In this document: one piece after another, positions 1 to 64,000 of the stretch
Position numbering within the stretch: position 1 is the first letter of the stretch
How the letters are laid out: each line of letters opens with the position of its first letter
From: Ostreococcus lucimarinus
Lineage: Eukaryota
Length of the DNA: 64,000 nucleotides
Assembly (NCBI GenBank): GCA_000092065.1
Contig: CP000589.1
Reading direction: 5' to 3' (one strand)
Notes under the pieces: model-generated
The model's input: the letters and a program-made list of their open reading frames with translations, nothing else
What the model was told of the DNA's origin: nothing
Database searches by the model: none
Position numbers and translations under genes: made by a program

Positions 1-1118
1 TCGTCGGCGTCGTTCCCGGACGCCGGCCATAGAAATAAAACCTTGTCGTTGTGGCTCGCGCACAGAGTCGCGAGCATCGTCTTACACGAACTCAGCGCCA
101 GTCGCACGCCCGCTCGTTCGATACCTCGCGCGTCGCACGCCAAAGTTTTCTGTTCAAACCGCGCGACTTTTTCGTATCCGTCTCCGCGCTGAGACTCGCG
201 GAAAATTCTCGTCGATGCCGTCGCGTCGCACGTCAGCGGGTGCGTGAGCGCGCGCGTGATCCGCCAAGTCAATTCATCGATCCATAAAAGGGCCTCGTTC
301 GACACGCACGTGACGATGAGACGTCCATCCTTCGCCCGAACGCTCGGCGCCGACGCGCCTCGAATCGTCGCTCGCCGGAGGCCTTCGGCCGAAAAAATCT
401 CCAGCGCCGGTCGCGCCTCCACCGCGCACGAATCGTCATAAATTAGAATCTCCTGCCCCCCTGCGCCGCCAAACTCGATCATCTGCGCATCGAAGCCCGG
501 AGGCAAGCGAAACGAGATCGCGCCTTCGTACGGCGCCGTCGCCGAGAACACCTCCACGCGTTCGCGCGCTTCGTCGTCGCGCGTCACGAACGCCATCCAC
601 CGTCCATCTCGCGACCGCGCGTGCGCGCTAAATCTGGAGCTACTCTTCCTCGCGTGCGCGATTCGAACGAAGTCGAATCCGTCTCGGTCGTCGAGCATCG
701 TCGTCGACGCGTCGCCGTCGCCGGCGAACGCGAGCGCGCCGTCGCCCGCGCGGAACGCCCGCGAGCACGCCCCGATGCCGCGCGCGACGCGCTCGAGCGT
801 CAACCCGCGGTCGTCGACGGTGACGACGCACGCGGTGCCGTCGTCGAGGACCACCGCGCAGACGTCGCGCGTCGCGTGCCAAGCGACAGACGCGATTGTG
901 CTTTCAAACTGTATCGCCTTCCCGACGCGTTCGTCGACGCGCGCGGCGCGCCGGAGCGTCAGATGGACGCCATCGCGCACGAGCGCGCGCGTGCGGTCGG
1001 GGCTGAGCGCGACGGAGCCGCGAAGATCGCGGTCGTCGAGCGCGAGGGCGGGCATGCTGTGCGGCTGGCGCCGGCGCGCGTCGCGCCGGCAGTCGGTGGC
1101 GCGGTCTATCTCTCGCAT
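1..1118 (-). CDS. Partial CDS; its C-terminus lies beyond the window start. Hypothetical protein, possibly beta-propeller/WD-like
   Basis: Hand translation of the minus strand finds an open frame from ATG at 1118..1116 (a second ATG at 1056) down through position 1 with no stop, over 370 codons. Composition is protein-like with hydrophobic cores (ILIYDDS, LIVTCVSNEALLWIDELTW, KVLFLWP). It is absent from the ORF track because there is no stop inside the window. No family recognised. Confidence 0.45.
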   Translation of the reverse strand, partial: MREIDRATDCRRDARRRQPHSMPALALDDRDLRGSVALSPDRTRALVRDGVHLTLRRAARVDERVGKAIQFESTIASVAWHATRDVCAVVLDDGTACVVTVDDRGLTLERVARGIGACSRAFRAGDGALAFAGDGDASTTMLDDRDGFDFVRIAHARKSSSRFSAHARSRDGRWMAFVTRDDEARERVEVFSATAPYEGAISFRLPPGFDAQMIEFGGAGGQEILIYDDSCAVEARPALEIFSAEGLRRATIRGASAPSVRAKDGRLIVTCVSNEALLWIDELTWRITRALTHPLTCDATASTRIFRESQRGDGYEKVARFEQKTLACDARGIERAGVRLALSSCKTMLATLCASHNDKVLFLWPASGNDAD

Positions 1119-1178
1119 AAAACTACGGCGCGGCGCCGCGCGGGAGCTATGTCTAATAACACTGGCTGCGTCGATCAC

Positions 1179-2225
1179 TCAGACGTTGCCGTCGGCCTGG
1201 ACGCCGTCGTAGGAGACTCTGTACGCCGGGAATTGGCTGGCGTCGATGACGCCGCAACCGATGTCTCGCACAGTGACGTTCAAGCGACCGTTGAGCATTT
1301 TCCCACGCAAGTGACCGGGCATCGATCCCGGGTACACGTTTAACACGCTGTGCACGATCATGCGCGAAGGGCCGCCGAAGAGCAAGACGTCGCCCGAGTT
1401 CAGGCGCACGACTTTGTGCTCGGGATCGTCAAACGAATATTTGTACCCAAAGTCGCCGCTCAGCCCTACGGAGAAACTCACGATGGGCGGACCCGTGCGC
1501 GATTTTACGAGCTTTGGATCTTCACTATCTTTGTGCCACTTGAACTCGGCGCCGTCTTTGTAAAAGTTTACCAGGCACGTCGTCGGGTTCATGTTTGTCG
1601 GCATCTCGGCGTCCGCGGCGCACGCCGCCGCCACCGCGTCCTCGCACATCTGCGTCAAAATCCCGTCTGGAAACGCATCGGGTTCGAGGATCATCCGCCC
1701 ACGACTACCTTGATTCAGCTTGAACGTCCCATCTCCCATCTTCGCGAAGAAACCTTGCCCGCGCGCGGCGTCGTCGGATCCTGATTCGCCGAGCGCGAAC
1801 GATTCGCTCGCCAACCACATTTGCGCCTCCACGCTCAAAAACTTCCTCAAGCACACCAATCCTGGTCCGAGACGCTCCGTCTTAAATCCGTGCGGCTTTT
1901 TCTCTCGTTCACGCGTCGATTTCACCGCCGCGTCGTCGTCTAAATCCCGTCCGACGCACTCTCGCAGCCGCCTCCGGTCCAACGCCGACGGCGTCGTCGC
2001 GATCACCTCTCGCGCCGTCGCCCTCGTCACCCCCCCCGTCCGCGCGCACTCCACCAATACTTTCGCGAACTCCGACGTCGTCACCTCCCGGCGCTGAAAC
2101 GCCCGCGCGTGCGCGCGCAGCGCGTCGTACGCTTTCTTCGCCAGCTGTCCCCGCAACGCCTTCGCGAGCTTCTGACACCGCCCTCTGGCGCCTTCGCCGC
2201 CCGTCGCGTCTCGCGCGTCGTCCAT
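1179..2225 (-). CDS. AlkB-family 2OG-Fe(II) dioxygenase (nucleic-acid demethylase-like)
   Basis: The C-terminal ~200 aa of ORF 1179..3095 carry a double-stranded beta-helix with the WHKDSED...H iron-binding pattern (GPPIVSFSVGLS...HSVLNV...RLNVTVR). Start taken at MDDARD, ATG 2225..2223; the longer upstream ORF is GC read-through that overlaps the SNARE gene. Confidence 0.7.
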   Translation of the reverse strand: MDDARDATGGEGARGRCQKLAKALRGQLAKKAYDALRAHARAFQRREVTTSEFAKVLVECARTGGVTRATAREVIATTPSALDRRRLRECVGRDLDDDAAVKSTREREKKPHGFKTERLGPGLVCLRKFLSVEAQMWLASESFALGESGSDDAARGQGFFAKMGDGTFKLNQGSRGRMILEPDAFPDGILTQMCEDAVAAACAADAEMPTNMNPTTCLVNFYKDGAEFKWHKDSEDPKLVKSRTGPPIVSFSVGLSGDFGYKYSFDDPEHKVVRLNSGDVLLFGGPSRMIVHSVLNVYPGSMPGHLRGKMLNGRLNVTVRDIGCGVIDASQFPAYRVSYDGVQADGNV

Positions 2226-2330
2226 CGCGGTGTCGTCCGCGCCTCGACCGCGCGCGCGTCGACGCTCGACGCCCGCGCGCGCCGCTCTGTCGCCATTCGT
2301 CGACGCATCGCGTCGCGTCGCCGCATCGTC

Positions 2331-3029
2331 ATGACGGACGCGCGTCGCTACGACCGCGCGAACGACCCGTACTACGTCGTGCGCGACGAGATCGCGCGCC
2401 ACGTCGACGACCTCGCGCGCCGCGCGCGGAGCGGCGCCGCGAGCGCGACGGTAAGCGCGGCGCTCGAGCGAGACATCGAGAGCGCGCGCTGGGAGCTCGA
2501 CGAACTCGACCGCGCGATCGCGGTCGCGGAGCGCGAGAGCGCGCGGTACAAGCTCGACGCGCGCGAGATCGACGAAAGGAAACGGTGGAGCGCGCGGGCG
2601 CGCGAGGCGGTGGACGAAGCGATGGCGACGACGCGCGCGAGGGCTCGAGCGGGACGCGCGAACGGGGACGGCGACGGCGACGCGAACGGGACGACGACGC
2701 GAACGGCGGGAGACGCGGGCGTCGGTGAGGCGGGATTCGACGATCATCAACAGTTGCTCGTGCGAAGGCAAGACGAGGATCTGGACGACATATCGGCGAG
2801 CATAACGCGCATCGGACAAGTCGGTTTGACCATCGGCGAGGAGCTCGCGTCGCAGTCGAAAATGTTGGAGGACTTGGACGAAGACGTCGACGGCGTCAAC
2901 GCGAGGTTGGCGGCGGCGGAGCGAAAGATGCGAGATGTTTTGAAAAAGGTCGGTCTGCGCGGACAGCTTTGCGTGATTTTCTTCTTGACCGTCGTGTTGT
3001 TCGTCTTGTTCGCGATCGCGTTTCAGTGA
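2331..3029 (+). CDS. Qc-SNARE (syntaxin-6/8, SYP5/6-like t-SNARE)
   Basis: C-terminal SNARE coiled-coil motif (ITRIGQVGLTIGEELASQSKMLEDLDEDVDGVNARLAAAERKMRDVLKK) followed by a transmembrane anchor (LCVIFFLTVVLFVLFAIAF). ATG at 2331 (MTDARRYDRANDPYYVVRDEI). Confidence 0.7.
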   Translation: MTDARRYDRANDPYYVVRDEIARHVDDLARRARSGAASATVSAALERDIESARWELDELDRAIAVAERESARYKLDAREIDERKRWSARAREAVDEAMATTRARARAGRANGDGDGDANGTTTRTAGDAGVGEAGFDDHQQLLVRRQDEDLDDISASITRIGQVGLTIGEELASQSKMLEDLDEDVDGVNARLAAAERKMRDVLKKVGLRGQLCVIFFLTVVLFVLFAIAFQ

Positions 3030-3148
3030 CGCACGCGGCGTCGGCGCGTCGCGGTTCGCTAGTCTAATACTTGCAATATTGTACTGTACAAACACTTCCT
3101 TCGTCTTCGTCCTCTCTAATCGTCGCCGCGCGCGCTAACATCGTTTAT

Positions 3149-3931
3149 TTAATCGTCCCACGACAACACCTTGGTGGTGTCCCAACGCGCGACGCCGCTT
3201 CGCGTCACCGCGTCGTCCACCATGCGCTCGGCGTCCTCCAGCGCGACGTCGACGATTTCGTATCCGAGCATCCCTCGCATCGTCCCTCGCACGCGTTCGA
3301 ATATCTCATCGCGCTCGTACCCTCGATCGCGCAATCGCGTCACGAAATCTCCGTGCGCGCGTCCGTTCCTGTACGCCGGCGCGCGTTCCGGCGTCTTCAG
3401 CGTCGCCGCCATCGCGTCCTCGTCGTAGTCGTACAGAAACGACGTGTGGTGCAAAAACCTTCCCCTCGTGATCGCCTGCGCGTTCCCTCCGAACTTTCGC
3501 GTCCCGAACGCGTAATCGTTCTCTCGCAGCGCGAACGTCCCGCACTTATCGAACACCCGCGCGTACACCTCTCCCGTCGCCGCCATCACTCTTCGCGGGT
3601 GCGTCTCGCGTTCGCGCACCATCGCGTCGTCGCCCGCGTTCATCGTCATCCCCACGAACAGCGTGTCGCCGTCGCACGCGATCGTCCCACCGCCCGTGAA
3701 TCGTCGCACGAGTTTCACGTCGCGCCTTCGCGCCTCTCGCGCGTCGACCAAGCGCTCGACCGCGCCGGAGACGCCCAACACGACGGCGCGTCGCGCCGCG
3801 CCGTCGAGCGTCGTGAGCCAATCCTCGCTCGCGCGGTGTCGCAGCAGCCCCTCCTCGAGTCGCAGGAACCGCGCGATGTCGACCGATCGCGCGTGGACGT
3901 GGTACAGCGCTCGCGACGCGCCGCGCGCCAT
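3149..3931 (-). CDS. Lipoate/biotin protein ligase family (LplA-like catalytic domain)
   Basis: VRRFTGGGTIACDGDTLFVGMTM matches the BPL/LplA RRxSGGGAVxHDxGN signature. Complete ORF in the track. Confidence 0.55.
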   Translation of the reverse strand: MARGASRALYHVHARSVDIARFLRLEEGLLRHRASEDWLTTLDGAARRAVVLGVSGAVERLVDAREARRRDVKLVRRFTGGGTIACDGDTLFVGMTMNAGDDAMVRERETHPRRVMAATGEVYARVFDKCGTFALRENDYAFGTRKFGGNAQAITRGRFLHHTSFLYDYDEDAMAATLKTPERAPAYRNGRAHGDFVTRLRDRGYERDEIFERVRGTMRGMLGYEIVDVALEDAERMVDDAVTRSGVARWDTTKVLSWDD

Positions 3932-4013
3932 GCGCGTCGCGCGTCGCGTCGCGATGTGTCGTCATCGGCGGCTCAGCCTTCGTCGGCGTTCGCCACTCAT
4001 CGGCGCTTCGGCG

Positions 4014-5090
4014 ATGACGGACGTCGAGCTCAAGGCGTCGCGCGCGCTCGAGGCCGCGCGCGCGTTCCTCGCGCGCTCGCCCGCGAGCGCGCGCGCGCCG
4101 AGCGCGACGACGCGCGCGAGGAACGCGCTGAATGTGAATCTCGACGCGACGTTTTCCGCGGCGACGAGCGACGACGCGAGGACGGACGCGGACGCGGCGA
4201 CGACGGGACGCGCGCCGGAGACGCCCGCGTCGGTGGCGTTGGAGCTGTCGAGCGAGAGCGACGACGACGACGACGCGGCGACGGGCGGCGACGACGCGCG
4301 GGAGAGAGGCGAGGAAGGGCGACGGGTGAGGCTCGAAGTGGACGAAGACGAGGACGTCGACGACGGCGCGCGCGATGGTGGGGAATCGGACTCCGAGGGC
4401 GTGTTCGCGGTGGCGATCAAACGCGAGCGAGACGAGGCGGAGGCGGAGGCGGAGGCGGAGGCGGAGGCGGAGGCGGAGGCGGAGGCGGAGGCGGAAACCG
4501 GCGGCGAGGCGGAGGCGAACGCCGAGACCGCGGCGGCGTTGCGAGCGAATATCGACGCGTTGCGCGAAGAGTTGGAAGAGTCGAGATGGGCGCGCGAGGC
4601 GCTGGAGACGCGCGTGCAGGAGGCGGAGAAGATCGCCGCCGAGGCGCGCTCGAAGACAATCGAGAGCGCGTTGGATCCGCAAAACCAGTTGACGAACGAG
4701 CAAGTGGCCGCGCTCAGGGCGGAGATCGAACAAGTGGAGTATTTGAAACGTTTACTCGCGCGCGCGGAGCAGATGCGTAACGTCGCGCGCGCGGAGACGA
4801 AACAGGCGCGCGACAAACACGAGAGCGATTTGGAAATCGTTCGCAAGGAAGTCGCCGTCATGGACGCCGAGATGGAAAATTTACGGCGGCGCGTGAAAAA
4901 GGACAAAGCGAAAATTGAGGCGATGGAACGCACGACCATCGAGGCCGCGGATGAATTCGCGACGCTGTACTCGCGACAAGAGAACACCAGACGTCTCCTC
5001 GGCGCGTGCATCGTCGCCATCCTCGCCCTCGTCGTGCGCCTCGGTCTATCGGGGCAAACTTTCATGATGAAAAACATGTATCAGTACTGA
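4014..5090 (+). CDS. Coiled-coil, tail-anchored membrane protein with an (EA)10 repeat
   Basis: ATG at 4014 (MTDVELKAS). Acidic region, then (EA)10, then a long coiled coil (LRANIDALREELEESRWAREALETRVQEAEK...), then a C-terminal TM (LLGACIVAILALVVRLGLSG). The start sits 83 nt from the LplA-like gene on the other strand. Confidence 0.5.
   Translation: MTDVELKASRALEAARAFLARSPASARAPSATTRARNALNVNLDATFSAATSDDARTDADAATTGRAPETPASVALELSSESDDDDDAATGGDDARERGEEGRRVRLEVDEDEDVDDGARDGGESDSEGVFAVAIKRERDEAEAEAEAEAEAEAEAEAEAETGGEAEANAETAAALRANIDALREELEESRWAREALETRVQEAEKIAAEARSKTIESALDPQNQLTNEQVAALRAEIEQVEYLKRLLARAEQMRNVARAETKQARDKHESDLEIVRKEVAVMDAEMENLRRRVKKDKAKIEAMERTTIEAADEFATLYSRQENTRRLLGACIVAILALVVRLGLSGQTFMMKNMYQY
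4432..4494 (+). repeat. Hexanucleotide microsatellite (GAGGCG)n encoding (EA)n
   Basis: gaggcggaggcggaggcg... seen directly in the sequence. Read in other frames it gives the poly-Gly and poly-Pro artefact ORFs in the track. Confidence 0.9.
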
Positions 5091-5135
5091 TGTAAGAACA
5101 TAAACGCGCGCTTCGTTCTAAACCCCCATCGGCGA

Positions 5136-5492
5136 TCATTTGCCGCGCTGACCCGCGACGCCGCCGTCGACGTCGTGTTTCCAGTCGAGAAGTCTCTGTA
5201 GCGCGTCGTCGCTCATCGAACGCGTCTCCGGGACGACGTATCGCAAATGTTTGATTTCTTCCACGGCAGAATCATATCCGTGCTGCTTTGCGTGGACATC
5301 GCGCAGTTTTTTTGATATCTTGCGTAGTGACTCGAGGTCTTGTTCGTGCACGTACGCGGCCTCGGCGGCGCGGTCGCGAGCCTTCACCCAGTCTGTTGCG
5401 CCGACGCCGACTGTTTTCGAGTAACACCGCGCCGGCGCATCGCGAACGAGCGCGCGCCGTGCGAACCGAGTCGTGATCGCCGTGAGTGACAT
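5136..5492 (-). CDS. Small hypothetical protein (118 aa), possibly organelle-targeted
   Basis: Complete ORF with an R/A-rich N-terminus and non-repetitive composition (HGYDSAVEEIKHLRYVVPETRSMSDDALQRLLDWKHDVDGG). No family recognised. Confidence 0.35.
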   Translation of the reverse strand: MSLTAITTRFARRALVRDAPARCYSKTVGVGATDWVKARDRAAEAAYVHEQDLESLRKISKKLRDVHAKQHGYDSAVEEIKHLRYVVPETRSMSDDALQRLLDWKHDVDGGVAGQRGK

Positions 5493-5580
5493 GCGTTTGC
5501 GTTTTTGAAGCGCGAGCGGTGTCGGCGCGAGGCGAGGTGTGCGGCGCGCGAATAATTGAAAACAACGAGATGGGATTAAA

Positions 5581-7224
5581 TCACGGCGCCGCCGAGGTCG
5601 CGTTGGAGACGCCTAAAGGCTGGACTTCAGCTATCGGGCCTTCGCGAATGAACGCGGCCCAGTAATCGGGCATGAGAAGGGCAAGAATGTGCGGCTCGGT
5701 GTCGCGCTCTAACGCGACCTCGAGCGTCAAGACGTCTTCGAGGAGCTTCTCGAGAGATTTGCTCACCTTGGAAAACATCGGACCGAGAGTCTGCGCGGCG
5801 CGAGAAGCGTCCGCGGGAGAAAGCCAAAGATGTTCGCGCAAAGCGGGGAGAGAACCCCCTTGAGCGCCTCGCAAGGAGTTGAGTTGTGCTGTGAGTACAC
5901 CGCGCAAATTTTTCGCTTCGCTGAGCAATCGCGCGCACTCTTCGGCGTCGCCGTCGGCGCGGCAGGCGCGGCCGAACAAGCCCGCTAATAAATACTGCAC
6001 CTGTTTCGTCCCACGATCCTGCGCGAGACGCTCTAAAATCCAATCTTTGATCATCATTGCCTCATTCGGGCGCTGCCACAACACGTTCACGAGCAACAAG
6101 GTGTCGAATTCGCTCACCTCGTCGCGGTTGTTCGTGTACGCCGCGACGCGCAACATTTGCACCGCCTTGAGCAAGCGACGATCGGAAACGTACACCGGCG
6201 GCTCACACTTGTCTTGCAAAAACGTTCGTAAGTCAGTGATCAGCTCGATGACGTTCGTCGGTACCTCGGTCTCCGCCGCGGCTTCGTATCGAATGTTCGC
6301 AAAGTCCTCCGGCTTGAGTCGGGTGTCGCTCGTCGAGACGCCGCCGTGATCGTTCGCCTTGGACCCGATCGCCGCCTCGCCGCCGAGAGATAGCAACTTC
6401 CCGAGCCCACCGGCGGATACTTGTTCGACGCTCGATCGCAATAAAAATCGATCGTACAGCGCGTCCAACTCCTCGCTCTCCGGTAATTCATTCGAAGCGC
6501 CGACCAAGCACAACAGCGGCACGTCGACGCGTTCGCTCCCGTTATCAAACAACCTCTCGTTCAATATCGTCAACAGCGAGTTCAAGATGGCTGAATTCGC
6601 CTTAAAAATTTCATCCACAAACGCCACGTTGGCGCTGGGCAGATATCCATCAATCTTCCGCACGTACTCATCGTTTTCCAGCCCCTTCATGCTCAGCGGT
6701 CCAAACAACTCCTCCGGCACCGAAAACCGCGTGAGCAATCGTTCAAAAAATTGCCCTCCCTCGCACAGCGCGCTCAGCCGGCGTCCAAGTTCGCTCTTCG
6801 CCGTCCCAGGCGGTCCGAGCAACAGCAAGTGTTCTCCGCAGCACGCCGCCAGCAGCAACAACCGCGTCTCCGTCTCGCGTTCCACCAAACCTCGCTCCAG
6901 CGCCGTCGTCGCCGCCGCGATCTTCCTCGACAGTTCCTCCCTCCGCGCGCTCGACGACGCCATCCCGTCCTTTGCGTGCGCGTCCGCGTCGACGTCGGTC
7001 TCTCCGCTCACGATCGGCGCCATGCGCTCGCGCACGCGCTCGCGCACCGCGCGCTCCTCGGCCGATATCTGCGCATCCTGCTCGCGCTGTCGCCGCTTCC
7101 ACTCCGGCTCGTCCGCGTCCGCGGCGCGCGCGATCGCGCGACCGCGCGGTCGGACCTCGCGTCGGTCGCGCGCGCGCGCCGGGATCGCGCCGACGCGCGA
7201 CGCGCGCGCCATCGCGAGCGCCAT
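5581..7224 (-). CDS. RavA/MoxR-type AAA+ ATPase
   Basis: LLLGPPGTAKSELGRRLS...FERLLTRFSVPEELFGPLSMKGLEND...YLPSANVAFVDEIFKANSAILNSLLTILNERLFDNGSERVDVPLLCLVGASNELPESEELDALYDRFLLR is near-collinear with E. coli RavA, including PPVYVSDRRLLKAVQMLRVAAY. Start set at MALAMARAS (ATG 7224..7222); the upstream ORF extension overlaps the divergent PsbP gene. Confidence 0.75.
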   Translation of the reverse strand: MALAMARASRVGAIPARARDRREVRPRGRAIARAADADEPEWKRRQREQDAQISAEERAVRERVRERMAPIVSGETDVDADAHAKDGMASSSARREELSRKIAAATTALERGLVERETETRLLLLAACCGEHLLLLGPPGTAKSELGRRLSALCEGGQFFERLLTRFSVPEELFGPLSMKGLENDEYVRKIDGYLPSANVAFVDEIFKANSAILNSLLTILNERLFDNGSERVDVPLLCLVGASNELPESEELDALYDRFLLRSSVEQVSAGGLGKLLSLGGEAAIGSKANDHGGVSTSDTRLKPEDFANIRYEAAAETEVPTNVIELITDLRTFLQDKCEPPVYVSDRRLLKAVQMLRVAAYTNNRDEVSEFDTLLLVNVLWQRPNEAMMIKDWILERLAQDRGTKQVQYLLAGLFGRACRADGDAEECARLLSEAKNLRGVLTAQLNSLRGAQGGSLPALREHLWLSPADASRAAQTLGPMFSKVSKSLEKLLEDVLTLEVALERDTEPHILALLMPDYWAAFIREGPIAEVQPLGVSNATSAAP

Positions 7225-7294
7225 GGATGAATGCGTGCGCGCGCGGCAATCTGACGTCAGCGCGTCGTCGTCGTTATCCGCACACGCGCGCGCG

Positions 7295-7406
7295 ATGCGA
7301 GGCGCGCTCGCGACGCCGCGCGCGACGCGCGGCGCGCGACGCGACGCCGCGACGGTCGGTCGACGCGGGCGCGCGACGCGCGCGCGCGCGGCGACGCGCG
7401 GCGACG

Positions 7407-7437
<31 letters not shown>

Positions 7438-8089
7438 ACGGCGCGCGCTGGTCGCGCTGGTCGCGCTCGCGAACGCGCGACGCGCGAACGCGGGTCCGGC
7501 GACGCGACCGTTCGTCGTCGACGCGGTGAAGAACGAGCGATGGGTGGCCGTGGACGCGACGTTCGAGGTGCCGGCGACGTGGGCGAACAGGCCGGGGCAA
7601 CGCGCGAGGGTGGATAAATACGTCCTGTACACGGATACGTACGGGCCGAATTATCGGTACACGACGACGGTGCCGAAACTGCTCGGCGACGGCGAGGCGA
7701 AGATCGATCAACTCGCGCTGGTCGTCGTGTCGAGGGAGGGATTGGAGAGCGTGGGGGATTTGGGGACGATTGAAAGGATCGATCCCGCGCGCGCGTTCGG
7801 CGTGGAAGGTTTCGAGGGATTGGCGGCGAGCGAGGTCGCGAAGGCGAGCGTGAGAGAGGACGCGGGCAAGCAAACGTATTATCAGTGGGAGCTCTTCGAT
7901 GGCCAACATCGATTTTTGATGTCGGCGTGCGTGTCGGGAGGGGGGTTGTATTGCTGGGTCGCTCAAATCGACGGCGCGCGGTTCGACGCCGACGCGGAGA
8001 CGTACAGGGCGGTTTTGGACTCGGTGAACATCCCGCTCGTGGAAGAATCGCGTAACGATATGTCTAGTCGTATTTATGAAACCCGCTAG
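7295..8089 (+). CDS. PsbP-domain protein (PSII PsbP-like / PPD family, thylakoid lumen)
   Basis: C-terminal PsbP pattern (QTYYQWELFDGQHRFLMSACVSGGGLYCWVAQIDGARFDADAETYRAVLDSVN). N-terminal R/T-rich targeting region containing TTTTTTTTT from a (GAC)n repeat. ATG at 7295, with an alternative ATG at 7223. Confidence 0.6.
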
Positions 8090-8106
8090 TGATTGGGATG
8101 CAATAA

Positions 8107-9456
8107 TTATCGCGCTTGTTGTTGTTTCATCGACTCGTTCATCGACTCGCGAAGAATCGCTTGCGCGCGCGACGCCGTGCCTCGATCGACCCCCTCGGTC
8201 TTACCGTCCACCGCCGCGTCTAAGAGCTCGAGCACGGTCTCTGCTTTCGCGACGTTTCGACCGGCGCCGATGTTCATCGCCGTGGCGCTTCCCACGTGCG
8301 TCGCGAGCGTCGCGGTGGTTTGCAAGACTTCGCTCAAATCCAACGCGTCGTCGGCTTGCTTTCGCAGGTATCCTAAGACGTACGCGCCCGCGCTGCTATC
8401 ACCGCACCCCACGGTGTCGCCGACTTTCACGCGTGGACAACCGACGCGCGCGCTTTGACCGTCGCGCGTGACGACCATCGCGCCTTCGGGACCGAGCTTC
8501 ACGACGACCCACTCCGCCGCGGATCCCGGAAAGTCGAACACAGCCGCGGCGTAGTCCGTGGGCGGCGCATTCGCACGCACGCCCGTGAGCGCTGCGAGTT
8601 CTTCCTCGGTCGCGAGCACGACGTCGGAATTTTCCAGCGCCACTCTCAATGCCTCCATGCGTGACGGATTCGTCTCGTCGACAAACGTAAACGCGCGAGG
8701 CCCCGGATCGAAAAACACCCCCGCGCCGTTCCCCTTGGCCAATTTGAGCGCCTGCGCTACAGCCTGAGGCTTGAGCTCGTCGAACACAAAACCGTTGAGA
8801 AACACCGCTCGACACGAACGCAACGCCTCGCGCGCTTCGTTAGAGACGTCGCTCACGTCCCGCATCAGCGGCCACGGGCCCAAATCGTACCTACTACAAA
8901 ACGCGTGCGAACCGGCGCCGTCGCTCAACACGAAACAAATCAACGTCTCGGCCAAAGCGCTCACGCGCACGCCCTGATCGTCTCCTGGAATCAATTCCAC
9001 GTGATCAATTCCCTCCAGCGCGAGCTCATCGATCAAAAACTTGCCGTATTCATCGTTTCCGACGTGTCCCGCGCACGACGCTCGCAAGCCCAGCCTCGAC
9101 GCCGCGATTAAAAAATTACAATTCCCGCCCAGTTCCCACGACTCTCGCGCCGGCGCCGTCCTCGCGAGTTCACCGAGTGTTTTAGTCGTCTTCAGCGACG
9201 TCGCGTCTGGGATCGGGCCGGGCGGCAGTAACACGTCCACGCACAGGTTACCGAGCGCGACGACGTCGTACTCTCGACTCGCGCGCCGCGCCACCCTTCG
9301 TCGCACCTCTCGCTCGCGCGCGCCCGCGCGCGCGCGGGACGACGCACGACCACTGTGCGCGCACTCTCCACACGCGCGTCGCCGCTCGACGTGCGCGTGC
9401 GCGGCGACTCGCGTCGAGATCATGGTGCTCTCGATGCCGCTCGCCGAATCAATCAA
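8107..9456 (-). CDS. PfkB-family carbohydrate kinase (ribokinase/fructokinase-like), organelle-targeted
   Basis: YDVVALGNLCVDVL near the N-terminus and DTVGCGDSSAGAYVLGYL (the DTxGAGD anion-hole motif) near the C-terminus. Its stop is only 17 nt from the stop of the convergent PsbP gene. Confidence 0.75.
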   Translation of the reverse strand: MIDSASGIESTMISTRVAAHAHVERRRACGECAHSGRASSRARAGAREREVRRRVARRASREYDVVALGNLCVDVLLPPGPIPDATSLKTTKTLGELARTAPARESWELGGNCNFLIAASRLGLRASCAGHVGNDEYGKFLIDELALEGIDHVELIPGDDQGVRVSALAETLICFVLSDGAGSHAFCSRYDLGPWPLMRDVSDVSNEAREALRSCRAVFLNGFVFDELKPQAVAQALKLAKGNGAGVFFDPGPRAFTFVDETNPSRMEALRVALENSDVVLATEEELAALTGVRANAPPTDYAAAVFDFPGSAAEWVVVKLGPEGAMVVTRDGQSARVGCPRVKVGDTVGCGDSSAGAYVLGYLRKQADDALDLSEVLQTTATLATHVGSATAMNIGAGRNVAKAETVLELLDAAVDGKTEGVDRGTASRAQAILRESMNESMKQQQAR

Positions 9457-9672
9457 TCGCGCACGTTTCGCGCGCGCACGCGTTCGTGTCGAACGCCGCG
9501 CGCGATGGAGAAGACGAAGACGACGGTTCTACGTCCCGTTCGACGCGCGCGCGGACGTGGTGCGCGAACGCGTCGGTGCGCGCGTCAAAGTGTGGTTTCG
9601 ACTCGGTGCTGGTTAAGGGGAAGAAGGAGATATTTATTCGAGTCGAATAATTCGACGCGCGACGCCGAAAAG

Positions 9673-11127
9673 CTAAATCAACGAGCCGCCGGTAAATTTT
9701 GCCGGTGACATTGGAGGGTTTTGAGATCTAGCGTCGTTCGACGACGAAGATCCAAAACCGAGATCTTTGGTCAAGGCGGCGAGCGCGTCCAAGGAGTCGG
9801 TCGCGAGCGGCGGCTTTCGCGGCGACGAGCCGCCGCTCAGTCGCGGGGAGGCGCCGGGAGAACCGAAACTGGATAACCCAAATGGATCGGCCGCAGGTTT
9901 TGGAGGACTTTGGGGAACTTGCGCAGCGTGTGGATGCATCGCCGAAGCCTGCGGGGGCGGTGCGAAACCGAATTGATTCGCCGGCGACGGCGCCGCTCGC
10001 GGCGCAGGCGCGCCAAACGACGCGAGCGGGTCGGCCCCCATCGCTGGCTGCGGCGGCGCGTGCGCCTGGTTCGGGGCGTTGAACAAGTTGTCCAAATCGC
10101 CCCAACCAGAAGCCACCGGCGCGGCCGCGGGTGCAGCCGCAGGCGTCGCCGCGGGCGCGCTCAAACCTCCGAGCAAATCGTCGATGCTCGACGTCAGCGC
10201 CGGCGCCGCGGACGAGGCGGAGGAGTAATTCACCGCCATCACCGCGTTCGTCGCGCGAGGTGGCGGCGCGAACGCCATCACACCCGGCGCCGGCGCGACG
10301 CTCGGTACGGGAACGTCTCTAAAAACAATCTTTGGCGCCGCGTTCGCCAACGGCGCGTCGTCTTCGTCGTCGCTCGAATCCGCCTTTTGTCGTCCCGACG
10401 CGAACGCCGGCGCCGGCGCGCTCGGCGGCGCCACGGGAGCGCGTGGTTTCACGTCTTCGTCCGCGCGATTCCACGGCGCGCCGCCAGCGCCACCGCCCGA
10501 AGAAATCGACGCCGTCGACCGTCGCTCCGAGTCGCCGCCGAGCGCGCTCCCTCCCGAAAACGACCCACCCGCGCTCGACGTCGACCCTCTCCGCGCGTGC
10601 GTCCGCGCTTCTTCGCTCGACATCCCCGCGTACTTGCCGCGATTTCTCTCCGCCTTTTCCCTCGCCTCCTCGACCGATCTCGGATCTTCCACCAACGCCT
10701 TGATCTTTTCCGCTCGATGTCGCACGTTCACCCCCTCATCCTTCCCTCGCGCGTCCTTGTACTCGAACCTCAGCGCGCCGTCCATCATTCGCCTTCGCCT
10801 GACGTCCTCCGCGATCGCTCGATCGCCGTTCGCGACGAGATACTCGACGACGGTGAGCGCCTTGTACGCGCGTCGCCACTCCTCCGGCGCGCTCTTCAAG
10901 CGTTTCTCCAGCACCTCGCGCACGACGTCCCACTTCCCATCGCGCGTGAGCCGCGCGATCGCGCGCAGCTGCTCCCCGTGCGGGCCCCAGGGCTCGGAGT
11001 TCGTCGCGTCGCGGACGAGCGCTTCGTCGTCGCCGATGCCTTTCCATTGATTGACGCGCTTCTTCGCCGCCTGCGCCACCTCGTCCGGGATCGCGGACTT
11101 GATCGTCGTCAGCGCGGCTTTGAACAT
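9673..11127 (-). CDS. Epsin-like ENTH-domain protein with a Pro/Ala-rich tail
   Basis: ENTH domain from ATG 11127..11125: MFKAALTTIKSAIPDEVAQAAKKRVNQ...NSEPWGPHGEQLRAIARLTRDGKWDVVREVLEKRL...ALTVVEYLVANGDRAIAEDV. The unstructured tail carries DPF/FG-like peptides. Confidence 0.75.
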   Translation of the reverse strand: MFKAALTTIKSAIPDEVAQAAKKRVNQWKGIGDDEALVRDATNSEPWGPHGEQLRAIARLTRDGKWDVVREVLEKRLKSAPEEWRRAYKALTVVEYLVANGDRAIAEDVRRRRMMDGALRFEYKDARGKDEGVNVRHRAEKIKALVEDPRSVEEAREKAERNRGKYAGMSSEEARTHARRGSTSSAGGSFSGGSALGGDSERRSTASISSGGGAGGAPWNRADEDVKPRAPVAPPSAPAPAFASGRQKADSSDDEDDAPLANAAPKIVFRDVPVPSVAPAPGVMAFAPPPRATNAVMAVNYSSASSAAPALTSSIDDLLGGLSAPAATPAAAPAAAPVASGWGDLDNLFNAPNQAHAPPQPAMGADPLASFGAPAPRAAPSPANQFGFAPPPQASAMHPHAAQVPQSPPKPAADPFGLSSFGSPGASPRLSGGSSPRKPPLATDSLDALAALTKDLGFGSSSSNDARSQNPPMSPAKFTGGSLI

Positions 11128-11212
11128 CGTCGCCGTCGCGCGCGGCGCGGCGCGCGACGCGACGGCGCGCGACGCGACGGCGTGTGACGCGACGTCTCTT
11201 GCACCGCGCGAC

Positions 11213-11246
11213 GCCAAAACCAAAACCAAAACCAAAACCAAACACG
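11213..11246 (+). repeat. (CAAAAC)n microsatellite in the epsin 5' region
   Basis: caaaaccaaaaccaaaaccaaaaccaaaca, flanked by direct repeats of gcgcgacgcgacggcg. Confidence 0.85.
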
Positions 11247-11319
11247 GAACGCGAAAGCGGGCACGCGTCACTCGGCGACGCGTCGCGCGCCGGACCGGCG
11301 ACGCGCGCGCGCGCGACGC

Positions 11320-11565
11320 GTGCCGATGAACGCGTCGACGTGCGTCGTGTGCGGCGCGACGGGACGCGGGAAGACGACGGTCGTGAACGGATTGGTGCGG
11401 GAAACGCTGCGGGAAGAGATTCTTCTCGGAACGGACGACGAGGACGCGCGCGCGACGGAGCGGGCGCGCGCGGTCGTCGATGAGGTGCGACGAAGGACGA
11501 CGCGCGACGACGCGAAAAACGCGAATGCGATGGTGCGCGCGCTCGAGACGAAGCGCGGCGAGTGA
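11320..11565 (+). CDS. Possible 5' exon or ORF carrying a Walker A/P-loop (uncertain)
   Basis: VCGATGRGKTTVVNGL is a canonical GxxxxGK[ST] motif. It lies immediately upstream of, and in a different frame from, the 11702..13420 ORF that carries DTPG. How the two connect (intron or frameshift) is unresolved. Confidence 0.25.
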   Translation: MPMNASTCVVCGATGRGKTTVVNGLVRETLREEILLGTDDEDARATERARAVVDEVRRRTTRDDAKNANAMVRALETKRGE

Positions 11566-11701
11566 CGCGCGCGCGGGACCGATGCGACAGAGCGAGACGA
11601 CGCGGGCGAGGCGCGATGGAAATCGGCGCGCGGCGAGACGCGAAGGACGGACGACGAACGGAGGGGATTGGAGGTGGCGACAGCGCGAAGAAGTGCGAGA
11701 A

Positions 11702-13420
11702 ATGATGTCTAGTGATGAGGGGCGACGAGCGATGGAGGCGTGCGTGCGAAAACAGAATGCGTTGGATGTGATGCCGACGAGCGCGAGGACGGGGTGCCCG
11801 ATAGCGATTCGACGCGCGACGTTGGACGACGAAGATGAAAAACAGGCGGCGAACGGCGTGTTCATCGCGCGAGTCGTCGTGCGATACCGAGAGGAGCATG
11901 AACTGGAGCAGGCGTTGCTAGATGTGGCGATTCAGTCGCGCACGGCGGGAGAGTTGGCGGGGAGACTGTGCGCCGGAGGGACGCCGCCAAGAAGAAATCG
12001 CGCCGACGAGGACGAGGCGGAGGCGAACGACGGATCGATCGAAGAACTCGCGAGCGTGCTCGGTGAAGACCCAAAAGACGTGAAAGCGCGTGTGTTGGAG
12101 TGTTACGATCGATGTGAGCCATTTCTTCCAGCGCGCGTTCGAGATTTGCTCGGACGCGAACGCGTGTACGAAGTCCGAAGCGCTTGCGCCGGCGCCGCAC
12201 TCACGGCTATTCGTTCTTTTATTTTACGCGTGGCGACGGCGGGTAAGTGGACGCACTGGGGCATCATAGAAGGTACGGTCGAGGTCGAGCTTCCGTTAGC
12301 GTACGACGTCAAGTTCGTGGATACGCCCGGGATTGATGCGTCGCAATTCTCTCTCAAGCGATTGCGCCGAGTAATTGGCGCTGAAGCCGAGGAGCGATTC
12401 GGGATGTTCATATACGTGTGCGGTAAAGATGCACCGAAAGAGTGGGAGTGGAGCGCTCTGCATGCAATGGGTACGCTAAAGAAGATCGTCACCGAGGGTC
12501 CGCGGCTGTGTTTGTGCTGGCCCGTGGAGCTCGTGGTGAACGCCAACGGACGTCCAGATGGCTTTGTCACGAATCTCCAAATCAAAAAGTTCCAGGATCG
12601 CACGTTGAAGATGCTGCGATCGGACTCTAATCATTGGCGCGAACGTCTTGATCAATGTATCGTCGCATCCAAGGTCGATGGCTTGCGCGGTGATTTAAGA
12701 CGCGGCATGGCGCTGGCGTTTGTTCGGGCGTTTAAGCCCGACGCCTCGACGATTTTGAAGTATTCCATGTATCAGCTGGCGTTTTCGGTGGAAGAAGAGC
12801 TCAAACCATCACCGCCGAGCGATAACGGCAGTGGAGTCTTACCGAGCACCGCGGTGGTCGCTGACGCAAAACCTTCGACAGACCCTTGTCCGAAGACCAA
12901 GCGAAAGATTGACGAAGAAGCCGCGACGAAAGCGTCGCCACCAAAGAAACGCCTTAAGAAGCAACCACGCCAGTGTACCATCGCTGATCCATTCGTGTTC
13001 AACGAAGACGATGGTCTTTTTGCCGACGAAGACGCCGCAACACCTCCAATGTTCGGCAAGCACATCGCAAAAACCAAATCAACGCGCTCGCCGCTCGTCG
13101 ACGCCAACGAAAAGTCTCGCGCGACGGCGGCGGCGCGACGCAAAACCAAACCGTCGAACACCGCACCGAAGCGACCGCTCGTCTTGACGTCGACGACCGT
13201 TTCTCCGCCGAAGTCGAAGCATCGAGGTGCTGAAGCACCGCAGCCGAAGCTTTCCCCTCAACTCTCCGCGACGCCCGCGTCCAAGCCTGCGCGAAATCGG
13301 CCAAAGTTCGTCGTCGCCTCCGTCGACGACGGTCCCACCCCATCCCCACCCCCCGCGCGTCCGAAACGCCCGCGCGAATGCACGAAACAACCTTGGTGGG
13401 TCGTCCAATCGCATCGATAG
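11702..13420 (+). CDS. Hypothetical protein with a GTPase-like G3 motif (DTPG); basic, Pro-rich C-terminal tail
   Basis: Long non-repetitive ORF. KFVDTPGIDASQF and a downstream hydrophobic strand (FIYVCGKD) resemble AIG1/IRG/dynamin-type GTPases. C-terminal K/P/S-rich tail with KRKI/KKRLKK NLS-like peptides. ATG at 11702. Confidence 0.5.
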   Translation: MMSSDEGRRAMEACVRKQNALDVMPTSARTGCPIAIRRATLDDEDEKQAANGVFIARVVVRYREEHELEQALLDVAIQSRTAGELAGRLCAGGTPPRRNRADEDEAEANDGSIEELASVLGEDPKDVKARVLECYDRCEPFLPARVRDLLGRERVYEVRSACAGAALTAIRSFILRVATAGKWTHWGIIEGTVEVELPLAYDVKFVDTPGIDASQFSLKRLRRVIGAEAEERFGMFIYVCGKDAPKEWEWSALHAMGTLKKIVTEGPRLCLCWPVELVVNANGRPDGFVTNLQIKKFQDRTLKMLRSDSNHWRERLDQCIVASKVDGLRGDLRRGMALAFVRAFKPDASTILKYSMYQLAFSVEEELKPSPPSDNGSGVLPSTAVVADAKPSTDPCPKTKRKIDEEAATKASPPKKRLKKQPRQCTIADPFVFNEDDGLFADEDAATPPMFGKHIAKTKSTRSPLVDANEKSRATAAARRKTKPSNTAPKRPLVLTSTTVSPPKSKHRGAEAPQPKLSPQLSATPASKPARNRPKFVVASVDDGPTPSPPPARPKRPRECTKQPWWVVQSHR

Positions 13421-13692
13421 CTCCATCACGACGCATCGCTTCTATCAATTTATCCATCGCTGACTCGCCGACAGTTACGCCTCGCGCCTCGTCAGCGTCC
13501 CCGCGCGCCTCATTCCGAGGCGACCTCGACGTCGCGTTCGACGCCGCAGATCGTCGGAATCGATCGACAGCGCGCGCGTTGCGTTTTCGATCGCATCGCT
13601 CGCGCGAGACGCCGCGCGCGCGTCCGGTCACCGCTCGGAACCGGCGCGATTCAACAATCGCTCATTAATCGCCCGACGCGATCGACCGAGCG

Positions 13693-16056
13693 ATGTCGTC
13701 GAGCGAAGGCGCGCGGTCGCGCTCGCCCAAGCGCATCGCGCGCGTACACGTTACCGCAGACGCGCGCGCGCGCGACGCGCGGCAAATGCTCGATCACGCG
13801 TGGCGGGAGTGCGAAGGAAAGGCGCGAGCGCGGCGCGCGAGAGCGTCGGCGAGAGGCGAAGACGAAGCGGACGACGAAAGGATGGAAGATTTGCACGCCA
13901 TCGGAGACGTCGTGCGTGAATTGTGCGCGGTGGATGATGGGGTGCTGATGCGATCGACCCTGGGGTGCATGGATGGGTTTAAGGTGGCGTTGCGCGCGGA
14001 GCGAGAGGACGACGACGAGGCGAGGAGAGAAATTTGCGTCGCGGCGTTGTTTGGATTGAGCAAGCTCGCGACGACGGCGAGGGAACAAGTCATCGGGGGG
14101 GATGTGGAAGAAGATGTGGTACTTGAAATGCTTCGCGTGCAGTGTAAGGCGCCGAATATGCGATTTTCAGAACGCGCTCGGGCGATGTCGACGTACGTCA
14201 AGGCGGTGGGCGTTCGGGAAAACTTGACAAACGTCAACGTTCGGACGCCTCCGGCATCGCCGAAGGATAAGAGTGGTAGAACTATAGGTGGCTTAGCGCG
14301 AGCGTTTGCATCGCAACAAGAGATGGCAGATTTCAACACACCAGACGTGAGCGACGACGAGGGGACAGAGGAGCGCAGGCAATCGATGAGTTCGCTGTGC
14401 GCGTCACCGAGTAGAATCTTCTACTCGCCGAAAATTTTGAGCGGAGATGGCACGGTCGTTGATGAAGCGATCACACCTCCAGGCACAGTTATATGTCGCA
14501 TCTGCGAACAGCCTGTCGCCAAACGAACTTTTGCCGGTCACAACGCGACGTGCGCTGGATTTCGTCCGTCGTCGCTGGGTTCGAGTGGTTGCGCGTCTGC
14601 GCGCACTTCTGCCTCTCTCGCACAAGATGATTCGGAAACTTCAGACCAGATGTCTATTGATGACTTTCGAATCATAAAACTGATAAGTGGGGGCGCGTAC
14701 GGGCGAGTCTTCTTGGCGCAGAAACGCGCGACGGGCGATTTGTTCGCCGTCAAGGCGTTGCGAAAGCGCGATCTCGTGTACAAGAACATGATGGATCAAG
14801 TCGTCGCCGAACGTGATGCCCTGATAGCAGCTGCGAATCCGTTCACAATCAAATTGTACTACTCATTCACCTCTGCGAGGCACGTTTATCTCGTCACCGA
14901 ATACGCAAACGGTGGCGACTTGTACAGTCTGTTGACGCAGCTCGGTCGATTGAGCGAAGAGCACGCTCGCCAGTACTGTGCCGAGATCGCACTCGCGCTC
15001 GAGTACGTGCACTCGAAAGGAATTACGCACCGAGATTTGAAGCCGGGTAATTGTCTCATTGCGTCGGATGGGCACATCAAACTTGCTGATTTTGGTTTAT
15101 CGCGAATCGACCGAGACGCCGGGGACGCAGCGGGAAGCGGTAGCAACTCGCCCAGCCCTTACAGTGGCACGGGATCGCCCATGTCGCCGAGCAGTGGAGC
15201 CGCTTCGATCCGAATCCCAACGCAAGATCCCATGACGACGAATAGTCCGATACATAGAATGACTCTAGCCGCAAACGCGAGACAGAGCCCAACTCAGAGC
15301 CCGTCGCGAAAGGTGCATCGACGCTCGGCGTCAAGACACGCTTCTGGAGCTAAGGGTACTCCAGATTACTTGGCACCTGAAATTCTTTTATGCGAACCGT
15401 GCGGCGAGGGTGTGGATTGGTGGGCGTTAGGAGTGATGGCGTACGAAATGCTCGTGGGAGTTCCTCCGTTCAATGCGTCGACGCCGTTGGCGATTTTCGC
15501 AAGAATCATCAACGGCAAAGTGGAATGGCCAGGAAGTGGCGCCGCGCTGAGTGACGAGTCTAAAGATTTTGTTAACGCTCTACTCGTGCACGATGTAGAA
15601 GCGCGTCTGGGCTCGAACGACGATGCAAATGATATCAAGGCTCATCCTTGGTTTGCAGACGTCACTTGGGAACACGTCTACGACAAGAGCGCTGCGAGCG
15701 TGTTCGTGCCAAAGCCCGAAAGTCGACAAGATACGTCGTACTTCGTTCCCGCGTCGGATTTAAGCTTAGGTGTGGAGTATCCAGTCGGAGAGCGAAGAAT
15801 GAGTGAATCTCACGCAAGTGAAGACAGCTCGAGCATGAAGGAGGACGTAGTCATTCCTGTCCCCACGCCAGAGGAAGTGGATGAAATCGAAGATTGCGAC
15901 GAGGAAAAGTTACGGGCATTCACGTATAAGAACCTCGCCGAACTGGCGATGCGAAACATGAGGGTTTCCGGAGGGTCTGTCACACACTCAGCCGCCCAAA
16001 CGAGCGGACTTCCTCGTCGAGGCTCGGTTGGCAAAGACTTAGCGCACCAAAATTGA
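13693..16056 (+). CDS. AGC-family Ser/Thr protein kinase (MAST/IRE/Greatwall-like, long insert in the activation segment)
   Basis: Kinase subdomains GGAYGRVFLAQKRATGDLFAVKAL, HRDLKPGNCLI and DFGLS; ~110 aa S/P-rich insert before GTPDYLAPEILL; AGC-type C-terminal extension. Confidence 0.85.
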   Translation: MSSSEGARSRSPKRIARVHVTADARARDARQMLDHAWRECEGKARARRARASARGEDEADDERMEDLHAIGDVVRELCAVDDGVLMRSTLGCMDGFKVALRAEREDDDEARREICVAALFGLSKLATTAREQVIGGDVEEDVVLEMLRVQCKAPNMRFSERARAMSTYVKAVGVRENLTNVNVRTPPASPKDKSGRTIGGLARAFASQQEMADFNTPDVSDDEGTEERRQSMSSLCASPSRIFYSPKILSGDGTVVDEAITPPGTVICRICEQPVAKRTFAGHNATCAGFRPSSLGSSGCASARTSASLAQDDSETSDQMSIDDFRIIKLISGGAYGRVFLAQKRATGDLFAVKALRKRDLVYKNMMDQVVAERDALIAAANPFTIKLYYSFTSARHVYLVTEYANGGDLYSLLTQLGRLSEEHARQYCAEIALALEYVHSKGITHRDLKPGNCLIASDGHIKLADFGLSRIDRDAGDAAGSGSNSPSPYSGTGSPMSPSSGAASIRIPTQDPMTTNSPIHRMTLAANARQSPTQSPSRKVHRRSASRHASGAKGTPDYLAPEILLCEPCGEGVDWWALGVMAYEMLVGVPPFNASTPLAIFARIINGKVEWPGSGAALSDESKDFVNALLVHDVEARLGSNDDANDIKAHPWFADVTWEHVYDKSAASVFVPKPESRQDTSYFVPASDLSLGVEYPVGERRMSESHASEDSSSMKEDVVIPVPTPEEVDEIEDCDEEKLRAFTYKNLAELAMRNMRVSGGSVTHSAAQTSGLPRRGSVGKDLAHQN

Positions 16057-16166
16057 TACTGTAGATGAAATTCTATGCGTCACACTTCAAAACTAAGCGC
16101 TCGCTATCGGACAGAAGACGAGGATGTTTCCGGCGTTCAATTGATGTGCGTTCTGCGGGGCTAGAG

Positions 16167-16919
16167 CTAATGGATGCGCAAATCGCGGCGTAGCAAGACG
16201 CGGGCGGGACGGCCGAGCGACGACTCGGCGCCGGCGGTTTCTTGCGCTTCGCGGATGAAATCTGAACGTTCGTAAAGAGCGATCGCGGCGTCGTTGTCGT
16301 GCTGGACGTGGACGTACAGCGTGTGCACGGCGTATTCGTCCCTCGCGATGATGGACGCGCGCTCTATCATGCGCGAGGCAACACCGGTCCGTCTCGCGGC
16401 GGGCGCCACGCCGACGTTTGATAAATACGCGCGTCTTCCGAGCGAGCGCGTTCCAGCGAGTTCTTCCGCCGGTAAACGATCGCCGATGTTAATGTCTAAC
16501 GAACCGACGATCAAAGACGTCTCGGCGCCGTCGCGCACGCTCAACGATGCCGGATCGAACTCTCGTATGTCGTACTGCGCCGACGACGCGGGCGCTCGAG
16601 CGACGATGAGCACCACTTTCACGTTCTCGTAACCGACCTCAGCGCCGCACAGCTTGTTCGTCAGCGACGTGGTTTCGTTCTCAATCTTCATCGCGACGTG
16701 CGCGCGCTTGGCGAACGCGCTTCGGTCGCTCGGGACGTTTTGGCTGAAACTGAGCGCTCGACACGCCGCGGCGCCTACGACGTCGCTCGCGTGCGAGGAG
16801 ACGTCGATGGTAATCGCGGAGCACGATGGGCTCGTCGTAGCGCGCGAACATTGTCGAGCGCGCGCGCGGGTGAAGACGGGCGAGACGCCGCGCGACGGCG
16901 CGACGACGGAGGACGCCAT
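16167..16919 (-). CDS. GNAT-family N-acetyltransferase, organelle-targeted
   Basis: Acetyl-CoA binding motif A (YLSNVGVAPAARRTGVASRMIERA) and the GNAT fold pattern; S/T/R-rich N-terminal presequence. Confidence 0.65.
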   Translation of the reverse strand: MASSVVAPSRGVSPVFTRARARQCSRATTSPSCSAITIDVSSHASDVVGAAACRALSFSQNVPSDRSAFAKRAHVAMKIENETTSLTNKLCGAEVGYENVKVVLIVARAPASSAQYDIREFDPASLSVRDGAETSLIVGSLDINIGDRLPAEELAGTRSLGRRAYLSNVGVAPAARRTGVASRMIERASIIARDEYAVHTLYVHVQHDNDAAIALYERSDFIREAQETAGAESSLGRPARVLLRRDLRIH

Positions 16920-16962
16920 GCAGTGCAGTGCGGCGACGCGCTGGGCGATTTACAAGTCTAAG

Positions 16963-18354
16963 TCATCGACGCGTAGCGTTCCACGACGTTTCGCCGGTCT
17001 TAGCGTTGTAGTAATATGTTTTTCCCTCTGGAGTTTGCGCCGTCATCCAATCGCTCGGTGGCGCGGAGTACGCGTCGGGGTAGTATTGCGCGCCGGGCGC
17101 CGACGTCGGGGCGTCGAACGCCGCGGAACCGGCGGCGGAGGACGGATGCGCGAAGGGCAGAGGTGGCAACGTGACGTACGATGTTCCTTGCGTAGAATGC
17201 ATCGCATCGCGCTGCTGTGGCGGCGCCGGTGATGTGTATCCTTGGACTTCGATCTGAATGTTTGACGGGTCGGCAAAGCGATGGGGCGGCGTTCGCTCTG
17301 GCGCTAACGGTCGAGAAGCGGATGGGGGTGTCGCGGCTTGCGCAAACCCTTGCCGCAATTGCTCCGTCGTTGACGCTTGCCCAGTCGAGGTCGACGTGCG
17401 CTCGCGCATGGCTTTCTGTAAAGCTTCGAGCCATTGCGATCGCTCGCGCTCGGAATCGGCGACGAGATACTTTGTCCCGATTCTCGCCGGTAGAGCGCCT
17501 TCGAGATGGATCGCGTAAGGCTTGCCAGCCGCCGCCTCTGACGCGACGGACACACTGTCGATGGATTCTATCGGGATCTCTCCTCGAGTCACCGCGCGCT
17601 CGTTCACGACGTTGGTCTTGAACCACACCAAATGTCCTTGCTTCAACACGAACCATCGCTTGCGCCACGTTCGCAACATCTCTCCTTGCTTCGTGAGCCA
17701 TCCCGAGTACTCAGGGGTCTCCCAGAATCGAATCCCCGCGGCCGAAGACGTTGCCGTCGCGCCTGATCCCACCGTCGTCGCCTTGAGATTCATCCAATCC
17801 GATCCGCTTGACACTATGGTGTCCATCGCGTCCAAACCGTTCAACTCGCACCACTGAAAAGCCGACGTCGTCAACACATCCACGAGCGCCGCGATCGTCT
17901 TTACATCTGCGCTCAACGCTAACGACGTCTCGCCTGTGCCTTCTTTCGCGTGTATGCTCAAAATCGTCGGATCCGTCATCGACCATTTCGCTATTCTCGG
18001 CAGCTCGAACGCTCGTCTGGCTTTCGTCTCGTCGCCAACCGCGAAGCACTTCACCCCATCCAGCCCGACTTGCGCGATGACGTCTTCTATGTCGTCCCCG
18101 TCGTTCACCGGAAGTGTCATGCATCGATAACGCACGTTCCCAGCGGGTGCACCGGGAATTTCTCCCGCCTGCGCGTCGCGCGGTCCGCTCGCGTCTCGCG
18201 GCGTCCCGTCGCTCCTCGCGCCGGCACCGTTCTGTCCATCGTACGCCCCTTGCATCACCGCGCTCCCGTGCGAACTCGGCGTGAGTGTCACGTACGATGT
18301 TGTCGGGTACCTCACCGGCGTCGACGCGTACGGGTCGGTGTTATACGGGTCCAT
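16963..18354 (-). CDS. PH-domain plus WW-domain protein
   Basis: PH domain (GWLTKQGEMLRTWRKRWFVLKQGHLVWFK...SQWLEALQKA) and a C-terminal WW domain (DWMTAQTPEGKTYYYNAKTGETSWN). Confidence 0.7.
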   Translation of the reverse strand: MDPYNTDPYASTPVRYPTTSYVTLTPSSHGSAVMQGAYDGQNGAGARSDGTPRDASGPRDAQAGEIPGAPAGNVRYRCMTLPVNDGDDIEDVIAQVGLDGVKCFAVGDETKARRAFELPRIAKWSMTDPTILSIHAKEGTGETSLALSADVKTIAALVDVLTTSAFQWCELNGLDAMDTIVSSGSDWMNLKATTVGSGATATSSAAGIRFWETPEYSGWLTKQGEMLRTWRKRWFVLKQGHLVWFKTNVVNERAVTRGEIPIESIDSVSVASEAAAGKPYAIHLEGALPARIGTKYLVADSERERSQWLEALQKAMRERTSTSTGQASTTEQLRQGFAQAATPPSASRPLAPERTPPHRFADPSNIQIEVQGYTSPAPPQQRDAMHSTQGTSYVTLPPLPFAHPSSAAGSAAFDAPTSAPGAQYYPDAYSAPPSDWMTAQTPEGKTYYYNAKTGETSWNATRR

Positions 18355-18830
18355 GACGAGATTGAGAATTCACAGCACGGGCCTGGTGCCGTGTGATTCG
18401 TCGCCGTTTGTCGCGCGTCCACGCGCACGAGACGCGTTCGTGCGTCGCCACGAAGGGTTTAAAGGGTTTCTGGACGCGTGAGCGCGCGCACAGCTCGCGG
18501 GCGTCGCGCGCGCGCCGATTTATGAGGCGATGAAGCTAACGACCGAGATTCTGGTGTGGTCCCTCTCTGAGGCGTGAGCGCCGCCCGCGCGAACGCGCGC
18601 AGAACGCACTTCAAATTGTCGATTTAAGTAATCAAAAAAGGGTATGTTACATGTGTGAGTGTGTCGGTGTGACTATACTAGCTATCGTGCCGTCGATCGC
18701 GAACAGAATAAGCAGAAAGCGAAGCGTCGCCGAGCTCGTCGAGCGGCGTCGCTCGTCGCGAAACGCAAATTGAGCGGAGCAATCTTGGATGCGCACAGAA
18801 TGATACTCGCGTCAGCGAATACTTAAAGAT

Positions 18831-20363
18831 TTACTCGTACACGTCAGGCGTGCTGAGCGGAATGGGTGAAGTGAACGTGGCTCGCAACGGACCGTCCTTC
18901 GCAGCGTCGTGCATGCCGCCGAAGACAGTGTTCGTCTTTCTGTCTCGCGGCGTCTTGAACTCACCACCGTGGCCGCTATCCTCGTTGAAGAGCGGTACGG
19001 GCGCTTTACCGCGAGATGACGAAGACCGAATGCTGTACTTGCCCGGACGCATGCCCGGCGTGAGCGGAGACATGAAACCGTGGGATGGCGTTGGACGAAG
19101 CGGAGACATCTGTCCGGCGCGAAGAGGAGACAACGCAGTCGCGGGAAGTGAGCTCGTAGAGAAGAAGGGCGAGAGTTGAACGCCTTCGGAAAGTAGAAGA
19201 GTTCGCAGCGGTGACTGCTCCACAGACTTGCTCAAGTTCGAGTATTCACTCGATAAGTCGTCGGTATGCTCAAACGCTCGAAGCGGCGACCCCATCACCC
19301 CCGTCAACTTGAAATCCTCTATTATGAGGTCATCTTGCAACTCCTTGGCCGCCATCGTCGTTGCAGCGACGGTCTCTCGCGAGCGCGCTTTAGATTTGGA
19401 GACTTTCGACGCCTTCGCGGCTCCACCTCGTGGAAGCGCGGGGGAAGGACCGTTGTCGTTGTTCTTGCAACCTTCGCACTTGCAGTAATCTTGGCACTTG
19501 ACGCCCGCCTGGAAGCACTCACAATACTTCTTCAAGCACGCGCTCTTTTTGCAATGGCAACCCTTGGTGTGACGCGCATCGTCGCCTGCATCAGCCATGA
19601 TTTTGCTCTCGAACGCATACGGGTTGCGCTGCTCAATCTGCTGTCTCGTCTTCGTCACGATAGCCTCGTTCTCCGTCGTGTTTTGGCACTGCTGACAAGA
19701 GCAATCCTTGCAAAAGGCGCCGGCGGCGAAGCATTCGCAGTACAACTTGAGACATTTGCTCTTCTTGCAGTTGCACTTCTTACTCGCAACGAACTCTCGG
19801 CACGCACTGGCATTCTTCATGGCACTCGCGTTAGATGCCAGACTGGAGTTCTTCGCCGTCGCGACGCCGCGCTTCGCTACGACAGCCTTGGATGCCTCCA
19901 CGCCGCCGCGCGGCGCGCGAGCGCTACGCGTGCCCACGCGAGGAGAATCCGCATCGAAGTTCTTCAGAGTCTTCGTGTAACCTTTCGTCCATTCGACGCT
20001 CGCGCCAGTCGTGCTCGAACGTTTAGACGCAGAATCCTCGTGACCGTCCCCTCGCGACGCCCCTCCTCGACGTGGATACGAGCCTTGCTCTTCGACGCCG
20101 ATGACGGAATCATCAAACTCGTCGTACATGTTTTGCAAGACGTATCGATCATCTTGAAGTGCTTGGACGTCCAACTCACCAAATTCAACATCGAGTTGCC
20201 TTCGCGCGCGCCCACCACCGCCGTTTCCTCGTTGAATCGACGCCTCCGCGCTCAGCGCCAAGCGCGCGACGTCCGAAACGCCGCCGCCGTTTGTCGCCTT
20301 TCCATCGCCATCACTGCGTCGCCGAGCGTCATCCGATGCATTCGTCAGTCTCACGCGATTCAT
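18831..20363 (-). CDS. CXC/tesmin-TSO1 (CRC) domain protein, LIN54-like
   Basis: Two CXC repeats ([30 protein letters not shown] and [31 protein letters not shown]) joined by the conserved RNPxAF linker. ATG 20363..20361 (MNRVRL); the upstream extension is GC read-through. Confidence 0.75.
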
Positions 20364-21210
20364 TTCGATCGTGTTCACCGCCAACTCGCGTCTGACCACC
20401 CTATTCGAGCGCCCTTCGCGACGTCGATTCCCCTCTCTTCTCTCGCGCGCTCGAGGCTCCCACCCGCCCGTCTCCCGGAGACGGCCACCGAAACGCGCGC
20501 AATCACCCCGCGGCCGCGCTCTCGCGCGTGGACGACTCGCGACGTACCTCATCGGTCTCGATGGAGAATTAAAGCACGGAACTTCCGGCGATCGCACGCC
20601 CACGGACGAGACGTAACGCGTCGTGCTCGCGTCGCTCAACTGCGCGCGCGACATCGCGATCGGGCTCAAACTGGATGCGCAAAAATTGAAGAATCCCGGC
20701 GACCCGAGCAACGCGGTGACCTGCGACGCGAACCGATCGACGCGTGATTTTCGTCAGTCCCCTCCGCATCGCGCGGTCCGTCGTCGCCCCTCCCTCGCGC
20801 GCGCGACGACGGTTTAAAATCATCACATCGATTTGCGCGGGAAAACTCGATTGCGCGTGTTCGCGCGCGAACACGCACGTCTTCGTCCGTCGTTTTCGCG
20901 CGTCGTTCGGGCGTTTTGCACCCATCGTCGCCCGCGACGTCGCGCGCGATTTCTTCGTCGTCGTCATCGCCGCGCGCGCTTCGTCGCGTCCGCCGCGTCG
21001 CGCGCGCGGTCGCGCCCATCGTGCGCCGCGCGGAGTGCGGCCGTCGTCCGGCCTTTGGCGTCCTCGCGTCCTCGAGCGCATCGTTAAATACGAGATTTGA
21101 TGGCGTTTTCGGACGCACGGCGCGATGGATTCGCGCGCGATCGTCGTCGTCGGACGTTCGGACGTTTCGGCGTCGGCGCGAAGGGACGCGCGCGACGCCG
21201 ACGACGACGA

Positions 21211-21251
<41 letters not shown>

Positions 21252-21464
21252 GCGTCGACGCGTCGTCCCGACCGCGCGCGTCGGCGGGCGAGCGACGGAC
21301 GACGACGACGACGACGGGACGGGCGGCGACGCGACAGCTCGGGAGAGGTTTGAATTCGAGCGGGACGCGCGAGACGCGAGGAGGGGTCGGACCGAGGCGC
21401 GCGACCGGCGAACGGGTTCGAACGGGCGAGGATCGAGGGAGAACGCGCGGTGGGATGGCTAGGG

Positions 21465-22535
21465 TTACCTATTTCTGCTCGCGGGGCGACGGGCGCGAAC
21501 GACGCGGCGACCGGGCGCGGGGTCGGCGGCGGCGCCGGCGGAGAACGCGAACGGCGTCGCGCTCGGCGCTCCGACGGTGGGGGGCTTGGAGAAAGGATTC
21601 GCGGTCGACGATGACGGTGGCGCGGCGGTGAAGGTGAAACCACCGGTCGAGGACGGTGGGTTCGACGTCGTCGTCGATTTCGCGGGCTCGGCGGCGGCGG
21701 TCGCCGCGGTCGATTTGAACTCGGCCAACGCGGCGCCCAAGCCGCCACTGTCGTTCGATTTCGGTCTATCGCTCGCGACGGTCGTCGCGTAAGACGACGG
21801 TAAGCCGAGCGCGGGCGCCCGCGTGGCTTCTAAGCGCTCTCGCTCGGCTTTGTCCTCGGCCAGTTCATCGAACTCGACCCGAGCGCGAACGTCGACGATT
21901 CGTCTTCTCCCTCCCAAGCCGCGGCGGTTCGTCGGGCCTCGTCGCGCGGGCGCCGCCACGCGCGACGACATCTTGGGCAGCGCCTTGAATCCATCTAATC
22001 TACCGCCCTTCAAAACCTTTTCCGCGACCAGAACAGGCGTCGCGCGCGCTCGCGGAGCTTGAACGCTCGCGCGCTCCGAAGTTCGCCGACGGTGCGCCGC
22101 GGGCGTCTCCGCATCCTCTTCGTCCTCTATCCCCCGCTTGCGCTTCGCGCTCGGCCAAGGCGCTAGATCTTCGTCGCCTCGTCCCGATATTTCTCCGCGC
22201 ACGACGGCGACGTCCACATCGTCGTCGTGTCGAGGTCGTTTACCGCCCGCGCCGTCGTCGTCGCCGCCGCCGTCGACGTCGCCGTTCGCGCCCTCACCGT
22301 TCGTCCCGCTCGATTCGCGCGCGCGTTTACCGCCGACGGCGTCTCTGACGAACCGCGACATCGCGCGCGACGCTTGGTTCCCGTTCGTCGCGCGCGCGAC
22401 GCCATCGGACGACGCTCGAGCGAAGGACAAACGACGCGGAACGAGCGATTTCACGCTCGACGCCGGCGAACTGCCCGCGATTTCCCCGACCGGGCCGCTC
22501 AGGTACGCCCCCAGAACGCGTCGAACGGTGTCCAT
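21465..22535 (-). CDS. Hypothetical low-complexity protein with FxF/FG-type repeats and a KRKRG NLS (nucleoporin Nup50/Nup2-like?)
   Basis: FTFTAAP, FAFSAG, NPFSKPP repeats and basic NLS-like KRPRHDDD/KRKRG. Start taken at MDTVRRVLGAYLSG. Weak identification. Confidence 0.3.
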   Translation of the reverse strand: MDTVRRVLGAYLSGPVGEIAGSSPASSVKSLVPRRLSFARASSDGVARATNGNQASRAMSRFVRDAVGGKRARESSGTNGEGANGDVDGGGDDDGAGGKRPRHDDDVDVAVVRGEISGRGDEDLAPWPSAKRKRGIEDEEDAETPAAHRRRTSERASVQAPRARATPVLVAEKVLKGGRLDGFKALPKMSSRVAAPARRGPTNRRGLGGRRRIVDVRARVEFDELAEDKAERERLEATRAPALGLPSSYATTVASDRPKSNDSGGLGAALAEFKSTAATAAAEPAKSTTTSNPPSSTGGFTFTAAPPSSSTANPFSKPPTVGAPSATPFAFSAGAAADPAPGRRVVRARRPASRNR

Positions 22536-22730
22536 GGCGCGCGCGACGCCCGCGCGCGAGCGCCGAGCGCGGGATTCTGCGGCGCGTCTCTTCGCGCCGC
22601 GGCACGGTCGACGGCGACGGCGAACGAAGGCGATACAAACGGTGAACAATGCGTAACAAAGCGAGCGAGCGAACGAGCGGGCGAACGAATAACGCGCGAC
22701 GCGACGCGACGCGCGCGCGAGATCGCGCGC

Positions 22731-23341
22731 TCACAGACCGTCGCCCTCGGCCCAACACTGGTTCAAGAATTCGACCATCTCGCGAAGCGGAATCGGCGCC
22801 TTGAACGCGCGATCGACGCAAACTCTGTCGACGCCGAGAAACGAGTCGTACGACGCGTTTCTCGGAATCTGACGCTTCGTCGCGCGATCGCGATCGACGT
22901 CGCCCTCCGCGCGCCGCCGCCGTCCCGGATTGGTCCACATCTCCCTCCGTTTCAACCACAACAACAACGCTCGATTCGTCGCGACGCCGTTGATTCGGTT
23001 GAACCGGTACGTCTTCGCGTCGATCCCAAAATCCGGTTCTCGCCCCGACCCCGACCCCGAATCATCGCTCGACCGCACCGTCGTCGCGCTTTCGCTCGCG
23101 CGTCGCCGATGGTTCCCGTTCGCGCCCCCATCCGCTCGCGCGTTCGCGTCGCCGTCGCGTCGCCGCCGCGCGCGCGTCGCCGTCGTCGTCCTCCGCCTCT
23201 GTTCGCCCGCGCCGCCGTCCTCCCGCGCGCTCGCGCCGCCGCCGAAGCACCCGCTCAGCAGCGTCGTCCATCCCGCCCCGTCGCGCGTCCCGTCGCGCGC
23301 GCGGCGCGTCGTCGCGTCGTTCGTCGTCGCGCGCCGTCGTC

Positions 23342-23376
<35 letters not shown>

Positions 23377-23459
23377 TCGCGCGTCGTCGTCGTCGTCGTC
23401 GCGCGTCGCGCGTTCGAGGCGTCGGCGACGCCGTCGCGCGCGTCCCGCGTCGACCGCAT
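22731..23459 (-). CDS. Hypothetical protein (non-repetitive C-terminal ~110 aa; D/T/R-rich low-complexity N-terminus)
   Basis: The C-terminal segment DFGIDAKTYRFNRINGVATNRALLLWLKRREMW...DRVCVDRAFKAPIPLREMVEFLNQCWAEGDGL looks like genuine protein. The N-terminal half derives from (GTC)n repeats, so the start is uncertain. Confidence 0.3.
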
Positions 23460-23627
23460 CCGTGTGACGCCGCGCGCCGTTCGCGGGAGGCGTCGCGCCG
23501 TCGCCGTCGCGAATCGAATTGTCGAATCGTCGAATGGCGTCGCGTTGAATCGTCACACCGCGACGCTCCGCGCGCGCGATCTCGCGACCCGAACGCGAGC
23601 TCGAACTCGAACTCGACCGCTCGCGCC

Positions 23628-24188
23628 ATGGTCCGCGCGTCCACGCTCGCGCTGCACCTGAACCTGGTCGAAACGATCGCGGGCGCGGAATTGGTGGCGC
23701 TCGCCAATCCGCGGTCCGCGCTTTCGGCGATCCCGCGGTTGACGAACGGCGGAGGCCTCGGGGATGGGCTGGCGCGCGCGTGCGCGCAAAACGCGGTCGT
23801 CGCGTTCGTGGTCTCGCTGTACGGCTCGCTCTTGGTGGTGAGCGGCGCGTGCGCGGCGATGAAAATTCGCGACCGGACGCTGCGCGTGGGCGAACGACAA
23901 TTCGCGGGGACGCACGCGGTCATCGCGGCGAACTGCGTGGCGTTTCGCGCGCGCGTGCCCGCGGTCTTTCCACTGGGGGCGTTGTTCCACGCCGTCGTCG
24001 CCGCGCTGTTCCATCTCGGCGACGGCTACAAGTTGCCGCTGAAGTTTCCGAGCGTGCTCGGACGCGCGAAGACGACGAGCGCGGCGGCGCGCAAGGCGGC
24101 GAAGAAGCCATCCAAGAAGTCTTCGTCGAACAAGGCGAAGCGAGCGCCGGCCAAGCGCGCGTCGTCGAGCAGAAAGAGCCGGCGTTGA
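23628..24188 (+). CDS. Small membrane protein with a lysine-rich (histone H1-like) C-terminal tail
   Basis: ATG at 23628 (MVRASTLALHL). Three or four hydrophobic segments (VVAFVVSLYGSLLVVSGACAAM; VPAVFPLGALFHAVVAALFHL), then AAARKAAKKPSKKSSSNKAKRAPAKRASSSRKSRR. The longer 22227.. ORF is GC read-through. Confidence 0.45.
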   Translation: MVRASTLALHLNLVETIAGAELVALANPRSALSAIPRLTNGGGLGDGLARACAQNAVVAFVVSLYGSLLVVSGACAAMKIRDRTLRVGERQFAGTHAVIAANCVAFRARVPAVFPLGALFHAVVAALFHLGDGYKLPLKFPSVLGRAKTTSAAARKAAKKPSKKSSSNKAKRAPAKRASSSRKSRR

Positions 24189-24300
24189 TCGAAAGTCGAT
24201 CGCAAGTCGATCGATCGTCGACGCCCGTCGTCGCGACGACCGGCGGCGCGCGGCGACGGTCGCTCGCCCGGGCATCGACACATATTTAACAGGTTTCTGG

Positions 24301-24314
24301 GCTATATAATAACA
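24301..24314 (+). promoter_or_regulatory. Candidate TATA box (CTATATAATAAC) ~120 nt upstream of the plastocyanin ATG
   Basis: The only strongly AT-rich stretch (24290..24350) in the short intergenic region between 24188 and 24433; canonical TATAWAW. Confidence 0.3.
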
Positions 24315-24432
24315 CATAAAAACTAATATACACCAATAACTCAATGCGCATACCCGAAGAACGGACCGAAAATCGCTCGCCCCGGACGCTCCTTGCGCGC
24401 GTCGTCGTCACACCCACGCGCTCGACATCGTC

Positions 24433-24912
24433 ATGTCTGCCTTCACCACCTCCTTCACCGGCGTTCGCGTCGTCTCCAAGACCACGGTCGCGAAGAAGAC
24501 CGTCTCCACCAAGGCGTGCGCGTCCATGGACTTCAAGAAGGTGCGTCGCGAATTCGCACGCGCGCCGAATTCGCGCCCTCGATCGCCGTTCGCGGGCGAC
24601 GCGCGGATCGATCCGGCGTCGCGAACGCGCCGGTCGAGCGCGCGTCGTCGCGCGTCTGCGCGCGCGCGTCCGCGATCGAGAATCTTCGAATTTCGCCTCG
24701 CGCGCGCGACGGACGCGCGCGCGACGAACGCGATCGCGCGCGCGACCGACGACGCGTCGATCGCCGACTGACGATGACGCGACCTAATTTCCGACGCGCG
24801 CAGGCTGCGGTCGTCGCCGCGACGACGCTCGCGATGTCCTCCCCGGCGTTCGCGGCGACCATCAAGCTCGGCGGTGATAACGGCGAGCTCGGTTTCTACG
24901 TGCGTGACCCGA

Positions 24913-24948
<36 letters not shown>

Positions 24949-25342
24949 CGCGACGGACCCCCCCGAGCGAACCTCTAGATACGGTTAGCGCTCGACGACC
25001 AATCCTGACTCGAGGGGACCCGGCGCGGGTGGATGACGAGGACGACGAACGAGCGCGAAGACTGACGGACGCGCGCGATTTCCCGATGAATAGCCGCCGT
25101 CCATCACGGTCAAGGCTGGTGAAACGATTGAATTCGTCAACAACAAGGCGTTCCCGCACAACGTCGTCTTCGACGAAGACAACGTGCCGGCGGGCGTCAA
25201 CGTCGACGCCATCTCGCACGAAGACTACTTGAACGGCCCGGGCGAGAAGGTGACGAACAAGTTCGACACCCCGGGTACGTACGGCTACTACTGCGAACCG
25301 CACCAAGGTGCGGGCATGGCGGGTAAGATCATCGTCCAATAA
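24433..25342 (+). CDS. PETE: Plastocyanin precursor, three exons: 24433..24540, 24804..24899, 25094..25342 (stop included)
   Basis: Exon 1 is the transit peptide ([36 protein letters not shown]). Exon 2 is [32 protein letters not shown]. Exon 3 is [82 protein letters not shown], with the type I copper ligands H, C, H, M. Both introns start GTGCGT, end AG, and have ACTGACG 30-37 nt upstream of the AG. All junctions are phase 0. Confidence 0.85.
24541..24803 (+). other. Plastocyanin intron 1 (263 nt; GTGCGT...ACTGACG...CAG)
   Basis: Required to join the exon frames. Shares the 16-mer TCGATCGCCGACTGAC with the LHC intron. Confidence 0.75.
24900..25093 (+). other. Plastocyanin intron 2 (194 nt; GTGCGTG...GACTGACGG...TAG)
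   Basis: Required to join exons 2 and 3. Contains a (GACGCGAC)5 internal repeat. Confidence 0.75.
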
Positions 25343-25575
25343 ATTGGCCAGCTATGATGGTTTGAAACGCGCGAACGACGCGGTTTCGGCGCGGTTTGGT
25401 TAAATGGCGCCGAGGGCGCGCGCTCGCGCGTCGTCGGTACTACGGCGCGCGTCGCTCTTTCGTTCGACCGCGCACACAAGAGTGTCTTTAATAAACGATG
25501 AATTAATTTCAAGTTCAATGTTTTCGCAAGCTCGCACGATGCGCGCGCTCGCGTGCCTAAATACATCTACATCAA

Positions 25576-27945
25576 CTACGCCTCGACGCGAGCAAAATTT
25601 GTCGAACCGGCGTGCGGGTCGGCGTCGACAAACTTTAGCGTCAGCGTCTCCCCCAACACCGCGCCGCGATCGAGCTTCACCACAGTTTCGTAGCCAAGGT
25701 CGTCGAAGATGACCAAAACTAAATCGTCGCCGCGAATAAACTTGACCACCGTCGCCGTCCAACGCGCGTCCGCGGGCTGGGCGTCAAAGTACGCCGAAGC
25801 CCAATACTTTGACGTCTCGCGTTGAGAGCGAATCGCGCCACCAACGGTGGTACCGACGTCTTCGATGACGTTTTCCATCGATTGTTCGTCGAATGGAAGC
25901 GGTTCGCCTCGTAAGTACGCCTTGATTTGATGATGCGCCAAGACGTCGGCGTACCTGCGAATCGGCGACGTAAACTGCACGTACGCGCTCAAGCCGAGAC
26001 CGGAGTGCGGACGGGGCGTAGCGCCACTCGTCGATGACGTCATGCACGAACGCATAGCCATATCCTGACATATCCCTTCGGGGATTCCATCCCACTCGTC
26101 GTCGGACATCAAGCGCGGCTCGCCCTGACCTCGGAAAGGAAGCGGGATATTTTCTCTCACGCCAAAGCGCGCGACGACGTCGCCGACGAGAACCATGAGC
26201 TCGGAGACGAGCATGCGCGCCGGCGTGTGACCATTGATTTTTGACATTGTTATAGCGACGTCGCCGTCGCCTCCGCGCGCGGTGGCTCCTCGCACGTTGA
26301 CTGAATTCTCGGGAAGAATGATGGTCACCGAACCGTCTTCGGCGCGACGCTCGTCTCGCGCGCTCGCCACCTTGTACAACAATCGAAGTCCTTCATCGCA
26401 CGTCGCGCTGTCGAGTTCGACGTCGACTTCATCGTACGTCCAACGTCGATCGAGCTTTACGAAACTCGGCATAATTTCAAAATCCATGATGTTACCCTCG
26501 CGATCGATGTCGGCGCGAACCGTCATCGCCTCGCTCGCGACGTCTGACCTCGAGCCCAAAGACATCGGACCCGCGGCGATTTCCAGAGGAAACATCGGGA
26601 CGATCTCCGTGGGGTAATACAGCGTCGTCGCGCGCTGACGCGCGATGGCGTCCAGCGGCGACCCGAGAGGGATCCATCGCGTCGGATCGGCGATGTGCAC
26701 CCACACTCGAATCTGTCCGTCGTCGCCCAGCGCCTCGGCGCTCACCGCGTCGTCCACCTCAACCGTTTCAGCGTCGTCGATGGCGTACGCTCTTAGGTAA
26801 GTTAAATCCACGCGCGACGCGGCGTCGGCGTCGACTGGTTCATTAGACAACACCTCCGCGCACGCTTTTGCGGTACCTTCGGGGAAATCAATCTGCACCC
26901 CATACTTGCGCACGGATAAATTTTCGTGTCGGCTCCACGTGCCGGTTGAAATCAACGTCTTCAACGCGCCCTCGGATGAGCGCGTGAACCCTAGTTTGCC
27001 GAGTAAATCGTCCGCCATCGCCTTCTCTCCGGCGGAATGGAATTTCTCGCCGAGCGCGTACGCTTCCAGCGCCTCTAATCGACGAACGCGCGCGTCGTTA
27101 TCCTCGTCGCTCGGTCTCCATAGCGCGTCGCGATCGGGCTTTACTCCCGCGGGCGCCGCGGCGGCGGCTTTGATCTCATCCAAAAACGCTTCTTCCACCT
27201 TTGCTGCGCGAGATTCAGCTTCTGCTTTACGCTTAAGCGCGTCTATTTGATCCGCCGCGCGCGATTCGTACGTCCCTTTCGCCTTCAGTTTGAAATAAAT
27301 ACCCCCCATCGGCGAGCTCAACAGACGATGCGCGGCGAATTCCCTCGCGCCCGCGGGCGCGTTCGCGTCGTCTTCAAACATCAACTCGCTCACGTACGTC
27401 GCATCGCACACCTCCCCACTCTCTAACCCAAACTCATCGATCAGTTCCCACGCCCCTCGCAATAACGCATCCGCCTTCGCGCTCTCCGCCGCGTCTCGCG
27501 CGAAGCGTTCCATCGCTTCGCAGTCGCACTTCGCGCCAAAGTTAAAATCAATCGCCTTCGCGTTCACCTTGACGCTTTCGCGTCCCGGCATCTCTCGCAC
27601 CACCACTCCCGTTTTCCCGTCTCGTCGCTCCACCGTCCCGATTCGCACCTCCCCGCGCCTCGAGTACGCCACGCCGTCGCCCGCCTCGACGTCGCCGCTC
27701 GCCGCGCGCGCCGCCGCGCGCGTCCCGCGTCCCCGCCCTCCCTCCGCGCGCGCCGACGCCCGCGTCGCGCGCGTCGTCGTCGCCGTTCGTCGTCGTCGCG
27801 CCGCCGTCGCGCGTCGTCGCCCGTCGCTCGCGTCCGCGCGCGCGCGCGACGCGCTCGCGGCGCCGAGCGCGCGGTCGACGCTCGCGCGCATCGCGAGCGC
27901 GCGTCGAGCGCCGATCTCGAGCGCGCGTCGCGACGCGCGGCGCAT
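25576..27945 (-). CDS. RNase II/RNase R family 3'-5' exoribonuclease (RNB domain), organelle-targeted (RNR1-like)
   Basis: RNB catalytic region (LRAYAIDDAETVEVDDAVSAE...IRVWVHIADPTRW...ATTLYYPTEIVPMFP) and a C-terminal S1-like region; R/A-rich presequence. Confidence 0.8.
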   Translation of the reverse strand: MRRASRRALEIGARRALAMRASVDRALGAASASRARADASDGRRRATAARRRRTATTTRATRASARAEGGRGRGTRAAARAASGDVEAGDGVAYSRRGEVRIGTVERRDGKTGVVVREMPGRESVKVNAKAIDFNFGAKCDCEAMERFARDAAESAKADALLRGAWELIDEFGLESGEVCDATYVSELMFEDDANAPAGAREFAAHRLLSSPMGGIYFKLKAKGTYESRAADQIDALKRKAEAESRAAKVEEAFLDEIKAAAAAPAGVKPDRDALWRPSDEDNDARVRRLEALEAYALGEKFHSAGEKAMADDLLGKLGFTRSSEGALKTLISTGTWSRHENLSVRKYGVQIDFPEGTAKACAEVLSNEPVDADAASRVDLTYLRAYAIDDAETVEVDDAVSAEALGDDGQIRVWVHIADPTRWIPLGSPLDAIARQRATTLYYPTEIVPMFPLEIAAGPMSLGSRSDVASEAMTVRADIDREGNIMDFEIMPSFVKLDRRWTYDEVDVELDSATCDEGLRLLYKVASARDERRAEDGSVTIILPENSVNVRGATARGGDGDVAITMSKINGHTPARMLVSELMVLVGDVVARFGVRENIPLPFRGQGEPRLMSDDEWDGIPEGICQDMAMRSCMTSSTSGATPRPHSGLGLSAYVQFTSPIRRYADVLAHHQIKAYLRGEPLPFDEQSMENVIEDVGTTVGGAIRSQRETSKYWASAYFDAQPADARWTATVVKFIRGDDLVLVIFDDLGYETVVKLDRGAVLGETLTLKFVDADPHAGSTNFARVEA

Positions 27946-28007
27946 TCTGAGGCGTCGCGCGTCGTCGCGTCGTCACGTCGCGACGCGCCGATTCGTTCGG
28001 CTTCGCC

Positions 28008-28505
28008 ATGCCGCGCGCGCCGCGACGCGACGCGCGCGGTGAGACGGCGTCCGCGCCGAGCGTCGACGACGGCGCGACGCGCGACGGCGCGCGAACGGCG
28101 TCGCGCGACGAGGCGAAGGAGGTCGAACCCGTCGCCGATCGCGCCGACGACGACGGACTGCCGGGACACGCGGTGCAGCGCGGCGCGAACGCGAAGGAGA
28201 GAGCGGATGAATATTACGGATACGCCGACGCCTTGGCGTTCGCGCAGAAGGAGCGCGAGCGAGAGAGGAGCCGACGAAGACGGGCGAATCAGTCGTCGGC
28301 GGCGCGGGAACGCGAACGCGCGCGGTCGCAGCGAAGACGAGACGCGCTGAGCGAAGAAGCGAGACGCGCGCTGGCGGAGAAAAAGGTGCGGAAACGAATG
28401 GTGGAGAGACAGGAAAGGAATCACAACACCGCGGCGGCGGTGCTGGCGTCGCGATTGGACGACGAACGCGCGGCGACGAACGCGAGAGCGGCAAACGCGG
28501 AGTGA
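28008..28505 (+). CDS. Small basic hypothetical protein (165 aa)
   Basis: Complete ORF 63 nt from the divergent RNase II start. DEYYGYADALAFAQKERERERSRRRR followed by a charged helical region. No family recognised. Confidence 0.35.
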   Translation: MPRAPRRDARGETASAPSVDDGATRDGARTASRDEAKEVEPVADRADDDGLPGHAVQRGANAKERADEYYGYADALAFAQKERERERSRRRRANQSSAARERERARSQRRRDALSEEARRALAEKKVRKRMVERQERNHNTAAAVLASRLDDERAATNARAANAE

Positions 28506-28755
28506 CGACGCGGCGAAGAAGCGTCGATCGGTGGTTGAATTCACCGCCGCGATCGATGTCGGACTACGTATATGAACTATTTTAAATTATGTGTAAGCGT
28601 GCAGTTTAGTTTAGTTTACGCGCGCGTCGACCCACCGCGCGAGCGACTTTGCCCGTTTACGGCGTCGTTTCGCGCGCGCGTCGCCACTCCACGGCGCGTC
28701 GACCGAGCGCCCGTCGCCGTGACGTCTCGCGCGCGCGACTACTTGTCCGTTCGTC

Positions 28756-30573
28756 ATGCCCGGCGCCGCCGACGCGCGCGCGGCGGCGCAAAAGGGTGAT
28801 AAGCAGCGCCAGAATGTTTTTGAACCGATGAGTGGGACGCGAATTTCAAATCGTCTCGTGTCCGGCGCCGTCGTGCGCGCGCGATTCGACGATCGCCGAC
28901 ACTGCGCGATCAAAGATTTAGAAAAGGAAATCGTCGGCAAGCACGGATTCGTGGGCGTGGTGACGGAGGCGAGGATAAAGGTGAATGGAAGAGGTTCAAA
29001 GTACGCGCTGTGGACGGTGAGCGAGCTGCGCGGCGGCGGCGCGAGCGCGACGGTGTCGGTGTTCGGAGACGCGTACGCGGCGCACGGTGAAGACGAAAAG
29101 AAGGCGATAGGATTCATATGGGGAGTGTTTGATACGAAATTCTACCAATCGCGAAGCGTGAGCGTGGAGGATGGAGGACAGTTGATGAAGATTGGCGCCG
29201 CCGCGGATTTCGGCGTGTGCAAGGCGACGAGGAAAGACGGGACGCCGTGCACGAAGGCTGTGAACGTGTCGGAGTGTAAGTTTTGTGAATTTCACGTCCC
29301 GAAAGCGATTCGTGAGGTGGCGAACGCGCAGCGACAGATGACGGGGAAGAGAAACGCGAATGGAGACTTCAAAGTCGGCTTGCAAAAGTACGGAGCGTCG
29401 ATGCAACCGACGAGCGCTCGAGCGAGTCATTTACAGCGACCGGGCGAAGGCTTGATGAATGGCGGTCCCGCACCGAGCGCGAGAGCACAAGCGATCTTGA
29501 AGCAATCCAACGCACATCTCCCTCGCAACGCGTTCAAACCTAAGCGAACGGGAGAGGAATTCGCGGCGAGACTGCACGCCAAGGCGCCGACGACGATGGC
29601 GCTCGAAGAGGAAGATTTGGACTTTGAAGACGATAAAGAGGCGCTCGCGACGCTCGCGAGGCAACACGCGGCGTCTATTGCTCAGACGCGTCAGGACGCG
29701 TCGCGTGCGAAGCAACGCGAAGTGGCAGAGCGGTTGAGAGCGACTGGACTTACGCTAACAAAGCCAGACCCGAACGACACGTCGGCGAAGAAACCGACGA
29801 CGACGGTGCGAGCGGAACCCAAACCGTTGCCCGAAACCCTGAAAGCGCATGGTTTACAGATGGCCACCGTGCAACAGTTAGAACGTAAGCTCAAGGCTGA
29901 GATTGCGCGTAGAGAGGCGCTGGAGAAGGAGAACGAAGAGTTGCGACGTCAACTCGCCGAAGCGCGCGGCGCGCCTGCCTCGAGTTTCGCTCCAGCGCGG
30001 CCGGCGATGCGAGACGTGTCGAACAACGGCACCAAGTCCACGAGCGCGCCGTCGACTACGGCTAGATTATTCGGTCACGTCGCCGCGCCCGCGTTGAAGT
30101 CTCGATACGCCGCCGAAGCCGAAGAAGAAGACGTGGATCAAATGATGAAGAACATGGACGCGTTGGAAGAACGCGACCAGCTCGCCGCACAACTCGCGCT
30201 GAAACGCGAGGTCAAAGTCAAGGTGTACCATTGCACGGTGTGCGAGAAAAAGACCCGATTTTTTGATGTTGCGACTTGTAGAGAGCATCGCGACAGCGTG
30301 AAGCACGTGGATTCCATCATGCGATACTTCCGCTGTAAGGGGTGCAACCGAACGAACACGTCGTTCGACTCGCTGACACCCAAGCACTGCGAGAAGAGTG
30401 GGTGTATGAGCGTGGCATTCGAGCGCGTCACCGTCGCGGACGTCACCACCGCGGCGAAACCACGCAAAGAAGATTTGGTCGCCGTGGAGGGCAACGTGGC
30501 GAATCGAGACGCCCTCGCGCCGCGCGGCGTCGAACATGGTTTTAGGTTGGACACCATACACAATAGCGCTTAG
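28756..30573 (+). CDS. MCM10: MCM10 homolog (DNA replication initiation factor)
   Basis: OB-fold region followed by the Mcm10 CCCH zinc finger (GTPCTKAVNVSECKFCEFHVPKA). The C-terminal tandem zinc ribbons (VYHCTVCEKKTRFFDVATCREHRD...FRCKGCNRTNTSFDSLTPKHCEKSGC) match the metazoan-type Mcm10 C-terminal domain. Confidence 0.8.
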   Translation: MPGAADARAAAQKGDKQRQNVFEPMSGTRISNRLVSGAVVRARFDDRRHCAIKDLEKEIVGKHGFVGVVTEARIKVNGRGSKYALWTVSELRGGGASATVSVFGDAYAAHGEDEKKAIGFIWGVFDTKFYQSRSVSVEDGGQLMKIGAAADFGVCKATRKDGTPCTKAVNVSECKFCEFHVPKAIREVANAQRQMTGKRNANGDFKVGLQKYGASMQPTSARASHLQRPGEGLMNGGPAPSARAQAILKQSNAHLPRNAFKPKRTGEEFAARLHAKAPTTMALEEEDLDFEDDKEALATLARQHAASIAQTRQDASRAKQREVAERLRATGLTLTKPDPNDTSAKKPTTTVRAEPKPLPETLKAHGLQMATVQQLERKLKAEIARREALEKENEELRRQLAEARGAPASSFAPARPAMRDVSNNGTKSTSAPSTTARLFGHVAAPALKSRYAAEAEEEDVDQMMKNMDALEERDQLAAQLALKREVKVKVYHCTVCEKKTRFFDVATCREHRDSVKHVDSIMRYFRCKGCNRTNTSFDSLTPKHCEKSGCMSVAFERVTVADVTTAAKPRKEDLVAVEGNVANRDALAPRGVEHGFRLDTIHNSA

Positions 30574-30643
30574 ATCTAGTCTATAGTTTTCTAATACAAA
30601 TACGCTGCTGAAGTAAGTATTCTTCTAATCGTTTCTAATCGTT

Positions 30644-32173
30644 TCACGCGCTCGTTCTGCTCGCGAGCTCGCGTTCAAGTGGCTTGACGTAGCGCTCGTC
30701 GATGTCCGGTTGCAACTCGGCCGCCTCGCGCAAAATTTCCAAAGCGCGTTCTGGATCACCATTTAGCTTCAAGGCGCTCGCCAACGCCACTTTAACGCTA
30801 GCATCGGTTGGATTCAAACGATTAGCTTCGTATAACGCCTCGCTGGCCATGCCAAGATCACCTAGACGCGCGCGCGCGACGCCGGCGCCCATAAGCGCGC
30901 GCGAACGCCGTAAAGGATCCGGTTCGGCCCGCGCCGAATATTCATACGTCAGCGCCGACTTTTTCCATTCTTTAAGCACGGCGTACGTTTGACCGAGCGC
31001 GAATAGTACCGTTGGATGTGATTTACCCAAATCTTCGCCTCGAAGCGCCGCCGCGACGTCGCCACCACCGCGAGCGGCGCGCAGCAACAAGTTCACCGCC
31101 TGCGCGTTGTTGTTCCCGGCGCGCTCCTTCGCCGCAGCCTTTACTAACTCTAAAACTTCCGGCGACATCGCCACGTCCTCGCCACCTAGACCTTGGCTCG
31201 CGGCAATTTCACGCGTCACCTTGGCGAGCGCATTTATCCCGAGCGCTTCTCGAGCGAACGTCGTGGACAGCGCTCGGTTTTGCGCCAGCGCCCACGCGCT
31301 CGACGTGAGCCAGTAACAGTGCACCGCCTGCGGTAGCTGCATCCCGATCACCAACATCGGCAGCGTCATCCACTCTAACACCAACTTGACAATCGTCATA
31401 CCCCGAGATTGCGCCGCCGCGGACGCGAAATTCGCATTCACGTTCGCGAAGAGCGCCGCCGCCGTGAGCACGGGCAAAATACCTCCGTACGGCCCCATCG
31501 GCGCCGTCATCATCGCCACATCCACCGCGGGGACGGTCAAATCTTGAAACCACAGCGCGCCACCGGTGACGAGCCCATTGTTCGCCCCATCCGCCGCCAA
31601 TCGACGCACAGCCATCACCGCGCACAGGAAGAATGGAATTTGCGCCAGCGGCCCCGCGACGAGCCACGCCGGGTGCGCGCCCGTCCCCGGAGCTTTCCCT
31701 CGCAACTCTCCGATCGCATCCAGAACATCTCGCACCCCCACGTGTTCGGAGTTTCCTCGTTTTCTAGATTTCGCCAGCGCGCTCGCCGCGCTCACCGTCG
31801 CGCTCGCCTTGATCGTTCGCGCGGATATAGGCGCCGTCGCCGCTCGAACCAACGCCGCGCTCGCCGCGAGCGCGACGAACCAAGGCGCGCCCGTCGCCGC
31901 GTGCAGGTGCGTCATGGAATCGCTCATGAGCGACACCGCGTCGAACGCCGCGCTCGTGGACGCGCTCGAGGCGAAGCCGCGGCGCGAGGGCGTCGCCACG
32001 ACGCTCGACGGTCCGACGACGTCACGACGCGACGACGACGACGACGACGACGACGAGGCGCGCGCGCACGCGATCGCGGGGACGGCGGACGACGGGAAAG
32101 GCGAAGCGAGCGGCGCTTGGACGTCGCACAGACGACGCAAGGCGCGCATCGCGGCGCGGTTTCGATGAGCCAT
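30644..32173 (-). CDS. Oxa1/Alb3/YidC-family membrane insertase fused to C-terminal TPR repeats (OXA2-like)
   Basis: Insertase core (WFQDLTVP...GPYGGILPVLTAAALF...MTLPMLVIGMQLPQAVHCYWLTSSAWALAQN), then 3-4 TPR repeats (ALGQTYAVLKEWKKSALTYEYSA...DPERALEILREAAEL). Confidence 0.7.
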   Translation of the reverse strand: MAHRNRAAMRALRRLCDVQAPLASPFPSSAVPAIACARASSSSSSSSSRRDVVGPSSVVATPSRRGFASSASTSAAFDAVSLMSDSMTHLHAATGAPWFVALAASAALVRAATAPISARTIKASATVSAASALAKSRKRGNSEHVGVRDVLDAIGELRGKAPGTGAHPAWLVAGPLAQIPFFLCAVMAVRRLAADGANNGLVTGGALWFQDLTVPAVDVAMMTAPMGPYGGILPVLTAAALFANVNANFASAAAQSRGMTIVKLVLEWMTLPMLVIGMQLPQAVHCYWLTSSAWALAQNRALSTTFAREALGINALAKVTREIAASQGLGGEDVAMSPEVLELVKAAAKERAGNNNAQAVNLLLRAARGGGDVAAALRGEDLGKSHPTVLFALGQTYAVLKEWKKSALTYEYSARAEPDPLRRSRALMGAGVARARLGDLGMASEALYEANRLNPTDASVKVALASALKLNGDPERALEILREAAELQPDIDERYVKPLERELASRTSA

Positions 32174-32294
32174 CGCGGGCGCGAGGTCGCGCGACGCGCC
32201 GCGAAGTGCGGCGAGGCGACGCCTTCACGCGCACGCGAAGCGACGTTTCGGGATGCATGCGGTGGTTTCTATCGTGAGAAATGAACTAAGTGTA

Positions 32295-34295
32295 CTAAAC
32301 ATTTCTATCTTTCGGGGCGACGTAATCCAATTGTAATGCGTCGAAGATGTCTTTTTCGTCGCGAACGCGAACGCGCGAAGCCGCGGCTTCGGACCGGTCG
32401 CGGAACAAGCCTTTGTCTTGCAAGGCATAACCTTTGCGCTTAGCCCACAATCGCATGCTTCGATTAAACTTGTCGCTACCGGTGAAGTAGAGCAATGCCG
32501 TGGGAAATGCGTCGGTTTCGTAGACTTTGATGTCGATTCTGCGATGCACGGGCGGTGCCTGGTCATCCGCGCGTAGGGGCTGCTGAAGAGCGGCGACTCC
32601 CATGTACTGCACGTCGCCGACTTGCAAGTCATCCGTCAAGATTCCACTTCGTGGGCTTGGGCTACCCGCGCGCAAGTCGTTCAGTATGTGCATCAATAGG
32701 TCGTTGGCGAGAGAGACGTCGCGACACTCGACCAAAACGTCGACGTCGCCCGAATCTGCTTTGCCTCTGCGGAAAGAGCCAACGCAGTAGCATCGCACTT
32801 CATCCTTCATGAACGTATTCGCCGCCTCACGAACAGCGGTAGCGATGTGACTGACTTCTTCGCGTGGTATACGTTGCTTGAATTCTTCGTAATACTTCAG
32901 ACCGATCCACTGCGTCGGCGTGAGAGTGTCACGCGGTACGCCCGGCGCACGCAAGTCTGCGAGGGATTTGTACCCTTTGTCGAAGAGCTTTCGAGCGGTG
33001 ACAGGGCCGACGCCGTGGATCCCGGAGAGTTCTACGCACGATTTCACATCTGGCCTCTGACGTAAACTTTGCAGCGCCGTCAGCTTACCAGTGGTCAATA
33101 TCTCTTGCACGTACTTGCGTATCTTGCCGTCCCGTTTTTTCAACATCGGAATCACGTCAACTTGATCGATTGATTGCACTTCGAAATTCAAAGAACGCAA
33201 CGCACTCGCCGCGGCGGCGTATTGCTTTGCTTTGTACACTTCTCTCAGCGCGTCCTGGTTGATTTTCGCCATCTCAGAGAGTAAATCTGCAACCTTCGAG
33301 TTGCATTCCAAAGGCATCGCTTTCGCATTTTGCTCGCTCGGTTGACACGAAAAGAATTTCCGGCTCGCCTCAAGTTTTTCGTGGTCGACTAAATCGCTCG
33401 TCCAAACGACACCGAAGCCTTCAGAACGGCGCACCGCAACAGCACTGGCGTGCTCTTTGCGTTCACGAGCCGCGAGTGCTTTTCGCTCGGCTTCGCTCGA
33501 CGTCTCCGTGTCTTGAGAATGCGGCCGATCTGGAAGCGCCCGAATGAGCACTCGCGGCGCGAATTCGGGCGCATCCACGGGAAGCGCACGATTTTGCTTG
33601 TAGCTCTCCGTGATCCATTCCGGCGTGATCGTGATCACGTCCTCTAGAGCGATCAATTCCAACGCTTTCGTCAACGGCGCGTTTCGTTCGCTCGCCACGA
33701 CATGCGTGACGCCGCCGTCGGCGGCGCTCGTCGCGACGGATCCACCCATACGCTCGAGTGTTCGCCCCAGCGCATCGGCGCGTTTGCTCGGTATGTTTAT
33801 GAAGCACGCGTGAACGCCCTTCATGAGCGATGATACGTCGACGACGAGAGCTTCTGAGTCGTCGGCGTCGTCCGAGCGATCGCCGCCGACGTTCGCCGCC
33901 GCCGCGCATCTCGCGAGCGCTCGATACGGGTCGTCCACGGCGACGTCGCCGCAACCGATGGCGTCGGCAAACATTGCCGCGTTTCGCGCGCAATCTGAAG
34001 TGTTCATGGAACGGCTCTCGTTCGTCGCGCCTTCCGAACTCTCCGCGCGGCGCGCCGCCCTCTCGCCTCGCGCGCTCGTCGTCGCCTCCACTCGCTCTAA
34101 GTCTCTCACCCGAAGCGATTTCGGCAACTCCAACGTTTCCGTCGCCTCTGTGCCCTCGTCACCGACGCTCGCGCGACGGCGCCGTCGCCGTCCCGCCGTG
34201 GCGGCGTCCTCGCTCAACAGCGCGCGCACCAAGCGCTCGGCGTCGTCGCCCAAACCATCCTTCGCGACCGCAGAGACGCGCCGTTTACCGCCCAT
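32295..34295 (-). CDS. POLL: DNA polymerase lambda (Pol X family) with an N-terminal BRCT domain
   Basis: BRCT domain (GVHACFINIPSKRADALGRTLERMGGSVAT...ITPEWITESYK); helix-hairpin-helix 8 kDa domain; nucleotidyltransferase motif (GSFRRGKADSGDVDVLV); thumb (LLYFTGSDKFNRSMRLWAKRKGYAL). Confidence 0.85.
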   Translation of the reverse strand: MGGKRRVSAVAKDGLGDDAERLVRALLSEDAATAGRRRRRRASVGDEGTEATETLELPKSLRVRDLERVEATTSARGERAARRAESSEGATNESRSMNTSDCARNAAMFADAIGCGDVAVDDPYRALARCAAAANVGGDRSDDADDSEALVVDVSSLMKGVHACFINIPSKRADALGRTLERMGGSVATSAADGGVTHVVASERNAPLTKALELIALEDVITITPEWITESYKQNRALPVDAPEFAPRVLIRALPDRPHSQDTETSSEAERKALAARERKEHASAVAVRRSEGFGVVWTSDLVDHEKLEASRKFFSCQPSEQNAKAMPLECNSKVADLLSEMAKINQDALREVYKAKQYAAAASALRSLNFEVQSIDQVDVIPMLKKRDGKIRKYVQEILTTGKLTALQSLRQRPDVKSCVELSGIHGVGPVTARKLFDKGYKSLADLRAPGVPRDTLTPTQWIGLKYYEEFKQRIPREEVSHIATAVREAANTFMKDEVRCYCVGSFRRGKADSGDVDVLVECRDVSLANDLLMHILNDLRAGSPSPRSGILTDDLQVGDVQYMGVAALQQPLRADDQAPPVHRRIDIKVYETDAFPTALLYFTGSDKFNRSMRLWAKRKGYALQDKGLFRDRSEAAASRVRVRDEKDIFDALQLDYVAPKDRNV

Positions 34296-34916
34296 GATCG
34301 CCCCACTCGCTCGTTCACGGCGTTCGATACGACGCGTCGTCGTCGTCGTCGTCGTCGTCGTCTATATCTTCCAACGCCTCGTCCGCGTCCTCGTCGTACG
34401 ACGACGTCGTCGCCTCCGACCGCAACTCCGCCTCCAATCGCTCCGCCCTCGCGCTCGGCGTCTCTATCGGTCCTCTCCCCGTCCCGTCCAACGACGCTCG
34501 TTCGTCGTCGTCGCCGTCGCTTCCGTTCCCTCCCCGCGTTCCGAACGTCCCTCGCGCGTCGTCCTCGTCGTCGCCGCGCTCGTCGTCCTCGTCGCCTCGC
34601 GCGTTCGTCCCTCGCCGTCGCGTCGCGCCGTGCCTGAACGACGCGCTCCGTATCGCGATTCGCGCGCCGCCGCCCTCGTCCCGCCCTCGCGCCCCTCCCA
34701 CGGCGTCCAATCGCGCGCGCTCGAGCCGTTCGAACCGTTCGACGTGCGCGCGCGACGCGTCGTCGTGCGTCGCGCTCGCGCTCGCCGATCGCGCGAACGC
34801 GGTGCGCGCGCCGCACGCGTACCGTCCACCGTTCGGCGGCGCGACGCGCATCGACGCCTGCGCGAGCGACGCGCGATGCCGTCGTCGCGCGCCGAACGCG
34901 GGCGACCGCAGAGCGA

Positions 34917-35112
34917 CGCGCGTCGACGCATCGCGCGGGCGTCGACGCATCGCGCGGGCGTCGACGCATCGCGCGGGCGTCGACGCATCGCGCGCGTCGC
35001 GTCGGTCGCGCGCGTCGCGTCGGTCGCCATCCATCCATCCAACCATCCGACCGGGACATCGATCCATCCATCCATCCATCCGTCCGGGACATCGATCCAT
35101 CCATCCATCCGA
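34917..35112 (+). repeat. Minisatellite cluster in a divergent promoter region
   Basis: Three and a half copies of a 21-nt unit (cgtcgacgcatcgcgcgggcg), then two copies of tcgcgtcggtcgcgcgcg, then (CCAT)n-based units (ggacatcgatccatccatccatccgaccg, about 3 copies). Seen directly in the sequence. Confidence 0.85.
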
Positions 35113-35156
35113 CCGGGACGTCCGCGCGTCCGTGCGTCCTCCGACGAACGGGCAAC

Positions 35157-36011
35157 ATGACGACGGGCGCGAACGCGCGCGCGCGATCGGGATCGAACGC
35201 GACGACGACGGCGAGACAGACGACGACGAAACAGAGCGCGGCGCGGACGACGACGCGGGACGGCGGGACGAGCGAAGGCGCGAAGGACGACGGGGAGACG
35301 ACGGCGAGACGAGTGAAAAAGAAACCGGGAGAACGACGGATGACGCACGCGCCGAGCGTGATGTGGTTCGCGACGCTGGCGTGCGGCGGCGCGCGCGTGT
35401 GGTCGAGCGGCGCGGTGGGGGAGAGGGCGCTCAAGGCGAGCGCGACGGCGCGATTCGGTTGGATGGACGACGTGTTTTCGAGCGCGATGGGACCGGCGTT
35501 ACCGCTGACGTGCGCGCTCGCGAGGTGGTTCGCGGCGTCGTGCGTCACGGAATACGATCGAGGTAGAGAGGGGTTGGTGCCGCTGGGGACGTGCGCGCAC
35601 ATACGCGCGGACGTGGAGGCGTACCTGTACGTCGCGGCGACGCGGCTTTTGGCGTACGCGACGCTTCGGCGCGCGTGGCCGTCGGCGTTTATGAGCGATC
35701 ACGTCTTCTTGGCCGCGAGCGTGTTCACCGCCGTGCACGGGGAAGTGTTGAGCTGCGCGGTGGACTTTCTCATCCTCGTCGAGCGACGGGAAAAGCCGTT
35801 AAGGCGAACCGCCATCATGTGCGTCGCCCTGTACGGCGTCGCCGTCATGGCGGCGACGTGCGTCGAAGTCTTCGTCACGGCGAGATTTTATCATCGCGGT
35901 CTCGAGACCGCGGTGGCCGCCGTCTTGGGTTGGTTCGTCTTACAGCGTCCACTCGTGCTCGCCGTCGTCAGGCCGCGCGCGAGAGAATTAGCCGCCGCGT
36001 TAGCCTTGTAA
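35157..36011 (+). CDS. Hypothetical multi-pass membrane protein
   Basis: Complete ORF. T/R-rich N-terminus, then 5-6 hydrophobic segments ([11 protein letters not shown]; [12 protein letters not shown]; [22 protein letters not shown]; [17 protein letters not shown]). An alternative start is MTHAPSV at ~35340. Confidence 0.4.
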
Positions 36012-36145
36012 GCGTCGCGTCGTTCGTCCGCCGGCGCGTTCGAGTCAGTCAAAGCCACCGCTCGTCGCGCGCGCTGCGTCACTCAACGACGTCCGGTCCC
36101 GCGTCGCGCCGCGACGCGCGAGGCTCAAAGTCTGCGACATCGGAC

Positions 36146-36412
36146 ATGGCGTACGCGACCCAACACTACGCCCCGGGCGTCGCGCACGCGCGTCCCGGCG
36201 TCGCGCACGCGGTGCCCGGGCAGTACGGGGTGTACGCGCCCGGCGCGCAATACGCGAACGTGGGCCACGCGCAGTGCGTGGACGGGGCGTACTTGACCGA
36301 GAACTACGTCGGACCGATCACCATCGTGTTGGGGTGCTTTCTGCTCGGGCCGTTGCTCTGCCCGCTGGCGCTTCTGTGTCCGGTGCGTCTTCGCGACACC
36401 TGGCGAGACTGA
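36146..36412 (+). CDS. Small CYSTM-like protein (Y/P/G-rich N-terminus, C-terminal Cys-rich TM)
   Basis: MAYATQHYAPGVAHARPGVAHAVPGQYGVYAPGAQYANVGHAQ followed by ITIVLGCFLLGPLLCPLALLCPV, the CYSTM architecture. 88 aa. Confidence 0.4.
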   Translation: MAYATQHYAPGVAHARPGVAHAVPGQYGVYAPGAQYANVGHAQCVDGAYLTENYVGPITIVLGCFLLGPLLCPLALLCPVRLRDTWRD

Positions 36413-36834
36413 CGAAGGCGACGCGGAATCGCGCGCGCGCTCGGCTCGTTCGCGCGCGAGGCGCGAGCGACGAACAAACGCGCGGAGACTGACGAACAAC
36501 GGCAACGCCTTACGCTTTACCGAACCGCAGTGCGATACGCGAACGAGATTCGTGCCCGCGACGCCGTACGACGTCGCGACGCAACAGCAGCCGCAGCAGT
36601 GCGGACAGGCGCAGCCGTACGGACAAGCGACGCACGTGGTCATGATGCCGCCGCAGAACGTCGTCATCGCGGAGGGTAGACCGGCGACGCCGACGAAATC
36701 GTATTATCCGAGCGTGTAGCGCGGAGGAGCCGCGAAAAGGACGTGAACGATAGCTTAGCTCGTAATGTCAGAATACTCGCGCCGAACGCGAACAAACCAC
36801 GCCGACGTCACATCGTCGCGCGCGATAGCGACTC

Positions 36835-37317
36835 GTGCGCGGGACGAAGGGCGCGATGTCAGAACAATCATCCAACTACGTCGTCGTGCAAAACGGCATC
36901 GACGCGCCTCGCGCGGCGATGGAACCGGCGAGCGATGACTTTGGTAAGGAAGGTGTTGCCGACGAAAATGGCGCGCAAACGCTCGACGACGACGATTTTG
37001 AGGCGCGAAAGCGCGCGATGCGACGCGATCCTCGATGGGCGTCGAACGCGGCGGCGGAGTACGACGCCAACGTGGGTGCGAAAGGGCGAGAGGTGAATAA
37101 GTTGCTCGTCGAGCTAAAGGAGAGTCAAGACAAAATGGCGCAGAAGATAAGAGACGCGGAGGAGGCGACAGCGTGGGTGGACACCATCGAAGGGGCGAAG
37201 GCGACGATGGATAAATTACCAGAGTATACTTTAAAGGCGCGAGAGGCGAGTCGGAGGATGCAGGAGCTGAGACAACGATTGGAGAAGGTGGAGGCGCGCG
37301 TGAGCAAATTTTCGTAA
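36835..37317 (+). CDS. Small coiled-coil hypothetical protein (~155 aa)
   Basis: Complete ORF of non-repetitive charged helical sequence (VNKLLVELKESQDKMAQKIRDAEEATAWVDTIEGAKATMDKLPEYTLKAREASRRMQELRQRLEKVEARV). Confidence 0.4.
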   Translation: MRGTKGAMSEQSSNYVVVQNGIDAPRAAMEPASDDFGKEGVADENGAQTLDDDDFEARKRAMRRDPRWASNAAAEYDANVGAKGREVNKLLVELKESQDKMAQKIRDAEEATAWVDTIEGAKATMDKLPEYTLKAREASRRMQELRQRLEKVEARVSKFS

Positions 37318-37344
37318 ATCCGAGGACGACGACGGCGACGTGTT

Positions 37345-38724
37345 TTGCCCTCGGCAGACCACGACGTCGTCGCGATGGTACGGAACGGTGTCGCGATACC
37401 ATTGCGATGGGTCGTCGTCGTTGCGCTCTCGAGCGCTAGACGTGCGCGAGCGCAGGCGTCGGACACGTTCGTCGCCGAGTGCGCGGCGGAACGACTTGAG
37501 GCGCTCGTGTCCGCGTGCGACGCGAACTCTGAAGCTACGTTCGATCGAAACGAGTGCTGCGTGAGACTGCGAGAATTGGACTCGCGCGATTGTTTTTGCA
37601 ACGTCAATCTCGGCGCGGTCGATTTCGAACTTCGCCGAAGGGCGCTGCCGGAGGTGCTTCGCGCGGAGCGCTTGTGCGACGCGAGACTCAAGTTTGGCAA
37701 CGAGTGCGCGCCGTTGCCGCGGTTTCCACCGTTGAACGTGCAGCCACCACCACAGGCACCATCACAGGCACCACAACAACCACCACGGGCACCATCAACG
37801 CCGCCGCCACCGCCCGCGATCGTCTCGCCCGCGATTATCTCTCCGATTCAAGCCACGTGCTCGGTCGACGGCTTGGTGACTTTGATTCAAGCGGGATGCG
37901 CGTCCATCGTAGATTCAACGGATTCTGTACTCAGACAACGCGTTACCTCTGAGTGTTGTAGAGCTCTCGTTAAACTCAACGACGAGCGGTGCTTTTGCTC
38001 GGAAGGAGACATGATTCAAGAACTCCTTCGAGAGTTCCCCGCAAACTTTGGCGGCATGTTCAAGGCTGCGCCGAACGTGTGCGGGTCGACGATCGTCGGT
38101 GGTTGGCAATGTCTCCCGTTCGTCGATAGGACACCACCACCGTCGCCGCCGCCACCGGCGTCACCACCACCGTCGCGAGCGATTCAACGCGCACCGTTGC
38201 CCCCGTTCATAGGTCGCACGTTTGGGTTGGAGCGAGACGTCGTGGAAACGATCACGCGAGACGTGCAAACTCGCGTGTGCGGTATTTCGGCGTATGCCAA
38301 CATTCTAGACGCTGGGTGCGCTCGCTTGCCATTTCTCGATGTTTCAACCAATCGCGCGAAACGGTGTTGCGAGCTCATCGCGCTGATGAACGCGGCTCTT
38401 TGTTTCTGCGAATCGGCGCTCGCCCCGCTCATCGCGAGCACGAGCGCCGTCGTCGAGCCCATGTTCGCCGCCACGACATCGAAGTGTCGTCCTGGTTTTC
38501 AAACTTTTGCGCGTGGACTCACGGAAGATTCATGTCTCGCCGTCGACGCCCCGCTTCCGGCGTCGCCGCCGCCGCCGGCCGCGCCGCCGGCCGCGCCGCC
38601 GCGAAATCCCGACGGTTCCGTCGTCTTCGGCGTGTGGTGGCCTTTCGCTCCGCGATCGCGTCAAAGTGATTCGCCTCCATTGTGGCCCGAGCGTCCTCGC
38701 GTTCCCCCGGTGCTCATCGGTTAG
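37345..38724 (+). CDS. Secreted protein with three tandem 8-cysteine-motif (nsLTP/bifunctional-inhibitor-like) domains joined by Pro-rich linkers
   Basis: Signal peptide (MVRNGVAIPLRWVVVVALSSARRARAQ from ATG 37375). Three repeats of C-Xn-C-Xn-CC-Xn-CXC-Xn-C-Xn-C (for example CSVDG...GCASI...ECCRAL...CFCSEG...CGST...CLP), separated by PPPQAPSQAPQQPP- and PPPSPPPPASPPPS-type linkers, with a Pro-rich C-terminus. Confidence 0.55.
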   Translation: MPSADHDVVAMVRNGVAIPLRWVVVVALSSARRARAQASDTFVAECAAERLEALVSACDANSEATFDRNECCVRLRELDSRDCFCNVNLGAVDFELRRRALPEVLRAERLCDARLKFGNECAPLPRFPPLNVQPPPQAPSQAPQQPPRAPSTPPPPPAIVSPAIISPIQATCSVDGLVTLIQAGCASIVDSTDSVLRQRVTSECCRALVKLNDERCFCSEGDMIQELLREFPANFGGMFKAAPNVCGSTIVGGWQCLPFVDRTPPPSPPPPASPPPSRAIQRAPLPPFIGRTFGLERDVVETITRDVQTRVCGISAYANILDAGCARLPFLDVSTNRAKRCCELIALMNAALCFCESALAPLIASTSAVVEPMFAATTSKCRPGFQTFARGLTEDSCLAVDAPLPASPPPPAAPPAAPPRNPDGSVVFGVWWPFAPRSRQSDSPPLWPERPRVPPVLIG

Positions 38725-38836
38725 CGTTCGTTCGCTCGCTTGTATTGTAACTGTCACGCAGTGTCAACGACCTTTGCGCGCCACACGCGCGCGACCGCGA
38801 CCGCGAGGCGCGGCGCGCACCGGACTCGCGCGCGCG

Positions 38837-40171
38837 ATGACGACACGCGCATCGGTGTCGACGTCGTCGTCGACGCTCCGTCGTCTCCCGCGCGCGGTGC
38901 GATGGAACGCGCGCCGGACCGCGAGGATTGGGACGCGCGCGGCGTCGACGCGAAAACCGCCCAACGCGATGACGTCCACGAAGCGCGCGGTGTCCATGCC
39001 CGAGATCCGCGAGCGACGCGCGTTGATACCGTACTTTAACGACGCGCGAGAGCGACCGGTGTACGTCGGGGACGCGGCGCGCGCGAAAATCGCTGCGAGG
39101 AAAGTGGAAGATTTTTTGGCGCTTCCGCGCGAGGAGACGAGCGACGCGCTGCGAGCGCTCCGGGCGATCGTCGAGGACGGATGGGCGACGCACGAGCGCG
39201 AGGGATGCGGACACGCGCGACAGTGGCCAGAGATTTTCGTCGCCGCGAGCGCGTTGATACGCGAACAATTTCCGCAGTTTGGCGTCGCGTCCGAAATTTT
39301 ACCGGGCACGGGGTGGGGGACGGAGAGCGAGGCGATCGATTGGGTGATTCGGCGACCTGAGAAGCACATCATCGCGTCGAAGATACATTTCGCCACGCGT
39401 TTACATCGTGATCCGGATTCATGGACGAATCCAGCGACGACGCAACGGCCGCGCGACGGGTGGCCCGAGTTGTCGATGCCAGACCGCAGTCGCTACCAGT
39501 ACCGCTTCATCAACGTGCACCTCACGACGAGCGCGCTCGATCCTACCGGCAACGCGTGGCAAAGCCCGTTGGTAGTAATGCTTCCACGCGATGGCGGCGC
39601 GCGAGAGTGGGCTTTCGTGAAACGAAAGCTCGAGATGACGAGCGAAGGTGCCAAAGACGAAAACAACTTTGACGACAAGCTCAACATTTTCGATCCCAAA
39701 ACGTGGATCATCCGCGGCAACCGCCTGACGCGAGGCGCGTACACGAAAGAATCGAAAGTCAAAGACGACACCGATACGCGTGGTGCCGATGGAATGACGG
39801 ACGCTGAACGTGACTTCGAGTTCCCCGAAGTCGTTTCGCAAGACGACCAAGAATTCGTGTCAAACGGCGCGATTATGTTTGACTCGTTTGATTGTTGGCA
39901 CGGCGCGGCGAAGTGGCAAGAGGACAAAGCTTTTAAAAAGACGCTCACGGATGTCGACCCCAAGGGTCGACAGCCGTTTCATTCAGCGCGATGTTCGATC
40001 GAAATGCGATTTCGCGTGCGCATAGACATGAACGCCGCCGGCGCTGAGAAACTCCAGTGGGGTCCTTTCACTTCGGCGGTGCGAGACGGAAAATTCCTCG
40101 ACGAACCGCTTCGAGATTCCGAGGCGCGATACGATCTCGCTCGAGGGCGTATCGTTCGTGCGACGCGTTAG
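38837..40171 (+). CDS. Hypothetical protein (444 aa), organelle-targeted; no recognised domain
   Basis: ATG at 38837 (MTTRASVSTSSSTLRRL). Well-balanced, non-repetitive composition with conserved-looking aromatic positions (WPEIFVAASALIREQFPQFG, YQYRFINVHLTTSALDPTGNAWQSPLVVMLPRDGG, FDCWHGAAKWQEDKAF). Confidence 0.45.
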   Translation: MTTRASVSTSSSTLRRLPRAVRWNARRTARIGTRAASTRKPPNAMTSTKRAVSMPEIRERRALIPYFNDARERPVYVGDAARAKIAARKVEDFLALPREETSDALRALRAIVEDGWATHEREGCGHARQWPEIFVAASALIREQFPQFGVASEILPGTGWGTESEAIDWVIRRPEKHIIASKIHFATRLHRDPDSWTNPATTQRPRDGWPELSMPDRSRYQYRFINVHLTTSALDPTGNAWQSPLVVMLPRDGGAREWAFVKRKLEMTSEGAKDENNFDDKLNIFDPKTWIIRGNRLTRGAYTKESKVKDDTDTRGADGMTDAERDFEFPEVVSQDDQEFVSNGAIMFDSFDCWHGAAKWQEDKAFKKTLTDVDPKGRQPFHSARCSIEMRFRVRIDMNAAGAEKLQWGPFTSAVRDGKFLDEPLRDSEARYDLARGRIVRATR

Positions 40172-40201
40172 AGATGGTGTACTTTTCGTATTAATAATAA
40201 A

Positions 40202-40984
40202 TTACAGCTTGCGTTCGATGGAGATGGTGAACACCAACGCGTCGCCCGGTTTAATAAATCGTCCAGAGCCTCGCGCGCCGTACGCCAGCTCCGAAGGACA
40301 GAACAGCTGCCACTCGTCGCCCTCTCGCATCAATCGCATCGCCTCCGTCCACGCCTTGATGACTTGCTTCGGCGCGAACGTGATCGGTTTCCCGCGCTTG
40401 TACGACGAATCGAACTCCGTGCCGTCGATCAACGTCCCCGCGTAGTGGCACTCGCACGGCGTGTCCATCTTGATGTTCCCCGGCCCCGTTCCATTTTTTA
40501 TCGCGCGATACTGCAGCCCGCTGGCCAGGGTCACCACGCCCTCCTCCCGCGAATTCGCCTCCAGCCACGCCCGATCGCGCGCGTTCGTCATCTCTCGCCC
40601 CTCCGGCCATCGCGCGAGCTTCAGCGACGCCGTCTCCGGTCCCTCCGCGAGGCGCGCGACGACTTCGTCGAGCGACATCCCTCGCGCGTCGACGCCGTTC
40701 ACCTCTCGCACGACGTCACCCCGTCGCGCGTCGAGCGCTTCGACGGCGACGTTTCCATCGGCGCTGACGTCCGCGATCCACGCCCCTCGATCGCGCGCGC
40801 CCTGCTCGAGCGTCAGCCCCAGCGGTTTTCGCGCCTCGATCGCGACGACGCGCGGGACGTCGTCGGACGCGGACGACGCGGACGCGCGGGACGCGCGCGC
40901 GCGGAGACGCGCGCGTGGAGACGCGCTTTGAGACGCGCGAACGCGCGCGCCGACGCGCGTCGTCGTGAACGTCGTCGTCGCCAT
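40202..40984 (-). CDS. FKBP-type peptidyl-prolyl cis-trans isomerase with a PDZ-like domain, chloroplast/lumen-targeted
   Basis: The FKBP domain (VVTLASGLQYRAIKNGTGPGN...DTPCECHYAGTLIDGTEFDSSYKRGKPITFAPKQVIKAWTEAMRLMREGDEWQLFCPSELAYGARG...IKPGDALVFTISIERKL) follows a PDZ-like segment and an S/R/A transit peptide. Confidence 0.8.
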   Translation of the reverse strand: MATTTFTTTRVGARVRASQSASPRARLRARASRASASSASDDVPRVVAIEARKPLGLTLEQGARDRGAWIADVSADGNVAVEALDARRGDVVREVNGVDARGMSLDEVVARLAEGPETASLKLARWPEGREMTNARDRAWLEANSREEGVVTLASGLQYRAIKNGTGPGNIKMDTPCECHYAGTLIDGTEFDSSYKRGKPITFAPKQVIKAWTEAMRLMREGDEWQLFCPSELAYGARGSGRFIKPGDALVFTISIERKL

Positions 40985-41069
40985 CGCGCGACGCGACGTG
41001 CGGGACGTTCGATCGATCGATCGTTCGCGACAGAGCGCGGCGCGAACGGCGCGACGGCCGACGGCGACG

Positions 41070-44000
41070 ATGGCGCGCGCGGACGACGATGACGATTACG
41101 ATGACGACGTCGATGACGACGATCGAGGACGCGGCGCGACGTACGCGGACGCGGGGGCGCGAGACGACGACGACGACGACGATTACGACGGCGCGTCCGA
41201 AGACGCGATGGACGCGAGCGACGACGGCGACGCGTACGAAGACGAGAGCGAGAGCGAGAGCGAGGACGATGATTACGACGAAGACGTCGGGAAGACGAAG
41301 AAGCGCGGGAAAACGGGACGGACGACGCGGGCGAGCGGGGGGGCGGTGGTGGTGGTGCCGACGACGACGGGACGCGGCGAGCGAGGCGTGAAGGTGGCGT
41401 CGGTGAACGCGGACGACGCCCTGAGGGCGCAGTTGAGTGGGAAACAGGATCCCATGGCGTTCGTCATCTCGAGCTCGGTGCCGGAAACGGGAGAGGTGTT
41501 GAAGTTTACGTCGTTGTTGCACAACGCGCGAGACGGACGAACGTACGCGGCGGCGTTCGGGGACGCCAGACGAGGCGCGGGAGAGGACGACGCGTCCAAG
41601 GCGACGAATCGAAGATTAGACATGGAACAACGAGAAGACGACGGGGGGGGGAGCGAGAACGACGAAGATTACGATGAAGACGCCGAGGACGGGGACGAAG
41701 ACGACGCCGCGTGGTTCGCCAAGGTTGACGAAAATTTTCCGCTCGAGCGGTACGCGACTTTAAATCCCACGCTGAGCGACGACGAGGACGACGATGAGTA
41801 CTACGCCGATAACGAGGCCGCGCGGCCGGCGTTAGACGTCGGCGAAGCCGAGGCTCGCATGAAACCGCGTAGAGGCGAGAGCGGGTTGGAAAACGAAGAG
41901 TGGGAGCGCGGAGTGGTCTGGGGCGCAGATTCCGACGAAGACGAAGAGATTCGTCTCGCCGCGGTCGGTATCGACACCGTGGGCGCGTTCAAAAAGCCGC
42001 GACGCGGCGAAGAGACGGACTTGTCATCGCAAGTGACGGTTCCGTCGTTACCCCCGGCCACCGCGCTCGCGTCGGCGACGTCGAGATCTTGGGGAGAGCT
42101 CGACGGGGAGAGCCCGAGCGGCGGCGCGAGCTCGTTCGATAGCGCCGTCTCGGATTACATGCGACATCTCAGCTTGTACGGCGTCGTAGACGAGAAGCAG
42201 CAGAGCGGTGATGTGGACATGACGGACGCCAACGCCGCGCGTGGGGCGGGTGAAATGCTGCGCATGCGAAATCACGACTTCGCGAACGGGCGTTGGTTGG
42301 GCGACGTCGAGTGGGAGGGTAAACCGCGTCAAGTCATCGATCCACATCGCAAGTACATCTTGCCAAAGGTGCAAGTGAACCCGAACGATCCGAGATTGGT
42401 GTTGCAGTACAAGGGTGATTTAGAAGCGACGGTGTGGAAATGGGCCAACGCCGTCATGGCGCCGAGCTGGGATCTCGATCCCGTCAACGACATCGACGAG
42501 GCGTTGAATATCAGCATGGATGACAAGTACAAGGAGGAAAACGAGCAAACTGTAGACACTGGCGAGCGTCCCCCGAGACAAGGACGAATTGACGGCATTC
42601 AACACGCCGAATTCCTTCTCACGTCGGTGCCCCAACTCGTTCGCGATCCCCTCAACGATTATCCCGCGCCCAGGCCAATGCTGCGACCGCCGACGGTGCT
42701 CCCGAAACACGCCACGGCGTCGATGAAAATTAAAATCGCGGGGTCGGAGTTGCAAACGTTTAAGGTTTGCATCAAATCGCTCAATATTCACAGTGCGGTG
42801 ATAAACTTGAAAGTTCGCGGTACCGACACCATCGGAAGCGTCATCCCTCGCATTCGCAAGCGCTGGACCGACTTAGACGGTCCTATTCACTTGTACTACC
42901 CGGGAAGTCCGAAGCCGAACGAAAAGTTGAACGAAGAAATGACGCTCGTCGATGCGGGCTTGCAAGCGCAAGTCGGCTTGCCGATCATCTATCTCGTGGC
43001 TCCGAAGGTTACGTTCATCAGCGAAGAGGCGGCGTTGGCGCCCCTCGCTTCCGACGCCGTTCTCGCGCCCCCGGGCGCGTACAAAAAACCCTCGGATTTG
43101 TCGGCGCGAAGTGGTACGCTGATGATGGTGCAGTACACAGAAGCGCGCCCGCCGCTCATCGCTAAGCCTGGTATGGGAGCAAAGAAGGTTGTGTACTATC
43201 GCAGAAAGACGCTCGGCGATCAAGGCGCGCGTCCATACGCCAACGCGACGACGACTGTCATTGATCTCAAGCCGAACGCGCCGTCACCCTTCCTCGCCGA
43301 ACTTCCTCCTGGGCGAGGCATAACGGCCCTTGAAACGAGCATGTTCAGAGCACCGTTGTTTCAGCAAGCAAAGTCTGATGACTACGTTGATTTTCTTCTC
43401 ATCAGAGCTCCGAACGGCAAGTTGACGCTTCGCGAAGCGCCGTCGCTTCACCTGGCTGGACAACAAGAGCCACACGTAGAGATTCCGGCGCCGGGGAGTG
43501 ACATGCTCAAAGACTTTGAAGAGCGTCTCGTCAACGCCACCGTACTCCGCTACTTCTTGAACCTGCAAGCGAAAGGGCTCATCGAACCCGGCACGATGCC
43601 GACGGTGAAATCGACCGACGTCGCGGCGACGCTCTCGCACGCGCTTTCCGTTCGAGATGTTCGCAAAAATATTCGCCGAAAGATTTGCGCGGTGCGCCGC
43701 GGCGCCGAGGCAAATGAGGATGAGTATGTTCTCAATCCTTCGTACCGATTCGAGCACGAAAAAGAGGTGCAACGGATGGCGACGCCAGAAGAAGTGTGCG
43801 CGTACGAGTCGTATCGTCACGCGGTTGCTGTACTCTGCAAGGACCGCGATCGCGACGAACAGGAGCGAATTTTACGATTGTCGTCTCTTTCGCTTCAACA
43901 GTTGAAGAATGCGGTGACCATCTTGATCCGACACAGCGAGGGCAAGCGCAAGCGTCAACTGGAGAACTTGGAGTTGTGGCTGCAAATTCAGCCGTGGGCG

Positions 44001-45749
44001 CAAACGCACGAATTCCTTCAGGCTTCGCTGGGCACGAAGGGAATTTTACATCTCGAGACGTCGAGGAGAATCCAGCGACTCACTGGAAAGTTCTACAACT
44101 ATATTCGACGTATGACTGTACCAGATCCTCCGGAAGATCGTCGACCTCGCCGCGAGCCCGGAACCGTGACGGGGACGAATGCCGATCTCCGTAAGCTTAC
44201 GATGCCTCAGGCGCAACGCATCCTTGAAAACTTTGGGGTAGAGAAGGAAGTGATTCTCAGGCTTGAACGATGGAAGAGAATCGGTTTGATTCGTGAATTG
44301 TCTGGTGCTGCGACCGCGGATGGCACGAACTCTCACGCGGGCATGGCGCGTTTCGCCCGTCGCTTGCGAGTGAGCGAAGCGGACCAACTCAAAGAGATTC
44401 GCGAACATTCTGATTTGCTCTTCAAAAGACAGATGAAGCAATATTCTCAGCGACACACGCGTCACGAAGATTCTTCGAGCGGTGGCGAGACGGATGAAGA
44501 CGATTCGTCGAGCGACAGTGAAAGTGAAAGCGATTCTTTGGCAGATGAGTTGGAAAAGCAACTCGAAGAAAAGGCTGCCAAGGATGCGCCGAACGAAGAA
44601 GACGAACGCGCCGAGCTCGAGGCGCTTCGTAACGCCCTTAAGGACGGTAGTTCCATCGAGCCATCCGTTGACCCGATGAAGGCTTTGGCGCAAGGCATTT
44701 TGGTGCCCGGAAAGAAGCTGAAATTGAAGCGAGTTTCGACCCACATCTTCCCAGACGGTCGATCCGCCAAGGTGGAGGACGACATCACCGAGTACGCGGG
44801 AGAGGCTTGGCTTCAAGCGCGCGCGCAAGGTGTCGAAGCCGCAGACGCTGCGACGACTGCTGCACTCATCGCATGCGGCATGGATAAGCCGCCAGAGCCG
44901 CCGAAGGAAGCCTTGGAGAGGAAGGAGCTCGACGACGAAGAAACTGGTCTTACTCCGGAAGCAAGAGCGCGTTACGAAATGCTTCGTCAGCGGAAACGTG
45001 CCAAGGAGCGCGTGCGACGAGCCGGCGAGAAGATCAAGCGTTTGCAGTCCATGGGCGTCACCGATGAAGGCGCGGACTTGGCGAACGCGCAAAAGTCGCC
45101 CGGAATCACGCCAAGCGAGAGGCCCGCACCCGTGGTTCCAGGTCCCGGTGGACTGAAAATTAAGCTTGGCGTCAGCAAGAAGACGATGGATAAAGTGTTC
45201 AGCTCTGGCGCGACGCCGCAGAAGAAATCCACGCTCGGTCGCAAGTTGCCTTGGGATAAAGTACTCATAAAAGTCACCGAAAGCGCAATGAAACATGGAA
45301 CATACGGCCAAGTGTTTACGCCGGCGGTGACGTTGTCAGACTACGCAAAGTTTGTTGAGCAACCCATGGATCTGGGCGCCATCATGGCACGCCTTCGCGA
45401 GGGCTTGTACAATGATCCCAGCGACTGGGCATCGGACGTCAAGTTGATCGCAGTCAACGCGCAGGCGTACCACGGGAGCGAAGAACCGGTTGAGCTTCGT
45501 CTGGATTGGGTTCCTGGGATGGCGGCGGACATGGTCAACTACATAGCCGATCAAGCGAAACGTCACGAAGCGGACATCAAGGCTTCGTTTTCGGATTTCT
45601 CCGCCGACTCTCTGCGCGTTGCGCGTCAGGGAGCCACGGCCGGTGGTGATAGCGCTCCAGCCGAAGTCAAAACCGAAGTTCCAACAGAGCCCGCGGCGCC
45701 GCCGAAGCCGCTTCCAAAGCTCAAGTTTTCGTTTGGAAAGAAATCGTAG
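41070..45749 (+). CDS. TAF1: TFIID subunit TAF1 (plant HAF-type: ubiquitin-like domain, DUF3591/HAT domain, C-terminal bromodomain)
   Basis: The acidic N-terminus derives from (GAC)n. Ubiquitin-like domain (HSAVINLKVRGTDTIGSVIPRIRKRW...LYYPG). DUF3591 collinear with human TAF1 (SMFRAPLFQQAKSDDYVDFLLIRAPNGKLTLREAPSLHLAGQQEPHVEIPAPGS...ATPEEVCAYESYRHAV). C-terminal bromodomain (YAKFVEQPMDLGAIMARLREGLYNDPSDWASDVKLIAVNAQAYH). ATG at 41070, 85 nt from the divergent FKBP start. Confidence 0.85.
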   Translation: MARADDDDDYDDDVDDDDRGRGATYADAGARDDDDDDDYDGASEDAMDASDDGDAYEDESESESEDDDYDEDVGKTKKRGKTGRTTRASGGAVVVVPTTTGRGERGVKVASVNADDALRAQLSGKQDPMAFVISSSVPETGEVLKFTSLLHNARDGRTYAAAFGDARRGAGEDDASKATNRRLDMEQREDDGGGSENDEDYDEDAEDGDEDDAAWFAKVDENFPLERYATLNPTLSDDEDDDEYYADNEAARPALDVGEAEARMKPRRGESGLENEEWERGVVWGADSDEDEEIRLAAVGIDTVGAFKKPRRGEETDLSSQVTVPSLPPATALASATSRSWGELDGESPSGGASSFDSAVSDYMRHLSLYGVVDEKQQSGDVDMTDANAARGAGEMLRMRNHDFANGRWLGDVEWEGKPRQVIDPHRKYILPKVQVNPNDPRLVLQYKGDLEATVWKWANAVMAPSWDLDPVNDIDEALNISMDDKYKEENEQTVDTGERPPRQGRIDGIQHAEFLLTSVPQLVRDPLNDYPAPRPMLRPPTVLPKHATASMKIKIAGSELQTFKVCIKSLNIHSAVINLKVRGTDTIGSVIPRIRKRWTDLDGPIHLYYPGSPKPNEKLNEEMTLVDAGLQAQVGLPIIYLVAPKVTFISEEAALAPLASDAVLAPPGAYKKPSDLSARSGTLMMVQYTEARPPLIAKPGMGAKKVVYYRRKTLGDQGARPYANATTTVIDLKPNAPSPFLAELPPGRGITALETSMFRAPLFQQAKSDDYVDFLLIRAPNGKLTLREAPSLHLAGQQEPHVEIPAPGSDMLKDFEERLVNATVLRYFLNLQAKGLIEPGTMPTVKSTDVAATLSHALSVRDVRKNIRRKICAVRRGAEANEDEYVLNPSYRFEHEKEVQRMATPEEVCAYESYRHAVAVLCKDRDRDEQERILRLSSLSLQQLKNAVTILIRHSEGKRKRQLENLELWLQIQPWAQTHEFLQASLGTKGILHLETSRRIQRLTGKFYNYIRRMTVPDPPEDRRPRREPGTVTGTNADLRKLTMPQAQRILENFGVEKEVILRLERWKRIGLIRELSGAATADGTNSHAGMARFARRLRVSEADQLKEIREHSDLLFKRQMKQYSQRHTRHEDSSSGGETDEDDSSSDSESESDSLADELEKQLEEKAAKDAPNEEDERAELEALRNALKDGSSIEPSVDPMKALAQGILVPGKKLKLKRVSTHIFPDGRSAKVEDDITEYAGEAWLQARAQGVEAADAATTAALIACGMDKPPEPPKEALERKELDDEETGLTPEARARYEMLRQRKRAKERVRRAGEKIKRLQSMGVTDEGADLANAQKSPGITPSERPAPVVPGPGGLKIKLGVSKKTMDKVFSSGATPQKKSTLGRKLPWDKVLIKVTESAMKHGTYGQVFTPAVTLSDYAKFVEQPMDLGAIMARLREGLYNDPSDWASDVKLIAVNAQAYHGSEEPVELRLDWVPGMAADMVNYIADQAKRHEADIKASFSDFSADSLRVARQGATAGGDSAPAEVKTEVPTEPAAPPKPLPKLKFSFGKKS

Positions 45750-45890
45750 AAATAACTCGGTCGCACGGCACACGCATGCATAGATTACGCGTTGTGACGA
45801 CGAAACACAAACGATTAGAATAGATGATTCGGCGTTTCCCCCATTATTACAAAACGTTAAAACGCACCCGAGCTCGATGCGATGGCAAGT

Positions 45891-46307
45891 CTACACGCCA
45901 GGAGGCCACGAAAGTTGTTGCCCTCCGATGACGTGGACGTGCAAGTGATACACGCTTTGACATCCCTCCACGCCATCGTTTATCACGCACCGGTATCCCG
46001 CATCGAGGTTTTCTTGCTTCGCCACCACGCTCGCGGTGTACATCAAGTGCCCTAAGAGCGTCTTGTGTTCCTCCGTAGCCTTGCTCAGGCGCGTCAACCC
46101 GGCGCGAATCTTCGGAATGACCAAAAAGTGCGTCTTCGCCTGCGGGTTCACGTCTCGAAACGCCATCGCCAGCGCGTCTTCGTACAATATCGTCGCCGGG
46201 ATCTCTTTCGCGACAATCTTATCGAAGATCGTGCGCTCATCCGCGTCGTCCAGGCCGCGTAAATGCGCCTCTTGCGCCGCGAGCACTTCGTCGTGCGGCG
46301 TCGCCAT
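45891..46307 (-). CDS. HINT: HIT-family protein, HINT (histidine triad nucleotide-binding protein)
   Basis: TIFDKIVAKEIPATILYEDALAMAFRDVNPQAKTHFLVIPK...LLGHLMYTA...GYRCVINDGVEGCQSVYHLHVHVIGGQQLSWPPG is the canonical HxHxHxx triad. ATG at 46307 (MATPHDEV). An upstream in-frame Met (46430) could add a targeting peptide. Confidence 0.8.
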   Translation of the reverse strand: MATPHDEVLAAQEAHLRGLDDADERTIFDKIVAKEIPATILYEDALAMAFRDVNPQAKTHFLVIPKIRAGLTRLSKATEEHKTLLGHLMYTASVVAKQENLDAGYRCVINDGVEGCQSVYHLHVHVIGGQQLSWPPGV

Positions 46308-46998
46308 CGTCGTCCCGAGCGTTCGTTTCCAGCGTCGTTCGCGCGCGCGTCGCGCGAGGGTGCGGCGTAAATGCGAACACGCGCGCGCGCTCGTTCGTTC
46401 CGTGCACGCACGCGCGGCGCGCACCAACATCAACCGACCACCGCGGAGTGACGGGTCGGACCGTCGCGCCGCGTCGAGTCCGCGGGTCGTTGGCGCGCGC
46501 GGCGACGGCGACAGAGCCGGACGCTCGGACACTCGGACACGCGTCGTCGGTGCGCGCGACGCGACGCGACGCGACGCGAACGACGCGACGCGCGCGCTCT
46601 CCGCTCGCGCGCGCTCTCCGCTCGGGTGTCAATAATCCTAACGACGGCGACGCCTCAAAGCCACGTCCGCCGTCGTCTTGTAGCGCACCGACATTGAATG
46701 CGAGATTAGGCCCTCGCGCCGCGTCGCGCGAAACGACGCGTCGCACGCGAACGACGATGACTCGGGCACGCCCGCGTCGTCGTCGATCATGGACGCGTCA
46801 TCGCCGACGCGGGACACGCGATGTGAATGGAAAAGGACTCGCGCGGGGTTCCAGCGGCGGCGGGACGCGCGACGCGCGGGACGCGTTCGGGTCCGCGATC
46901 GCACTGACGCGATTCCGACGTCGAAACCGCGCGAACGGTGACTGACGATGCGTGCATTTTGCTTTTTGTGCGCCCTCGCAGACGGTCGGCGCGTCGTC

Positions 46999-47748
46999 AT
47001 GGCGAGCGAGAGCAGCGAGAGCGAGGACGACGGGTTGCGACGACGGGCGCTCGCGGTGGACGGCGAACCGGACTATTCCACCGGGCCGCCCATGGATGGT
47101 TTTGAGTATCTCAGGCGGGTGGCGTTCGAGGCGAGACAAACACCGGACATCATGCGGGCGGAAAATATGGATTTGACCGCTCTGGAGGAAGAGACGGCGA
47201 CGAGCGGCGGCGTAACGGCGGACGAGGAGACCGAGTTCGCGCCGCCGGCGTGGGCGAAACCCGATCGCGCGTGGGTGAGAAGGACGGTGGGTGATTTTAG
47301 TGATTTGAGGGTACGATTATCACGGATATTAGCGCGCTTTCCGACAAGCGTGAGACGCGGATCCTATCCATCGAACGCCGATAAACGCGACTGGGAAAGA
47401 TTTTGCGTTGACGTTCGCGAGCCTCCACTCGGGGCCCTCGTCGCCATGGACGCCGTGACGTGTGCGTATTTACTACGACATATCTCACGCGGATTGTTCA
47501 GATACGACTACGACAGCGACGGCGTGGATGTCGACGACGTCATCAGACGTTTGCGGTGGTTTCACGCCCTCGTCGCGCGCGTCGATCTTCCGCTAGATGC
47601 CGACACCGAAGCGTCGATACGATCGGCGATGAAAGGTGTGGCTCGAGGTAGGCTGTCGACTTCATCTGAGGACGACGAGCTGCTGCCGCACTTGAATTTA
47701 GCCATCGCAATAGGGGGAGGGTATTTCAAACAGTGGCGCGGTGAGTAA
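46999..47748 (+). CDS. Gemin2/SIP1-like protein (SMN-complex component)
   Basis: GPPMDGFEYLRRVAFEARQTPDIM matches the Gemin2 N-terminal signature (PPtsgeEYLRRVqfEA), followed by the helical Gemin2 C-terminal region. ATG at 46999 (MASESSESED). Confidence 0.5.
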   Translation: MASESSESEDDGLRRRALAVDGEPDYSTGPPMDGFEYLRRVAFEARQTPDIMRAENMDLTALEEETATSGGVTADEETEFAPPAWAKPDRAWVRRTVGDFSDLRVRLSRILARFPTSVRRGSYPSNADKRDWERFCVDVREPPLGALVAMDAVTCAYLLRHISRGLFRYDYDSDGVDVDDVIRRLRWFHALVARVDLPLDADTEASIRSAMKGVARGRLSTSSEDDELLPHLNLAIAIGGGYFKQWRGE

Positions 47749-47814
47749 CGCCGTGCTTCCAAAAATAGATCACGGCGGCGGCAAATTCGTCACACACGGG
47801 CTGTCGGTGGCGAT

Positions 47815-48621
47815 ATGGAGATTCACGCTACGTCTCCTGATTTACCGTCGATTATTGACGCCGTTCAGCGTGGATCCATCGACGACGTAGACGACGCACT
47901 GCGGCGCGAGACGAGCCGAATCGACGAGACCCATGAGTCAGAAGACGCGCTCATCTTTGCCGTGCGCGGACGCAATTCAGACATGGTGAATCATCTTCTC
48001 GCACGCGGGGCCAATGTTCGTTTTGCCAACGCGCACGGTGATACGGCGCTTCACCTGGCGTGCTTATTGGGCGAGGTAGACATCGTCAAGGCTTTGCTTT
48101 CTTACGGCGCAGAGTTGGAGCGAAGAGGCGCGAGCGCAAATCGCCCGATCCATCTCGCGTGTTCCGGAGGATTTGAAGACGTCGTGACGACTTTGATACT
48201 TCGTGGGTGCTGTGTAAACGCGACAAACGCTAACGGTGCTTTACCGAGCGCGCTTTCACAGAATTTCAAGCACATCAAAGCCATCGTGCGAGGCGTCGAA
48301 CAGGATGGCGAAAAGGCGAGAGAACAGCTGCGGCGTGATGTCGCCGCTAGACTCGCGAATGAAGCCATCAAGAGGCGCGAACGCGAACGTGAACGCGTCG
48401 AAGCGGAGCAACTTCGCGCGCAGGAAGATGCAGAAAAAGCCGCGGAGGCTAATCGCGAGCGCATCGCGTCGGAGCAGCGTCTTGCAGAGGAACGCGACCA
48501 GCTCGCAACAGAGTTGGTCGCGTTGCGCGAGAAGGAAGCGGAGCGATTGAAGTTGGAGGAAAAGAAGCGGGCTAAGAAAGCAAAAGCGGCGGCAAGTAAG
48601 AAGGGCGCGGTAAAAAAGTAG
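47815..48621 (+). CDS. Ankyrin-repeat protein with a C-terminal K/E-rich coiled coil
   Basis: Four ANK repeats (DALIFAVRGRNSDMVNHLLARGANV; HGDTALHLACLLGEVDIVKALLSYGAEL; NRPIHLACSGGFEDVVTTLILRGCCVN...), then a KE-rich helix. Confidence 0.65.
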   Translation: MEIHATSPDLPSIIDAVQRGSIDDVDDALRRETSRIDETHESEDALIFAVRGRNSDMVNHLLARGANVRFANAHGDTALHLACLLGEVDIVKALLSYGAELERRGASANRPIHLACSGGFEDVVTTLILRGCCVNATNANGALPSALSQNFKHIKAIVRGVEQDGEKAREQLRRDVAARLANEAIKRRERERERVEAEQLRAQEDAEKAAEANRERIASEQRLAEERDQLATELVALREKEAERLKLEEKKRAKKAKAAASKKGAVKK

Positions 48622-48660
48622 CGAGTGAACAAGTAGGACGTAGCGCTAGTGTCGATTTTG

Positions 48661-51144
48661 TTACATCGATGGTAAATTTGATAGCAGAGTGTACGCAAAC
48701 TGCGCCAGTTGCCCCGCCGTTTTCGAGGCGCACACTTTCGATCTCCACAGTTGCCGACAACCGTCCCATTTCTTCGCATCGAGCAATTGCAGATTATACA
48801 CCGCGACTTCGAAGTTCCACAAAACCATGCGAAGCTCCACGAAAGAAGACGTGTGGCATTGTTTCATGAGGCCAACGATGTGCGTCGCGAGCCAATCGAG
48901 TCGTCTCCATCGATGAGACGAAATCTGCAAGAAGTGCAGTATTTCGGCTCTCGTCTGCGCGATCGTCGGGTGATCTTTGACGGCTTCTTCGGTCAAGTGA
49001 GCGTAACCATCAAATAGCACGCACTTTCTCTCTAGATTGTCAATCATGGACTTCTCGTCTCGATTGTCTCTCGGAGGTTTGCCTTCTTCATCTTCGCCGC
49101 GGCGATCGGAGAGAAAGCGATGGAACTCGCGCTGTTTCAGCGTCAACGCCACGAGGGCCGACATCGTGGCTAGTCGCATTCGCGGCGTCAGTTGAAAGTA
49201 ATCGGCTTTCGCTAATAATGAGCTCGCGCGCGATGCGGCGAGTTTGACGTCCATCACGTTGCCCTCGTCGTCAATCAACTCGCGAGCAATCTCCGGCCAC
49301 GCGTGGACGTGAAGTTCGGTTTCGAATCTCGCCACGCGCGTGGGGGCTGCCGTGGGATCCGCTCTTCGACCCTCGACGACTATTTGCTCGATAACCGATA
49401 TCGATGGAGTCACTTGTCCGATGAGTGCGCAGTGAACGTCGCGCAGGAGCGTCCAAGATGCCTTCGAAACCGGGCACATCACCGCGCGCATGAAACGATG
49501 GAACGAAAATAACGGAAGGCGCAACACGTCGGCGTGTTCGGCACAAAACTCCCAGACTTGGAGCGCTTCCTCGACGATACACGACTTCGTATTGTACTTT
49601 TCTTTCACTTCTTCGATCCACGTCGCTAAAGTGTCCTCGTCTCGCGCGTCACTCAAAATTGGACGAGCGTCAGCGCACGATTTCCACCCACCCTCGCCGA
49701 AGATGCGCTCGAGGTCTTCGTCGAGGACATCGACGACGTTGGCTTGATGAGACATCACAAACTCATCGCGCGTTTCTCGAATCATATCATACATCGTGTG
49801 TGTTTTCTTCATCAACGCGCTTATCATTTGCGCGCTTCGGCGGTTTAAATGATCCAATTCATTCATGCACAGATTGCAAAGCGTCGTCTTGCACGCCCAC
49901 ACGTCGGCGATTTTGTAATCGGTCCACGTCTCACCTTCGGCGTCTCTGTCATTTACCATCCGCAATGCAGCTACGTCTGCGGGCTGTCGCGTCAAAAGCT
50001 CGGGAATTATAGACTCGAGCGATGATCGCGGACTTCGCGGCAGCGCACGCGCGGTTCGGCGAGCCAAATCATATCTCATTTGAAAGCTTCGGTTGTACAG
50101 CATCGAGTACGTCGCCTTTGGTTTCAAAAGCTTGTACGTCGCCGTGGACGTTACGAGGTAGAATCCACGAATCTCCGGCACCGTCGCGACGAATGAATAC
50201 TGATACGCGACGATATTACCAACTTCAATCTGTCGACCGCCGTCTTCTTCGTCGTCGTCACCGAGCGGCGCCAACGCGTCGGATCGTACCTCTCGCAATC
50301 GACCTGAGATGCGAATCGTCGCCGCGACGTCTGGATTTTCGAACAAATCTTCGTGAAACTTTATGCAGCGCCGTCGAGCGCGAGTATCACAGCTAGCCGA
50401 CGTAGTCTCGCACTGAACGAGCTCGAAATCGTCCAATAAACGTATGATGCCGCCGTGTGCGCCGTCGCCTAAACGCTCGCACGCTCGCTCGCTGGCGTTG
50501 TACTTTTCCGCAACGTCTACTTCGTCATCGTCTCCGAACCAGCCATCGCGAACGGCGAGCCTGATTCCCTCCGCGCGCTTCTTCGATCCTCTGCTTCTCG
50601 TCGCCCCGACCCTCTTCTCGATCAAACTTTCGACTATTTCCTCGATAGCTCCCCACGCTCTCAAAGTCAACGCGTCGATTTCCATCCGCGCCGTGACGTC
50701 CGCCGCGCATCGAGTCGCCCTCGCACGTTTCGCCTCGCGCACCGCCTCGCGCGCGCTCCGCACCGTATCTTTCACCCTTGTCCAGATCTTTTGATTCATC
50801 GCGTCTTCGTCGCTATCGTCTTTCTTTCCCCGTTTTGTCTTCGTCTTCGTCTTCGTCTTCGTCTTCGCCGTCTCGTCGTCGCGTCTCGTCGCCTCGCGCG
50901 CCAGTGTTATCATCCTCTTCGCGATCGTCTCCGTCATCATCGACCCCGAAGGCGTCGGCGCATCGCAACACATCGTCGTCGTCGTCGAGGGCGACCCTCT
51001 CGCCGCGCCCTCCCCCCGTCGCCCCTTCGCCGCCGTCGTCTCGTCGAAGTCAGCACGCGTCCGAGGCGTCGATTCGTCGTCCGAGTCGTCGTCGAACGCC
51101 ATCGCGCGTCGTAACACCACCCATACGGCGCGTTCGACGTCCAT
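48661..51144 (-). CDS. DDT/WHIM-domain chromatin protein (ISWI-associated BAZ/RLT-like)
   Basis: DDT-like and WHIM segments (CIVEEALQVWEFCAEHADVLRLPLFSFHRFMRAVMCP; TLCNLCMNELDHLNRRSAQMISAL); acidic and basic low-complexity regions including (KT)n. Start taken at MDVERAVWVVL (ATG ~51144). Confidence 0.5.
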   Translation of the reverse strand: MDVERAVWVVLRRAMAFDDDSDDESTPRTRADFDETTAAKGRRGEGAARGSPSTTTTMCCDAPTPSGSMMTETIAKRMITLAREATRRDDETAKTKTKTKTKTKRGKKDDSDEDAMNQKIWTRVKDTVRSAREAVREAKRARATRCAADVTARMEIDALTLRAWGAIEEIVESLIEKRVGATRSRGSKKRAEGIRLAVRDGWFGDDDEVDVAEKYNASERACERLGDGAHGGIIRLLDDFELVQCETTSASCDTRARRRCIKFHEDLFENPDVAATIRISGRLREVRSDALAPLGDDDEEDGGRQIEVGNIVAYQYSFVATVPEIRGFYLVTSTATYKLLKPKATYSMLYNRSFQMRYDLARRTARALPRSPRSSLESIIPELLTRQPADVAALRMVNDRDAEGETWTDYKIADVWACKTTLCNLCMNELDHLNRRSAQMISALMKKTHTMYDMIRETRDEFVMSHQANVVDVLDEDLERIFGEGGWKSCADARPILSDARDEDTLATWIEEVKEKYNTKSCIVEEALQVWEFCAEHADVLRLPLFSFHRFMRAVMCPVSKASWTLLRDVHCALIGQVTPSISVIEQIVVEGRRADPTAAPTRVARFETELHVHAWPEIARELIDDEGNVMDVKLAASRASSLLAKADYFQLTPRMRLATMSALVALTLKQREFHRFLSDRRGEDEEGKPPRDNRDEKSMIDNLERKCVLFDGYAHLTEEAVKDHPTIAQTRAEILHFLQISSHRWRRLDWLATHIVGLMKQCHTSSFVELRMVLWNFEVAVYNLQLLDAKKWDGCRQLWRSKVCASKTAGQLAQFAYTLLSNLPSM
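50836..50866 (+). repeat. (GTCTTC)n hexanucleotide repeat encoding (KT)n in the DDT-domain gene
   Basis: gtcttcgtcttcgtcttcgtcttcgtcttcg seen directly. Confidence 0.9.
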
Positions 51145-51372
51145 GAGTCGGGATGAAATCGAGTCCGCGCGCCGCGCGGATCTCCCGCGCGAACGCCGCG
51201 CCCTCGCGGCGCTCGCCCGCGTCGTCGTCGGCCGTCGAGTGGCGTTTCGTCGTCCCGCGTCGGACTTTTCCCGATCTGGGTTCTTTCTAACTGATTGCCC
51301 ATACGTACGCTTCACGACTCACGAAGACCCCCTCGCGCCGCGGCGGGCGATTGGCGTTGCCGGCGCGTCCGC

Positions 51373-52427
51373 ACACACTCACGCACGTCGACATGTCGGT
51401 TTCCATGCGCATTTCCTCCACGGCCGGGTGCGTGTTCGCGCTCGTTCGTTCCGCGTCCGCGTCCGCGTCCGCGCTCGCGCGTCGCGCGTTCGCGCCCGTC
51501 GCGCGCGGTCGCGCCAGACGGATCGTATCGAGCGTATCTTCGATGCGCTCGAGCGTGCGATCGGGGGCGCGCGCGCGTTCGCCCGGCGCGCGCGCGCGTA
51601 CGCGCTCGGGTCGCGCGTCGATGACGATGCGAACGAATCGAACGCGTCGCATCGCGCTCGACGCGCCGCGTCGTTCGCGGCGTGGACGCCCGATTCCGTC
51701 GACCCTTCGATCGCCGACTGACTGATATCCCTCCTCGCTCTTCGCGCTCGCCAGGCTCAAGACCCGCGTCGCGACGAAGACTCGCGCGTCCCGCGGCCCG
51801 GTGGCGGTGTCCGCGAACGCCGACCGTCCGGTGTGGTACCCGGGTAAGGCGCCGGCGGCGCACCTCGATGGGTCCTTGCCGGGCGACTACGGCTTCGACC
51901 CGCTCTCGCTCTCGGCGGATCCGGAGATGCGCCAGTGGATGGTGCAAGCCGAACTTCAACACGCGCGCTGGGCGATGTTGGGCGTCGCCGGTTGCGTTGC
52001 CCCGGAGCTTTTGACCAAGATCGGTGTCGCGGACTTGCCGAACTGGGTCGACGCCGCCACTTACCAATACTGGGCCCCGGGCGGGACGCTGTTCTTCATT
52101 CAAATGGCCATGTTCAACTGGGCCGAAATTCGCCGCTGGCAAGACATGAAGAACCCGGGCTCGGTCAACACGGATCCGTTGTTCGGCTACAACTCCAACG
52201 ACACCAACACGGACGTTGGCTACCCGAAGGGCTTGTTCGACAAGTTCGGCTGGGCTAAGGATGAGAAGACCACGGCGGAGCTCAAGTTGAAGGAGATCAA
52301 GAACGGGCGCTTGGCGATGCTCGCCTTCCTCGGCATCTGCGCGCAATACGTCCAAACGGGCGTCGGTCCCGTCGAGAACTTGTTCAGCCACATGGGTAAC
52401 CCGGGTCAAGTTGGTGTTTTCATGTAG
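51373..52427 (+). CDS. Chlorophyll a/b-binding light-harvesting protein (LHC family), two exons: 51373..51407 and 51755..52427
   Basis: Exon 2 is a canonical LHC (PVWYPGKAPAAHLDGSLPGDYGFDPLSL...EMRQWMVQAELQHARWAMLGVAG...KEIKNGRLAMLAFLG). The track ORF begins at GTG with an in-frame stop just upstream and no ATG. A 35-nt first exon (ATG 51373, MSVSMRISSTAG) ends at the donor GG|GTGCGTG. The acceptor CAG|G at 51753/51755 restores a Gly codon (phase 2). This gives the transit peptide MSVSMRISSTAG-LKTRVATKTRASRGPVAVSA. Confidence 0.8.
51408..51754 (+). other. LHC intron (347 nt; GTGCGTG donor, ACTGACTG branch region, CAG acceptor)
   Basis: Needed to supply the start codon and transit peptide. 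Shares TCGATCGCCGACTGAC with plastocyanin intron 1. Confidence 0.7.
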
Positions 52428-52585
52428 ATTGGACACTTTGCGCGGGTCTTTTCGGGTCTAAACTACTCTTATAATGAACGTCAGTGAGACTGTAAACGTC
52501 GCTCTTCGCTCGCCTTCGTCAAGTAAGAAACTGCTTGTTTTACATCGTGCCTACATAGAATTACTACCGTTCCCGCGCCGTGGTG

Positions 52586-53365
52586 CTACTCCAACATTTC
52601 GCCGTCATCGTGCAGCTGCTTCCCGATGACGGATGCCCACTCACCCTGAGAGTACGCGAGCTTCACTTCCTCTTCGCTGAGCTCGCGGATCCTCGACATC
52701 GGGCCAGCCGCGCCGCGCCCCGTGGTGGCTGATATTGTCGTCCCTGTGAGTTTTTGAACGAGCGCGCGCGTCTAAAGTCAGTCTTCGAGTGTGCACGAGT
52801 CACGGCGCGACGATGACGCGTGCGTCGACGCTTGAAACTGACGTCGCGTTCGCTTCGCTTCGCTCTGCGTCTTACCGAACACGGTGGCGTTGGGCGCCGT
52901 CTCCAACACCGGTAAAGGCGGCACACCGACCGCAATCATCCCGTGTTGCAAGAAAAACGAGTGAAACGTCATCAAACAGATTTCGTGCCCGCCGTATCCT
53001 TGTCCCGCGCCCCCTACTTCGGTGAACGAGCTCCCTATTTTCCCCTTCAACGCGCACCCGTTTGAGTGAAACGCCGCGAGGCGGTCGAAAAACGCGCTCA
53101 TCTCTGGAGCCATGCGACCGTGTCTCGTCGGTGAACCGAAGATGATGCAATCGCTCTCTAGTATGTCCTCGGGCGTCGCCACGGCGCAGTCCAGAATCCC
53201 TCTGTCGTACGCCGACGCGTCGTCCTCGCCGCGGATCGTGTCTCGCACGCGCAGCACGCGCACGTCCGCCCCCTCCACCGCGCGCGCGCCCTCGGCGATG
53301 ACGTTGGCGAGCGTCACGAGCCTCGCGGACTTGCTGAAGAAGACGACGGACACGCGGAACACCAT
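52586..53365 (-). CDS. WrbA-type flavodoxin-like NAD(P)H:quinone oxidoreductase (FQR1-like), two exons: 52876..53365 and 52586..52743
   Basis: Exon 1 is the track ORF up to ...HGMIAVGVPPLPVLETAPNATVF. A GTAAG donor follows (minus strand). After a 132-nt intron (52744..52875, ACTGAC branch, CACAG acceptor), exon 2 encodes GTTISATTGRGAAGPMSRIRELSEEEVKLAYSQGEWASVIGKQLHDDGEMLE. This is collinear with the E. coli WrbA C-terminus ([33 protein letters not shown]). Phase 1. Confidence 0.75.
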
Positions 53366-53766
53366 GAGGCGCGAGCGCGGCGAACCGACGCGCGCGAGAC
53401 GGCGCGGCGCGAGAGACGCGCCGACCGGTGGCGACAGACGCGGACCACCGGCGCGATTTCGGAGGTCGGCTGTCGCGCGGGACGTGGGGCGGCTAGGGTC
53501 TAGCGTTCATGACGATCTACCGCTTCGCGTCTCTTGAATACGACAAAAGTGCGTGGGACGATTTTTTTATGGGACGACGCGATATTCGCGATATTCGCGC
53601 GGATGGGTGGCGTCGTCGCGCCCGCGACGCGCGCGCGCCACTCGTCGGCCGAAACCGCGGTCGTTCGACGACGGGCGACATGGCGAACGCATACGCGACG
53701 CACGGCGCGTGCCTCCGCGTGTGCCCGAAGTGTCGAGGGTGCGGGACGACGACGCGACCGCCGACG

Positions 53767-54360
53767 ATGGCGGTGACGACGACGTCCAAGATGGCGACGC
53801 GAGGCGCGACGACGACGGTGACTCGCGCGTCGTCCGTTCGCGGAGAATCGGACCACGGTGAGGACATGCGTGAAGTCGTCGCGCGCGATGCTTCCGCGCC
53901 GACGACGCGGCGACGGGCGCTCATCGCCCTCGGCGCGGCGGCGATGAGCTCGAGCGGCGTCGTCGCCGAGCCGGCGAACGCCGAGCTCGGGCCGAACGAT
54001 TGCTTGGAGTGCGGTGGACGAGGCGTGGTGGCGTGTGATATGTGCGGAGGAACGGGTAAATGGAAGGCGCTGAACCGTAAGCGGTCGAAGGATACGTACG
54101 AGTTCACGGAGTGCCCGCAGTGCTTCGGGCGTGGTATTCGAGTGTGTCCGGTGTGCTTCGGCACGGGCGAACGCAACGTAAAGGGTTTATTGCGTAGAAC
54201 CGAAGCGACAGAGCTCGTGAAGGCGATGCAACGCGGTGAACTCCGACCGGGTGACGTGCAAGCGCTCATCGAGGAGGGTAGGTCGATGAACACCGAACGC
54301 GGGGGCTTCGACGCCGCCCCCGCGCCCGCGAAGCCAGCGGCGCAGCGTGAATTTTTATAA
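53767..54360 (+). CDS. Thylakoid-lumen DnaJ-like zinc-finger protein (CxxCxGxG repeats; PSA2/LQY1/BSD2-type)
   Basis: Four CxxCxGxG units ([21 protein letters not shown]...[20 protein letters not shown]). Bipartite targeting: an S/T-rich transit peptide, then a twin-arginine signal ([26 protein letters not shown]). ATG at 53767 (MAVTTTSK). Confidence 0.6.
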
Positions 54361-54514
54361 CGCCGCCGCCGGCACCGCACCGCGCACGGTAGAGATGTGA
54401 TGGTTTACTAGAAAAGGGCGAGTCCACGCGCGCACACGGCACGACCTTTGCTTGATTTTATTGTAGTGATTTGATGAACGCATTTCTAACACAACTACTG
54501 TAAGTCCATCTCGG

Positions 54515-55465
54515 CTACGCAGCGAGTCCTCTCTGCAACTCGTCGATGAACAGACGCTTCACACCTTCGTGGGTCGTTGTTTTCAGTGATTTCGACGCGA
54601 GCTGCAAGAAATCTCGCTTCCTGCGTCGTAACTCCGCGAGCGTGAGCACGCGCGCGCACCGCAACGTGGGCATACCTTCGCCGAAACCGTACACCGAACA
54701 GCAAGATCCGCCGTTGCTCTGTTGAGCCGACATGATGGTTTCGACGACATCTTGCGCGGCTCTATCCATCTCATAGCGCAAATTGGTTCCGCTCAAAGGT
54801 GAATTTTGCGTCGCTTTGTTCGGGACGAGCGTTCTCGCTTGTTTTGTAGTGTTTGACGAGTCTCCTCGTACGTGAGCGCACAACGCGTCGTACAAATCGG
54901 CTTCATGTCCCGGCGCGTCCAGGCCCGGTCGAAATGTAAATAAAGGCGAATCCCAGCGATTGTTCGCGATGGGATGTTCAAACCGAAAACACAAGTCTCG
55001 TAGTATGGTCTCGTCGTACGCAGACTCTCCCGCCTCGTCATTCATTTGCGCCACGCGTTCGTCGCTCGCGTCGACGTACACGACGCAGTATCGCGCCGCC
55101 GCCGCTCGAGCCGCGCACCAGAGCTCGTATCGAAAGCCTTTGATCGCGTTCAACGAATCTAATATCACGCACGGTCCCTGAGCGTGCAGAATTCTATCGC
55201 AAGCACTCCTCAACGCGCCTCTCGTCATCTTTTCCTTCGCCGCGTTCTCATACGCCTCGTTCCTCGCGCCGGCGTTGACGCTCGCCTCGTCCACTATCGT
55301 CACCTCAGCGTTTGCTCCATCGGGCGCGGGCGCGCGCAGGCGTTCGGAAAGCTTCGAAACGACGGATGACTTTCCTGAACACGGTTTACCGCACATCACG
55401 ATCAAGCACGCCGAAGGGCGCGCCGTGGAGGCCTTCGTCTGTGTCAGCTCGCGCGACACGTCCAT
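54515..55465 (-). CDS. KTI12: KTI12 homolog (Elongator-associated P-loop protein)
   Basis: N-terminal P-loop (CLIVMCGKPCSGKSS) and the overall KTI12 layout, with a conserved C-terminal region. Confidence 0.65.
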   Translation of the reverse strand: MDVSRELTQTKASTARPSACLIVMCGKPCSGKSSVVSKLSERLRAPAPDGANAEVTIVDEASVNAGARNEAYENAAKEKMTRGALRSACDRILHAQGPCVILDSLNAIKGFRYELWCAARAAAARYCVVYVDASDERVAQMNDEAGESAYDETILRDLCFRFEHPIANNRWDSPLFTFRPGLDAPGHEADLYDALCAHVRGDSSNTTKQARTLVPNKATQNSPLSGTNLRYEMDRAAQDVVETIMSAQQSNGGSCCSVYGFGEGMPTLRCARVLTLAELRRRKRDFLQLASKSLKTTTHEGVKRLFIDELQRGLAA

Positions 55466-55769
55466 TCGGGTGGCGGCGGTGACGCGCGGGCGCGGTTCAG
55501 ACGACGATGATGCTCGAGGCTCGATGCGACGACGCCGATACTAAATGCGTCGTGCTTTGACAACGCCGCTTCGCGCGCGGCGACGTGTTACGAACACGCG
55601 TCGGTCTGAGGCGTACCCGCGGTGCGGCGACGAGTGGCGCAGCGTCGGCGCGCTCACGGATGTTTTAGAGAGTGCGACGTTTGGACGCGCACATAGCGGC
55701 ACGCATCGACATCACTAGCGTGCACAGTTTTCATCACACGTTCTCTACGTCTACTCTTCAGAGCGACTG

Positions 55770-57386
55770 CTACGCGTACTCGCGCGAAGGATATCGCACG
55801 CGTATGGCCATCGTATCGCCGCCCGGTTCGTTGTCGCATTCTAAAACACCTCCAGCGCGCTGGATGAGACGGCGAGCGATGCGCATGCTGGGAGCGTCTG
55901 TATCCACATACACTGAACCGTTCGCAAGCGATGCGTCCACCTTAACTTCGACGCCGACGCCAGTTTGGACGTCTCGCGCGTATGGTTCTTCCACGGCGAC
56001 GTCTATTACGGCGCCGCGAGGAGCAGCCATAAGCGCGAGGTCGATGATCTGCGCTAGAGCAGAGCGCACGTCTTTCGGACTCGCATAGACAACTGTTTCC
56101 GGATTCTCACTTTCGGGCAGCGTCGCTCGCATCGCCAAGCCGCTGCTTGTCGCGACGACGTCTGATGTCGCGAGAAGCGTTATGACGACCTTGGTGACGT
56201 CGCACATTTCATCGCTCGAGACGACTGTCAACGCGTCGGTCCTCATCGAATTCGACGTCACGCGCGCGCGTGTGCCGTCAGTTAGAAACTTTTCGCTGAC
56301 GTCCGTGCGGCCACCGCTCGCACCGTACAACACGCCTCGTTGCTCGATGGATGAGTTTGGATACAGAGCGCTCTCCAACTTGACGCTGAGCTCGGCGAGC
56401 GCGTCTCCTTGCTGCACTAACGCCTCCGCCATATCACCCGCCGGATCGTCCGGCTTCAAGTAAGTCTTCAGCATGCCCCCGAGCGTTCTCAGCGCGGTTA
56501 GAGGTTGCCGACTCTCGTATAAATATCCACCGACGGTTTGATCGGCGCGGTACGCGGCGGCGACGGCGACGACATTGTTCCTATGAATCGCCCATGCGTC
56601 TACGAAGGCGCTCGCGGAGACTTCGAGAGACTTACGCTGTTTCTTCGTAAACGCCACCGAGGCGTCGCCCACGGCGTCTCGTCCCATGCGTTCGACGACG
56701 ATGAGCCCGATGAGAGACTCCTCGTACGCCAAGCACGCCACGACGGCGTTCGCTGACGGCAAATCGAAAGTTTTCTGAGACGCCAACGTGTCTTCGGGTG
56801 CGTCCCAATCAATCGCGCTCGCGCCGTCTTCGTCGTCGTCGACGTTTTCACTAATATCCGTGTCGAATCCCCCCTCGTCCCAATCTCCCGTGAAGCTGAG
56901 AGTTGATTTTTTATTCGTCGACGCCGTTGACGCCCCTCGCCGCGGCCAGGCGGCGACGCGCGTCAACCGCATGCTCGTCGTCCCACCGGACCCACGCAAA
57001 TAAATCATACATTTCGCGTCATCGCCATCGTCGTCGTTGGACATCATTCTCGCCACCAGTTCCGCGTGCGTGTGCGCGAATCGCGCGAAGAGGTCGACTT
57101 CGCTCTCGCGCGCCGCCGTCAAAGTCGTCGCCTGTGATCCCCCGTCTGATCTCGAAAGCGCCAGCGCGTTCGAAGGTGCGGTCGCGTTCGCACCCGTGGG
57201 CGTCCACTGCGCCTCCTCGTCGTCCGACGCCACGGCGTGAGGCGGGCGTCGTCCTCGTCCTCGCCCTCTCTTCGCCTGGGCACCGCCGCGCGCGCCGCGT
57301 GCGCGACGACGCGCGCCGCGCGACGGCGACGACGACGGCGGCATCGCGCGCGCCGTCGTCGATGCCGCGGACGAAGCCATCGCCAT
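55770..57386 (-). CDS. Hypothetical organelle-targeted protein with a GAF-like region and a C-terminal histidine-kinase-like ATPase-type segment (possible chloroplast sensor kinase-like)
   Basis: Central region (VVACLAYEESLIGLIVVERMG...) and a C-terminal N-box-like segment (VRSALAQIIDLALMAAPRGAVIDVAVEE...GVGVEVKVD). The identification is weak. Start at MAMASSAAS (ATG ~57386). Confidence 0.35.
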   Translation of the reverse strand: MAMASSAASTTARAMPPSSSPSRGARRRARGARGGAQAKRGRGRGRRPPHAVASDDEEAQWTPTGANATAPSNALALSRSDGGSQATTLTAARESEVDLFARFAHTHAELVARMMSNDDDGDDAKCMIYLRGSGGTTSMRLTRVAAWPRRGASTASTNKKSTLSFTGDWDEGGFDTDISENVDDDEDGASAIDWDAPEDTLASQKTFDLPSANAVVACLAYEESLIGLIVVERMGRDAVGDASVAFTKKQRKSLEVSASAFVDAWAIHRNNVVAVAAAYRADQTVGGYLYESRQPLTALRTLGGMLKTYLKPDDPAGDMAEALVQQGDALAELSVKLESALYPNSSIEQRGVLYGASGGRTDVSEKFLTDGTRARVTSNSMRTDALTVVSSDEMCDVTKVVITLLATSDVVATSSGLAMRATLPESENPETVVYASPKDVRSALAQIIDLALMAAPRGAVIDVAVEEPYARDVQTGVGVEVKVDASLANGSVYVDTDAPSMRIARRLIQRAGGVLECDNEPGGDTMAIRVRYPSREYA

Positions 57387-57557
57387 CGCCCGTCGCGCGT
57401 TCGCCGCGTCCGAGCGCGCGCGAGTGCGACGACGACGCGCGCGCGCGTCGACCCTCCACCCTCGTCGCGCCGCGGCGACGGGGGTGCGCGTCGAGGCTTT
57501 CGTGTCCTCATTCGTCGTCGCGCGCGCACCGTCGACGGTGCGATACGGACCGCCGAC

Positions 57558-58375
57558 ATGCCGTCTCGAGGAATGTCCGCCGAGGTGCGACTCGCGCGGA
57601 TGGGCCATCGCCGCGCGCGCGCGATCGAGCGTCGAGAACGCGACCGCGACCGCGACCGCGACGCGCGGTGCTCAGATTTGAATTGAAATCGATTGAAATC
57701 CATTCAATCCAACGCGACGGGCGAGCGAACGAGGCGACGACTGACGGATGTCGACGACGCGCGTCGATGTGGCACGCGTAGGACAAACGTATCACCGTGC
57801 TCGCGATGCTTCACGAGTCTCGCGAGCCGTGGTTGCTTAAAGACGTAGAAAAGGCGGCGTCCAAGCGCGGCGTCGTGATACAAGCGGTGAAAGACGTCGT
57901 GCAATCGCTCGTGGACGACGACTTGGTGCACGTGGATAAAATTGGGACGATGAATTGGTACTGGGCGTTTCCGGGCGAGGCGACGAACAAGGCGCGCGCT
58001 GCCCTGGAAGCAGCCGAATCGACAAAGGCGCAAATGGACGCCGAAATCGCGGCGTTGGCGAAGGGAGTGGCGGAGGAAAAGAAGAAGAATCCAGTCACTG
58101 CGGAACACGAAGAAATGAGCGCGGGCTTGAGCCAGGCGAGAGAATTGAACCAGAAGCTGCACGTCGAGCTCGAAACGTTTTCGAGCTCGAACCCAGAAAC
58201 CGTCGATGCGATGCGCCAAGGCGCGAAGATTTCAAAGCAAGCGGCGAACGTGTGGACTGACAATGTCTTCATGATGAAATCGTGGGCGGAGAACAAGATG
58301 GGAGATAAGGAACAAGTGGCGCAGTTCTTTAAGACGGAGGGGATTAATTTGAATACGTTCGACTACATTGAGTGA
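57558..58375 (+). CDS. MND1: MND1 (meiotic nuclear division protein 1; Hop2-Mnd1 complex), two exons: 57558..57584 and 57782..58375
   Basis: Exon 2 matches MND1 (VKDVVQSLVDDDLVHVDKIGTMNWYWAFP) but lacks the N-terminus; the track ORF begins at GTG. A 9-codon exon 1 (MPSRGMSAE|GTGCGAC) with branch ACTGACGG at 57739..57746 and acceptor GTAG|GAC at 57781/57782 gives MPSRGMSAE-DKRITVLAMLHESREPWLLKDVEK. This aligns with human MND1 ([34 protein letters not shown]). Confidence 0.7.
57585..57781 (+). other. MND1 intron (197 nt; GTGCGA donor, ACTGACGG branch, TAG acceptor)
   Basis: Inferred from restoring the conserved MND1 N-terminus. Confidence 0.6.
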
Positions 58376-58511
58376 ACGCGCTGAACCCACGACGATGACG
58401 CCGACGACGAAACGACTGATTGATTTTTTGTACAACCTGTAACTTACTTCATCGAAAATCACAATATCCTTCACAACAACTATCTACGCTCTATAATTCG
58501 ACACATTCCAA

Positions 58512-59669
58512 TCACGCAGCGCCCTCGAGGACGAGAACGTCGTCTTGTTCGATCCGCGCCGGAGCCGCTGGTGGTTTTCGATTAAACACCGCCGACGCCG
58601 CGGCTTCGGCGCTTCCGCTCTTTCTGAAGACGAAAGTTGTGTACAAGTACGCCGCCTCCCACTCTTCATCCGTCATGCTCATCGAATCATCACCCATGAT
58701 TTGTGACCAAAGTGCCGACGCTCGCTCGCGAGTCTCCACCCCGCTCAATTGCGAATGAACGTAATCGTGAAAATTTCGCCACTCCACTAGCTCGAGGCCG
58801 TATTCAGCCGCCAACGAAACCCACACGTCTTTCGGCACCATGCACTCGCGACACTTCGTGACGGCGTCGGCGAGTGTAAACGTGTACTCGATGCCGAATC
58901 CATCGGTCTGGTTCGTAGGAAACACTTTGCTCTTGAACGCGTCGTCGAACTCAACTTCGTACACGGGATTCCAAAAAGCCAAACCATCCGCTTCTCGAAG
59001 TTTTCTCACCAGGACGTTGGAGTCCACCGTGGTGCCTATGAAATATCCTCCCGGCCGTAACATCGTGCACACGTTTCTCAGCGCGCGACGCGCGCGCTCT
59101 TCGGTCGACAACGAGTAGTGTATGGCAAACTGGCACGAAATCACATCCAGCGTCCGCACGTACTCCGGCAACACAGACGCCAAATCGACGACAAAGGCGT
59201 CGCCGGCGACGAATTTTGCCGGGAACTCTCGCGCGTGCTCGGCGTTGTACCGCTTCACGGCGTCCCGTCGCACGCTTTCTAACGCTATATCCACCCCCAA
59301 ATACGAGGCTATCTTCGCCCTGGCGTACTTTTTCAAATCGCCACCCTTCCCGCACGCCAAATCCATCACGCGGTCGTTTTCGCGAATCTTCGACTGCAAC
59401 AAGTTGGACTTGACCCAGTTGTTCAAGCAACGCAAGCGATAAATCGGTGATTGCTTACGCTCTTGGTGCGTTTGATTCGCGCGTCCGCTGTAATGCTGCG
59501 CCACCAATCGCGCGGCGTCGTCCTTCGTCGCGGTCGACGACGCCACCGCGCCGGTGTCCTCGTCCGCCGCACCGCCGTCGCGCGTCGACGGCGCGTCGGC
59601 GCGTTCGACATCGCCGGCGTCGCCGGCGTCCTCACCGCTTCGTCGTCGCTTACCCGCGACGACCATGTC
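58512..59669 (-). CDS. RNMT: mRNA cap guanine-N7 methyltransferase (RNMT/ABD1)
   Basis: SAM-dependent methyltransferase motif I (VMDLACGKGGDLKKY) and the collinear RNMT core (FVAGDAF...ISCQFAIHYSL...LRPGGYFIGTTVDSNVLVRKL...WNPVYEVEF). Start at MVVAGKRRRSGED. Confidence 0.8.
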   Translation of the reverse strand, partial: DMVVAGKRRRSGEDAGDAGDVERADAPSTRDGGAADEDTGAVASSTATKDDAARLVAQHYSGRANQTHQERKQSPIYRLRCLNNWVKSNLLQSKIRENDRVMDLACGKGGDLKKYARAKIASYLGVDIALESVRRDAVKRYNAEHAREFPAKFVAGDAFVVDLASVLPEYVRTLDVISCQFAIHYSLSTEERARRALRNVCTMLRPGGYFIGTTVDSNVLVRKLREADGLAFWNPVYEVEFDDAFKSKVFPTNQTDGFGIEYTFTLADAVTKCRECMVPKDVWVSLAAEYGLELVEWRNFHDYVHSQLSGVETRERASALWSQIMGDDSMSMTDEEWEAAYLYTTFVFRKSGSAEAAASAVFNRKPPAAPARIEQDDVLVLEGAA

Positions 59670-59855
59670 GCGTCGTCGGCGCGCTGGTGAGTGATGAGTG
59701 AACAACGTCGCCCCGGTGACGAGATGATGACGCGACGGACGGACGGATTGGATTGCGCGTCGATCGACACGATCGGCCAATCGTCGGCGGACGTCACTTT
59801 CGTGCACGCACGAAACGCTCGACCGAGTGAATCACGCACTCGCTCAACTCTTCGC

Positions 59856-60296
59856 ATGTCTCGCGTCTCGACGCTCAACCTCACGTCCAAGCTCGTCAAC
59901 TGCGCGGCGTTGAAACGAACTTCTCGACACGCGCCGACCGCCGCGCGATCGATCAAGACGATGGCGTCCATTGAAATCACGAAAGGCGTCACTTTCGACA
60001 CCGTCGCTCGCGAATGGCGATGCAAATGGAGCGAAGATGCCGATAAGGCCTCGCTCGCGGCGGCGCAAAAGGTGCTCGACAAGCACTTGCCGGCGATGAA
60101 GGCGAAAGGCAAGGTCCAACGCACCGTGTGCGGCGGTTGCCTCGACTTCAAGGCGAACACGTCCATGAGCGCTGACGCGTTCGGCGCTTGGGAAGCCGAA
60201 GGATTCGCGCCGGAAAAGCAATTCTTGGAAGAGCTCGCGGCGATCCCTGGAATCTCGAGCATCGAAACGCAAACGTTCACTTTGATGTCCATGTAA
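59856..60296 (+). CDS. Hypothetical small protein, probably plastid-targeted; no recognised family
   Basis: The non-repetitive C-terminal ~110 aa (MASIEITKGVTFDTVAREWRCKWSEDADKASLAAAQKVLDKHLPAMKAKGKVQRTVCGGCLDFKANTSMSADAFGAWEAEGFAPEKQFLEELAAIPGISSIETQTF) follow an S/T/R-rich presequence. The ORF begins at 59691; the internal Met at 59856 is preferred. Confidence 0.35.
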   Translation: MSRVSTLNLTSKLVNCAALKRTSRHAPTAARSIKTMASIEITKGVTFDTVAREWRCKWSEDADKASLAAAQKVLDKHLPAMKAKGKVQRTVCGGCLDFKANTSMSADAFGAWEAEGFAPEKQFLEELAAIPGISSIETQTFTLMSM

Positions 60297-60579
60297 GCGC
60301 GCGACTCGCCGACGAGACTCCTCGGCGTCGAAAAGCTCCTCGCGTCGTCGTTGTCGTCGTGTTCCACCGCGGCGACCGTCGCGCGATCGCGGCACTTTCG
60401 TAAAGCACCAATCCTACTTAAAACGACGCGCTCGTTGTAATCTTAAAGCGCAGCCGTCATCAGACCGGCGAACGCGCCACTCGACGAAAAACCACTCGAC
60501 GAGACTGATAATCTGGAGTCAAGCAGAATTCTTTATTATCCCGCACTTCGCGCCGCACCTCGGACGCGCGGCGCGCGTT

Positions 60580-62025
60580 ATGGACGAAGATGAAGCGATT
60601 GATACGCTCGCCGCCATCCTAAACCTCGAGCACGATCGCGCGCGGTGCAGGGAGTTGCTCGAACGAACTGGTTTCGATTTGCAGAGCGCCGTCGACCGAG
60701 GCTTAAGCGGCGACGACGCGGCTGCTGACGTTGGGTTACGACAGCGTCGACGACCTAATACTAGTCATGGTGGCACGAGCGCTAGACGCGATGCTCCCCG
60801 CGCGCGCCCAACGTCAGGGTCGGGGCGCGTTCGACGAAGCGGCGGGGGTTCCAATCCAGTCTCCTTCGTCGCCGCTCTCGGCTTCGGCATCGTCAAGGCT
60901 GCGGTGAAGCTTTCTGTGGGCATCGTTGACGCCGCATTGCGTGTGGTTCTTCCCTCAGGCGTGTACTCGCGATTCTCGCGACCGCTATTGCTTCTCGCAG
61001 CCAGCTTCGACTCGTCCAGCGCGCTGCCGAGAGGCGAAGGGGGCGCCGAGTCTCGCGCGCGCGAGTTTAGCGAGTGGTTCTCGGAAATGTTTCATGATGG
61101 CGATACATCGCGTGGCGTGCATTTCGTGCAGCTGTCACATCGCGAGGCTGTCGCCTTTGCGCAACGAGAGACGAAGCTCTTGTTTGTCTACCTGCACGCG
61201 CCGGCGCACCACGAATCGGAGCTTTTCTGCGCTCAGGTTCTCGCCGATCCCACAATGACGGCGTATGTGAACCAAAATTTCGTTGCATGGGGTGGAAACG
61301 TGCGTGACGGTGACGCGTTCTCCTTGTCCGCAGGGCTGAAACCGACGGGGTATCCGTGCGTGGCGATTTTAGACTCTGTGTCCGGCGGAAGCGGAAGCGC
61401 GAGTTTGGTGATGTCGTGCGAGGGGTTCATTGATGTTGATGTTTTGATTAGTGCGTGTGAAGAGGCGCTCGCTGGTCAGAACGCTAGCTTAGATGACGCG
61501 CGCGCACGACACGCCGAAGTCGACGCCAGTCGGCGATTAAGAGAGGAGCAAGACGCGGCGTTTGCCGAGTCTCTCGCTCGAGACGCGGCGCGCGCGAGAG
61601 AGTTGGACGCACAGCGTGAGGCGGAAGAGGCTGAACGTAGACGTGTGGAAGAGGAGCGGCGCGCGGTAGAAGAAGAGACAAAGAAAGCCGAAGAAGCCGA
61701 GCGTCAACGCGTCGAGGAGATTGAAGCGCGGCGAGCCTCCAAGGCATCGAAACTTCGTGATGAACCAGCCGACGGCGCCGACGGCGTGTCAAAGCTCGCC
61801 GTCCGACTCCCAGACGGTTCTCGCGCCGAGCGTCGATTTCATAGCACGGATACGATTGCCGACGTCTACGATTTTGTCGATACGTTGGAAGAGCTCGACG
61901 AGGTCTCGTATTCGTTGGTGACCAACTTTCCTCGACGAACGTTCGCGCGAAGCGAGCGCGTGTCTCTCGTCGACGCAGGAGTCCACCCGAATGGCGCGAT
62001 GTTCGTACAAACTGAGTCTTCGTGA
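60580..62025 (+). CDS. UBX-domain protein with UBA-like, UAS/thioredoxin-like and coiled-coil regions (FAF1/FAF2/PUX-like p97 adaptor)
   Basis: N-terminal UBA-like helix (IDTLAAILNLEHDRARCRELLERTGFDLQSAV); UAS (FVQLSHREAVAFAQRETKLLFVYLHAPAHHESELFCAQVLADP...GYPCVAILD); E/R-rich coiled coil; C-terminal UBX (LAVRLPDGSRAERRFHSTDTIADVYDFV...TNFPRRTF). Confidence 0.75.
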   Translation: MDEDEAIDTLAAILNLEHDRARCRELLERTGFDLQSAVDRGLSGDDAAADVGLRQRRRPNTSHGGTSARRDAPRARPTSGSGRVRRSGGGSNPVSFVAALGFGIVKAAVKLSVGIVDAALRVVLPSGVYSRFSRPLLLLAASFDSSSALPRGEGGAESRAREFSEWFSEMFHDGDTSRGVHFVQLSHREAVAFAQRETKLLFVYLHAPAHHESELFCAQVLADPTMTAYVNQNFVAWGGNVRDGDAFSLSAGLKPTGYPCVAILDSVSGGSGSASLVMSCEGFIDVDVLISACEEALAGQNASLDDARARHAEVDASRRLREEQDAAFAESLARDAARARELDAQREAEEAERRRVEEERRAVEEETKKAEEAERQRVEEIEARRASKASKLRDEPADGADGVSKLAVRLPDGSRAERRFHSTDTIADVYDFVDTLEELDEVSYSLVTNFPRRTFARSERVSLVDAGVHPNGAMFVQTESS

Positions 62026-62053
62026 CGACAATGTAAAAATGCTCCTCCCTACG

Positions 62054-63250
62054 CTAGCGATGTCGATGCGTGCCGCGATGTGCGTGTCCAAACGTCGCAC
62101 ACTCTAAAACGTCCGTGAGCGTGATGACATCGAAAGGTGCGTCGCTCGTCTTGCTCACTATGTAGACGCGTTGCTTGTTGAGTTTTGAAAACCATTCGTA
62201 GCGAAAGCACGAGTCAATCTCGACGGTAAACACGCCCGCGGGCGGGACACCGCTGAGCAAATCTGTTCGTCGAGGATCAATAGCGAGTGCTCGCTTTCGT
62301 TCGTGCTCGTATTGCTCGCGGCGAAACGCTCTCGACTTCTCAAAAAACGCGCTCTTAAAGCCGCCTTCGGCGTCATCGTCCGGTGCGCTGGCGGCATAGC
62401 CGCTGTAACTCGTGCCGTGCGTCAGCGCGATGAACTCGGCGACGGGCAAACCCAGCACGCTAAAATGTTCACGCGTCAACGTGCGCAAGTCGCCATTCGT
62501 GATGTCTGCAATGATTCGACCGTCTTTCGAGACCACGGCGGCGCCAGAGACTTGTTTTTCTCTCATTTTACGATAGCACTCGATCGTTGGAGTGCTCGCG
62601 TCGACGGTGACGAATTCGCGTTTGCGCGCGTCGCTCCCGAATCCGAGATCTCGCAATGTGTAAGTTTCCAAAGAGTGGGTTAGCTTGCGATCGTGCTCTG
62701 CCAGCCACTGCAGTACATCAGTTTGCGAAATCAGGCGGCGCAAGGCGCCATCGGCTTCGAACAGCACGACGCGGTGCACAATCGTGCTTCTGTCCGCGTC
62801 GCCACCGAAGAATCCCTTAACGATTAAATCGTACACCGATGTTGCGGCCGCGTTAGGCGTGTACATGAGATCGGCATCGTAACCAAGAACTTTGATAAGG
62901 TGTGTGTCGGCGACAACTCTTTCAACTTTTTCGATCTCCGTCATCGCGGACAACATCGTCGTCACGGGTTTGATGATGTCAAGCAGAGCTTTGACGGCGT
63001 CACGTACGTCGAAAACTCCGATGAGCGTTTCGAGAGGCTCGTTATCTTCGGGTAAGCGCGTATCGAGAGTGTCCGCGACGATCACCACGGGCGCGCTCAG
63101 GATGTTGTGGCGCGCGAGAACTTCAAGAGCCGTGGCGACGTCGTCGTCATGCCGCAGCGTCACCACGCGCCTCGGAAGTTGTTCGCGCTCGAGCTCGGCG
63201 ACTTTCGCGCTCTTCAGGAGTAAATCGCGAGCGTCGATGGTACGACTCAT
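62054..63250 (-). CDS. CBS-domain protein with four CBS motifs (SNF4/AMPK-gamma-like)
   Basis: Two Bateman pairs (DLLLKSAKV...RRVVTLRHDDDVATALEVLARHNILSAPVV; ...KDGRIIADITNGDL...; C-terminal RVYIVSKTSDAPFDVITLTDVLE). ATG 63250..63248 (MSRTIDARDLLL); the longer ORF reads through the 5'-leader repeats. Confidence 0.65.
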   Translation of the reverse strand: MSRTIDARDLLLKSAKVAELEREQLPRRVVTLRHDDDVATALEVLARHNILSAPVVIVADTLDTRLPEDNEPLETLIGVFDVRDAVKALLDIIKPVTTMLSAMTEIEKVERVVADTHLIKVLGYDADLMYTPNAAATSVYDLIVKGFFGGDADRSTIVHRVVLFEADGALRRLISQTDVLQWLAEHDRKLTHSLETYTLRDLGFGSDARKREFVTVDASTPTIECYRKMREKQVSGAAVVSKDGRIIADITNGDLRTLTREHFSVLGLPVAEFIALTHGTSYSGYAASAPDDDAEGGFKSAFFEKSRAFRREQYEHERKRALAIDPRRTDLLSGVPPAGVFTVEIDSCFRYEWFSKLNKQRVYIVSKTSDAPFDVITLTDVLECATFGHAHRGTHRHR

Positions 63251-63259
63251 GGCGTCGCG

Positions 63260-63344
63260 CGTCGCTGTGAGGTCGCGCGTCGCTGTGACGAGGATACGGG
63301 GACGCCAACGGGCGTCGCTGTGAGGTCGCGCGTCGCTGTGACGA
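63260..63344 (+). repeat. Direct repeat (2 x 32 nt CGTCGCTGTGAGGTCGCGCGTCGCTGTGACGA) immediately upstream of the CBS gene start
   Basis: Two near-identical copies (63260..63291 and 63313..63344) separated by a 21-nt spacer. Each copy itself contains an internal GTCGCTGTGA(G/C) duplication. Confidence 0.85.
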
Positions 63345-63876
63345 TGTCTCCGAGACGTCCCATGTTGGATTTCACATTCGCGAGCGAGCGCGCGTGAAGA
63401 TACACATGCGCGAACCACACGGGGATCGCGAATGAACGATCGCGGGCTAAAAATAGAAGAAACAGGAATGCGAAACGATTGACCGACGTCGCAGTCGTCG
63501 TCCCGCGTCGTCTCCCAGCGCGCGTCGCCCGCACTCGCCTCCCTGAACTAGGGTTAGAAACTAGGTGTAGAAACTAGGGTTAGCAGTTTCTCTGGAACAT
63601 GACGCTTTTGCCGCCCTGAAAGTTGCGCGAGTAAAGGGGTCACCGAAACCACTACACTGGCGGTCGACGACGCTGGAATTTTGCGTACACGCATGAAACA
63701 CGCATTTGCATCTGTGTACGCGCGCGTTTCGCGGAACTCTGGGTGCCGGCGGCGACCCGGACCTTTACGTCGTCGCGGGCGTAGGCCGCGGTTTGGGTTT
63801 TTTTGGAAATGTGTGATACTGGTTTTGGGTTGAGGACTACGTTAGTGAGGGCGGGGTAAACGAGGGTTTGGAGGAC

Positions 63877-64000
63877 TAGGGTTTAGGGTTTAGGGTTTAG
63901 GGTTTAGGGTTTAGGGTTTAGGGTTTAGGGTTTAGGGTTTAGGGTTTAGGGTTTAGGGTTTAGGGTTTAGGGTTTAGGGTTTAGGGTTTAGGGTTTAGGG
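63877..64000 (+). repeat. Telomere: (TTTAGGG)n, plant-type, G-rich strand running 5' to 3' toward the end
   Basis: About 17 perfect tandem TTTAGGG units reach the last base of the window. They are preceded by degenerate variants (AGAAACTAGGGTT at 63540..63580; GAGGACTAGGG at 63870). Confidence 0.95.

Follow-up and report, generated by a model that had tools for sequence, protein, structure and literature searches.

On the minus strand of the window, i.e., the whole 64,000-nt stretch of Ostreococcus lucimarinus DNA analysed here (contig CP000589.1 of assembly GCA_000092065.1), an open reading frame (ORF) coding for an AlkB-family dioxygenase stops at a TGA (1181..1179), and the same frame continues through 20 sense codons to an ATG (1118..1116), from which it stays open for 372 codons up to the left edge. 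This arrangement raises the question of whether the two ORFs encode parts of one protein, are carried by one messenger, or belong to two genes that merely lie close together. The initial annotation had left several readings side by side: a single AlkB fusion protein interrupted by a sequencing error or by stop-codon readthrough, a very small intron spanning the stop, a polycistronic or overlapping arrangement of transcripts, and a downstream gene with its promoter inside the AlkB coding region. The elements of the locus on which the answer depends are the following.

1179..2225, minus strand: AlkB-family 2OG-Fe(II) dioxygenase gene, with its ATG at 2225, 348 codons and a TGA
1179..1181, minus strand: native AlkB stop TGA, reproduced in two further assemblies (L004 and L019) and matched in position in four orthologous loci
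1116..1118, minus strand: non-conserved in-frame ATG, taken as the start in the initial annotation, probably not an initiator
1056..1178, minus strand: non-coding spacer of 123 nt, 68% GC, between the AlkB TGA and the propeller ATG 1055
1053..1055, minus strand: conserved initiator ATG of the propeller gene, at which all full-length family members start
1..1055, minus strand: WD beta-propeller gene, probably WRAP73/WDR8-like, first 351 of its 446 codons, continuing past the left edge of the window

Concerning the upstream gene, the whole of the Pfam profile 2OG-FeII_Oxy_2 (PF13532, positions 1-194 of 194) is covered by the AlkB ORF, with a score of 139.8 bits for a cut-off of 31.2 (E=1.6e-40), and among PDB sequences it matched the AlkB of E. 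coli and a 2OG-Fe oxygenase of rice (5xeg). The translation contains WHKDSED and MIVHSV, which we take to be the H-x-D and the H of the iron triad, as well as RLNVTVR, presumably the R-x5-R arginine pair that binds 2-oxoglutarate. It is identical over 348/348 residues to XP_001419853.1 / ABO98146.1 / UniRef100_A4S344, a “predicted protein” of O. lucimarinus CCE9901, and in the reference annotation XP_001419853.1 is a stand-alone protein of 348 aa terminating at the TGA 1181..1179. The end of the AlkB gene had thus been placed correctly in the initial annotation. The predicted C-terminal peptide is ...VSYDGVQADGNV, and in four diverged orthologous loci AlkB terminates at the identical residue (..EGNV*), either by TGA or by TAA. 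Homologues were also compared outside this synteny (P0076, P0077, Cymbomonas P0091 and Balamuthia P0098); whether their downstream neighbours are unrelated or they belong to other phyla, they end 5-10 residues past an FP.YRVSY motif. Because homologues devoid of a propeller neighbour stop near this motif too, the TGA can be considered as the native end of the AlkB family, which speaks against a protein running on into the downstream ORF.

The left-hand ORF had been described as protein-like and WD-like, and this description is borne out by the existence of a conserved family and by the WD-propeller matches reported below. Conservation, on which the reality of this ORF had been made to depend, is illustrated by homologues with 81% (P0001, 450 aa) and 49% (P0003, 445 aa) identity, and by others down to 34%, the complete O. 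lucimarinus protein, as read from locus L019, being 446 aa long. A HMMER profile search of 1.84 billion representative proteins returned only 6 matches below E=1e-30, namely five proteins that are full-length (421-458 aa) and a partial 293-aa model (P0002). This exhaustive search was the one used for both the size of the propeller family and the absence of fusions; two word-index protein searches returned only 4 proteins each, and one of them overlooked several sequences from the alignment that served as its query, so that a lack of NCBI/UniRef matches in this type of search is weak evidence.

In the alignments, all full-length members of the family begin at the residue equivalent to ATG 1055..1053 (MPALALDDRDLRG...), and in each of the orthologous loci L003, L001, L014 and L016 no other in-frame ATG separates this conserved codon from the preceding in-frame stop. 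At the position of ATG 1118, an AGG is found in L003, the closest orthologous locus. The nucleotide at -3 is an A for ATG 1055 and a T, i.e., a poor context, for ATG 1118. From these comparisons, the downstream ORF is a real and conserved gene with its predicted start at ATG 1055 and not at ATG 1118. Hence, the frame following the 20 sense codons is indeed open for 372 codons, as initially noticed, whereas the ATG that opens it is probably not the gene start, since the orthologues begin at 1055. Prokaryote-style gene callers take the upstream ATG, and our own codon log-odds map also took 1118 as the start; the corrected start is thus a by-product of the present analysis. With a start at 1055 rather than 1118, the two coding sequences are separated by 123 nt (1178..1056).

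A structural model of the propeller protein was predicted with AlphaFold from a 13-sequence family alignment (pLDDT 79.8, pTM 0.82). It is all-beta, and only WD-propeller proteins were retrieved when it was submitted to Foldseek. The WRAP73/WDR8-like label follows from this confident all-beta model and these exclusive matches; the model corresponds to a single large WD-type beta-propeller (~450 aa) with a fold closer to WRAP73 than to other propellers. When the 13-member family profile was compared with PDB sequences for similarity to WRAP73, the best match was 9qzc_i (E=2e-6), at ~14% identity only, and a Pfam scan of the ORF gave no family above threshold. The predicted fold and the profile match together suggest that the downstream protein is likely a divergent WRAP73/WDR8-like propeller, and a gene previously without informative name can now be described as such. 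A divergent propeller of this type is of some interest in O. lucimarinus, a green picoalga not known to bear flagella. In fission yeast, in human cells and in acentrosomal plant cells, WDR8 acts with its partner Msd1/SSX2IP to anchor the minus ends of microtubules (PMC4442821, PMC4669408, PMC8211667).

The organization of the locus was then compared between lineages. A block of genes in the order LplA-SNARE-AlkB-propeller-(EBP)-DUF1499-PRMT is conserved in diverged Ostreococcus-like lineages, and the order AlkB then propeller was kept in the four diverged orthologous loci mentioned above, while the block was lost in a more distant lineage with a 49% identical AlkB. On the other side of AlkB, the following neighbours are found in the window, and the same ones at L014, L016 and L019.

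2226..2330, no strand: divergent intergenic region of 105 nt, from the AlkB ATG to the ATG of the syntaxin-6-type SNARE gene
2331-3029, plus strand: syntaxin-6-type SNARE gene, with Pfam STX6_10_61_N and SNARE

A wrong base call at 1179..1181 had been considered as one possibility. The TGA is however identical in two independent assemblies: in L004, from an independent metagenome assembly, the sequence is 99.25% identical over 2.4 kb with the TGA and the spacer unchanged, and L019, an 8-kb contig with several genes from the Logan assembly of run SRR1179203, matches the window without a single mismatch along 3300 nt. The stop is therefore not an error of the reference sequence. As for a fusion produced through this stop, it is favored by the fact that the AlkB and propeller ORFs lie in one frame in the window, with 41 spacer codons devoid of any further stop. 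However, this situation is not shared by the relatives. The spacer, of 123 nt in the window, measures 128 nt in L003, 149 nt in L001, 131 nt in L014 and 139 nt in L016, the length differences to the window being non-multiples of three. Counted from the AlkB stop to the propeller ATG, the offset amounts to 126 nt in the window, against 131, 152, 134 and 142 nt in these four loci taken in the same order, leaving a remainder modulo 3 of 0 in the window and of 2, 2, 2 and 1 in the four loci. The two frames consequently differ at 4/4 orthologous loci, and additional stops in the AlkB frame are present inside the spacer at three of them (L003, L014 and L016). Furthermore, the spacer sequence could be aligned only with that of the closest relative and is poorly conserved beyond, so that neither ATG 1118 nor the spacer is conserved as coding sequence. 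In other words, the downstream ORF does not occupy the same stop-free frame in relatives, and the spacer does not evolve as a coding sequence would. The comparison of orthologous loci, which had been proposed as a way to find an AlkB-propeller fusion, reveals separate genes in another frame at all four loci. In line with this, no propeller is present in any of the 53 AlkB homologues and no member of the propeller family is fused.

To appreciate how unusual the shared frame is, the chance of finding no stop in a given frame of a 123-nt spacer of this composition was estimated at 0.29-0.40, and multiplying by 1/3 for the sharing of the frame leads to 0.10-0.13. A second example exists within the window, where the SIP1/Gemin2 gene (46999-47748) is followed by an ankyrin-repeat gene (47815-48621) after a stop-free spacer of 66 nt in the same frame, both genes being Pfam-supported. 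On this sequence evidence, the shared, stop-free frame is a coincidence that has arisen by chance in this single species, which weighs against reading it as the trace of a fusion. A similar argument has been made for the colinear ORF pairs of green algae: roughly a third of them are in frame, as chance alone would give, and the authors argued against readthrough on this ground (PMC7896298). In very gene-dense eukaryotic genomes, an in-frame ORF past a stop is expected by chance in about one short tandem spacer out of ten, and such a continuation is not to be taken as a fusion or as readthrough. The lesson is mainly one of annotation hygiene.

The length of the spacer calls for the same caution. 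A gap of 60-120 nt had been considered too short to hold both a polyadenylation site and a promoter, a premise that does not hold for the present genome: in the window itself, Pfam-supported genes are frequently separated by no more than 43-130 nt. This is illustrated by tandem genes coding for a PH/WW protein and then a GNAT acetyltransferase, which are Pfam-supported and separated by 43 nt from stop to ATG, and by the convergent SNARE and LplA genes, whose stop codons are 119 nt apart. According to a self-trained codon log-odds gene map, which is a crude baseline that may split or miss intron-containing genes but in which some pairs are confirmed by Pfam, the median gap between neighbours is ~154 nt; the window is ~80% coding and its G+C content is 62%. 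Previous studies give the same picture, with a mean of <200 bp for Ostreococcus intergenic regions (PMC2367439, PMC2850359), genes concatenated in the RNA-seq assembly of O. tauri owing to overlapping UTRs (PMC4378021), and intergenic distances of 167-211 nt, UTRs included, in Micromonas (PMC4815162). The length of the AlkB/propeller spacer falls within the normal range of the genome, and the arrangement is an ordinary case of compact-genome packing.

Taken together, the locus very probably consists of two independent tandem nuclear genes on the minus strand, AlkB at 2225..1179 and the propeller gene from ATG 1055, whose transcription units we infer from the sequence. The comparisons above establish two conserved coding sequences, each bounded by a start and a stop of its own. 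Each protein would be translated from its own start, with AlkB ending at its native TGA, and the transcription units would be separate, although tightly abutting or overlapping. The formation of the AlkB 3' end would probably make use of an A+T-rich patch located just past the stop.

1147..1161, minus strand: A+T-rich patch TGTTATTAGACATAG, 18-32 nt past the AlkB stop, candidate 3'-end-formation signal

Indeed, the 3' flanks of the predicted genes in the window contain ~50% A+T vs 38% overall, with TTAGA, TAGAT and TGTAA being enriched, although this k-mer enrichment mostly amounts to A+T richness and only TAGAT and TTAGA come near significance after multiple testing. ATTAG is present in 4/5 of the orthologous spacers. 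The patch (1161..1147) is thus a plausible candidate for the AlkB 3'-end signal, to be regarded as a lead only. For its part, the propeller gene would probably have a very short 5' leader and a core promoter situated in the spacer and/or overlapping the AlkB 3' end, and the remaining G+C-rich ~90 nt of the spacer, possibly together with the AlkB 3' end, would hold its start site and this short leader. Among the options listed in the initial annotation, the most likely are transcription units that lie close together or overlap, or else a promoter at or inside the AlkB 3' end.

One observation counts against this two-gene reading. The spacer is of rather constant length across lineages (123-149 nt), which might be the sign of a constraint on an element between the ORFs, although its sequence is poorly conserved outside the closest relative. 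The alternative to which it lends some weight is a bicistronic AlkB-propeller mRNA, as in other green algae, with the second ORF translated through leaky scanning or reinitiation. In its favor, the pair is colinear and conserved and the distance between the ORFs is short and fairly constant; besides, polycistronic loci are known in chlorophytes, where colinear candidates were sought in O. lucimarinus too (PMC7896298), and in O. tauri the transcripts assembled from RNA-seq are concatenated (PMC4378021). Leaky scanning is nevertheless implausible, given the 348 codons of the AlkB ORF and the 12 additional ATGs found on the mRNA strand from its start to ATG 1055; instead of a small upstream ORF with few AUGs, which would let scanning ribosomes through, the ribosomes would encounter a full-size gene. 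Moreover, spacers just as short separate divergent and convergent pairs, so that short spacing is not specific to AlkB and its neighbour, a patch resembling the A+T-rich 3' flanks directly follows the AlkB stop, and the spacer contains no structured element, an Rfam search of it giving no match and RNA folding nothing unusual (z=0.28). A common messenger is consequently improbable for this pair. A shade less probable still is the stronger version, according to which the bicistronic unit would be conserved in Ostreococcus, with a spacer of ~125-150 nt allowing ribosomes to reinitiate, or to enter internally, at a second ORF placed behind a long first one; if true, such a unit would extend green-algal polycistrony to the Mamiellales and to large upstream ORFs.

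Alternatively, a small intron could excise the stop and the spacer, joining AlkB to the propeller ORF in a constitutive manner or in an alternative isoform. In every lineage AlkB ends with a GTN (Val) codon, which places a GT just before the stop, AG dinucleotides are present in the spacer, and short introns exist in Ostreococcus (PMC2367439). The presence of this GT is however explained by a valine that is itself conserved. AlkB keeps its final residues and its stop position, and the propeller its initiator Met, in a good context, in at least six lineages; neither the AlkB C-terminus nor this Met would be maintained if they were intronic, and the intron proposed initially is therefore unsupported. 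A fused gene model was also absent from every data set searched. Altogether, splicing across the stop is very improbable.

A single AlkB-propeller fusion, whether the TGA is read through in a programmed manner or is itself a sequencing error, hardly deserves any credence and is rejected on the sequences compared above, given a TGA found in two assemblies, the differing frame offsets, the lack of any fusion among 53 homologues and the stand-alone annotation of AlkB. One longer AlkB protein (P0081, 563 aa) was considered as a possible fusion and discarded as a probable assembly chimera; its extension begins with MCIRDR, which we take to be the translation of a Nextera adapter. Since this extension is N-terminal, P0081 is irrelevant to a C-terminal fusion.

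The two tandem genes can finally be placed among known systems. The upstream protein resembles the AlkB/ALKBH dioxygenases by its full-length PF13532 match and its HxD...H and RxxxxxR motifs, and differs from E. coli AlkB by an additional N-terminal extension of ~120 aa. Compared with WRAP73/WDR8, the O. lucimarinus propeller is ~14% identical and below the Pfam thresholds, and its detectable relatives are limited to a handful of Ostreococcus-like lineages. With the polycistronic loci of green algae (Chlamydomonas, Chromochloris; PMC7896298), the pair has in common colinear ORFs on the same strand and a short inter-ORF distance, but the upstream ORF of such loci is typically small, whereas the AlkB ORF comprises 348 codons with many internal ATGs. 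The closest likeness is to the compact tandem packing of the Mamiellales (O. tauri, O. lucimarinus and Micromonas), with spacers of about or below 200 nt, abutting or overlapping UTRs and high synteny. From this packing the AlkB/propeller pair shows no difference in kind, its sole peculiarity being a coincidental stop-free shared frame.

The propeller protein (WRAP73/WDR8-like) evolves much faster than the adjoining dioxygenase: from one Ostreococcus-like lineage to another its identity is 34-50%, and that of AlkB, compared across these lineages, is 62-66% (alignment A3). When 1.84 billion representative proteins were searched with a profile, no propeller relatives came up beyond a small Ostreococcus-like group. 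Neither an NCBI nor a UniRef accession or name was found on the propeller-family members in the cluster listings (P0001-P0004), the word-index search being unreliable on this point, whereas the adjoining AlkB has an NCBI accession (XP_001419853.1). As a lead only, the propeller gene (window 1-1055, minus strand) may be absent from the reference annotation or modelled otherwise there.

Wrong propeller gene models arose from prokaryote-style calls on three contigs (L004:3475-4882, L013:3-1052 and L019:3346-4749). In the independent assembly L019, the call was begun at an upstream ATG, giving 467 aa, and in the long-read contig L004 it was broken into 164 and 293 aa, a split probably caused by a frameshift. 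On short contigs, the call covered 293 aa from an internal Met, yet the frame stayed open up to the contig end. Among the AlkB homologues, P0081 (563 aa, on an ENA contig of 1846 nt) starts with MCIRDR, apparently a translated Nextera adapter, and continues into an N-terminal region that is unrelated. Its metagenome contig is probably a chimera rather than a natural fusion.

Two other tight tandem pairs were found in the window:

46999-48621, plus strand: SIP1/Gemin2 gene (Pfam E=2.7e-37 for SIP1/Gemin2), then an ankyrin-repeat gene
16167-18354, minus strand: PH/WW-domain protein gene, then a GNAT acetyltransferase gene

The SIP1/Gemin2 gene stops at TAA 47746-47748 and the ankyrin-repeat gene opens with an ATG at 47815, leaving a spacer of 66 nt. 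As in the AlkB-propeller arrangement, the two genes share a frame and their spacer is stop-free. The PH/WW gene ends at 16963 and the ATG of the GNAT acetyltransferase gene lies at 16919, so that this pair, with a spacer of just 43 nt, is packed closer than AlkB and the propeller gene; a TGTAA occurs 11 nt past the PH/WW stop.

Across the predicted genes of the window, the region directly 3' of stops is about 50% A+T, compared with 38% for the window, and is enriched in TTAGA, TAGAT, TGTAA and ATTAG-like words. Of the 5 AlkB spacers compared across orthologous loci, 4 contain ATTAG, those of L003, L014 and L016 among them. This sequence is a candidate 3'-end-formation signal in Ostreococcus.

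Three further features of the window are:

3030-3148: intergenic spacer where a SNARE gene and a gene for an LplA-type lipoyl ligase converge
4014-5090, plus strand: gene with a long (Glu-Ala)n repeat (EAEAEAEA..., about 4375-4700); no Pfam match for its product
5581-7224, minus strand: AAA+ protein of 547 aa (Pfam bpMoxR, E=1e-60)

Because the stop codons of the convergent genes are separated by 119 nt and the spacer contains the near-palindrome TGTACTGTACA, the SNARE and ligase 3' ends must abut or overlap. The (Glu-Ala)n repeat reads as poly-Arg or poly-Pro/Gly in alternative frames, and the gene product resembles a coiled-coil protein bearing a hydrophobic tail at its C-terminus. Finally, the Pfam family bpMoxR ("MoxR domain in the MoxR-vWA-beta-propeller ternary systems") has been described from systems of prokaryotes; the host of the present match is a eukaryotic alga.

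Follow-up and report, generated by a model that had tools for sequence, protein, structure and literature searches.

How one GTPase-like gene can carry its P-loop and its DTPG motif in different reading frames is the question that this locus raises. In the window (the whole stretch of 64,000 nt of Ostreococcus lucimarinus DNA that was analysed; 62% GC, with long ORFs densely packed on both strands), the ORF 11320..11565 (+, 81 aa) starts with GTG, contains CVVCGATGRGKTTVVNGL and ends with TGA, and its sole in-frame ATG is located at 11326. The ORF 11480..13420 (+, 646 aa), whose frame lies one base to the right of the P-loop ORF and which overlaps it by 86 nt, contains KFVDTPGID, and 967 nt separate the Walker A motif from DTPG (Table 1). 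Both observations of the sequence-only reading, a Walker A motif in a 246-nt ORF that ends in a stop and KFVDTPGID in another frame more than 900 nt downstream, were thus reproduced. By chance, about 1.3 matches to a bare GxxxxGK[ST] are expected per window when sequence of matched composition is translated in all six frames, and two were observed; the strict motif, with a hydrophobic strand before it and GK[ST][ST], never appeared in 30 simulations with this composition. Decisive for a real rather than a chance P-loop was its conservation, since every related locus whose flank is long enough keeps the segment ahead of the long ORF, namely L001, L002/L003, L005, L007 and L009.

Table 1 Features of the GTPase-like locus; nucleotide positions refer to the window and residues to the predicted spliced protein.
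Feature	Position (nt)	Strand	Residues (aa)	Details
ENTH-domain gene, start ATG	11127..11125	-		
Divergent intergenic/promoter region	11128..11325			198 nt, between ENTH-domain gene and GTPase-like gene
(CCAAAA)n microsatellite	~11214..11243			within the 198-nt promoter region
Exon 1	11326..11484	+	53 codons (159 nt)	beta1, Walker A, alpha1, variable acidic stretch; ends ...VVDE
G1/Walker A, GATGRGKT	11353-11376	+	10-17	G10, G15, K16, T17 invariant in six species
Predicted spliceosomal intron, phase 0	11485..11590	+		106 nt; boundaries conserved across species
Donor GTGCGA	11485-11490	+		context GAG|GTGCGA
Branch-point-like box GAGTGACG	11560-11567	+		A at 11565, 25 nt from intron 3' end
Acceptor CAG	11588-11590	+		context GACAG|AGC
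Exon 2	11591..13420	+	609 codons + TAG	TAG at 13418-13420
Charged linker (exon 2)			54-110	
Dynamin-like G-domain core (exon 2)			111-455	
Candidate switch I/G2, DVMPTSARTGC	11765..11797	+	112-122	family alignment
G3/switch II, DTPG	12320..12331	+	297-300	D297, P299, G300 invariant in six species
WPVE	12518..12529	+	363-366	at G4 [NT]KxD position, after hydrophobic strand LCLC
Basic P/K/S-rich disordered tail (exon 2)	12794..13417	+	456-662	composition; pLDDT about 30
Tail motif PPKKRLKK	12938-12961	+		conserved
Tail motif CTIADPFVFNEDD	12974-13012	+		conserved
Tail motif RSPLVDAN				D-box-like
Terminal WW	13394-13399	+		conserved

An intron joining the two ORFs had been suggested, and the choice of its boundaries cannot be made from the frame alone because 109 GT..AG pairs restore it. 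Comparison between species singled out one pair: the donor GAG|GTGCG and the acceptor GCAG|A(C/G)(C/G)GAGACG are found at the same position in all six species mapped. In each species the P-loop frame closes with ...E-V-R (GAG|GTGCG), the frame of the long ORF is conserved upstream of its Met back to Q-[ST]-E-T (CAG|A(C/G)(C/G)GAGACG), and in-frame conservation starts exactly at the acceptor ([ST]ET...). The sequences between these boundaries are unrelated among the mapped species and differ in length (106 nt in the window, 120 in L001, 122 in L002, 102 in L005, 80 in L007 and 65 in L009), whereas the spliced products are uniform with 656-674 aa. The TGA at 11563-11565 that ends the short ORF sits inside the predicted intron. 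Furthermore, the outgroup loci L138 and L139 are interrupted at the identical position by an intron whose GACTGACG box is canonical. One scaffold (P0069/L015), which at first sight seems to use the predicted donor, was excluded as splice evidence, being a three-part chimera that breaks off 1 nt short of the exon end.

Other intron boundaries (donor 11395 or 11533 with acceptor 11590, or an acceptor at 11683 or 11755) or programmed +1 frameshifting within the 11480-11565 overlap appear very unlikely. The many frame-restoring pairs leave room for them, and GTGCG occurs in phase 0 also at 11395 and 11533; however, the donor of the 11485 type and the acceptor of the 11590 type are the only ones that all species retain, conservation of the exons runs past 11395 (LVRE[AT]L) and starts at 11591 ([ST]ET), and the other species have no GT at the equivalent of 11395. 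For frameshifting to account for the split, each species would have to shift differently and, where the segment is a multiple of three, stops would have to be read through as well. The intron 11395..11755, which was our first guess by eye from a dynamin-like G1-G2 spacing, was rejected as the orthologues are coding-conserved upstream of 11755, even though its splice product gave the best single Pfam score, a Dynamin_N match of 26 bits across G1 and G3.

Splicing in Ostreococcus follows a consensus of a GTGCGTG donor and an GACTGACG branch box, and of the EST-confirmed O. lucimarinus introns outside chromosome 2, 87% contain ACTGAC; the median length of introns in this species is 111 nt (PMC2483917). 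The window box GAGTGACG matches GACTGACG at seven of eight positions, with G for C at position 3, and deviates in this way from strict ACTGAC; for this reason the sequence-only reading reported no convincing GTGCG...ACTGAC...AG set, although a GTGCG...TGAC...AG set is present at 11485..11590. Most other species have TCTGACG, GCTGACG or GACTGACG in this region, 19-45 nt from the acceptor where xTGAC is present, and L009 shows a TTAAC-like site only. The variant GAGTGACG itself is conserved in L017 and L016. Compared with L017, which is 95% identical, the intron carries 18.1% substitutions and three 1-nt indels, the corresponding values being 5.9% for exon 1, 6.3% for the linker and 4.9% for the core, together with one in-frame 6-nt indel; donor, GAGTGACG box and acceptor are unchanged between the two. 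With its GTGCG donor, its branch box, the restored frame and its non-coding evolution, the segment falls into the Ostreococcus class of U2-type introns, which it resembles in the GTGCGx donor, the xxCTGACG-like box and the short length (65-122 nt across the mapped species), and from which it differs by a single base of the branch box, being otherwise ordinary. The conserved boundaries together with the intron-like divergence argue for the suggested intron, and the flagged frame split very probably reflects an ordinary short intron, a kind of feature that is already known. As a normal short intron explains the split, neither recoding nor a frameshift nor gene decay would be needed at this locus.

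A strict pattern scan for further introns of the same type in the window gave no matches, and a looser scan for introns joining ORFs returned mostly false positives in the GC-rich sequence. Protein collections, searched with the N-terminal segment and with the six-species profile, held unspliced calls only and no transcript-derived protein that joins both exons. A scan of metagenome contigs for the degenerate junction DNA yielded, among the matches listed, chance hits in GC-rich bacteria and none with exons.

The same comparison bears on a sequencing or assembly frameshift, according to which one uninterrupted ORF would have a base missing or extra between 11480 and 11565. The 86-nt overlap of two ORFs in adjacent frames is what such an error would produce, and one long-read-type contig, L016 (P0068), indeed reads through in frame. 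This contig is, however, full of fragmented ORFs as is typical of indel errors and was excluded as read-through evidence. Moreover, the split recurs in eight independently assembled lineages, the segment lengths of the six mapped species cover all three residues modulo 3, and in-frame stops occur even where the length is a multiple of three (L001, L005). The segment is not conserved as protein, gathers 1-nt indels and is wholly missing from the distant homologues. The frameshift that had been proposed on the basis of the window is contradicted by these results, and its probability is close to negligible.

Nor does the locus evolve like a decaying gene. Pseudogenisation, likewise proposed before, would mean that the N-terminus of a decaying GTPase gene has drifted out of frame, for which the frame break, the non-canonical G4 and the degenerate G1 and G3 of sister lineages (see below) could be cited. 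Against it, dN/dS across the coding sequence is 0.20, falling to 0.15 in the core and to 0.14 in the stretch of 57 codons behind the acceptor, with segments ranging from 0.14 to 0.24. These values mark the post-acceptor stretch as coding and do not fit a pseudogene. Every species has an open frame through both exons, in six of them G1 and G3 are preserved intact and do not vary, and the splice signals are conserved; we consider decay extremely improbable. The surroundings are conserved as well: the divergent ENTH neighbour recurs in the related loci, and on the contigs of the relatives the syntenic order is PfkB, ENTH (-), a small ORF (+), the GTPase-like gene (+), a protein kinase (+) and an acetyltransferase (-). 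Comparative evidence thus shows one gene with two coding exons, whose predicted spliced product comprises 662 aa.

A further alternative follows from the public gene calls. The database search returned seven cluster representatives, all starting at or after Met 11702 and five of them (44-50% identity) at M[MIV]SS[DE]xGRRA, which corresponds to 11702 in the window; among the calls is a 594-aa 'hypothetical protein' (NCBI, Tara) that starts inside exon 2. The long ORF might therefore be translated from Met 11702 (MMSS...) as a unit of its own, the upstream P-loop ORF being a uORF, a micro-protein or a relic, and the invariance of E90 and M91 in six species fits such a start. On the other hand, calls on public metagenome contigs allow no splicing and instead list GTG starts and separate small upstream ORFs. 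In-frame conservation extends 37 codons upstream of Met 11702, exactly to the acceptor, with a dN/dS of 0.14. A G domain without G1 would be incomplete, exon 1 forms a confidently placed part of this domain in the structural model, and in distant homologues the chain runs unbroken from the P-loop across the same region. Two separate translation units are consequently a most improbable arrangement; since M91 is invariant, an additional P-loop-less isoform from this internal start is possible. The spliced gene thus differs from every public call found (n=7) in carrying the P-loop, and the public protein bears no domain annotation because the calls start in exon 2 and miss this motif. Intron-blind gene calling on picoeukaryote DNA can hide NTPase domains in this manner, the P-loop exon described here being an example.

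When 1.84 billion representative proteins were searched exhaustively with a profile, only 27 relatives of the spliced protein were retrieved, none of which was recognisable by Pfam. In eight distant relatives (P0085, P0087, P0089, P0090, P0091, P0093, P0094 and P0097) the P-loop, GRRA, DxPG and WPLD-type motifs follow each other in an unbroken chain; D.PG is found in most of the distant relatives, and P0093 has DxxG in place of DxPG. Most of the eight read ...E-[RTE]-ETLT... directly after the P-loop helix. The P-loop segment of exon 1 aligns with that of these uninterrupted homologues, and the predicted junction VVDE|SETT is supported by them, as most reproduce the junction sequence at this point.

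The motifs of the G domain are partly unusual. Across the family, LP and a downstream S/T (aa 114-120) are conserved as candidate G2, and DVMPTSARTGC is presumably the counterpart of LPRGSGIVT of dynamin, by analogy with which we assign it. At the position of G4, [WY][PS]x[DE] is present in 17 of 18 family members and the classical [NT]KxD in none; six species share W363, P364 and E366 without variation. In the spliced protein 282 aa separate G1 from G3, so that the unusually long G1-G3 insertion suggested earlier persists even after splicing, and this spacing results from a charged, partly disordered linker of ~85 residues after alpha1 and from helical insertions before G3. Degenerate forms of both Walker A (GGDGSRKT; GAATSWRAT) and G3 (VDLPE; VKAPA) occur in the nearest outgroups, which retain the remainder of the protein together with the tail motifs. 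Given this degeneration of G1 and G3 in sister lineages, hydrolysis may not always be needed for the function of the family.

With respect to the proposed AIG1/IRG/dynamin-like identity, comparison of the spliced fusion with GTPase families gave a graded result. Dynamin_N (PF00350) scored 16-26 bits in the window protein, in three orthologues and in the only six distant relatives with any match, which is below the gathering score of 27. PDB sequence searches with a single sequence and two profiles led to generic P-loop matches only, and a search of NCBIfam gave no match. The full-length AlphaFold2 model, computed from seven sequences, had a pLDDT of 40 (about 30 in the tail) and was not used for the fold search. 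In the G-domain model exon 1 reaches pLDDT 82-92 and is placed confidently, and the modelled domain has the enlarged fold common to solved dynamin-like proteins. The modelling thus shows a dynamin-like G domain, in which strand beta1, P-loop and alpha1 are predicted to come from exon 1. On either side of the modelled domain lie helices (aa 80-107 and 381-457), which may form a neck-like bundle. Pfam detected no PH, GED or EH domain, and neither a long stalk nor an evident transmembrane segment was seen. The dynamin-like part of the earlier assignment therefore holds by similarity of fold, whereas AIG1/GIMAP and IRG are not the closest fold or profile match.

The closest known systems are the mitofusins and the bacterial or cyanobacterial dynamin-like proteins that make up the fusion-DLP branch (SynDLP, BDLP-type pairs, IniA, Fzo1/MFN1/2), with an identity of only 13-17% and low Foldseek TM-scores of about 0.3; structural scores for classical dynamins, DRPs, Mx, OPA1-Mgm1 and EHD ATPases were below this group. 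In contrast to the fusion-DLP branch, the window family has WPx[DE] instead of [NT]KxD, and the window protein has about 95 extra residues between alpha1 and the putative switch I and a 200-aa basic disordered tail in place of a stalk or paddle. FZL, a fuzzy-onions-like DLP of chloroplasts in plants and green algae and the obvious known candidate in the green lineage, carries canonical G motifs, a transit peptide, and regions that span the membrane or form coiled coils. The window protein shows no such features, and Pfam recognised none of the 27 relatives; FZL would be set apart by these differences. It belongs to the mitofusin/BDLP type of dynamin-superfamily proteins (PMC10280142). The corrected protein is a member of a new, small and unannotated family with a predicted dynamin-like fold and an atypical G4, a modest and testable addition to the dynamin-superfamily inventory of the green lineage, with catalytic decay in some lineages.

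The basic S/P/K-rich, NLS-like character noted for the C-terminal 200 aa was confirmed by composition and motifs: the last 207 aa have a pI of 10.2, consist of 16% P, 12% K and 9% S, and include two K[KR]x[KR] motifs and nine SP/TP sites. In addition, the pattern CTIADPFxFxEDD is conserved, [DN]PFxF persisting in distant members, and the D-box-like RxxLxxxxN is exact in six of seven close-clade sequences, one residue being lost in the window copy. The SP/TP sites of the NLS-like tail hint at a localisation that is regulated and may be nuclear, and the head-to-head ENTH neighbour together with the DPF motif hints at vesicle traffic.

Taken as a whole, the locus is with high probability a single nuclear gene with splicing of the Ostreococcus type and a divergent, dynamin-superfamily-like product, in a picoeukaryote whose genome is GC-rich and gene-dense. 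Spacers between genes are very short, and abundance was noted in marine metagenomes; with the 62% GC and the splice signals, this suggests a picoalga of the Mamiellales. Transcription would start within the 198-nt region common to the divergent ENTH gene, and the first coding exon of the pre-mRNA would provide strand beta1, P-loop and helix alpha1. The spliceosome would then remove the intron via the donor GTGCGA, a branch site in GAGTGACG and the acceptor CAG, joining ...VVDE to SETT... and bringing the P-loop in frame with the remaining protein. The predicted 662-aa product would consist of a large G domain, with G1 GATGRGKT, G3 DTPG and WPVE for NKxD, and the basic disordered tail. From what is known of P-loop GTPases, K16 and T17 would bind the phosphates and Mg, and D297 and G300 would form switch II. 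By analogy with dynamin-like proteins, we infer binding and hydrolysis of GTP or another NTP via G1 and G3, and the activity probably depends on dimerisation of the G domain. The tail could direct localisation or partner binding.

A more far-reaching, rather doubtful reading joins these features into a new branch of the dynamin superfamily restricted to green algae, with WPx[DE] for the guanine-specificity motif and a long insert between G1 and switch I. In this reading, the catalytic motifs decayed in sister lineages while the tail (NLS-like, SP/TP, RxxLxxxxN, [DN]PFxF, WW) was kept. If it were true, a cell-cycle-regulated role, possibly nuclear or in division, would be expected rather than classical membrane fission or fusion, and the nucleotide might not be GTP.

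For the dynamin-like gene, all public calls found (database proteins P0001–P0007 and P0051) start inside exon 2, from window position 11702 onward, and lack the P-loop exon, among them a 594-aa 'hypothetical protein' (NCBI, Tara). The P-loop itself appears in public calls as a separate orphan ORF of 58–133 aa. Exon 1 and the intron are also crossed by two long minus-strand ORFs (see table), the longer of which is the ENTH gene with a spurious 5' extension. These antisense ORFs exemplify how GC-rich open frames mislead ORF-based calls. The dynamin-like gene (start 11326) is separated from the minus-strand ENTH-domain gene, which starts at 11127, by a divergent promoter region of 198 nt.

Exon 1 is retained and the intron site unchanged in the nearest outgroup loci, L138 and L139, in which both nucleotide-binding motifs are degenerate (Walker A: GGDGSRKT and GAATSWRAT; G3: VDLPE and VKAPA, respectively). 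Despite this degeneration the tail motifs are still conserved in these lineages, which probably represent a pseudo-NTPase branch.

Features of the dynamin-like gene, its surroundings and its outgroup loci
Feature	Location	Strand	Remark
Exon 1 + intron, outgroup	L138:~2320-2500		upstream of P0075
Exon 1 + intron, outgroup	L139:~30-200		upstream of P0077
(CCAAAA)n microsatellite	window 11214..11243		in divergent promoter region
ORF, 730 aa	window 9673..11865	-	antisense across exon 1 + intron
ORF, 387 aa	window 10736..11899	-	antisense across exon 1 + intron
Tail, disordered	window 12794..13417		aa 456-662
Tail motif PPKKRLKK			NLS-like
Tail motif CTIADPFVFNEDD			
Tail motif RSPLVDAN			in relatives RxxLxxxxN, D-box-like
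Tail motif WW			terminal

Short linear motifs are conserved within the tail, which is disordered and otherwise fast-evolving; distant relatives carry an additional RVxF-like motif, [KR]xVRF. The window protein ends in WWVVQSHR* (window 13394..13420), about 8–10 residues short of its orthologues, whose C-termini read WWxxKxFSWExxS.... P0002, the 95% relative of the window protein, has the same shortened end. Just 3' of the stop codon, at about 13460-13476, a CTGAC...ACAG sequence is found, for which neither a convincing donor nor a convincing conserved continuation was detected.

L016 (ENA ERZ10646527 contig_22595) is a contig of 112 kb from a close relative, on which the dynamin-like and the ENTH gene are split into several short ORFs, a pattern that fits uncorrected indel errors in long reads. 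The apparent in-frame read-through of the intron in P0068 from this contig was treated as unreliable. The 702-nt metagenome scaffold L015 shares 166 identical nucleotides with the window (L015:140-305, window 11318..11483). The piece has a fusion partner on either side: upstream, what was judged by eye to be a bacterial sulfatase-like fragment, and downstream, joined in frame, the terminal part of an OTU1-type zinc-finger ORF (PF24560). L015 is most likely a chimeric assembly. The shared piece begins 8 nt 5' of the exon-1 start codon and stops 1 nt short of the exon-1 end, so that its borders nearly match those of the exon.

Six-frame translation of the window revealed a single further strict Walker A motif, IVMCGKPCSGKSS, at ~55390-55402 on the minus strand, which presumably belongs to another P-loop NTPase gene.

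Follow-up and report, generated by a model that had tools for sequence, protein, structure and literature searches.

The 861-bp interval between the DNA polymerase lambda (pol lambda) gene and a membrane-protein gene in Ostreococcus lucimarinus CCE9901 comprises, in all probability, a small conserved gene (ORF178), a divergent spacer of normal size (305 bp) carrying hypervariable tandem arrays, and transcription units that probably overlap. The interval had originally been predicted to be a single, unusually long promoter. This picture is corrected here: the 'anomalously long promoter' resolves into an unannotated, putative O. lucimarinus gene and a normal-sized bidirectional promoter. The conserved coding sequence fills 537 of the 861 bp, and the description as a repeat-packed divergent spacer holds for the right-hand 305 bp.

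The locus and its features

The window (the whole stretch of DNA analysed, 64 kb) derives from the telomere-proximal part of an O. lucimarinus CCE9901 chromosome, with a telomere repeat at 63877-64000, about 29 kb from the repeat-bearing locus; its 284-aa ORF is identical to NCBI XP_001419659.1. Positions 34296-35156 (861 bp) are bounded by the ATGs of the 666-aa pol lambda ORF (minus strand) and of the 284-aa ORF (plus strand), which confirms the originally described interval of about 860 bp. Other divergent gaps in the window had been given as 60-200 bp, which is not fully correct, as a second, repeat-rich gap of 810 bp lies at 27946-28755; it also contains a coding-like small ORF. The features of the locus are as follows.

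32295-34295, minus strand: DNA polymerase lambda (family X) CDS, 666 aa (ORF and Pfam)
34296-34314, minus strand: 19-nt gap from the ORF178 stop (TGA) to the pol lambda ATG (context gatcATGg)
34315-34851, minus strand: ORF178, putative protein-coding gene, 178 aa plus stop (codon usage, substitution pattern, conserved position)
34335-34362, minus strand: (CGT)9.3 on the plus strand, (GAC)n on the minus strand; poly-Asp run of ORF178 (TRF)
34546-34624, minus strand: imperfect 9/15/21-nt periodic tract, the Asp/Glu/Gly-rich low-complexity middle of ORF178 (TRF, 69-79% matches)
34852-35156, no strand: divergent spacer, 305 bp, from the ORF178 ATG to the ATG of the 284-aa ORF (no coding signal; alignment collapse)
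34920-34996, no strand: 19-nt array, unit CGTCGACGCATCGCGCGGG, 3.9 copies (TRF, 100% matches)
34988-35027, no strand: 18-nt array, unit TCGCGCGCGTCGCGTCGG, 2.2 copies (TRF, 100% matches)
35027-35119, no strand: 29/33-nt units, (CCAT)n-CCGACCGGGACATCGAT, 2.5-3 copies, (ATGG)n on the minus strand (TRF; 33 nt, 2.5 copies at 95%)
35157-36011, plus strand: 284-aa hydrophobic 'predicted protein', XP_001419659.1 / ABO97952.1 (exact NCBI match)

A Pfam search with the identical pol lambda product revealed BRCT, HHH_8, DNA_pol_lambd_f, palm and thumb domains, and the exact protein was found in 533 blocks of public assemblies. No Pfam family was found for the 284-aa hydrophobic protein. Its predicted start at 35157 is plausible, and the N-terminal stretch of the protein aligns with SPGERRLTY of two other lineages. 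A start at ATG 35340, suggested by a deletion of ATG 35157 in the sister lineage, was ruled out because the protein alignment is conserved upstream of Met62 and the sister protein has an upstream Met of its own (MARARSGS).

Coding signal and conserved position of ORF178

Long open frames are expected by chance at 70% GC, and the ORF178 stretch is open in three further frames as well; the openness of ORF178 alone therefore proves nothing. Codon usage was compared with that of 22 long ORFs of the window showing the same frame pattern. The log-likelihood was +0.30 bits per codon in the ORF178 frame and negative in the five other frames, while the six training ORFs with printed scores ranged from 0.10 to 0.35 bits per codon. 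The signal ends at ATG 34851, and positions 34852-35100 are without coding signal in any frame. A longer frame, ORF261 (34315-35100), was rejected as the gene, since its part upstream of 34851 is non-coding by this signal, contains the variable arrays and is not conserved. GC content by codon position of ORF178 was 0.73/0.60/0.84. The plus strand is strongly C+T-rich at 34350-34800, and the minus strand is thus purine-rich there.

Both contigs of the sister lineage (L013/L014) share the start Met and the ...ASYRTP stop with the window. Substitutions between them and the window concentrate at the third codon position (17/22/38 at the three positions), and the indels preserve the reading frame. 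Omega was 0.38 for ORF178, 0.26 for pol lambda and 0.63 for a neighbouring gene. A second pair, from clade D (L018 vs L022), gave substitutions of 2/4/9 by codon position. Within O. lucimarinus, 34296-34928 is invariant, but this says nothing on constraint, given a low background of just about 1.3 SNP sites per 500 bp. The (GTC)n tract of the original prediction is real, being the (CGT)9.3 run at 34335-34362, and the poly-D translation that had been discounted is the acidic tail of ORF178, encoded by this tract. Its copy number, which changes by whole codons only, is 6-11 among wild sequences as against 4 in the sister lineage, and members of the ORF178 protein cluster are 173-179 aa long. The (GAC)n tract that had also been described amounts to two or three copies.

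The putative product is largely disordered, with a conserved N-terminal helical segment: an N-terminal helix region is followed by a disordered Gly/Arg/Asp middle and by an acidic tail ending ...DDDDDDDDDASYRTP, and the AlphaFold model is of low confidence (pLDDT 57). A Pfam scan of ORF178 returned nothing below E = 0.2. An HMM profile search of 1.84 billion representatives recovered ORF178's own family alone, with no homologue outside the genus.

At least six other lineages of the genus (L013/14, L015/16, L017, L018/L022, L037 and L019) likewise have an ORF just ahead of pol lambda and in the same orientation. In the seven lineages this upstream ORF (here ORF1) measures 98-183 aa and pol lambda 659-694 aa, with pol lambda identity to the window falling to 51% across the lineages compared. 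The spacer between ORF1 and pol lambda is 19 nt in the window, 19 nt in L013, 30 nt in L015 (O. tauri), 28 nt in L017, 44 nt in L018/L022, 13 nt in L037 and about 95-98 nt in L019. L001-L018, L022 and L037 share one gene order, namely hydrophobic protein (minus), small ORF (plus), pol lambda (plus), 60KD_IMP and MCM10. In a six-frame tblastn search, the ORF178 frame alone matched the upstream regions of O. tauri (L015) and clade D (L018), at E of about 5e-4 in a small database. By BLASTP, ORF178 and the L017 ORF are collinear over their full length (E = 0.007). Identity to distant orthologues is 28-38%, a weak and compositionally biased similarity; the motifs in common are MRxxPPxxGx[YF]Ax[GS], [AF]ER...R, [ER]TPG, an acidic tail and [SG]Y[RA]TP. 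The ORF178 family is confined to Ostreococcus and fast-evolving, and its members always directly precede pol lambda in the same orientation.

The O. tauri orthologue is annotated (CEF99229.1/XP_022839715.1) and adjoins the pol X protein CEF99228.1, the accession numbers being adjacent. This 154-aa 'unnamed product' of strain RCC4221 resembles ORF178 in its position and strand upstream of pol lambda, in the short spacer before pol lambda (30 nt in the contig of the O. tauri lineage), and in its N-terminal GxYAxG / ER..R segment, [IV]ETPG motif, acidic tail and GY[RA]TP end. It differs in showing only about 30% identity and in having neither the long poly-Asp run nor the central block of ORF178.

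Taken together, these data indicate that ORF178 is a protein-coding gene absent from the CCE9901 annotation, whose product would be translated in vivo. The original prediction was mistaken in seeing no credible ORF in the interval. It had named an expressed, conserved coding gene as evidence against itself; judged from sequence, a conserved coding gene is present. It is improbable, to a high degree, that the whole 861 bp is non-coding and forms a long repeat-packed promoter, possibly acting as a regulatory or nucleosome-positioning element or as a recombination hotspot. Such a reading would account for a repeat density 4-7 times the window average, for arrays that are polymorphic as at a hotspot, and for the fact that no CCE9901 protein accession is attached to ORF178. 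It conflicts with the frame-specific codon usage, the third-position bias and the conserved start and stop, with the same position of the ORF in seven lineages including an annotated O. tauri orthologue, and with the nature of the repeats in the left 537 bp, which are coding low-complexity tracts that change by whole codons. Long 'intergenic' gaps in these very compact, GC-rich genomes may be missed small ORFs, the 810-bp gap at 27946-28755 offering a second case.

The divergent spacer and its tandem arrays

Positions 34852-35156 are the putative shared promoter and 5' leaders of ORF178 and the 284-aa gene; three short arrays clustered together make up about two thirds of the sequence. The 77 nt adjoining the ORF178 ATG (34852-34928), a putative leader, contain no ATG. 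The DNA alignment with the sister lineage collapses directly upstream of ATG 34851, and the sister's own spacer has about 190 bp of unrelated inserted sequence.

The tandem repeats of the original prediction are real, as TRF analysis revealed; that the interval consists 'almost entirely' of them is not. At a score of at least 50, TRF arrays account for 35% of the 861 bp, and at a score of at least 30 for 53% (window-wide 5% and 9%); the wording fits the right-hand 305 bp only, where coverage is 66-92%. By repeat coverage, which is 4-7 times the window average, the interval ranks among the top 1-2% of 861-bp windows, and the 19-nt and 33-nt arrays are the top-scoring non-telomeric arrays of the 64 kb (score 150 each). 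What had been read as a 21-mer has a true period of 19 nt (CGTCGACGCATCGCGCGGG, 3.9 copies), the longer unit having taken in 2 nt of the next. This array consists of three perfect copies and one with a single mismatch, its perfect part spans 34920-34994, and every unit has an ATG on the minus strand. The 18-mer in two copies (18 nt, 2.2 copies at 34988-35027) and the (CCAT)n-containing 29-mers (29/33-nt units, 2.5-3 copies at 35027-35119) were found as described.

Public metagenomes proved usable as population resequencing for this picoeukaryote. Population data covered 19 kb in 12 wild contigs from metagenome assemblies, in which short tandem arrays can be mis-assembled; a metagenome DNA scan gave six contigs, two of them usable. 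The 500-bp bin 34700-35199 held 31 of the 78 SNP sites (40%) and 52 of the 74 indel positions (70%) of the 19 kb. Fourteen distinct array haplotypes were present in 14 independent sequences from metagenome contigs, so that the copy-number polymorphism originally proposed for checking is present, each independent wild sequence having a different array haplotype. Wild sequences have one or two canonical copies of the 19-mer plus variant units, one or two copies of the 18-mer, and three to six GGGAC-type units with 9-12 CCAT in the 29/33-nt array. No other part of the 19 kb comes close to the spacer in polymorphism, although some of the haplotype differences may be artefacts, and this minisatellite cluster could serve as a strain marker.

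The arrays also turn over between lineages. The 19-mer and 18-mer arrays are not common to other lineages, the 19-mer being absent from the sister lineage, and a remnant of the CCAT tract (ATCC/GGAT) is partly shared with that closest lineage only. Other repeats occupy the same place elsewhere: (GGAT)n in L013, 19-, 18- and 15-mers in O. tauri and (CGAC)11 in L037. The arrays most likely evolve through replication slippage and unequal exchange. Species turnover together with hypervariability points to neutral, at most expression-tuning, minisatellites and not to a conserved regulatory device. The arrays resemble the VNTRs of eukaryotic promoters in their head-to-tail units (here of 4, 18, 19 and 29-33 nt), in copy number and unit sequence that differ among individuals, in fast turnover between species, and in their location between two divergent start codons. 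They differ in being short (2-4 copies) and in being known as polymorphic from metagenome assemblies rather than from typed isolates.

An origin of the arrays as an assembly artefact, or as what a lost mobile element left behind near the chromosome end, is extremely improbable. The telomere repeat about 29 kb away and the unrelated insert carried by the sister lineage at this spot (about 190 bp) would suit such an origin. However, the same array types recur in independent assemblies from at least 14 samples; the fourteen independent metagenome contigs carry arrays that are similar and non-identical, which argues against the assembly artefact that the original prediction had itself considered. 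Its suggestion of a mobile-insertion scar is contradicted by a search around the arrays for terminal inverted repeats, target-site duplications or other mobile-element marks, which yielded only short, CG-rich, chance-like inverted matches. Neither does the 19-mer behave as the dispersed element for which a search had been advised: the 19-mer and the 33-mer are both local to the array, with no copy elsewhere in the 64-kb window. No tRNAs were found, and Rfam searches of the window spacer and of the sister-lineage insert returned sub-threshold noise only.

Transcription of ORF178 and pol lambda

With a gap of just 19 nt between the ORF178 stop and the pol lambda ATG, transcription of pol lambda must start within ORF178 or run through it. 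Fusion of ORF178 to pol lambda by a tiny intron was ruled out, the gap being 19 nt and the frames different. Three clade-D transcript contigs (L020, L025 and L026) have their 5' ends inside ORF1, 136-152 nt before the pol lambda ATG, cover the last 29-35 codons of ORF1 and end 40-50 nt past the pol lambda stop. The names on their proteins suggest an origin in cultured-strain transcriptomes (MMETSP), and the contigs may be 5'-truncated. One Logan contig, whose library type is unclear, reaches 286 nt upstream of the pol lambda ATG. A search of culture transcriptomes for a contig with the whole clade-D ORF1 found none. In O. tauri, RNA-seq assemblies are reported to run adjacent genes together as a result of UTR overlap (Blanc-Mathieu et al. 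2014, PMC4378021).

The arrangement most likely consists of overlapping transcription units, in which the O. lucimarinus pol lambda start site would lie inside the 3' part of ORF178. It is a speculative and much less likely idea that ORF178 and pol lambda share a single bicistronic mRNA, with leaky scanning past a weak ORF178 ATG to the pol lambda ATG. A short spacer, a small ORF1 and ATG depletion are signatures of green-algal polycistronic loci (Gallaher 2021, PMC7896298; Duenas 2024, PMC11291117). The same traits recur here: the ORFs are collinear in all lineages examined, six lineages have an inter-ORF spacer of 13-44 nt and L019 one of about 95-98 nt, and ORF1 is far shorter than ORF2. 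Between the ORF1 ATG and the pol lambda ATG there is no ATG in any frame in the window, L013, L015, L017 and L018 (374-568 nt), and none in the 428 nt of L019. The probability of such absence in dinucleotide shuffles was 0.052 for the window, 0.35 for L013, 0.044 for L015, 0.077 for L017, 0.013 for L018 and 0.003 for L019, these six sequences including two close relatives (the window and L013). Among 553-nt sense windows in the window's long ORFs, 0.7% are ATG-free. The ORF1 ATG has a pyrimidine at -3 in five of five lineages, a seemingly weak context; the pol lambda ATG of the window has the context gatcATGg.

Several observations weigh against a bicistronic mRNA. The three independent clade-D contigs begin inside ORF1, which favours overlapping transcription units over a bicistronic message, and transcript contigs with the whole ORF1 are lacking. 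ATGs are present in some lineages: L020/L022 have a single one, 51 nt before pol lambda, and L037 has two within the final 25 nt. The scarcity of ATGs may stem in part from GC-rich, Met-free low-complexity coding sequence, the shuffles giving an expectation of 0.9-3.3 ATGs. Moreover, the Kozak contexts of pol lambda are not uniformly strong, and UTR overlap is the norm in Ostreococcus. ORF178/pol lambda is like the green-algal bicistronic loci (PMC7896298, PMC11291117) in its small ORF1, its larger ORF2 on the same strand, its very short spacer, an apparent ATG depletion before ORF2, a weak-looking ORF1 start and collinearity across species, and unlike them in that clade-D contigs begin inside ORF1 and some lineages have ATGs near the ORF1 end. 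The main texts of PMC7896298 and PMC11291117 name no polymerase locus, with 0 occurrences of 'polymerase' or 'polymerase lambda'. If a shared mRNA were real, the Mamiellophyceae would have a bicistronic locus identified de novo, in which a disordered protein specific to the genus is coupled to a DNA-repair polymerase, and the hypervariable, ATG-rich arrays just upstream would limit where its start site can lie. As a conserved, nearly abutting pair, the small ORF and pol lambda constitute a concrete candidate for bicistronic expression in this class.

The apparent ATG depletion also bears on whether 34315-34851 owes its conservation solely to serving pol lambda as a promoter or a long 5' leader devoid of ATG, its frame and protein-like conservation being by-products. 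This is highly improbable. Pol lambda transcript contigs do reach at least 136-286 nt into the region, and a long scanned leader would need to be depleted of ATG. A leader would not be expected, however, to show gene-typical codon usage in exactly one frame, an excess of third-position substitutions or indels of the Asp tract that are exclusively in frame, nor would protein motifs be expected to persist in it at 51-65% pol lambda divergence, beyond the reach of DNA alignment.

Overlapping transcription of ORF178 and pol lambda, the preferred reading, matches overlapping units of the Mamiellophyceae, in which the start site of one gene lies inside its neighbour, just as the clade-D contigs start inside ORF1. 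The same-strand gap of 13-44 nt gives the impression of being extreme even for this genus.

The interval at 34296-35156 and its tandem repeats

The interval at 34296-35156 (861 bp) is bounded by two ATGs, those of the 666-aa pol lambda ORF and of a 284-aa plus-strand ORF (35157..36011), whose product is identical to XP_001419659.1/ABO97952.1 of Ostreococcus lucimarinus CCE9901. A perfect (TAGGGTT)17.7 telomere repeat at 63877-64000 reaches the window end, identifying the window as a chromosome end of this strain; it lies approximately 29 kb from the interval. The interval consists of a small gene, ORF178, and a divergent promoter of ordinary size that holds a cluster of hypervariable minisatellites. 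The original prediction of an unusually long, repeat-packed divergent promoter was thus partly confirmed as an observation, while its interpretation was largely replaced: a missed small gene (34315..34851) occupies part of the supposed promoter. The tandem repeats themselves were confirmed using Tandem Repeats Finder, and the main features are as follows.

32295..34295, minus strand: pol lambda ORF (666 aa, family X; domains BRCT, HHH_8, DNA_pol_lambd_f, palm, thumb)
34335-34362: (CGT)9.3
34546-34624: imperfect 9/15/21-nt periodic tract
34852-35156: true divergent spacer, 305 bp, between the ATGs of ORF178 and the 284-aa ORF
34920-34994: 19-nt unit, 3.9 perfect copies
34988-35027: 18-nt unit, 2.2 copies
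35027-35119: 29/33-nt units, 2.5-3 copies, with (CCAT)n

The 19-nt unit had been described as a 21-mer, two nucleotides of the following copy having been counted in. With a score cut-off of ≥50, repeats covered 35% of the interval and 5% of the window; with a cut-off of ≥30, they covered 53% and 9%, respectively. Among 861-bp windows the interval ranked in the top 1-2%. The description of the region as almost entirely repeats therefore applies only to the right-hand 305 bp (66-92% covered). No dispersed copies of the 19-mer or 33-mer were found elsewhere within the 64-kb window. Searches of the spacer region for Rfam, tRNA and transposon-like features were negative, which argues against the scar of a lost mobile insertion.

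ORF178, a small gene upstream of pol lambda

The plus strand is strongly C+T-rich at 34350-34800, and the minus strand is thus purine-rich there. A minus-strand ORF of 261 aa (34315..35100; C-terminal end ...EDIDDDDDDDDDASYRTP) spans this segment and the arrays. Using a codon-usage log-likelihood trained on 22 long ORFs of the window, 34315..34851 scored +0.30 bits/codon in the ORF178 frame and negative in all five others; the six training ORFs with printed scores ranged from 0.10 to 0.35. No coding signal was detected by this measure upstream of 34851, in the array-holding part of the 261-aa ORF.

Protein searches with the 178-aa product (P0040) returned only population variants and a single diverged orthologue at 68% identity, the 183-aa P0041 of the sister lineage (L013/L014). 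Both proteins share the start Met (window 34851) and a stop separated from the pol lambda ATG by 19 nt. DNA alignment with the sister lineage was good over 34296-34855 and collapsed directly upstream. Substitutions at codon positions 1/2/3 numbered 17/22/38; a second close pair, L018 and L022, gave 2/4/9. In the sister-lineage comparison, omega was 0.38 for ORF178, between the values of pol lambda (0.26) and the neighbouring gene (0.63). The (GTC)n tract falls inside the coding frame and so encodes a poly-Asp tail, which varies by whole codons (6-11 copies in wild sequences, 4 in the sister lineage). In the AlphaFold model (pLDDT 57) most of the protein is disordered, and helices occupy residues 12-52 and 132-148.

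Contigs of other lineages were fetched through pol lambda homologues of 51-66% identity, and in every lineage a small same-strand ORF (ORF1) ended just before pol lambda.

Small ORFs preceding pol lambda (lineage: length of ORF1; nucleotides between ORF1 and the pol lambda ATG)
L015/16 (O. tauri lineage): 154 aa; 30 nt
L017: 166 aa; 28 nt
L018/L022 (clade D, clade of Ostreococcus sp. RCC789): 110 aa; 44 nt
L037: 98 aa; 13 nt
L019: 5'-cut; about 95-98 nt

These ORFs have in common an N-terminal MRxxPPxxGx[YF]Ax[GS], [AF]ER...R, [ER]TPG and an acidic tail, often with a terminal [SG]Y[RA]TP. Six-frame tblastn matched the O. tauri and clade-D upstream regions in the ORF178 frame alone. In O. tauri the orthologue bears the annotation "unnamed product" (CEF99229.1/XP_022839715.1) and stands beside pol X CEF99228.1; the O. 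lucimarinus sequence carries no CCE9901 accession. No Pfam family was assigned, and a profile search found no relatives outside Ostreococcus. ORF178 thus belongs to a family of small proteins specific to the genus and had been missed in O. lucimarinus.

Variation in the divergent spacer

The start of the 284-aa ORF at 35157 is plausible from sequence comparison, which sets the divergent spacer at 34852-35156: a 13-letter stretch of its product aligns with SPGERRLTY from two other lineages, and a separate Met lies nearby in the sister lineage. Spacers in other lineages measure about 185-500 bp.

Public metagenomes hold O. lucimarinus at about 99.6% identity and could therefore serve as population resequencing. 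Across 19 kb, 12 metagenome contigs revealed 78 SNP sites and 74 indel positions, of which 31 and 52, respectively, fell in the single 500-bp bin 34700-35199. Copy-number polymorphism, suggested earlier as a check, was evident, the arrays differing in all 14 independent sequences (14 haplotypes; 19-mer 1-4 copies, 18-mer 1-2, GGGAC-type units 3-6). The sister lineage lacks the 19-mer array, and unrelated repeats occupy the equivalent site elsewhere: (GGAT)n in L013 (9.5 copies at 9532-9591), 19-, 18- and 15-mers in O. tauri (L015 5240-5424), and (CGAC)11 in L037 (1850-1900). Repeat-proneness of the spacer recurs between lineages; the repeat sequences do not. With every haplotype different and other lineages' repeats unrelated, the arrays fit slippage-prone, fast-turnover minisatellites in a bidirectional promoter/leader, and do not fit a conserved element.

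The arrays lack ATG on the plus strand and are ATG-rich on the minus strand, with (ATGG)n and one ATG per 19-mer; transcription of ORF178 is accordingly predicted to start within the 77-nt ATG-free leader at 34852-34928.

In L013, an AT-richer insert of ~190 bp (about 9800-9990; ...GGTGAGGGT...ACCCTATCACCCTACC...TTTTTTTAATCAC...) separates the ORF1 ATG from the repeat zone, at a place equivalent to about 34884-34906 of the window, from which it is missing. It gave no tRNA or Rfam match. The O. lucimarinus variant P0038 has an insertion in the same zone.

The window contains a second long divergent gap, 810 bp and CG-repeat-rich.

25576..27945, minus strand: RNB exoribonuclease ORF
27946-28755: the gap
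28008..28505, plus strand: 165-aa ORF inside the gap
28756..30573, plus strand: MCM10 ORF

Codon usage in the 165-aa ORF resembles that of genes in a single frame only (LLR +0.25). Metagenome gene callers also predict this ORF, which may be a further small gene that was missed, or an upstream exon.

Expression of pol lambda

Two readings were considered for the expression of pol lambda, 19 nt downstream of the ORF178 stop. Overlapping transcription units, in which the pol lambda transcript would begin inside ORF178/ORF1, are the more likely. Three clade-D transcript-assembly contigs (L020, L025, L026), of cultured-strain origin judging from the names attached to their proteins, start inside ORF1, 136-152 nt upstream of the pol lambda ATG, and end 40-50 nt past its stop; none holds the whole of ORF1. 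According to PMC4378021, UTR overlap is the norm in O. tauri.

A bicistronic mRNA carrying ORF178 and pol lambda, with the latter reached by leaky scanning as in the model of Gallaher 2021 (PMC7896298) and Duenas 2024 (PMC11291117), seems unlikely given those transcript ends, and ATGs do occur near the ORF1 end in L020/L022 and L037. In its favour, no ATG in any frame separates the two start codons in the window, L013, L015, L017, L018 or L019 (shuffle P = 0.052, 0.35, 0.044, 0.077, 0.013 and 0.003, respectively), and stretches of 553 nt without ATG account for 0.7% of sense-strand coding windows. A pyrimidine precedes the ORF1 ATG at -3 in 5/5 lineages tested, whereas the window pol lambda ATG reads gatcATGg. 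Overlapping units remain the preferred reading; the abutting pair nonetheless offers a candidate locus at which bicistronic expression in Mamiellophyceae could be tested.

Beyond pol lambda, the next gene in clade D (60KD_IMP/TPR, 602 aa) is called from the last base of the pol lambda stop codon (L022 3837, L023 2226, L027 5459). This call is much longer than the 423-aa call in O. lucimarinus and may reflect an N-terminal extension or a gene-calling artefact. Elsewhere in the window, a 730-aa minus-strand ORF (9673-11865) has a start codon followed by 738 nt that lack ATG in every frame, the longest such run within any long ORF of the window, and may have a mis-set start or represent another small-ORF/large-ORF arrangement.

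What the first reader, a model, noticed from the sequence alone, without database searches (positions are those of the whole stretch)
37345..38724. Secreted protein with three tandem nsLTP-like 8-cysteine-motif domains and proline-rich linkers in a prasinophyte alga
The protein has a signal peptide, then three ~90-aa domains each with the spacing C...C...CC...CXC...C...C, as in the plant bifunctional-inhibitor/lipid-transfer/seed-storage 8CM fold. The domains are separated by PPPQAPSQAPQQPP-type linkers, and the C-terminus is Pro-rich. This hybrid-proline-rich-protein/LTP architecture is regarded as a land-plant, cell-wall-associated innovation. A triple-domain version in a wall-less picoalga is unexpected. 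It could be an extracellular lipid-binding or adhesion protein, or evidence that the 8CM fold is older than thought.
Basis: partly seen in the sequence, partly recalled or inferred. Interest (0 to 1): 0.65.

Follow-up and report, generated by a model that had tools for sequence, protein, structure and literature searches.

The report
Triple LTP-like cysteine-motif protein in Ostreococcus
This is a real gene of the marine picoalga Ostreococcus lucimarinus for a probably secreted protein with three lipid-transfer-protein-like eight-cysteine modules joined by proline-rich spacers, but its O. tauri counterpart was already published in 2023 as a putative algal lipid transfer protein, so it extends a known family.

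Summary
Window 37375-38724 (+) is an intron-less 449-aa ORF. It has an N-terminal signal-like peptide, three 8-cysteine motifs (C-X11-12-C-X12-18-CC-X10-CFC-X25-27-C-X9-15-C), proline-rich linkers with SPPPP motifs and a Pro-rich tail. All 24 Cys are invariant in 15 orthologues.

The window is Ostreococcus lucimarinus CCE9901. The gene is the syntenic orthologue of O. tauri CAL55586.1, whose computed mature length, mass and pI match "OtLTP1" of Huang et al. 2023 exactly. The Micromonas commoda orthologue already carries the "bifunctional inhibitor/LTP/seed storage" name in UniRef. Multi-8CM LTPs, including a three-motif one, are already known in bryophytes.

Sequence support for membership of the LTP/prolamin superfamily is consistent but marginal:
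- Pfam PF00234 scores 23.2 bits against a cutoff of 21.7.
- A family profile hits only DIR1 (E=0.005) and 2S albumins in the PDB.
- A Coleochaete 3x8CM protein bridges to the Pfam LTP families.

Verdict: a new member of a known kind. The added points are the conserved triple architecture across the three Mamiellales-type lineages sampled and orthologues in Micromonas and a Bathycoccus-like lineage. Function is inferred only.

The parts
37375..38724 (+). Single-exon coding sequence (449 codons plus stop) of the triple-8CM protein. The true start is most likely the ATG at 37375, not the TTG at 37345.
   Evidence: ORF list, translation, the same gene called on an independent assembly, and syntenic orthologues.
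37375..37452 (+). Putative signal peptide (aa 1-26, MVRNGVAIPLRWVVVVALSSARRARA), with cleavage inferred before Gln27.
   Evidence: Hydrophobic core and A-x-A site read from the sequence. A26-Q27 is invariant in 15 homologues. Huang et al. give a 19-aa signal peptide for the O. tauri orthologue. No predictor was run.
37480..37707 (+). 8CM module 1 (aa 36-111): C-X11-C-X12-CC-X10-CFC-X25-C-X9-C. Acidic, pI 4.7.
   Evidence: Regex. AlphaFold helices 38-47, 58-70, 76-79 and 84-100, with block-mean pLDDT about 80-94. Weak LTP_2 match at aa 17-80.
37708..37857 (+). Proline-rich linker 1 (aa 112-161, 38% Pro; PPPQAPSQAPQQPPRAPSTPPPPP).
   Evidence: Composition. Residues 119-138 have pLDDT below 50, so are predicted disordered.
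37858..38112 (+). 8CM module 2 (aa 162-246): C-X12-C-X18-CC-X10-CFC-X27-C-X9-C, with the conserved FPANF and GGWQC motifs.
   Evidence: Regex. Best Pfam stretch for PF00234 and Hydrophob_seed. Stand-alone AlphaFold model with pLDDT 89.5 and pTM 0.79.
38113..38277 (+). Linker 2 (aa 247-301): extensin-like TPPPSPPPPASPPPS, followed by the Ostreococcus-conserved IQRAPLPPFIGRTFGL segment.
   Evidence: Composition and motifs, alignment, low pLDDT over most of the Pro-rich part.
38278..38535 (+). 8CM module 3 (aa 302-387): C-X12-C-X15-CC-X10-CFC-X25-C-X15-C. The most hydrophobic module (GRAVY 0.48).
   Evidence: Regex, AlphaFold helices, composition.
38536..38721 (+). Pro-rich C-terminal region (aa 388-449, 31% Pro) with SPPPP, a WWPF motif and the conserved terminal LWPERPRVPPVLIG. 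There is no hydrophobic GPI-type tail.
   Evidence: Composition and hydropathy. The tail motif is shared with Micromonas-type homologues.

Best explanation
Window 37375-38724 is an intron-less gene of Ostreococcus lucimarinus. It encodes a roughly 45-kDa acidic protein that most likely enters the secretory pathway.

The protein is modular. Three paralogous, disulfide-rich, all-helical modules carry the eight-cysteine motif of the LTP/2S-albumin/prolamin superfamily, of the DIR1/LTP2-like kind with a buried hydrophobic residue in C-F-C. They are strung on disordered proline-rich spacers whose Ser/Thr-Pro3-5 motifs resemble extensin-type hydroxyproline-glycosylation sites.

It is the orthologue of O. 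tauri 'OtLTP1'. The three-module layout predates the Ostreococcus/Micromonas split. A Bathycoccus-like lineage keeps only modules 2 and 3.

The most likely working model is inferred, not shown. Each module would be a compact four-disulfide helical box that binds a hydrophobic ligand such as a fatty acid or lipid. The glycosylated Pro-rich rods would space three such boxes at or beyond the cell surface. That would make an extracellular lipid-binding or surface-matrix protein rather than a small diffusible carrier.

Shown here: the gene, its architecture, its conservation, its orthology and its weak but consistent sequence relationship to the superfamily. Inferred: secretion, disulfides, glycosylation, lipid binding and biological role.
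For: - Gene reality and constraint: all 24 Cys and the three CFC Phe are invariant in 15 homologues of 34-63% identity. Only three 8CM matches occur in the six-frame translation of the window, all in this ORF.
- Organism and orthology: neighbouring proteins are identical to O. lucimarinus CCE9901 entries. The gene order Oxa1-PolX-...-Snapin-[this gene]-orphan-FKBP-TAF1 is the same on O. tauri chromosome 9. Snapin upstream is kept in Micromonas-like and Bathycoccus-like contigs.
- Identity with OtLTP1: the O. tauri orthologue with a 19-aa signal peptide removed is 394 aa, 42.03 kDa and pI 4.89. These are the values given for OtLTP1.
- Internal triplication: the module HMMs cross-hit each other at about 1e-4 to 1e-13, and modules are one-to-one orthologous in Micromonas.
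- Superfamily link from Pfam: PF00234 scores 23.2 bits against a cutoff of 21.7. It matches 13 of 15 homologues at E<0.01. LTP_2 reaches 2.7e-9 in one homologue. No unrelated family is hit.
- Superfamily link from profiles: the family profile A5 against PDB sequences returns only DIR1 (E=0.0053) and four 2S albumins. hhalign of A5 against a DIR1-family alignment gives P=5.6e-4.
- Bridging protein: a Coleochaete scutata 3x8CM protein is hit by the Mamiellales profile at 1.5e-15. It scores 42.7 bits on PF00234 and 37 bits on LTP_2.
- Existing annotation: the M. commoda orthologue carries the superfamily name in UniRef.
- Structure prediction: three helical modules have block-mean pLDDT about 80-94, and most of the Pro-rich linker stretches fall below 50. 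Module 2 alone has pLDDT 89.5 with 4-5 helices. Its Cys positions match the LTP layout: C1/C2 flank H1, CC lies in H2, CXC sits at the H2/H3 junction, C7 ends the last helix and C8 is in the tail.
- Analogy: Chlamydomonas CrLTP2 of the algal lineage bound long-chain fatty acids in vitro (PMC9832785 abstract).
- Glycosylation plausibility: extensin arabinosyltransferase clades RRA and XEG113 are reported in all analysed algal genomes, prasinophytes included (PMC3797821).
Against: - The Mamiellales-only profile is not significantly similar to DIR1-family profiles (Prob 0.8-1.6%).
- The profile search of 1.84 billion representatives found only 52 proteins and did not pull in land-plant LTPs.
- Scores between small Cys-rich domains are driven largely by the cysteines, so convergence is not excluded.
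- The protein is large (45 kDa) and acidic (pI 5.4), unlike classical nsLTPs.
- No expression, localisation or binding data exist for this gene. A literature search on the O. tauri identifiers found nothing.
Confidence: 0.6

Rival explanations
1. The modules are extracellular-matrix or adhesion building blocks rather than lipid carriers. On this view the protein is a chimeric hydroxyproline-rich glycoprotein. It would be used in a surface coat, or in the wall of a cryptic zygote or resting stage of these supposedly naked algae. The 8CM boxes would serve as stable protein-protein or protein-glycan contact knobs.
For: - Extensin-like SPPPP/TPPPPP motifs sit in every spacer.
- The same module occurs 4-5 times in giant metagenomic proteins together with an Ig-like surface domain and a PAN domain, which are typical adhesion or ECM modules.
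- Micromonas-type orthologues add a collagen-like GPxGPPGPPG stretch.
- Chlamydomonas CrLTPs are expressed specifically in late zygotes (PMC9832785).
- Ulvskov et al. note that the wall-less status of prasinophytes deserves closer study.
- A conserved non-hydrophobic C-terminal motif could be an anchoring or cross-linking site.
Against: There is no direct evidence for a wall or zygote stage here. There are no Tyr cross-link motifs (YxY) in the spacers, as read from the sequence. The idea is compatible with lipid binding rather than exclusive of it. No expression data are available.
Confidence: 0.3
2. The modules are a convergent cysteine-rich helical domain that merely shares the C...C...CC...CXC...C...C spacing with plant 8CM proteins. 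On this view they do not adopt the LTP fold or bind lipid.
For: - The Mamiellales-only profile against DIR1 profiles is not significant.
- Pfam scores are marginal for single modules, none of which reaches the cutoff.
- Land-plant LTPs are not retrieved in the exhaustive profile search.
Against: - Every weak database hit belongs to the same superfamily and to nothing else.
- The whole-protein PF00234 score passes the curated cutoff in the window protein and more clearly in relatives: 32.7 bits in M. commoda and 42.7 bits in Coleochaete.
- DIR1 becomes the top PDB hit at E=0.005 once the profile is broadened.
- The secondary-structure and Cys layout matches LTP2/DIR1.
- The hydrophobic X in CXC is as in DIR1 and LTP2 (PMC5052319).
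Confidence: 0.15
3. It is a secreted defence protein acting as a protease or amylase inhibitor or as an antimicrobial agent, like cereal bifunctional inhibitors and some nsLTPs. Three inhibitor heads would be displayed in tandem.
For: The best Pfam match is PF00234 'protease inhibitor/seed storage/LTP family'. One distant relative also has a sub-threshold Pacifastin inhibitor match. CrLTP2 is protease-resistant.
Against: PF00234 is a broad model covering LTPs too. No reactive-site loop conservation was identified. The protein is acidic, whereas antimicrobial LTPs are typically basic. No supporting context was found.
Confidence: 0.07
4. The ORF is not a real gene but a chance open frame in GC-rich DNA.
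For: Codon-position GC (0.64/0.57/0.64) does not single out the frame as it does for the neighbouring genes. No identical product is on record from the NCBI annotation of O. lucimarinus.
Against: Syntenic orthologues exist in four Mamiellales-type lineages, with all 24 Cys invariant at 34-63% identity and indels confined to linkers. The gene is annotated in O. tauri and M. commoda. The flat codon-position GC is explained by the many CCN proline codons.
Confidence: 0.02

Closest known systems
OtLTP1 of Ostreococcus tauri, in the algal nsLTP lineage of Huang et al. 2023 (BMC Plant Biol 23:21, PMC9832785)
   Same: It is the direct syntenic orthologue, with 52% identity over 97% of the query, the same gene neighbourhood, no intron, a signal peptide, three 8CMs, and an acidic mature protein of more than 40 kDa.
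   Different: It comes from a different species, and the O. lucimarinus gene has no identical product on record in NCBI. The paper treats OtLTP1 as one nsLTP and does not mention that it has three 8CMs. Its text holds no 'tandem', 'three 8CM' or 'multiple 8CM'. It reports zero nsLTPs in Micromonas pusilla and Bathycoccus, whereas orthologues exist in M. commoda and in Micromonas-like and Bathycoccus-like contigs.
DIR1 / LTPd-LTP2-type land-plant lipid transfer proteins (Pfam LTP_2 PF14368; PDB 2RKN)
   Same: Both have the eight-cysteine motif with similar spacing, a hydrophobic residue in CXC (Leu in DIR1, Phe here), a signal peptide and 4-5 helices. DIR1 is the best PDB sequence match of the family profile (E=0.0053). 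The DIR1 description is from PMC5052319.
   Different: DIR1 is a single module of about 7-8 kDa. Profile-profile similarity is weak (Prob 1.6-30%). No structural match was recovered. CC-X10-CXC is invariant here, against X9 in DIR1.
Multi-8CM LTPs of bryophytes and angiosperms (PpLTPg7 with three 8CMs, MpLTPg2, Oryza barthii A0A0D3HQM8 with four), as summarised in PMC12480973
   Same: Several 8CM modules occur in one secreted polypeptide.
   Different: The bryophyte ones are LTPg-type, which are GPI-anchored. The window protein has no hydrophobic C-terminal signal. There is no evidence of shared ancestry of the triplication. The Coleochaete three-module protein shows no one-to-one correspondence with modules 1-3.
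Hybrid proline-rich proteins (HyPRPs; Pfam Hydrophob_seed PF14547)
   Same: They combine Pro-rich sequence with an 8CM domain behind a signal peptide. In AtCWLP the Pro-rich part is Hyp-glycosylated and contacts the wall (abstract of bioRxiv 10.1101/2022.10.20.512913).
   Different: HyPRPs have one N-terminal Pro-rich domain followed by one C-terminal 8CM. Here an 8CM comes first and Pro-rich segments alternate with three modules. Hydrophob_seed scores 15 bits against a cutoff of 23.4.
2S albumins / conglutins (Ara h 6, SFA-8)
   Same: They belong to the same superfamily motif. They are the best PDB sequence hits of the Mamiellales-only profile and the second to fifth hits of the broadened profile.
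   Different: All E-values are at or above 0.037. They are seed storage proteins of angiosperms with longer CXC-C7 spacing and no Pro-rich spacers.

Membership tests
Prolamin / bifunctional inhibitor-LTP-seed storage superfamily (Pfam PF00234, PF14368, PF14547) | Eight-cysteine motif C-Xn-C-Xn-CC-Xn-CXC-Xn-C-Xn-C | tested here: met
   Three complete motifs at aa 36-111, 162-246 and 302-387. They are invariant in 15 homologues and absent elsewhere in the window.
Prolamin / bifunctional inhibitor-LTP-seed storage superfamily (Pfam PF00234, PF14368, PF14547) | Score above the curated Pfam gathering threshold | tested here: met
   PF00234 scores 23.2 bits against 21.7 for the whole protein, so it is marginal. 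Single modules stay below the cutoff. Relatives pass more clearly: M. commoda 32.7 bits and Coleochaete 42.7 bits. LTP_2 and Hydrophob_seed are below cutoff for the window protein.
Prolamin / bifunctional inhibitor-LTP-seed storage superfamily (Pfam PF00234, PF14368, PF14547) | Four- to five-helix right-handed superhelix fold superposable on solved LTP or 2S albumin structures | tested here: inconclusive
Prolamin / bifunctional inhibitor-LTP-seed storage superfamily (Pfam PF00234, PF14368, PF14547) | Four conserved disulfide bridges | not testable with these tools
The only hint is that two modules of a distant relative (P0151) have lost C5 together with one of C1/C2 while keeping C8. That fits the LTP2/DIR1 pairing C1-C5 rather than the LTP1 pairing C5-C8. 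This is weak.
Non-specific lipid transfer proteins (nsLTP sensu Salminen et al. 2016, PMC5052319) | Internal hydrophobic cavity that binds lipids | not testable with these tools
   There is only indirect support. Modules 2 and 3 are hydrophobic (GRAVY 0.22 and 0.48). CrLTP2 of the algal lineage binds fatty acids.
Non-specific lipid transfer proteins (nsLTP sensu Salminen et al. 2016, PMC5052319) | Small size (usually below 10 kDa), as stated in the review; the usually basic pI (8-12) is quoted from Huang et al. 2023 | tested here: not met
   The mature protein is about 45 kDa with pI 5.4. Huang et al. note that algal candidates are larger and more acidic.
Non-specific lipid transfer proteins (nsLTP sensu Salminen et al. 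2016, PMC5052319) | N-terminal secretory signal peptide | tested here: inconclusive
   A hydrophobic core plus an A-x-A|Q site is conserved in all homologues. A 19-aa signal peptide is reported for the orthologue. No predictor was available here.
Algal nsLTP lineage (Huang et al. 2023) | Orthology to a listed member (OtLTP1) | tested here: met
   There is 52% identity over 97% of the query, identical synteny, and an exact match of mature length, mass and pI of the O. tauri protein to the OtLTP1 table entry. The accession printed in the paper (OUS48719.1) belongs to the same 90% cluster but is recorded as 613 aa.
Hybrid proline-rich proteins (HyPRP) | One N-terminal Pro-rich domain followed by one C-terminal 8CM domain (Hydrophob_seed) | tested here: not met
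   The architecture is SP-8CM-PRR-8CM-PRR-8CM-PRR. PF14547 scores 15 bits against a cutoff of 23.4.
GPI-anchored LTPg | C-terminal hydrophobic GPI-attachment signal | tested here: not met
   The C-terminus ...RPRVPPVLIG is not hydrophobic, and the top hydropathy windows lie inside module 3. By contrast, the Coleochaete relative P0152 ends in a hydrophobic tail.

The most novel reading that the evidence does not exclude
The eight-cysteine module may be an ancient, reusable extracellular building block of green algae, not merely a stray LTP homologue. It occurs in tandem on Pro-rich rods in the Mamiellales-type lineages sampled. It occurs six times in a 1380-aa protein. It occurs with Ig-like and PAN domains in 1.6-2.3-kaa proteins, and three times with a GPI-like tail in the streptophyte alga Coleochaete. 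If so, the ancestral viridiplant 'LTP' was a multi-module, surface-tethered glycoprotein. The small soluble land-plant nsLTPs would be a later reduction. In addition, 'naked' picoalgae such as Ostreococcus would deploy a protein coat or zygote/cyst wall that has not been seen.
Probability: 0.15. Interest if true: 0.6.

Novelty: new member of a known kind. Interest (0 to 1): 0.3.

Why it matters
As a bare finding it is modest. The O. tauri orthologue is already in the literature as a putative algal nsLTP. The Micromonas commoda orthologue already carries the superfamily annotation. Multi-8CM LTPs are already known.

The follow-up adds four points:
1. The published algal 'nsLTP' of Ostreococcus is really a three-module protein with extensin-like spacers. 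This explains its anomalous 42-50 kDa size.
2. The architecture and its position next to Snapin are conserved across the Mamiellales-type lineages sampled. This includes Micromonas and a Bathycoccus-like lineage, for which the survey reported none.
3. A Coleochaete three-module protein links the algal modules to bona fide Pfam LTP families.
4. Structure prediction does not yet confirm the LTP fold, so claims about the age of the fold rest on marginal sequence statistics.

If the modules do bind lipid, the protein would be a tractable entry point to ask what LTP-like proteins did before cuticles and walls existed.

Tried and rejected
- Foldseek of the full-length AlphaFold model against the PDB gave only armadillo/HEAT-type global matches with TM about 0.1. 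This is uninformative for a beads-on-a-string protein.
- The afdb50 library, which would have held predicted plant and algal LTPs, was not available.
- phmmer of single relatives (P0016, P0152) against PDB sequences found nothing relevant.
- hhalign of the Mamiellales-only module alignment against a narrow Brassicaceae DIR1 alignment, and then a broad angiosperm one, was not significant. It became suggestive only with the broadened family profile.
- A literature search on the O. tauri gene and protein identifiers found no paper, so no expression data were obtained.
- An attempt to read disulfide partners from coupled cysteine losses across 111 module instances was mostly defeated by partial local alignments. 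Only one protein was informative.
- Codon-position GC does not discriminate the reading frame because of the Pro codons. dN/dS was not attempted because orthologues are too divergent (at most 60% aa identity) or nearly identical.
- HyPRP, GPI-anchored LTPg and CFEM-type domains were considered as classifications. HyPRP and LTPg were rejected on architecture and on the missing hydrophobic tail. CFEM was rejected from memory because it lacks the CC doublet.
Full report
1. What is there

The window has an uninterrupted ORF at 37345-38724 on the + strand. The listed start is only the first TTG after a stop. The first ATG is at 37375 and gives a 449-aa protein. That is exactly the gene called on an independent public assembly.

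The protein begins MVRNGVAIPLRWVVVVALSSARRARA|QASDTF. A regular expression for the eight-cysteine motif (8CM) finds three matches, at aa 36-111, 162-246 and 302-387. The spacings are 11/12/10/1/25/9, 12/18/10/1/27/9 and 12/15/10/1/25/15, and the residue between C5 and C6 is always Phe. The same expression run on the six-frame translation of the whole 64 kb matches nowhere else.

The segments between the modules are 38% and 25% proline, and the last 62 residues are 31% proline. They contain TPPPPP, TPPP, SPPPP, SPPP and SPPPP motifs. There are no N-glycosylation sequons and no hydrophobic C-terminal tail.

2. Whose gene it is and whether it is real

Several neighbouring ORFs are identical to annotated proteins of Ostreococcus lucimarinus CCE9901: FKBP XP_001419866.1 and the MCM10 homologue XP_001419658.1, on a 670,853-bp record. 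So the window comes from that prasinophyte.

The 449-aa product has no identical entry from the NCBI annotation. It appears only in Logan, ENA and JGI assemblies. It is therefore either unannotated or modelled differently in the reference genome.

Homologues of 45-60% identity and 413-447 aa exist, including O. tauri CAL55586.1/XP_003081417.1. A second group of 564-646 aa is Ala/Pro-rich and Micromonas-like. In an alignment of 15 full-length sequences, all 24 cysteines, the three CFC phenylalanines and the Ala-Gln at the putative signal cleavage site are invariant. Indels are confined to the linkers.

Synteny supports orthology:
- O. tauri chromosome 9 has the same gene order: Oxa1, PolX..., Snapin, this gene, a roughly 410-440-aa orphan, FKBP, TAF1.
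- A Micromonas-like Tara contig keeps Snapin upstream (separated from the gene by an opposite-strand LRR gene), the orphan immediately downstream and FKBP further downstream.
- A 47.8% GC, Bathycoccus-like contig keeps Snapin immediately upstream.

Codon-position GC does not single out the frame. This is expected for a Pro-rich protein, and the conservation evidence is decisive. The gene is real and under purifying selection.

3. Anatomy and history of the modules

HMMs built from each module across species hit the other two modules at about 1e-4 to 1e-13. The three modules are therefore paralogues.

In the Micromonas commoda-type protein, modules 1, 2 and 3 each score best against the corresponding Ostreococcus module. 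The triplication therefore predates the split of these genera. The Bathycoccus-like protein has only modules 2 and 3.

CC-X10-CXC is invariant across the regex-defined modules examined, with one X11 exception.

AlphaFold2 on the 15-sequence alignment gives three helical domains with block-mean pLDDT about 80-94, and most of the Pro-rich linker stretches fall below 50. Module 2 modelled alone with 26 module sequences gives pLDDT 89.5 and pTM 0.79. Its helices are at 8-16, 19-23, 29-47, 56-64 and 66-79, followed by a short C-terminal hairpin.

Relative to these helices, C1 and C2 flank the first helix, CC lies in the long second helix, and CFC sits at the junction to the third. C7 ends the last helix and C8 lies in the tail. 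This is the layout described for LTP2 and DIR1 (PMC5052319).

4. Is it an LTP/prolamin-superfamily domain?

Sequence evidence is consistent but marginal.
- For the window protein, Pfam Tryp_alpha_amyl (PF00234) scores 23.2 bits against a cutoff of 21.7. LTP_2 and Hydrophob_seed are below cutoff.
- Thirteen of 15 homologues hit PF00234 at E<0.01, and one hits LTP_2 at 2.7e-9.
- Single modules hit only these three families. None reaches the cutoff alone.
- A profile of the Mamiellales modules against all PDB sequences gives 2S albumins (E=0.037-3.4) as eight of its nine hits, including the top one; the other hit is SKP2 at E=2.6.
- The exhaustive profile search of 1.84 billion representatives returns only 52 proteins and not the mass of land-plant LTPs.
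- hhalign against DIR1-family alignments is insignificant (Prob 0.8% and 1.6%).

Two results strengthen the link.
- One of the 52 hits (E=1.5e-15) is a Coleochaete scutata transcript product with three 8CMs and a hydrophobic C-terminal tail. It scores 42.7 bits on PF00234 and 37 bits on LTP_2, so it bridges the algal modules to bona fide members.
- A broadened module profile of 36 sequences, run against PDB sequences, returns only five hits at E<=10, and all belong to the superfamily. DIR1 (2RKN) is first at E=0.0053. hhalign to the DIR1 family rises to Prob 30%, P=5.6e-4.

The M. commoda orthologue XP_002505095.1 is already named 'Bifunctional inhibitor/plant lipid transfer protein/seed storage helical domain-containing protein' in UniRef.

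5. What is already known

Huang et al. 2023 (PMC9832785) searched 35 algal genomes with a relaxed 8CM pattern. They reported 29 putative nsLTPs in green algae, two of them in O. tauri.

Their Supplementary Table 1 lists OtLTP1 with no intron, a 19-aa signal peptide, and a mature protein of 394 aa, 42.03 kDa and pI 4.89. The O. tauri orthologue of the window protein, minus 19 residues, computes to exactly 394 aa, 42.03 kDa and pI 4.89. The family is therefore already published as an algal nsLTP.

The paper does not mention that the protein has three 8CMs. Its text holds no 'tandem', 'three 8CM' or 'multiple 8CM'. It reports none in Micromonas pusilla or Bathycoccus prasinos, whereas orthologues exist in M. 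commoda and in Micromonas-like and Bathycoccus-like contigs.

Multi-8CM LTPs are also known. Edstam et al. 2011 found bryophyte LTPs with two 8CMs and one (PpLTPg7) with three. A 2025 review lists 35 proteins with two, two with three and one with four (PMC12480973).

6. How it most likely works

Shown:
- It is a conserved modular protein with a signal-like N-terminus.
- It has three paralogous Cys-locked helical modules.
- It has disordered Pro-rich spacers with extensin-type Ser/Thr-Pro3-5 motifs.
- It has a conserved non-hydrophobic C-terminal motif.

Inferred:
- It enters the secretory pathway.
- Each module forms four disulfides, probably with the LTP2/DIR1 pairing given the buried-type Phe in CXC. 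One distant relative has lost C5 together with one of C1/C2 but not C8.
- Each module binds a hydrophobic ligand, as CrLTP2 does.
- The spacers are hydroxylated and arabinosylated. The candidate extensin arabinosyltransferase clades are reported in all analysed algal genomes, prasinophytes included (PMC3797821).

The result would be a rod-like surface or extracellular protein displaying three lipid-binding boxes.

The main rival is not exclusive of this model. On that view the modules are matrix or adhesion knobs. It is supported by giant metagenomic proteins that combine 4-5 copies of the module with an Ig-like surface domain and a PAN domain. It is also supported by the collagen-like stretch in Micromonas-type orthologues and by the zygote-specific expression of the Chlamydomonas LTPs.

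Convergence without the LTP fold (about 15%) and an inhibitor or antimicrobial role (below 10%) remain possible.

7. Verdict

Novelty is 'new member of a known kind'. Interest is about 0.3. The useful increments are:
- the recognition that OtLTP1-type proteins are triple-module proteins;
- their conservation and synteny across the Mamiellales-type lineages sampled;
- the Coleochaete bridge to bona fide Pfam LTP families;
- the caution that the fold is still unverified.

Noticed in passing
window 38837-40171 (+): Immediately downstream, 112 bp after the stop and on the same strand, lies a 444-aa orphan gene with a Ser/Thr/Arg-rich N-terminus that looks like a transit peptide. It has no Pfam match. 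It is 52% identical to the gene in the same position on the Micromonas-like contig (L003 8163-9587). A gene of similar size sits in that position in O. tauri.
   Followed up: partly
window 36856-37317 (+); L002, L003, L005: A Snapin/Pallidin-domain gene (153 aa) ends 58 bp upstream of the 8CM gene's ATG. Snapin lies directly upstream on the same strand in O. lucimarinus, O. tauri and the Bathycoccus-like contig; in the Micromonas-like contigs an opposite-strand LRR gene lies between. This is unusually stable microsynteny.
   Followed up: partly
window 38680-38721 (aa 436-449); P0139, P0153, P0016 C-termini: A C-terminal tail motif, roughly [FW]-P-x-[RK]-P-[RK]-x-P-P-[AG]-L, is conserved between Ostreococcus (LWPERPRVPPVLIG) and Micromonas-type orthologues (FPSRPRLPPALGM, SWKPRAPPGLESVGR). 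It is not a GPI-type hydrophobic signal and its role is unknown.
   Followed up: no
P0155 (1586 aa), P0162 (2288 aa), P0173 (1694 aa), P0137 (1380 aa), from metagenomes: Giant proteins carry 4-6 copies of the same 8CM-like module. P0155 and P0173 add a Bact_surface_Ig-like domain at the N-terminus, and P0173 also has a PAN_4 domain. This suggests the module is a general extracellular building block in marine green algae.
   Followed up: partly
P0152 (EukProt EP00245_Coleochaete_scutata_P004175): A streptophyte-alga transcript encodes a 353-aa protein with three 8CMs, many N-x-S/T sequons and a hydrophobic C-terminal tail, so it resembles a GPI-anchored LTPg. It passes the Pfam LTP cutoffs clearly. 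Its modules show no one-to-one correspondence with Mamiellales modules 1-3.
   Followed up: partly
P0035 (OUS48719.1) versus P0007 (CAL55586.1): The accession printed for OtLTP1 in Huang et al. (OUS48719.1) is recorded here as a 613-aa model. The table values (19 + 394 aa, 42.03 kDa, pI 4.89) fit the 413-aa model CAL55586.1/XP_003081417.1. This is probably a longer or fused gene model in the second O. tauri assembly.
   Followed up: no
window 37345-38724, product versus NCBI annotation: No identical product from the NCBI annotation of O. lucimarinus CCE9901 is on record, although the flanking genes are. The gene may be missing or mis-modelled in the reference annotation.
   Followed up: partly
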